From positions 1-22,206 of the forward strand of contig NW_021823647.1 of the NCBI RefSeq assembly GCF_006345805.1: a DNA stretch of 22,206 bases, given 5' to 3'. Positions 1 through 22,206 of this stretch are shown here, piece by piece. The first letter of the stretch is position 1, and each line of letters begins with the position of its first letter. Position numbers and translations under genes: made by a program. The notes under the pieces are model-generated. The model was not told the DNA's origin and did not search any database. It saw nothing but the letters and a program-made list of their open reading frames with translations. This stretch comes from Octopus sinensis. Taxonomy: Eukaryota.

Positions 1-3000
1 CAAATAACCCTCTCGTTACCTGCCCGGACAAATTGCCTAGCGACATTTCTTCCGGCTCTTCACGTTTTGAGTTCAAGTTCCGCCCAAGTCCAACGTAGCT
101 TTTCGTCCGTTCGGAGTTGATAAAATAAGTATCAGTCGATCTTGGGTCAATACAACCAAATAACCCTCTCCCAAAACATTTCAGGCCTTGCGCCAATTCT
201 AGAAAGTGTTATCATTATTACCTTGAGGTGGCGAGCTGGCAGGATCGTTTGCCTTTAGCAGCGTTTCCCTTGGCTTATGAATTCAAATTCCTGCTGAGGC
301 CATCGTTACCTTTCATCCTTTCGGGGTCGATAAAATAAAGTACATATTGCTTCATTACTGAGGCATCGAGTTAGTAGAATCGTCAGAGCGGCAGGGGGAA
401 AAACGCTTTGTGGTTTTGTTCTAGTTTTTTACTTTCTGAGCTCTAATCACACTAGAGACAGCCTTGCATTTCGCCTATCCAAAATAGATTAAAGAAAGAA
501 CCATTCAAACATGGAGTGGATGGTGTCGACTGCTGGCCGTGTACTTAATTCAGAAATTCCTATTATCTCCGTATTTCCGTATGTGTATGGATATTTCAGT
601 CGTATACATGGATTTGGAATTTTGCGTATTTGTATTTTTAGGGAATCAGTATTGCCGCCATTAAATGCCTTGCAACGTTTATATACCTCTCTGCGTTTTG
701 AGATCGAACGCCACCAAGATCAACCTTGTCTATATCCCCGGGGTCGATAAAATAGGTACTAGTTATATACTGAGGGTTTTCTTTATTTTTTACTCTGTAC
801 TTCATCCCACCTCCAAAAACAGTGTTTGGGCCTTATGACAATGTAGAACCTTATTATTATTATCATGATTACTGGCAGATACGTTACCGCGTTGGACGAA
901 ATGCTTAGAAGTATTTCTTCCCGCCTAACGTTCTGAGTTCAAATGCCGCCGAGGTCGACTTTGTCTTTCATCCTTTCGAGGTGGAATATTGGAATCAATG
1001 TAATCACATAACCCTTTCCACAAAATTCCAGGCCATTGTGCCTATAGTAGAAAGAACTACTACCAAGGGCAAGGACAGTGGTTTGGTGGAATCGTTAGAG
1101 CATCCGGCTGGCAACGTTTTGCGCTCAAAATCCTGCCACGGTCAACCTTGTCCTTTAACCTTTCGGGATCGATAAAATAAGTACCAGTCAAACATTGAGA
1201 TCGATGGCATCAACTAACCGCACCATCAAAATTACTGGCCTTGTGCCAAAAGTAGGAACTGCTATTATTAAAACAGGCGACGAACCGACAGAAACTGTAA
1301 GGACTTCGGACCAAATGCTTCGATATTTGTTCTGACTCTTTAAATTAGGAACCTTTATTTAGAGGGCAATGGACATTACAAATAGAATTATTAGTGATGG
1401 CTTAAATACCGTTATTTGATGGCGTAAAAAAAACAGGTGATCATATTAGATCCATCCCAATTTCACCAGCTTACATTCGGGTATAAAAATGTTTTTAAAG
1501 TATTAAAGCTTATGGGAGGCTCGACTTCACATGTAGGACTCGGGGTTAGATTTTAAAGATTAAGGGACGGAGTTCAACTCCCACCAAGGTCAACTTTCAT
1601 CCTTTCGCGGCTGATTAAATGAAGTAGAGATCAAATACTGAGTATCAACTAACACTCCTCCCCATCCCCCTCTACAGACACACACATGCACATCTATACA
1701 TACATTTGTGGGGAAAACCAAAAGGCGCATCTTGTATGTCATCAAATTCGGTAGCTTGCACTCCAGTTTTTAGCTTCGTCCCTTAAAGATTCTAACTTCG
1801 AATCCTACTAGAATTGACATTGTCTTTTACTCGTCGGGAATCATAACAAAAATACCAGTAATATAATGAGGTAGAATTTTAATTGACTACTGCTTCATGG
1901 CCACGATCACCACCTATACCAAGATATACGGCAATGCACCAATTTTAAATATGATAAGATATTCAACGGACAGAGTCGGTGAGCTGGCAGAATTGTTAGA
2001 TAAGTGCTTTATTCACTTTATTATTATTAGTTTGTTTGGGTTTTTTTCGGATTTGCTCCGTACCTTAATGTTCTGAGTTCAACTCCCACCAAGGTCAACT
2101 TTCATCCTTTCGCGGCTGATTAAATAAAGTGGAGATCAAATACTGAGTATCAACTAACACTCCTCCCCATCCCCCTCTACAGACACACACATGCACATCT
2201 ATACATACATTTGTGGGGAAAACCAAAAGGCGCATCTTGTATGTCATCAAATTCGGTAGCTTGCACTCCAGTTTTTAGCTTCGTCCCTTAAAGATTCTAA
2301 CTTCGAATCCTACTGAGATTGACATTGTCTTTTACTCGTCGGGGATCCATAACAAAAATACCAGTAATATAATGAGGTAGAATTTTAATTGACTACTGCT
2401 TCATGGCCACGATCACCACCTATACCAAGATATACGGCAATGCACCAATTTTAAATATGATAAGATATTCAACGGACAGAGTCGGTGAGCTGGCAGAATT
2501 GTTAGATAAGTGCTTTATTCACTTTATTATTATTAGTTTGTTTGGGTTTTTTTCGGATTTGCTCCGTACCTTAATGTTCTGAGTTCAACTCCCACCAAGG
2601 TCAACTTTCATCCTTTCGCGGCTGATTAAATAAAGTGGAGATCAAATACTGAGTATCAACTAACACTCCTCCCCATCCTCCTCCACACACACACACATAC
2701 ACACACACATCTATACATACATATCTAAAACTACTTGTGGCAAAATTTGTAACTATAATTTGCTTCAATTGTTAAGGCGGCGACCTAGGAGAATCGCTAG
2801 AGCGGCGGACAAACAATTTTTACGTATTTGTTCCGGCTCATTATGTACTAAAGTTCAAATCCCGCCGATGTTAACTTTGTCTTTCATCTTTTCACGGTCG
2901 ATAAAGTAAGTACTTGAGTTGATAGAATGGACTAACCCCTTTCCCTTAAAAATTGCTGAATTTTTGGCTAAAATTTGAAAGCATTATTAACTAGGTTACA

Positions 3001-3480
3001 GAAAGGTAAAAATAGAAGAATATTACAAATATTTATTTTAAAAAACCGCATATTTGATTACGTCTCTCTGCGTTCTGAGTTCGAATTCTATATGGTTCCA
3101 GTTTAACTTTCGTCATTTCAGAACAGATGATAATACAAATTTTAGTAAAATATTGATCAATGAATCGATCGATCGATTACAAATCGACTACATCTTTGTT
3201 CTAAAATAAATTTTGTTTGCTGCTCGTATTGGAAATCAATTTTAATATTTTGCGCCTTTTTATTGAATAGAATCGTTAGCAACGCCGAGCAAAATGCTTA
3301 GCAACATTTCGTCCGTCTTTACGTTCTGAGTTCTAATTCTACCAAGGTCCAATTTCAGCTCTCATCCTTTCGTGTTCGATAAAGTAAGTACCAGTTAAGC
3401 ACTGAGGTTGATGTAATCCGCTTACCCGACTCCGCGAAAAGTTGCTGGCCTTGTGCCAAAATTTGAAACCAATATTTTAC
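1..3480 (+). mobile_element. Cluster of ~15 degenerate tRNA-derived SINE copies/fragments, all on +
   Basis: Recurrent variants of head AAGGCGGCGAGCTGGCAGAATCGTTAG, B-box-like GAGTTCAAATTCC, core GGTCGACTTTGCCTTTCATCCTTTCGGGGTCGATAAAATAAGTACC and tail GCTGGCCTTGTGCCAAAA at about 20-212, 224-350, 360-395, 690-780, 868-1050, 1060-1270, 1272-1350, 1570-1660, 1745-1890, 1974-2170, 2250-2395, 2480-2680, 2773-2988, 3050-3190, 3262-3478 (boundaries approximate). Same head/core as the young copies at 12080 and 18714. Confidence 0.85.
1570..2720 (+). repeat. Tandem duplication, ~2.3 copies of a 505/506-bp unit
   Basis: GAGTTCAACTCCCACCAAGGTC starts at 1570, 2075 and 2581. Copies 1 and 2 differ at only a few spots; the third copy diverges after about 2680-2720. 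Confidence 0.95.
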
Positions 3481-3835
3481 ACTGTTAAATAAATTAATAA
3501 ATAACTCTTTAAATTATTTATTTATTAGTTTAGTCGTTGTTGCTGCTGTCTTCTTCTAATCAGGACTCACGCCATTAACCACATAGAATAATCTCTAATT
3601 CGAGCCTACTCTAAGCTACTAAGAATGCGTGTGGCAACTTGAAGATTCTCCTACCACACGCGATAGACTGTCGGTTGCACGGGCGCGAAAACTACATTGT
3701 TATCCTCATTCCGTAAATGGTGGTTTTTAACGGGTGGAAAGCTGAACCATCCTGGGGGTACAGAGGATTCGCAATCTAGACTAGGGTCTGAAAGTTTACC
3801 ACACCATAGTGGGTTCCACCATGGTTCCTCTGCTT

Positions 3836-4032
3836 TGTGACAGAAGTAGGAAGAAAGAGTGAGAGAAAGTTGTGTTGAAAGAGTACAGCGGGGTTCACCC
3901 ACCCACTTCATCGGAACCTAGTGGAGTTTAGGTGTTTTTGCTCAATAAACACTCACAGTGCCCGGTCTGGGAATCGAAACCGCGTTCTTACGACCGCGAG
4001 TCCGCTGCCCTAACCACTGGGCCATTGTGCCC
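3836..4032 (-). mobile_element. tRNA-derived SINE, 5' ~200 bp (second family)
   Basis: Minus strand reads GGGCACAATGGCCCAGTGGTTAGGGCAGCGGACTCGCGGTCGTAAGAACGCGGTTTCGATTCCCAG: clear A and B boxes followed by a non-tRNA body and no CCA or acceptor stem. Confidence 0.85.
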
Positions 4033-4267
4033 CACCGTTGCTGCTTTTGGTGTTTTTCCATCCAATGTGTTGAAAATGATTTAGCACTTTTTGCAGATCC
4101 GTTGGGTGGTATTACTAGCAAGTCGAGAAGTAAGTATGCGAGTATTTCATCTTATTACTGCCGACGCCGGTGTTACCCCCAGCTGGCAACTGAGAGGACA
4201 CAAGGGGACTTTCAAGTACTTCGTACTCAATAAACGAATGATATATGGGGGTGGGGTGGGATTTGTA

Positions 4268-4333
4268 AATACATATACATATACATCTATATGTATATCT
4301 ACATATACATATATATATATACGTACGTGTATA

Positions 4334-4379
<46 letters not shown>

Positions 4380-4733
4380 GCATATATACACATATATATA
4401 CACATATATATACACATACATATAGATATAAACACATAAGTGTGTATAAAAAATATTTATACGTATACATACATATATATGCACACACAATATAGATATA
4501 TATGTGTATATGTATATATATATATTTATATATATATGTGTGTGTGTGTGTGTACATATATGTGTACGCACACTTGTAGACAGAGATCTATATGTGTATA
4601 TATATATGCATATATACATGTAAATATATATATATATATATATATATATCTATATATATATATATATAATATATATATATTATATATATATATATTATAT
4701 ATTATATATATATATATATATACCTATACACAT
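4268..4733. repeat. Compound (TA)n/(TACA)n/(TG)n microsatellite
   Basis: Direct reading; source of the Y/I-rich ORFs. Confidence 0.95.
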
Positions 4734-5382
4734 ATGCAAAATCATTTCTTTCAAACATGTCGTATTGAAGATCCGACCGAGATCGAGTATGGACCACACA
4801 CTGTAACATGGAACCGAACGCGAAACAAAACCAAACAGAAAAAAACATTATTCGACAACACAGCCATATGTATAAAATGCCACAAAATAAAGTTGTAGAT
4901 ATGTTATGAAAATTTATTTATATCACAATACAAACCAAAATCAAGCCAGGATTACAGAACATGTGAAATAGATTATGAAAGTAACCAGAAGTTAGCTGTT
5001 AAATAATTTTATGTGAGGCGATGATGATTTTACGAGTTACAAATTCAGTCTTATGATTACTTGTTGCTTAATACAAAATGCTTCAAGAATGTGCTATTAT
5101 CACCGTCCCGTTCAGGAGATGGTAGTTAGGAGATGATAGTCTTTAAACGCTGATTAGTTTAGGAATGTTATTGGTCTCAACTAAACACGAGGGACACGGT
5201 CGTGTTTTCAATGTGTGCGTGTGAGTGTGTATGTGTGTGTGTGAGTGCGTGTGCATGTGTATATATGCAGACACACGCATTATTTGTGAGAATATACATA
5301 TAAGCGTGTGTATATATACAAATATACATATACATTTTATATATATATATATATCGTTTTATATATACATATATATATATAT

Positions 5383-5423
5383 TCTTTTACTTGTTTCAGT
5401 CATTTGACTGCGGCCATGCTGGA

Positions 5424-5426
<3 letters not shown>
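5383..5426 (-). mobile_element. SINE 3' tail fragment (TGCTCCAGCATGGCCGCAGTCAAATGACTGAAACAAGTAAAAG)
   Basis: Same sequence recurs degenerate at about 15757-15840 and 16521-16611; the latter joins the GGGGTCGATT..TTCGACT SINE core. Confidence 0.7.
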
Positions 5427-5489
<63 letters not shown>

Positions 5490-5590
5490 TGCAGGGTAAT
5501 ATCAAATATATATATATATATATATACACACGTAGAAATATATATGTATACATATAACTATGATATAATATAATGTAACATAATATAAAA
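5427..5590. repeat. (TA)n microsatellite
   Basis: Direct reading. Confidence 0.95.
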
Positions 5591-5639
5591 TAAAACATAT
5601 GTAAGAACCCCAATATTCTCCTTTCGTCAGTTTGGGGTC

Positions 5640-6121
5640 ACTTCTGAAAAATTATTTAGAAACACATCTTTCATAACAGCAACAACAACAACAACAACAA
5701 AAATAATAATAATATAATAACAACAAAAATTATAATTTTTATTGTCATCATTATTACTATTATTTCTCCGATAGTTTTCAACGAATCTACGTAATAAGAG
5801 CGTCCATTAAATATCTTGTTCAATTAAATTTAGGTTAAATTTGCAAAAAAGAAAAAAATCGCCAAAAAAAAAAATGAAATAACAACAAGAAAAAGTATCA
5901 GCTTTTGGTTTGTTTCTTTGCTTGCTTTTTGCGAACGATTACTTTACGACAGATCTGGCTTCTTCGCTTCCTCTCTTCCAGTGAGTGTTCAGTACACACA
6001 TACGCTCATACACACAGCTACACGCATTTAAATTTATATATATAAACTTCCAGGTTTCTTTTCTTGTGAGTTACATCATTACAACGGCCTGGTGTGGATT
6101 GAAGAAACTGACTCTGGAATT

Positions 6122-6154
<33 letters not shown>

Positions 6155-6716
6155 TAATAATAATAATAATAATAATAATATAGTAACGACTGGCGATGCT
6201 ATGAGATAATTCTCAAAGATGCTGCATCTTTGAATACTGGTACTGTCTTGGCAAATATCTCCCGGAATCAGTTGATACAACAATGTTAAAAACGGAAAAA
6301 GTGGAAATGATATTCCGAAACGAAACCAAAAAAGAAAACTATAATGATAATGATAATTAATAAGTTTATTGTGGAAAGAATTTCTGTTTGTACTACTTAA
6401 ACGCTAATTACGAGATTAAAATGAATACCTGCGAAATTTTTAAGAAAAATAATTATTTAAAAAAAGCGTAATAAAGAAATCGTGAAGCTTCGAAAGAAAC
6501 CAAAAAGTAAGTCATCATAAATATCTACAATTGATTGGAAATGACCAGGTGGACGACGAATCATTAGCTGAGTCATAGAATTTGTGAAGACGAACGCCAA
6601 ATGTGACATTTGTAAACAACTACGACAAATGCGTAAGGGGAATCATAATAAATTTGTTTTTAAAATTTCCAAAAATAATCAGACGACAAACAACAAAGTG
6701 AATCTTGAAATGAAAT

Positions 6717-6747
<31 letters not shown>

Positions 6748-7907
6748 TAATAATAACAGTAACCAAGTCAAGTAATATTACACCAAATGACCCCCAGATT
6801 TAAAAAAAAAAATGCGTGGCATAAATTGGATAGAAATGAAGGACATCTGTGAAAAAGAGATGATTCAAAAACATGTTTCAAAAAATTAAATAAAATTTTC
6901 AAAATATGAATAGAAAATATGGAAAAAAAATAACAAAAGACTAAAACGATAGACATTTGTGGAAAAGAGAGACGATTCGAAAAATGTTTTTAAAAAATTA
7001 AATTTAAAAAATATGAAAACAAAATATGAAAAAAGTTACAAAAGAAGAAAATCATTTCGATGTATTTAATATATACGTACACATACAAGTACACACATAC
7101 ACATACACACATATATATATATATCATATATATTATCTACATGCAAACGTATCCTTACGTACGTCAATTTTTTTACTGAAACAAAACAACAAAAGTGAAC
7201 TAACAATGGCAAGACAAAACCGAAACGTCTTACTTCAGTTTTCAATGAAAATCAAAAAAAAGTTATCAAATTTCATTTTCCAATGAAAAAAAGATTCAAA
7301 ATTCCAAAAAAAAAAATAACAATAATAATAATGCAGATAACCAACCAACCAAAAAAACAAAATCATTTTTTTAAAGCATTCAATGGATTTTTTTCTCTTA
7401 TTACTTTTATTGTTTTGTATGTGTGTGTGAGTCTTTATAATCTGGTTTTACGATGAAAGACTGCAACGTTTGTGTTTTTACTGATATTTAATCAGATTGT
7501 TTCAATTTAAATTTGAATGAAATTTTATTTCTAAAAGAAAGACCATGTTAGGTTGTGTAACAAATAACCTTTTTGTGTTCAGCTAAATCACAGAATTGTT
7601 AACAACTATTCCTCCCCCCCCCCCGCCGCCCGCCCGGTCTTTTGTCCCCCCCTTCATTTTTTTTTTTTATGAATTCTTCATTTCATTATTTATAATATTG
7701 AACTAGTTACTGCTGCTGTTGTTGTTGTTGTTGTTGTTGTTGCTGTTCTCGTCGTTGTTGTTGATATAGGCACTACATTGCACCAAAACTAACCTAGAGA
7801 AAGAACCACCAACTTAAAAATAAATAAAAAAAAATAAAACAAAACGAGATGAAAAACAAAAAAAGTGTAAAAAAAAAAAAGAAAAGAAGAAGAAAAGTGA
7901 AAACGAA
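5640..7907 (-). other. Putative long 3' UTR of a minus-strand gene
   Basis: About 2.3 kb with no recognisable TE, strongly A-rich on + (U-rich on -), directly downstream of the candidate stop at 7908. Minus-strand AATAAA at 5738-5743 and 6365-6370. True 3' end unknown. Confidence 0.4.
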
Positions 7908-8005
7908 CTAACACATCGGAGAATCGAACTCTTGAACTTGAGGAGGAGTTTGTAACTTTATGTGTTTGGCAACCCTACGTGGGGAACATAGAGAGACGGG
8001 AACAT
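7908..8005 (-). CDS. Candidate last coding exon, (D)VPVSLCSPRRVAKHIKLQTPPQVQEFDSPMC*; protein unidentified
   Basis: Strong acceptor on minus (CATAACTTTAGTTTCATTTTCTTTCGACAG|AT at 8006/8005), 98 nt = 2 nt + 32 codons ending TAG at 7910-7908, balanced GC against very AT-rich flanks, followed by a UTR-like block. No homology recognised; an alternative frame closes after 15 codons. Confidence 0.5.
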
Positions 8006-8089
8006 CTGTCGAAAGAAAATGAAACTAAAGTTATGGATTATCTCCCATCAGGGAATTTTTGGAGATATTCGCAACCATTATATGACTAT

Positions 8090-8855
<766 letters not shown>

Positions 8856-9449
8856 ATGTTAATATATACAAAACACATTCATATACGTTTATGCATACAT
8901 AAGGTATGTTTACTGTTTATATATCGGGGAGAAAAACAAACGTGTTTCAATGAAACTATACAGCTATACATTATTCACTCATCACACAACAACATATACA
9001 CTCACTCAACATACATCCACATATACACTCACTTTTTCTGTTGAATAAATATGGAATTAAGTCTTAAACAACATCATCATTGTTCTTTGAACATTGTGGT
9101 AGGAGAGCGACTGAATGAAGGGGAGATAACCAGGAAATGAATGTACACATGGCTGAATTAGTAGAACACTGGACACTTATTCCTTGAGGTTGGTGGTTCG
9201 TTTCCACTCCCAGCTATTATCATGTTTTAAAATTAAGTTGTTGTTGGTTGTAGCCCCAAATTAAAGCATATTGAGCGCATACATTTATGAGGTACTATGA
9301 GGCATATTGAGCACATATACATGTATGAGGCACTGATAGTCAGCCGAGCGTATATATATGAGCCACTGGTCTATTGCTTTAGATACACCGTGTCTCTGCC
9401 TAACTAAATGCCATACCTCAACAATCCAACGTGATATGAATAATCGTAA

Positions 9450-10050
9450 ACGATTCGTTTGCTAATACCTCGGCAAACTTCACTGATGAAGTTCAACAAT
9501 ACTAAAATATGCTCGGAGTTGCCTCCCGTACATTTCTGAAACTGTAAAAAAAAAAAAAAACACCAGTCCTTAACTAATATTATTTTCTTTCACCACGTGT
9601 TTGATCTTTTTTTAAGTTGTCAATATTCCATCCATAAAATAATCTTTCACTCACTTGTGTGTACTTGAATATGGGCCACCTTTTAGGACCGTTAAGTTAA
9701 TCTTTCCTACTGGTAGCCTGGTAAATAATGTCATGTCACGTAAGAAGGTAGCAACGTCATATCTCGTGAGAAGGTAGCATCTAACGGACATTTTGCAATT
9801 TGGAAGGCAATCGTTGATGATGTGGTGCTAATATCTTCCGTACTGATGCGGCACATTCGTCGTTTTCTTTTTAATAATTTCTAACTCGGGTGTTGTTTGT
9901 GTGCAACCTCATGTTAGCTCTTATTGAGAACGTCTATAACACGCAACTTGTCAGCAGGGCATGTATATGCGAACCATAGATTTGTTGCTTCAAATGCTCC
10001 ATATCTCTTCCTAGATAAAAACCCACATCGCAACATTCGGACATGGTGAA
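9450..10050 (-). mobile_element. R4/Dong-like LINE relic A (CCHC knuckle / RLE region)
   Basis: Frameshifted minus translation CRISTEDI..HIINDC..KMSVRCYLLTRYDVA matches the C-x2-C..H..C + RHD region of RLE-type non-LTR elements; alignable by eye to 11560-12060. Confidence 0.75.
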
Positions 10051-10299
10051 GTATTACAATTTGAGTACATCCTACTCTCTTCACTGCACTTAACTGTCCA
10101 CTCAATGTAGAGTCTGAAGGAATGGACAGGTCTGATGCTTCAGGTGGTGACCACTGCAATGGTAGGTAAGGCTGTCTTAGACTGAGACTATTCTGCTCCC
10201 CTGGCAGAATTGTATGGTTCAGTGCTGTACACAACGGTAACTTCGTAAACTTGGCAAGTTACCATTATCTTGCAGCACTACTGAATTTTCAATCCTTCC

Positions 10300-10560
10300 T
10301 CTTAATCTTGGTGGTCTCAGTGCCTTGGAACTGGCTGGCCTCGTACCTCCACCACTCAGGCATCTCTGAACTATTCGTCTCTCCTCTTCTCGTCACCTTT
10401 ATTTCATTCAACCCCATCTTTTGACCTTGCACTAAACGCTATATCCAGTCCTTTCTCCCCGGAACATCGGCGCCTTTGGAATCTACTCCCTATTCTGCTT
10501 TTCCTGTACGTGTTGACCTGTATCAGTTTAAACATCGGTGCCGGAGAACCTTCAAGAGTC
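10300..10560 (+). mobile_element. Decayed CR1-clade LINE ORF2 3' end
   Basis: Composite translation ELAGLVPPPLRH..RLSSSRH..PCTKRYIQSFLPGTSA/LWNLLP/SAFPVRVDLYQFK resembles the CR1 C-terminal SFFPRT..LWN.LP...FP...L..FK pattern; may extend upstream to about 10150. Confidence 0.6.
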
Positions 10561-11084
10561 ATGGGCATGGCCCATTCTTCCAAAGTCAGCACTTAAAAAA
10601 GAAAGGGAAATGGTGATGAGAAACCACTGTAGTTGTGTAATACATTTTAGTTCCTACACGAACAGTAGCGTATCTTCCCTTATGTATCAACGACCCAAAC
10701 TGAGTCACAGAATGGACTATCAACATATTATGATGTAAGGGTGAATAAAATGGCGGAAACGATAGAGCATTGAAGTAAACATGTTTCAGTAATTACAGAG
10801 TTCTGTCCTTCTACAGTCTGAATTTTCAAACCACCGAGATTCACTTCCACTTTCTTTTCTCCAAGGTTGGTATAGCAAGTACTCGTAATATTGCTTCAGT
10901 ACACTCGTAGTTTATTAAAAGTAAAATTTTCAAGTGTTTATAAGATTTTACTTCACCCATTAGAATATTTTTAATGGATGACGTAAAAACTCCTGAGTGG
11001 GTACTCTGAGTGAGTAAATGTTCTTTGCGGTTTAAGAGAGCTGGACTAACCAACAAAAACAGAAACTGGAGACAGAAACACTCA

Positions 11085-11180
11085 TCATAGCAGCAGGAAG
11101 TTATATACAGGAACGTTATATACAGGAAGTTTATATATACAAACTAGAGGACAACCACAACATTAATAGAGGAGGCATCG
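11085..11180 (+). mobile_element. Short R4/Dong-like fragment B, inverted relative to relic C
   Basis: ATACAAACTAGAGGACAACCACAACATTAATAG matches the reverse complement of about 12505-12575 (ATACAAACTAGAGGATGCCAACAACGTTAATAG). Confidence 0.55.
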
Positions 11181-11211
11181 TATAACTATTTAGCTTTTAA
11201 ACAACTCTATT

Positions 11212-11231
11212 TCTCTTTCTCTCTTTCACTC

Positions 11232-11274
<43 letters not shown>

Positions 11275-11287
11275 ACTCTTCTCTCTC

Positions 11288-11318
<31 letters not shown>
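11212..11318. repeat. (CT)n followed by (ATCT)n microsatellite
   Basis: Direct reading. Confidence 0.95.
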
Positions 11319-11329
11319 CCTAACAAATA

Positions 11330-11541
11330 CGGTAGGTGCTGAAAAGTTCCTGGCTTTAAAGGTATCGGGAAAGGCCTGACTAGAGGCCAAACCTTTCGAG
11401 TTCATTTACAGGGCTTAGGAAAACTGAAGAAGCGCCGCAATAAATGTGTGAATCTGAGAATATGTTGGATAAAATCATAATTAACTGATCCGCCTGTATT
11501 TTTCTTTAACCCAAAGCCAAGAACTTTTCAGTAACCCTTCG
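11330..11541 (+). mobile_element. Mariner-derived MITE (internally deleted), 212 bp
   Basis: Imperfect 28/29-bp TIRs (CGGTAGGTGCTGAAAAGTTCCTGGCTTT 11330-11357; reverse complement of 11513-11541 CGAAGGGTTACTGAAAAGTTCTTGGCTTT), TA on both sides (11328-29, 11542-43), and internal LQGLGKLKKRRNKCVNLR resembling the mariner transposase C-terminus (GI.KL..RW.KCV...GDY). Confidence 0.85.
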
Positions 11542-12079
11542 TATATATTTCTATAGATTTATTAATGATTCGTTCGCGAATAACTCGGCAAACTACATCT
11601 TCGCTGATGAAGCTCAACAATACTAAAATATATTCAGAGTTGCCTCCCGTACATCTCTGAAAATTAGGGAAAAAATAAGACTCCGTGACTAATGTAAATT
11701 TTCTTTCACCACATATTTGATCCTTCTTTAAGTCGTCAATATTCCATCGATGAAATAATCTTTCACTCACTTGTGTACATAATAATATGGAACATCTTTT
11801 AGGGATGATAAAATTATCTTTCTTGTTGATGACCTTGTGAATAATTTTGGCAACAATGTCATGTCTCATGAGAAGATAGCAGCTTACGGACATTTTGGAG
11901 CAGTCGCTGATGGTTTAGAGGTGATATCATCCATACTGATAGGGTATATTCAACATTTCCTATCACAGTATGAATGTTTGGAGACAATATTATCTCTTTC
12001 ATTGAGTTAATAGCTCTTTCTTGTTCCTAGGTAAATGGAATGTAATGTATCTATCATAGGTCCAAGAAGAATTATTCCT

Positions 12080-12498
12080 TAAGGCGGTGAGCTAGCAGAA
12101 ACGTTAGCACGCCGGGCGAAATGCTTAGCGGTATTTCGTCTGCCGTTACGTGCTGAGTGCAAATTCCGCCTAGGTCGACTTTGCTTTTCATCCTTTCGGG
12201 GTCGATTAAATAAGTACCAGTTACGCACTGGGGTCGATATAATCGACTTAATCCGCTTGTCTGTCCTTGTTTGTCCTCTCTGTGGGTAGTAAAAAAAATA
12301 CCCTTGTGGGTAGTAAAAAAAATAGGTATTTTGTCTGCCGCTACGTTCAGAGTTCAAATTCCGCCGAGGTCGACTTTGCCTTTCATCCTTTCGGGGTCGA
12401 TTAAATAAGTACCAGTTACGCACTGGGGTCGATATAATCGACTTAATCCGATTTTCTGTCCTTGTTTGTCCCCTTGTGGGCAATAAGGAAATAAGAAA
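12080..12498 (+). mobile_element. Young dimeric tRNA-derived SINE (full unit + 5'-truncated unit) with 10-bp TSD
   Basis: Unit 1 12080-12324, unit 2 12325-12498 starting at GGTATT; AATTATTCCT at 12070-12079 and 12499-12508 flanks the whole dimer. Confidence 0.9.
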
Positions 12499-12956
12499 AA
12501 TTATTCCTCCTATTAACGTTGTTGGCATCCTCTAGTTTGTATGATATGTACTCGTGAATAACTTTCCGTTGCTATGATAAGCGTCTATGCCCGGCCCTAC
12601 CTTGCGCACACCTTCCTGCAATGTTTCTATCGATGCGGATTTAAGTCACTCCTAAATCACAGACAAATACCGGTATAGGTATACCAAATACCATACAACA
12701 CACATATTTGTTTTATTAAAATTATCTCCACTTCTAGAGAACGTATCATAATTGCCATATGCAATAACGACCAGCTTCTTTTGATAAGGGGAGATAATCT
12801 CAAGATTCAAGAATTCTCCAAAATTTAGAAACCTAGACTACACGGAACATTCGTTTATTTCGAGTGCCAACTCAGAATGCCTGCTCAGGAATGAATTCTT
12901 CATCTACGTGTTGCACTCATTTGTCTCCCTTTTGTCCAGTAAATCAGAGGCCATTT

Positions 12957-13290
12957 AAAAACTGGTACTCCGTCGGTTACGACGACGAGGGACCCAGATG
13001 ATCCGATCAACGGAACAACCTGCTCGTGAAATTGACGTGAAAGAGGTTGAGTACTCCACAGACATGCATCCGTAACGTAGTTCTGAGGGAGATTCAGCGT
13101 GACACAGAATGTTACATGGCTGGCCCTTTGAAATACAGGTACATCTCATTTTTCTTTTTTATCAGCTGAGTGGATCGGAGCTATGTGGAATAAACCGCCT
13201 TGCTCAAAAACAGAACGCCCCACCAAGAATCGAACTTACACCTTTACGATCGTAAGCTGGATACCCTTACTACTAAGTCACGCACCTTCA
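12957..13290 (-). mobile_element. Full-length-looking tRNA-derived SINE (~335 bp, third body type)
   Basis: Minus: TGAAGGTGCGTGACTTAGTAGTAAGGG (A box) ... GTAAGTTCGATTCTT (B box), then body ...GTACCTGTATTTCAAAGGGCCAGCC...CTCGTCGTCGTAACCGACGGAGTACCAGT. Confidence 0.8.
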
Positions 13291-13303
13291 CTAAAAGTGA
13301 GAT

Positions 13304-13419
13304 ACCTACAGCACCTAGGTTTCCCAAGCGGTCAGCCACCTAAATACTAACTGGGCGCGACGTTGCTTAGCTTCGGTGATCGGACGTGAACCTGTGCATT
13401 CAACGTGATAACCGTAGGC
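13304..13419 (-). pseudogene. 5S rRNA pseudogene, 116 nt
   Basis: Minus: GCCTACGGTTATCACGTTGAATGCACAGGTTCACGTCCGATCACCGAAGCTAAGCAACGTCGCGCCCAGTTAGTATTTAGGTGGCTGACCGCTTGGGAAACCTAGGTGCTGTAGGT. Metazoan 5S layout with box A intact, small deletions, altered box C and CpG-type decay; solitary and inside a LINE. Confidence 0.9.
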
Positions 13420-13677
13420 GAAAACCGTAAGCGAACGCCATTTCGATTGACCTTATATTGCCGCCAGCCTTCCTGTCATGCTATTAATGACTAGGAAGAT
13501 ACCATTTGTTGTTAGTATCTTCCTAGTCTTGATATTCAAGTAGCTGATCCTTTCGAGTGTTCGCTCTGATATCCCAAATATTGGTCAAAATCATAATGGG
13601 ACATGAATTTATTGAATGCAGACACTGAGTTCTATGCAGTTACATTGCTCATTGAAATTTTCTGAAATATTCCTTTA

Positions 13678-14260
13678 TTATTACACACATGTGAGTGAGA
13701 ACACTTTGAGATATTTTTGGTATCTAACATATGTCAGATACTGCGAGCGCTGCTTCTGATTGGTCAATCCATGGTGATGACCCGAGGTCACGGTGACGGC
13801 ACTACTTTTGTCATTCATAAGTTACAACTAAACTTCATTCATTACTTTCACGTGTGTTATGTATTTCTTGAACGTGAACTTGAATGTTAACAAAATGTTA
13901 AACAGTCATCAGTTATCAGTCATTTCACCTGAAAACTTAGCGCTATAAAGTCGGACTATCTTCCTGCGGCATGACATCTTTTACAGTTACACATTGTGAC
14001 GTCACTGACGTGAAATCAAGCTGTATTCATGCGCGCTTCAAACATGTGAAGAACTTAGTTATTGTGTTAATAAATATATGTCGTTTTATTCGTGTGTAAT
14101 AAATAAAATACCAAACTCATTCCCTATGGATACCGTATTTATTACAACGAGTGGCTTGTAAACGTATCTAACGAGCGAAAGCGAGTTAGATACGTTTACA
14201 AGCCACGAATTGTAATAAATACGGTATCCATAGGGAACTCGTTTGGTATTCTCTATTTAC
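13678..14260. mobile_element. ~580-bp non-autonomous element with terminal 144-bp hairpin (Crypton-like by inference)
   Basis: Interrupts LINE relic C between ...ALRKSQ and KEYFR. 11-bp inverted repeat TTATTACACAC (13678-13688)/GTGTGTAATAA (14092-14102), then hairpin 14107-14250. TTAC occurs at both junctions (13681-84, 14257-60). Confidence 0.7.
14107..14250. repeat. Long inverted repeat, 66-bp arms, GAGCGAAAGCGA centre
   Basis: 14107-14172 is the reverse complement of 14185-14250 except for two 3-nt mismatch patches. Confidence 0.97.
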
Positions 14261-14539
14261 CCTGGCTTTTCCTCAGGGCACTAATGAATGTAACATCCTC
14301 TTCAATTTCCACATGTAGATAGCGTACATTCATCATTGAAAATAATAAAGGAGATCAACAGAACATTGACATCCCTCTTTCTAACCTGGTAGACAATCCT
14401 TATCTCCTAAATATGAACACTTATTCTGATCAAACTCCATTCCTATGTCGTACGAATATGACATTGGAATGTTACGACCAGCTTTAAATTTCTCTTTAAA
14501 TTCCTCAATACAATTTTATGGCATCAACAAAAGAAGTGT

Positions 14540-14622
14540 GTGTTTGTGCGCGCATGTGTGTGTGAGAGAGAGAGAGAGAGACAGACAGAGACAGACAGAG
14601 ACAGACAGACAGACAGAGACAG
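14540..14622. repeat. (TG)/(GA)n/(GACA)n microsatellite inside the RT relic
   Basis: Direct reading; lies between the QGD and FVD motifs. Confidence 0.9.
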
Positions 14623-15469
14623 CAGTTGACCTCTCATCTGTAGATCCTGACACATAGTTTTGACATTTCCCGAACGCTGACGTGAAGCTCACTACCAAGG
14701 CGAACAGTTTTACAGATAAGCTATCACCCTGGAATACTTTTGTAAGTATAAATAGCTACTTCAGTTCTTAGAGGTATTTGTGAGGATCGTGTAGCTGTCA
14801 GTCTTCTAATAACATCGACTACAACAGATGGAAACTTGATAAAACATGGCTGCACTAGTATCGATGAAGACAGAACAAAGTCGAACTTCTATCGTCTGAT
14901 CATGCTGTCAGCAAAACTCAGTGATGCAGTTTTACAAACGGGTCTATTGATGTGGAGCTGCTCAGCACAGCCTCCATCGCTATTCTTTCTTCGTACCTAC
15001 CCATCAGTCGCTACATCGTTTTTTGCATAACGTTTAAACATGCTACGGACCGGGGCAATTTCTTTCATTTTTTTTTTTTTTTTGCTACATGCATCTTTTG
15101 GTTTTTGGATACGGCTATTGTTTATGCAATTGTCAGCTAGTCTAATGCATTGAGTTTAACCTCTGTTTTATTTCTTTTTAACCTTTTTTGTTTCACAGAC
15201 TGACAAGAGTATCTCTGGTAAGGCAAGACGTTTGTGCAATACCCACTAAATAACTTGCTGTACCTCATTCAACCACGTTGTGTCTCGATTCTGCTGTTTC
15301 TTTACATTCCAGATTATACCCAGAATTATGAAACCAGATCATCTTTGGGAGAAGATTTTACAACGTTGACGGAATGGTTGTTCATGCTGCGATAGAGAGT
15401 TTCTGGGTTCAATTCTAACTTATGATTGATAATCCTACATTCTTATGATAATACTGTTTACTTACTGTA

Positions 15470-15742
15470 AATATGTATGTATGTATGTTGTATGTATGTA
15501 TGTATGTATGTATGTATGTATGTATGTATGTATGTATGTACGTATGTATGTGTGTGTATGTATGTACGTATGTATGTATGTGTGTATATGTATGAGTGTA
15601 TGTAAGTATGTGTGTTTATGTATGTGTGTATGTATGTATGTATGTGTGTATGTATGTATGTGTGTATGTATGTATGTGTGTGTATGTATGTATGTATGTA
15701 TGTATGTATGTATGTATGTATGTATGTATGTATGTATGTGTC
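15470..15742. repeat. (TATG)n microsatellite
   Basis: Direct reading. Confidence 0.95.
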
Positions 15743-15983
15743 GTTTATTTTTTACCTTTGATTTGTTTCAGTCATTGGACTACAGCCATGAAGGGAACCA
15801 CTTTAAAAGGTTTAGTCGAAGATTTTCGAGCCAATTGCTTAAGCTTTTAAAATGAATATAGCCACTAACATGGTTATATTCATTAAAGATACGAACGTTC
15901 CGTTCCTATCTCATTTTCCACTATACATAATTATCACAAATCATTCAACACCAATAATATGAAGATAAATTACATTTGCCTAA

Positions 15984-16076
15984 TAGTGTAGAAGACAGTT
16001 GCTCAGAGCGCCACACAGTGAGACAACCCGGAACCATGCGGTTGGAAAACAAGCTTCTTACCATACAACCACGTAT
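15984..16076 (-). mobile_element. tRNA-derived SINE head (fourth family)
   Basis: Minus: GTGGTTGTATGGTAAGAAGCTTG..CCAACCGCATGGTTCCGGGTT; homologous to 22096-22206 on +. Confidence 0.75.
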
Positions 16077-16096
16077 CGATTTCTTTTCTTTCACAA

Positions 16097-16134
<38 letters not shown>

Positions 16135-16135
16135 C

Positions 16136-16179
<44 letters not shown>

Positions 16180-16190
16180 ATATATATATA

Positions 16191-16264
<74 letters not shown>

Positions 16265-16295
16265 CCATATATATCTATATATATTATATATATAT

Positions 16296-16360
<65 letters not shown>

Positions 16361-16413
16361 CTATATAATATATATATATATATATATGTATGTATATATG
16401 TATGTATGTATAT
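16097..16413. repeat. (TA)n microsatellite grading into (TATG)n
   Basis: Direct reading. Confidence 0.95.
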
Positions 16414-16520
16414 TTATTCGACCAATCTAGCAAGTGATTGGCTGATCGCTATAATAAATTTCTGGATCATAACATTATAGTAAAAAATAAAATTAAAAAG
16501 CAGAGTATGTTAATTGTTTT

Positions 16521-16611
16521 TTCATCTTTTACATCTTTCGGTCATTGAACTGCGACCGTGCTGTGGCACCGCCTTGAAGAATTTTTAGTCGAACGAATCG
16601 ACCCCAGTGCT
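16521..16611 (-). mobile_element. SINE 3' portion (core + GGCGGTGC.CCAGCATGGCCGCAGTC-type tail)
   Basis: Matches 5383-5426 and 15757-15840. Confidence 0.7.
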
Positions 16612-17203
16612 ATAAAGGATCATGAATATTTCAAAGTCAAAATAAATATGATAATAAATATTCGTATAATTAATAATACCCATGTCTCTACTACACTCTT
16701 ATTCCAGTCAGCAATCAGATTCCTGGATCGTTTTTCAAATGTTTCCTTTGTTATTTGTTATAAGACATCAATCTGCCATACTTATTCATTATTGAATCTT
16801 TAAGCAACAATCATACTGAGTTGAAACAAACCTCTTTCTCTCCATTGATCATACATACGTTATCGGTATCCTCTAATATATGAACACCATTTTCGTCTAC
16901 AGAGTTGCTCGGGTAGTAACAATCCATGACCACAGCATTGACTTGTTTTGTCCCATCTACGCCGTGTGTGCTGGTCCCTTGCTAGATAACGACAGGCTGG
17001 AGTCGGACCAGTATTTCTGAGCCTGCCGTGTGTAACACTGTCACCATTAAGGGCTTCAGTTTCATTACCACCGTTATTCACAATATTTTGTCTTTTCATT
17101 GTCACTCATATGAGGTAGCGATTATCAGGTTGCGCAATTACCAGTGTTTTGTGACACCATCACTCATCATTCAGGTCATGAGAAGATCCCAACCGCTTCC
17201 TTT

Positions 17204-17410
<207 letters not shown>

Positions 17411-17499
17411 AAATACATATAGTTATGTATGAGTATACATATTGTAAATATCAACTCTTCAAAATGAATAATATGAATTATACATATAACAATTAAAGA

Positions 17500-17538
17500 T
17501 TGACAGACAGACAGTCAGTCAGACAGCTAGATAGATAA

Positions 17539-17621
<83 letters not shown>

Positions 17622-17625
17622 AATT

Positions 17626-17720
<95 letters not shown>
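17500..17720. repeat. (GACA)n then (GATA)n microsatellite
   Basis: Direct reading. Confidence 0.95.
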
Positions 17721-18713
17721 TTTTTTCTTGTCAGAGAAAATATGCGTTATGCTTATGTGAGTGTTCGGAGCAGCTTGGATATGCGAGGACACAGCTAATA
17801 ATTGAAAACAAAATAATATTCTGCATCATTTTTCTCCTTCAGGTTATAATCACTTCTGACATTTACAGAATGATCCGAAAACTTACATGAATTTCCTTTA
17901 TTATATTCTATAATCTATATTTTTAGACTTTCTGTCTTTGAAAACAACCAACGGAAACACTTATGCGAGCGAATAATAAACTTAATTCTCCCTTCTTTAT
18001 ATTAATTTTTTGTGACATGGGAATTCATAAATATACAGTTTTTGAGTGCATATCGATTTTTAATTATTCGCTCCTAACTATTGACGACAAAAAACAAAAA
18101 CAAAAAGAAAAGATTTACAGCATTGCTGTATTTATTTATTTATATATTTATGCGACGTCATGTCGTCTGCTATTTGTATTTCGTTATGTGTGACATAATT
18201 ACGTTAGTGTTTGCCGTCTGAAAGGTCATATATTCGTGACGACTCAATCTGGAAGGAAACAGTTTTGTCAGTATGAACAGAAAATGCAGTTTTCCATAAT
18301 GTATTAAGAAAAAAAAAAACGAACTAAATAAAGTTGACGATACATTGAGCAAGCTAGGTGTTCTGGTGTATCGCGTGACCTAATGAAAAGAGCAGACGAT
18401 ATGTCACGCAGCCAACATGGGAAAATAGCATGTTATTTTCTTTGTTTCATTGTGTTTTTTTCTAGCGTTATATCATAGTTAAAATAGTTTCATTACCATG
18501 ATAGTTAAAAATGAAACAATTCCAAGAAAAATCATCGTTCTCTATGTTTGTGAGCGAGTGTGTTTGTGTATGTGTGTATACACATGCCAGTGTATATACG
18601 TGTATTCCACAGAAACACGTTAGGAATTCAGTGATCTTTCTGTTGGCAAAATTCTTGTGATTGTATGAAAGAGTTTCTTTGAGAAGCTCTCCTTGAAAAG
18701 AAAAGACTGTATT

Positions 18714-19134
18714 CTTATTTCTTTATTGCCCACAAGGAGCTAAACATAGAGGGGACAAACAAGGACAGACAAACGGATTAAGTCGATTATATCGACCCCC
18801 AGTGCGTAACTGGTACTTATTTAATCGTCCCCGAAAGGATGAAAGGCAAAGTTGACCTCGGCGGAATTTGAACTCAGAACGTAGCGGCAGACGAAATACC
18901 TATTCTTTCCTATAAACCCACAAGGGGCTAAACACGGGAAGGAAAACAAGGACAGACAAACGGATTAAGTCGATTATATCGCCCCCAGTGCATAACTGGT
19001 ACTTATTTAATCGACCCCGAAAGGATGAAAGGCAAAGTCGGACCTCGGCGGAATTTGAACTCGAACGTAACGGCAGACGAAATACGGCTAAGCATTTTCG
19101 CCCGCGTGCTAACATTTCTGCCAGCTCGCCGCCT
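18714..19134 (-). mobile_element. Second young dimeric SINE with 10-bp TSD
   Basis: Unit 1 19134-18901, unit 2 18900-18714; AGACTGTATT at 18704-18713 and 19135-19144. Confidence 0.92.
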
Positions 19135-19154
19135 AGACTGTATTGCGCCCCCTG

Positions 19155-19465
19155 TTTCTGCTGTTGTTGTTAAGCGCTAAATAGCCATGATCGACTGCAC
19201 CTCTATGATCAAGGCATTTCAATCTCGACCATCCACCTTTTGATTTATTTTTTTATAAATAGTGTATCTATTTTCTTATGTATTTTCTTATCTATTTTCT
19301 TATGTATCCTTTTTTTTTTTTTTTCTTACACGGTAGGTATGATAAGAAAAGATTTGGCTGGTATTTCTACATTGAGACTTTTCTTATTGTTGTTACTCTT
19401 ATTTAGCCTCAAGCTAGCCCTGATCTGGCACGCATATGATTAGAGACACTTCTGGTATGAGCATC
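19155..19465. repeat. Two decayed copies of a short interspersed repeat (..AGCCCTGATC...TATGATC/TAG..GCA/ACA..)
   Basis: About 19170-19240 and 19405-19462 resemble each other; family unassigned. Confidence 0.35.
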
Positions 19466-19927
19466 ACCATTTATTCAAATTCAGTGTATTTAGGGCAACA
19501 TTTGTCAATGTATCCTTTTTTAAAGAGGCTGCCAAGTTTCGTTTGACGAACATTCGTTTGCACATCACGAAAGTAGTCTCAGAAGAAATTTTAACAAAAT
19601 ATCTTGTTGTCATCATTTTGTACAATGAAAAACATGGGGTGAATGGGATGTTAGCTGAATGAAGAGTTGTTGTTTTTTTATATATTTCGTGTTTTTTTTC
19701 CTTTTGTGGGGGGTTAAAAATTTGAATAAAACGCGACAGGTCCATGAAAAAAACCAACAAAGTAACGTCGGAAAATTCTTCTCACATTAATGATTTTATT
19801 TGGTAGCTTGTATGGCTGCGTGTAGGTGAGAGAGAGTTCGAAAGAATGAATGTATATACTGCCTATCATTTTTAGATTAGAAGCACATTCGGTAGTTCAC
19901 ATCAGCCGATTGTCAATAACGTCTGAT

Positions 19928-20287
19928 GTTAAGTTAAGTTAAGTTAATTTTTTGGCTCAAAAAGCAAAAAGCAAGGCCATGTAGGGGGACATGGAGTTAT
20001 GTACACGGGGGTGTTCATGCAAAGAGTTCAGGCCATTTCTGGTCAAGAGAGACTTGAACCGAGGGGTCGTCGGCATCTTCACTATCTCGTCCGGGGCTTA
20101 TTCCACGGATCCGCAACCCGGACGGAGAAAGTCCCTCTCCCTCGATTGAGATGAAATCGTCGCAGATAGAGCTTTTCGGAGTGACCCCGCAGCCGACGCT
20201 CTGGAGCAGGAGTGAAGAACAGCTCTTTCGAGAGGTTACACTTTCCGCTTATGTGAGTTATGACTGCGATCGGTTCTCCCTAGTCCG
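19928..20287 (-). mobile_element. 5'-truncated CR1-clade LINE 3' end with (AACTT)n tail
   Basis: Minus translation RLRGHSEKLYLRRFHLNRGRGTFSVRVADPWNK/PDEIVKMPTTPRFK/SLDQKWPELFA* fits the CR1 RGH..KL...R..FS.RV...WN.LP...V......FK..LD pattern; short 3' UTR and pentanucleotide tail at 19928-19946. Confidence 0.88.
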
Positions 20288-20374
20288 TTAGTAACCTCTT
20301 CTTATCCTGTGACTATCCACGAGATATAAATAGCTGGGCTATCTATATCTCGTTCCTCTTTTTATTAGCAGTGT

Positions 20375-20603
20375 TTAGCCTTTAGCATTCAGATTATTCT
20401 GTCAAATGTAATGCATATTTATTCACATTGTTTTGAATTAATCGTGGATCATCTCAGAGCTTTAAGATTTCGATGATGTAATATCATTATTTTTAGGATG
20501 ATATTTATTGAGTAGGTCTAAGAGGTCGGATCTGACCGATTTGAATATAAAAACGATTGAATATCTAAGCCAGATATGGACGGATTAAATGATGAATGGT
20601 TAA
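20375..20603. mobile_element. Probable TTAA-type (piggyBac-like) MITE relic
   Basis: Left TTAG-CCTTTAGCATT, right AATGATGAATGG-TTAA: degenerate terminal inverted repeat bounded by TTAA-like tetramers. The internal sequence resembles a repeat I recall from octopus DNA (unverified). Confidence 0.45.
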
Positions 20604-20871
20604 TCAATGCTTCATGAAGCAATAATCAAGAACTTTTGCCTCTTCTGTTTTCTGCTGACTTCAGACAATAAATTTGATGTGTAGTCGTTCAGCATCAGAG
20701 GCTAGAATGCTATGACGTCACCACTCAATTTGAAAGATCTGATCTTTGTTTACGAAAACCTAATTAGAAACGAAAGAGGCCAGATTCACATGATCCACTA
20801 CGAGCTCATTCGAGCAATTAAATTAATTTCCTCGACAAAGACGTTACTGCATCCATAACATCTTTCTGTAT

Positions 20872-20889
20872 CATACACGCACACACACA

Positions 20890-20952
<63 letters not shown>

Positions 20953-21395
20953 CACAACACAACGTGCACGCACACACAAAACCACACACACACACAGCAC
21001 AACACAACGTGCACACACATTCACGTACACACAGAAACATGTAGATATATGCACAACACAACACATTCACATACATACAGATAAATATATATGCGCACAC
21101 TTATACCCTCACATACACACATACACACAACACACATTCACATGTTCACAGATACATGTGTACACGCACGCACACACAGCGCTACACACAACACATTCGC
21201 TGAACGCAAATACATGTTAATACAAATACATACGCACACAAACACACACAAACATACACACACACACACAGACACGACACAACATACACATTCACATCCT
21301 CATACACATGCAAACATGACTCAACACACACATTACATACACACAGATACGCGTATACACGTACACGCACACACACACACACACATATGCACACA
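20872..21395. repeat. Complex (CA)n-rich microsatellite
   Basis: Direct reading; CACACAGCACAACACAACGTGCAC occurs twice. Confidence 0.95.
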
Positions 21396-21645
21396 GCTAT
21401 ATTTGCTCTTAAGATTGTTTGATTTGCAACTAAGATGGCGATAAAATTACAACTATGACATAACAAATAAAATACACTTCGTATTTTCTTGCGTTTGGTT
21501 GCATGACATGTCGTCTGCTCTTTTCATTAGGTCACGCAATGCAACGGCAAGTCGTATGCTAAGTGTGTCGTTTGTTTTGTACACTATTGAGGATAAAAGC
21601 ATTTTCTCGTAACATTGGCAAAACTGTCTCCTTCCAGATTTAGTC

Positions 21646-21646
<1 letters not shown>

Positions 21647-21719
<73 letters not shown>

Positions 21720-21775
21720 CAGACAGACTGACAGACAGACAGACAGACAGACAGACAGGCAGACAGGCAGACAGA

Positions 21776-21863
<88 letters not shown>

Positions 21864-22092
21864 CGATAAGAAAGAAGATAAAGATATGAAAGAAGAAAAG
21901 AAAGAAAAGAAAGAACATAAGAAAGAAAAGAGAGAAGAAGAGAAAGAAAGAAAGAAAGAAAGAGAAAGATAGATACCAAGAAGAGAAAGAAAGAAAAGAC
22001 GAAGAAAAAAACAAAAAGAAAGAAAAGACCAAAGCAAAAAAGAATAAAAGATAGGGATAAGAAAGGAAAGAAAGTAAAGAAAGAAAGAAAGA
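21647..22092. repeat. Compound (GATA)n-(GACA)n-(TA)n-(GATA)n-(GAAA)n tract
   Basis: Direct reading. Confidence 0.95.
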
Positions 22093-22095
22093 ACA

Positions 22096-22206
22096 GGCGT
22101 GCAGGCGTGATGGTGTGATAAGTAGTTTGCGATCCAACTACATGGTTCCGGGTTCAGTTTCACTGCATGGCACTCGGGTAGGTGCCTTCTGTTACATCTC
22201 CGAGCC
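22096..22206 (+). mobile_element. tRNA-derived SINE head (same family as 15984-16076), runs off window
   Basis: GGCGTGATGGTGTGATAAGTAGTTTGCGATCCAACTACATGGTTCCGGGTTCAGTTTCACTGC. Confidence 0.75.

What the first reader, a model, noticed from the sequence alone, without database searches (positions are those of the whole stretch)
14107..14250. Patterned hairpin: GAAA tetraloop and three GA/GA-type bubbles built from one ACGAG motif
The apex is C-GA-GC-GAAA-GC-GA-G, a GNRA loop under a tandem GA mismatch. The two mismatch patches are not random: both arms read ACGAG/ACGAA (14147-51, ~14204-08) or ACTCA/ACTCG (14115-19, ~14237-41) in direct orientation, giving GA/GA bubbles on one strand and on the other strand respectively. 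Asymmetric spacers within inverted arms resemble recombinase crossover sites or a selected ssDNA/RNA fold. A 66-bp stem would also be an ADAR or Dicer substrate if transcribed.
Basis: partly seen in the sequence, partly recalled or inferred. Interest (0 to 1): 0.8.

Follow-up and report, generated by a model that had tools for sequence, protein, structure and literature searches.

The report
Conserved 144-base DNA palindrome in octopus-like DNA
A near-perfect 144-base palindrome in octopus-like non-coding DNA has a relative of identical build in another animal genome, with arms that changed together and two purine-purine mismatch sites that were kept, so it is a real conserved element, most likely a small mobile or recombining DNA module, and not a chance hairpin.

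Summary
The hairpin is real. Its arms are 14107-14172 and 14185-14250 (66 nt, 60 Watson-Crick pairs) around a 12-nt centre GAGCGAAAGCGA. Either strand folds with z about -20. The six arm mismatches form two 3-nt blocks (p about 2e-5). Every interruption holds a tandem G.A/A.G in a CGAG frame. The window is octopod-like non-coding DNA.

A search with the translated hairpin found one relative, on an ENA contig from another eukaryote, probably a mollusc. It has the same 66+12+66 build, no indels and 74% identity. Of 60 stem pairs, 44 are unchanged, 13 changed on both sides and still pair, and 3 are broken. The inner and apical tandem G.A are identical; the outer bubble is not conserved.

There is no G.T in the stems, and 10 of the 13 double changes are transversions. 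This points to symmetry kept at the DNA level. About 430 nt on one side is also homologous, but in the opposite orientation to the hairpin's internal asymmetry (a flip).

Best reading: the palindromic module of a small non-coding MITE/foldback-like element whose arms are homogenised by recombination. An RNA hairpin gene and a hairpin-telomere relic remain rivals. Copy number, target-site duplication and expression could not be tested here.

The parts
14107..14172 (+). Left arm of the palindrome (66 nt)
   Evidence: Inverted-repeat arm. It aligns without gaps to L001 10028-10093.
14173..14184 (+). Asymmetric 12-nt centre GAGCGAAAGCGA: tandem G.A (14173-74/14183-84), two G-C pairs, GAAA loop
   Evidence: 10 of 12 bases are identical in L001 (GAGCGAGAGAGA) in the +/+ orientation.
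14185..14250 (+). Right arm of the palindrome (66 nt)
   Evidence: It aligns without gaps to L001 10106-10171.
14175..14182 (+). GCGAAAGC, identical to the 'extraordinarily stable mini-hairpin DNA' octamer; the only occurrence in the window
   Evidence: single occurrence. PMC13037366 gives Tm 76.5 C and a sheared G-A pair. Not conserved as such in L001 (GCGAGAGA).
14148..14150 (+). Inner 3x3 loop, left side CGA (faces GAA at 14207-14209): C.A + tandem G.A/A.G
   Evidence: The tandem G.A/A.G is identical in L001 (10070-71/10128-29). The C.A is T.G there, so the ancestral state is inferred as CGAG opposite CGAG.
14207..14209 (+). Inner 3x3 loop, right side GAA
14117..14119 (+). Outer 3x3 loop, left side TCA (faces CTC at 14238-14240); on the - strand this is tandem G.A plus G.T
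   Evidence: Not conserved: L001 has T-A, T.G, G-C here.
14238..14240 (+). Outer 3x3 loop, right side CTC. The right-arm hexamer ACTCGT is the reverse complement of L001's ACGAGT
   Evidence: direct reading.
14151..14172 (+). 5' strand of the 22-bp apical stem, the best-conserved helix (19 of 22 pairs unchanged; the apical 13 bp, pairs 54-66, are invariant)
14185..14206 (+). 3' strand of the 22-bp apical stem
14092..14106 (+). Flank abutting the hairpin, GTGTGTAATAAATAA; 13 of 14 identical to the reverse complement of L001's right flank (10172-10186)
   Evidence: score 12 against at most 6 for the other three flank pairings.
13675..14091 (+). Region 'A': one-sided flank homologous to L001 10187-10491 in reverse complement. 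It holds ATTGG (CCAAT) at 13759, TGACCCGAGGTCA at 13778, TATAAAG at 13944 and TGACGTCA at 13997
   Evidence: BLAST 13675-13786 against 10491-10379: 66% over 116 nt, E 7e-7. Further patches of similarity appear in the MAFFT alignment.
13678..13688 (+). TTATTACACAC, an inverted repeat of 14092-14102 (GTGTGTAATAA) that brackets region A. L001 has TTTCTTACACAC / GTGTGTAAGAAA at the homologous places
   Evidence: The difference between the two loci is compensated.
14251..14260 (+). Weak outward extension of the palindrome (TATTTA 14254-59 pairs with TAAATA 14100-05)
   Evidence: All four flanks of the two copies read (A)AATAG/AATAA next to the arms.

Best explanation
The hairpin is one copy of a discrete, evolutionarily conserved DNA palindrome module, 66 + 12 + 66 nt. 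It sits at one end of a roughly 0.5-kb non-coding unit (region A plus the palindrome). The closest known kind is a foldback or all-TIR MITE-like non-autonomous element.

Shown: the module exists in two unrelated genomic contexts in two different genomes. It has sharp boundaries, exactly the same length and co-varying arms.

Inferred mechanism: the symmetry is kept at the DNA level. The two arms recombine or convert against each other through snap-back or cruciform heteroduplexes. A substitution in one arm is therefore either erased or copied, as its Watson-Crick complement, into the other arm. A reciprocal exchange between the arms inverts the interior. That would explain why the asymmetric core is flipped relative to the homologous flank in the two loci.

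The interruptions are ancestral places where both arms carry the same CGAG word in direct orientation. In any snap-back or heteroduplex these give tandem sheared G.A pairs on one strand and tandem C.T/T.C on the other. I infer they persist for one of two reasons: they are a directional recognition word for whatever protein acts on the element, or such mismatches are stable and poorly corrected.

The GCGAAAGC/GNRA centre would nucleate snap-back of the + strand whenever the duplex opens.
For: - A second copy with the same architecture, no indels and 74% identity, and nothing else shared at BLAST word size 11 between 22 kb and 20 kb.
- 13 of 16 changed stem pairs changed on both sides and stayed Watson-Crick. 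0 of 500 shuffles reach this, and slid controls give 0-1.
- There are no G.T pairs in the stem helices of either copy. The only two G.T cells are at bubble positions 12 and 42. 10 of the 13 double changes are transversion-type, which cannot pass through a wobble intermediate. This fits templated DNA copying better than RNA-level selection.
- Internal asymmetry matches +/+ at 14 of 18 columns, against 5 of 18 for +/-. The abutting 14 nt and a 116-nt block (E 7e-7) of flank match only +/-. This is an inversion of the palindrome interior or an equivalent event.
- The unit has a defined far end. In L001 the homology to a paralogous contig (L002) begins exactly at the far inverted repeat GTGTGTAAGAAA, and L002 lacks A and the palindrome. 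So the neighbourhood behaves as repeated, modular DNA.
- No coding capacity. No Rfam family reaches its threshold.
- Both loci lie in repeat-rich intergenic DNA.
Against: - No target-site duplication was found. The only candidate (TA at 14109-10/14247-48) lies inside sequence conserved in both copies.
- The centre (the apical 13 bp, pairs 54-66, plus the apex) is more conserved than the termini. This is the reverse of what transposase-bound TIRs usually show.
- Only one copy per sampled genome was seen: none in about 75 kb of additional held DNA. No autonomous partner is known.
- Arm-to-arm conversion should eventually erase the G.A sites, yet two are identical in both copies. So either selection or a repair bias must be added, and neither is shown.
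- With only two sequences, 'flip' cannot be separated from loss of alternative arms of a longer palindrome, or from independent insertion of region A on either side.
Confidence: 0.45

Rival explanations
1. It is an RNA hairpin gene: a long miRNA-like or endo-siRNA precursor, possibly MITE-derived like mir-548. Drosha/Dicer would cut the 22-bp apical stem between the inner loop and the structured GNRA apex. Such a long duplex would also be an ADAR substrate in a cephalopod.
For: - The best-conserved helix is exactly 22 bp (pairs 45-66), bounded by the inner loop and the apical tandem G.A.
- A 15-nt block, GAGTTAGATACGTTT (14183-14197), and a 19-nt block, AAACGTATCTAACGAGCGA (14160-14178), are identical in both copies. 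The basal helix varies with compensation.
- The loop stays GNRA (GAAA to GAGA).
- The arms are 3 x 22 nt.
- Sub-threshold Rfam hits are all to long-hairpin miRNA families.
- Made1 MITEs give miR-548 in the same way (PMC1784062).
Against: - There are no G.U pairs in the stem helices, and 10 of 13 compensations are transversion-type.
- A 66-bp stem is about twice a canonical pri-miRNA stem.
- No Rfam family reaches its gathering score (MIR2630 48 against 144 bits; mir-7386 25 against 44).
- The hairpin is inverted relative to the homologous promoter-like flank. If that flank drives transcription, the two loci would yield complementary RNAs, not the same RNA.
- Both strands fold equally well.
- No expression data were available.
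Confidence: 0.2
2. It is a relic or non-autonomous derivative of a hairpin-ended single-stranded or linear DNA replicon: a parvovirus/densovirus-like rolling-hairpin telomere, or another element moved by an HUH nuclease or telomere resolvase. The imperfect palindrome would prime or resolve replication. The directly oriented CGAG words would give the nuclease its polarity.
For: - The size (144-160 nt), the conserved mismatched purine 'bubble', the presence of both orientations relative to the inboard sequence (flip/flop-like), and an inboard promoter-like region with CCAAT, TATA and TGACGTCA / ACGT-N5-ACGT all recall parvoviral termini. For example, the MVM left-end GA/GAA bubble and PIF/ATF sites. 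That comparison rests on my own knowledge and was not tested.
- The apex is an exceptionally stable ssDNA mini-hairpin of the kind found at ssDNA phage origins (PMC13037366).
- The strict Watson-Crick, wobble-free arms suit a DNA hairpin.
Against: - There is no Rep/NS1, capsid or any other recognisable ORF. 10 ORFs scanned against Pfam gave only a sub-threshold MOSC hit with no homologue.
- The shared unit is only about 0.5 kb.
- Both copies are embedded in chromosomal repeat-rich DNA on both sides.
- No match in IMG/VR, apart from one chance palindrome.
- The mini-hairpin octamer is not conserved in the second copy.
Confidence: 0.12
3. It is the first reader's recombinase crossover site: inverted binding arms around an asymmetric spacer that a site-specific recombinase cuts and inverts.
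For: - The asymmetric 12-nt centre is flanked by 13 invariant bp on each side (pairs 54-66).
- The core is inverted relative to its flank between the two loci.
- The outer site differs between the copies by an in-place GA to TC flip (ACGAGT against ACTCGT).
Against: - No recombinase gene is present in 22 kb or in the 37-kb contig.
- Inversion of a spacer between inverted arms needs only homologous recombination.
- Known core sites have 10-15-bp arms and 6-8-bp spacers (own knowledge).
- This overlaps with the best explanation rather than excluding it.
Confidence: 0.08
4. It is a neutral local accident: a recent inverted duplication or assembly artefact with a few multi-nucleotide mutations and no family or function.
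For: Only one copy in the window. The flanks are AT-rich and microsatellite-rich.
Against: - There is an independent copy in another genome with identical architecture and conserved mismatches.
- The flanks are not palindromic, as they would be around a missed sequencing-adapter hairpin.
- The mismatches are clustered, p = 2e-5.
Confidence: 0.03

Closest known systems
Made1-type all-TIR MITEs (human Hsmar1-derived Made1, source of mir-548)
   Same: A short non-coding element that is essentially two long inverted arms around a few unpaired bases (Made1: 37 + 6 + 37 bp). It forms a near-perfect hairpin if transcribed and is dispersed in the genome (PMC1784062).
   Different: This one is twice as long. 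No TA or other target-site duplication could be shown. The centre, not the termini, is best conserved. It keeps two non-Watson-Crick sites across genomes. It is attached on one side to about 430 nt of conserved sequence. No autonomous partner or copy number is known.
Foldback (FB-like) elements and long inverted repeats that evolve in concert
   Same: The arms stay complementary while the sequence drifts (13 compensated pairs). The interior can invert by exchange between the arms.
   Different: Foldback arms are usually hundreds of bp built from subrepeats (own knowledge). Here the arms are 66 nt, unique in sequence, of fixed length, and carry conserved mismatches.
Parvovirus/densovirus terminal hairpins (e.g. 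the MVM left-end GA/GAA bubble; flip/flop forms)
   Same: A 120-160-nt imperfect palindrome, a conserved purine-purine bubble in which both arms read GA in the same direction, two orientations relative to inboard sequence, and inboard CRE/CCAAT/TATA-like motifs. The resemblance is recalled from knowledge and was not tested.
   Different: There are no viral genes. It is not at a molecular end. It is a simple rod, not Y- or T-shaped. There are no tetranucleotide Rep-binding repeats beyond a GAGC-like apex. No hit in the viral contig collection.
Mini-hairpin DNA d(GCGAAAGC) (Hirao)
   Same: The window's apex is exactly this octamer, which forms a very stable ssDNA hairpin with a sheared G-A pair (PMC13037366).
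   Different: Only the window copy has it. L001 reads GCGAGAGA, with the outer G-C pair lost. So the conserved feature is a purine-rich GNRA centre with flanking tandem G.A, not the octamer.
Tandem sheared G.A motifs in structured RNA (GNRA hairpins, loop E, k-turn stems)
   Same: 5'-GA/3'-AG tandems are among the few tandem mismatches that stabilise a helix (PMC2724281). Here they sit in the favourable C-GA-G frame under a GNRA loop.
   Different: Those motifs sit in short, strand-specific RNAs with G.U pairs and tertiary partners. Here one of the three sites is on the opposite strand, the stems lack wobble pairs, and no transcript is known.

Membership tests
MITE / all-TIR palindromic DNA transposon | Short (<~600 bp) and non-coding | tested here: met
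   144 nt, or about 0.5 kb with region A. There are no ORFs with family hits.
MITE / all-TIR palindromic DNA transposon | Terminal inverted repeats | tested here: met
   66-nt arms, 91% complementary in the window and 89% in L001.
MITE / all-TIR palindromic DNA transposon | Target-site duplication flanking the TIRs | tested here: inconclusive
   The only candidate is TA at 14109-10/14247-48. It lies inside the conserved palindrome: AATAC...GTATT plus AA/CT are identical in both copies. No direct repeat abuts the arms.
MITE / all-TIR palindromic DNA transposon | Many dispersed copies within one genome, with empty sites | not testable with these tools
   The collections hold almost no DNA of these hosts. 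The control with the window's own SINE gave 2 hits in 5.8 billion proteins. One copy was found in each of two genomes, and none in about 75 kb of further held DNA.
MITE / all-TIR palindromic DNA transposon | Termini are the most constrained part (transposase binding); an autonomous partner shares them | tested here: not met
   The outermost 5 bp are conserved, but the strongest conservation is at the centre: pairs 54-66 are invariant and the apex is 10 of 12 identical. No partner element is available.
Canonical animal miRNA precursor | About 33-35-bp stem flanked by single strands; match to a described family | tested here: not met
   The stem is 66 bp. All Rfam hits are far below their gathering scores.
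Canonical animal miRNA precursor | One arm with a conserved seed; RNA-type covariation including G.U | tested here: inconclusive
   15-19-nt identical blocks lie next to the apex. But there are 0 G.U pairs in the stem helices, and 10 of 13 compensations are transversions.
Canonical animal miRNA precursor | Defined 21-23-nt products in small-RNA data | not testable with these tools
   No RNA data were available.
Parvovirus-type rolling-hairpin telomere | Imperfect terminal palindrome with conserved mismatches, present as flip and flop | tested here: inconclusive
   The mismatches are conserved. The two copies have opposite orientation relative to the homologous flank. But n = 2, and other explanations exist.
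Parvovirus-type rolling-hairpin telomere | Adjacent Rep/NS1 (HUH + SF3 helicase) and capsid genes; position at the end of a linear genome | tested here: not met
   No such ORFs. Chromosomal sequence lies on both sides.
Site-specific recombinase core site (lox/FRT-like) | Short inverted binding arms, a 6-8-bp asymmetric spacer and a cognate recombinase gene | tested here: not met
   The arms are 66 bp (13 invariant), the spacer is 12 nt, and no recombinase gene is present in the window or the 37-kb contig.
Mini-hairpin DNA GCG(N)NAGC | Exact GCGAAAGC/GCGNNAGC with two closing G-C pairs | tested here: inconclusive
   Met in the window (14175-14182). Not met in L001 (GCGAGAGA).

The most novel reading that the evidence does not exclude
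The palindrome is the terminal hairpin module of an undescribed class of animal mobile or episomal DNA that replicates or moves through a snap-back (rolling-hairpin, HUH-nuclease or resolvase-type) intermediate. Flip/flop inversion is part of its life cycle. The directly oriented CGAG words, which become sheared tandem G.A pairs in the folded strand, are the conserved polarity and recognition signal. It would be shared between cephalopods and other molluscs.
Probability: 0.1. Interest if true: 0.85.

Novelty: new variant of a known kind. Interest (0 to 1): 0.55.

Why it matters
If the family is confirmed genome-wide, it gives a clean natural case in which a DNA palindrome drifts by a quarter of its sequence while keeping its exact length, strict Watson-Crick symmetry and two specific non-Watson-Crick sites. 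That would let one separate concerted evolution of inverted repeats, repair bias for sheared G.A and pyrimidine mismatches, and structural selection.

It may also define a molluscan mobile element, or a hairpin-RNA source, in cephalopods. These animals are known for heavy RNA editing and for miRNA innovation. If it turns out to be an ordinary MITE, the value is modest: a new repeat family for annotating octopus and mollusc genomes.

Tried and rejected
**Searches for more copies**
- Exact and degenerate DNA scans for the arm, for an arm with N at the bubble, and for the apical stem found nothing. This covered viral contigs, metagenome contigs and genome contigs.
- A looser viral scan gave one chance phage palindrome, L005. 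The covariance model rejected it.
- The translated hairpin against the 5.8-billion-protein word-indexed database found nothing.
- Back-translated scans of metagenome and genome contigs found nothing.
- The control with the window's SINE ORF gave only 2 hits, one from Octopus bimaculoides. So these negatives say nothing about copy number.
- Exact look-ups of five window ORFs to find the source or allelic contigs: none on record.
- Only the index-free HMMER search worked.

**Other leads**
- A sub-threshold MOSC hit on ORF 16863-17105(-) was followed as a possible exon to reach an orthologous gene. It has no homologue, so it is spurious.
- L002 was fetched as a possible allelic contig. It shares only a high-copy repeat, about 330 bp, with L001, and has no hairpin.
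- P0014 (a cluster-mate of an L001 ORF) is an unrelated SMC protein.
- The rest of contig ctg82165 holds no further copy.

**Ideas rejected**
- Small in-place inversions as the origin of the window's two 3-nt blocks: each needs a 4-nt inversion plus a substitution, which is no more parsimonious than a 3-nt replacement.
- Sequencing-adapter or missed-SMRTbell artefact: the flanks are not palindromic.
- Helitron, Replitron (not found in animals), CRESS stem-loop, NUMT and hammerhead retrozyme: their defining features are absent (own knowledge).
- The scan for bacterial promoters and terminators was not used, because it does not apply to a eukaryote.
Full report
**1. The observation**

The sequence at 14107-14250 is a 144-nt palindrome. 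Its arms are 14107-14172 and 14185-14250, 66 nt each and 91% complementary, separated by 12 nt. The palindrome ends sharply at both sides.

As single-stranded DNA it folds at -63.0 kcal/mol (+ strand) and -63.1 (- strand). As RNA it folds at -99.0 and -101.4. z-scores run from -20 to -22, and none of 200 dinucleotide shuffles folds as well (include flanks).

The six non-complementary arm positions are exactly 14117-19 and 14148-50, with their partners at 14238-40 and 14207-09. Six random mismatches would fall into two runs of three with p = 2e-5.

Direct reading and the folds of both strands show the following:
- The inner loop is C.A plus tandem G.A/A.G on the + strand.
- The outer loop is tandem G.A/A.G plus G.T on the - strand. 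On the + strand it is pyrimidine-pyrimidine.
- The apex has a tandem G.A on the + strand.

All three interruptions are therefore places where both arms carry (C/T)GA(G/A) in the same direction instead of as complements.

AACGAG occurs six times in the whole window on both strands, and three of these are in the hairpin. GCGAAAGC occurs once, at the apex. That octamer is the 'extraordinarily stable mini-hairpin DNA' (Tm 76.5 C, sheared G-A pair; PMC13037366). 5'-GA/3'-AG tandems are among the few stabilising tandem mismatches in RNA (PMC2724281).

**2. Context**

The window is eukaryotic non-coding DNA. It has dozens of microsatellites and SINE-like repeats, no tRNA genes and no credible coding ORF. 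A 5S rRNA-like sequence lies at 13303-13419 on the - strand.

A translated SINE ORF is 79% identical to an 'uncharacterized protein' of Octopus bimaculoides. So the source is an octopod or a close relative. There is no second copy of the hairpin in the window.

**3. Search for relatives**

Exact and degenerate DNA scans of the viral, metagenome and prokaryote-genome collections found nothing. Neither did a word-indexed protein search with the open frame that runs through the hairpin. The SINE control shows that these collections are nearly blind to this organism, so those negatives carry no weight.

The index-free HMMER search of 1.84 billion representatives with the translated hairpin gave one real hit, P0003 (46 aa, E 3e-7). 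Its gene lies on ENA assembly ERZ25071447, contig ctg82165, 36.9 kb (L001).

At L001 10028-10171 there is a palindrome with the same build. Its arms are 66 nt and 89% complementary, with 12 nt between them. It folds at -58.6 kcal/mol, z = -20.

The two hairpins align without a single gap at 106 of 144 identical positions. At BLAST word size 11, the only other similarity between the 22-kb window and the 20-kb locus is this hairpin aligned in the reverse orientation.

L001 and a second contig of the same assembly (L002) carry minisatellites and a very abundant tRNA-like SINE of about 330 bp that is absent from the window. They lack the octopus SINE, and their CpG observed/expected ratio is 0.62-0.71 against 0.97 for the window. 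I infer a different animal, probably a non-cephalopod mollusc. This rests on my recollection of such repeats and was not tested.

**4. What the comparison shows**

Of the 60 Watson-Crick pairs in the window's arms:
- 44 are unchanged in L001.
- 13 differ on both sides and are still Watson-Crick.
- 3 are broken.

On the named structure, 96.8% of cells pair. Thirteen pairs carry double changes, against 6.5 +/- 1.9 in shuffles (0 of 500 reach 13) and 0-1 when the partners are slid. RNAalifold independently predicts the same rod, with 13 compensated pairs.

The inner tandem G.A/A.G (pairs 43-44) and the apical tandem G.A (pairs 67-68) have identical bases in both copies. The window's C.A at pair 42 is T.G in L001, so the ancestral state was CGAG facing CGAG.

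The outer bubble is not conserved. L001 has T-A, T.G and G-C there, and its right arm reads ACGAGT where the window reads the reverse complement, ACTCGT. L001 has private mismatches at pairs 22, 24 and 53. Its apex is GAGCGAGAGAGA: the loop is GAGA, still GNRA, but one G-C pair is lost.

**5. DNA level or RNA level?**

Neither copy has a G.T pair in its helices. The only two G.T cells are at bubble positions. Ten of the 13 compensated pairs are transversion-type (A-T to T-A, C-G to G-C, and so on), which cannot pass through a wobble intermediate. Both strands fold equally well. This is what copying one arm from the other would give. It is unlike typical RNA covariation.

On the other hand, conservation is strongest at the centre. 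The apical 13 bp (pairs 54-66) are invariant, the 22-bp helix between the inner loop and the apex has 19 unchanged pairs, and the apex is 10 of 12 identical. The basal 28-bp helix carries 9 of the 13 compensations. That is the reverse of a transposase-bound TIR. It resembles an RNA or ssDNA hairpin with a functional tip, or a protein site on the dyad axis.

**6. The flank and the flip**

A more sensitive comparison shows that the window's left flank is homologous to L001's right flank in reverse complement:
- 13675-13786 matches 10491-10379: 66% over 116 nt, E 7e-7.
- Further patches of similarity lie between that block and the hairpin.
- The 14 nt abutting the hairpin match: GTGTGTAATAAATA against GTGTGTAAGAAATA. 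This pairing scores 12, against at most 6 for the other three flank pairings.

The other flank shows no similarity.

Inside the hairpin, the 18 asymmetric columns match 14 of 18 in the +/+ orientation and 5 of 18 in +/-. So the asymmetric interior is inverted relative to the homologous flank. There are three possible explanations:
- Exchange between the arms, or a flip/flop process.
- Each locus kept a different arm of a longer palindrome.
- Region A inserted on either side of a symmetric target.

Two copies cannot decide between these.

Region A is bracketed by an 11-12-nt inverted repeat whose difference between the two loci is compensated: TTATTACACAC/GTGTGTAATAA in the window against TTTCTTACACAC/GTGTGTAAGAAA in L001.

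In L001, homology to the paralogous contig L002 starts exactly at the far repeat. L002 lacks region A and the palindrome. So the unit has defined ends and sits among repeated, modular DNA.

Region A holds promoter-like words: ATTGG at 13759, TGACCCGAGGTCA at 13778, TATAAAG at 13944, TGACGTCA at 13997 and ACGT-N5-ACGT at 13999. I did not test their function.

**7. Explanation**

I commit, at about 0.45, to a DNA-level reading. This is the palindromic module of a small non-coding element of the foldback or all-TIR MITE kind. Its arms are homogenised by arm-to-arm recombination or conversion, and the same process occasionally inverts the interior. The CGAG/CGAG sites are ancestral, directly oriented words. 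They survive because they are recognised, or because the sheared G.A and pyrimidine-pyrimidine heteroduplex mismatches are stable and poorly corrected.

Shown: the family exists, with fixed architecture, compensation, conserved G.A sites, absence of wobble pairs, and an opposite orientation to the flank.

Inferred: mobility, the conversion mechanism, and the reason the mismatches persist.

Rivals:
- An RNA hairpin gene, miRNA/siRNA-like (0.2).
- A relic or derivative of a hairpin-ended ssDNA or linear replicon (0.12).
- A dedicated recombinase site (0.08).
- An accident (0.03).

**8. Comparison with known things**

No Rfam family is matched. Made1/mir-548 is the nearest described analogue in build (PMC1784062). 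However, no target-site duplication could be shown, copy number could not be tested, and the expected terminal conservation was not found.

Parvoviral telomeres share several features: size, a purine bubble with both arms reading GA, flip/flop, and an inboard promoter. The defining genes and the terminal position are absent, though.

I therefore file it as a new variant of a known kind (palindromic non-autonomous DNA element) and not as a member of any named family.

**9. Verdict**

This is a real, non-random and conserved element.

Interest is moderate (0.55). The combination of exact length conservation, wobble-free compensation, conserved sheared-G.A sites and an inverted core is unusual. 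But an ordinary repeat family remains the most likely outcome once whole genomes are searched.

Noticed in passing
window 13303-13419 (-): A full-length 5S rRNA match (84.9 bits, model positions 1-120) about 690 nt from the hairpin. It has many C-to-T-type differences from a canonical 5S. Upstream is a partial duplicate of its own 5' end (GCTTACGGTTTTC). Downstream are a tRNA T-arm-like GGTGTAAGTTCGATTCTTGGTGG and a T5 run. It may be a pseudogene or a 5S-headed SINE.
   Followed up: partly
window 13489-13528: A perfect 14-bp hairpin (GACTAGGAAGATAC / GTATCTTCCTAGTC) with a 12-nt loop, about 70 nt upstream of the 5S-like start. Its spacer length is the same as in the large palindrome.
   Followed up: no
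window 12130-12480 (+) and 18729-19085 (-): Two SINE-like dimers (periods 195 and 186 nt, 1.8-1.9 copies each) are 93-96% complementary to each other. They are much closer to each other than to the other SINE copies in the window. They bracket 6.3 kb that holds the 5S-like gene and the hairpin.
   Followed up: no
window 1560-2641: A tandem duplication with a period of about 505 bp and 96-99% identity.
   Followed up: no
window 14431-14471: A small hairpin (12-bp stem, 10-nt loop). Its start, CAAACTCCATTCCTATG, resembles the large hairpin's start, CAAACTCATTCCCTATG. Significance is marginal (10 of 300 shuffles score as high). It may be a degenerate relative or chance.
   Followed up: partly
window 13759-14013: Promoter-like words lie in the flank shared with L001: ATTGG (CCAAT) at 13759, the everted palindrome TGACCCGAGGTCA at 13778, TATAAAG at 13944, TGACGTCA at 13997 and ACGT-N5-ACGT at 13999. 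L001 has CCAAT at 10402 and two TACGTCAC words in the homologous stretch.
   Followed up: partly
window 13678-13688 / 14092-14102; L001 10175-10186 / 10478-10489: An 11-12-nt inverted repeat brackets the shared flank in both genomes. The difference between the two loci is compensated (TTATTAC/GTAATAA against TTTCTTAC/GTAAGAAA).
   Followed up: partly
L001 10477-11300 vs L002 3997-4879: An 86% identical paralogous segment whose first 54 nt are identical. It starts exactly at GTGTGTAAGAAA. In L002 it is preceded by a SINE with a (TTCC)n tail, not by region A plus the palindrome.
   Followed up: partly
L001 960-1912, 5044-6347, 7484-8216, 12864-13645; L002 throughout: The ENA contigs carry long minisatellite arrays (87-, 28-, 46- and 86-nt units). 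A tRNA-like SINE of about 330 bp is present about 25 times in 20 kb of L002. Spurious ORFs from it are what link the two contigs in the protein clusters.
   Followed up: partly
window 8094-8830, 4269-4722, 16097-16417: Very long (AT)n tracts of up to 737 nt drop local G+C to 15%. They are mutually complementary and generate most of the long 'inverted repeats' reported for the window.
   Followed up: no
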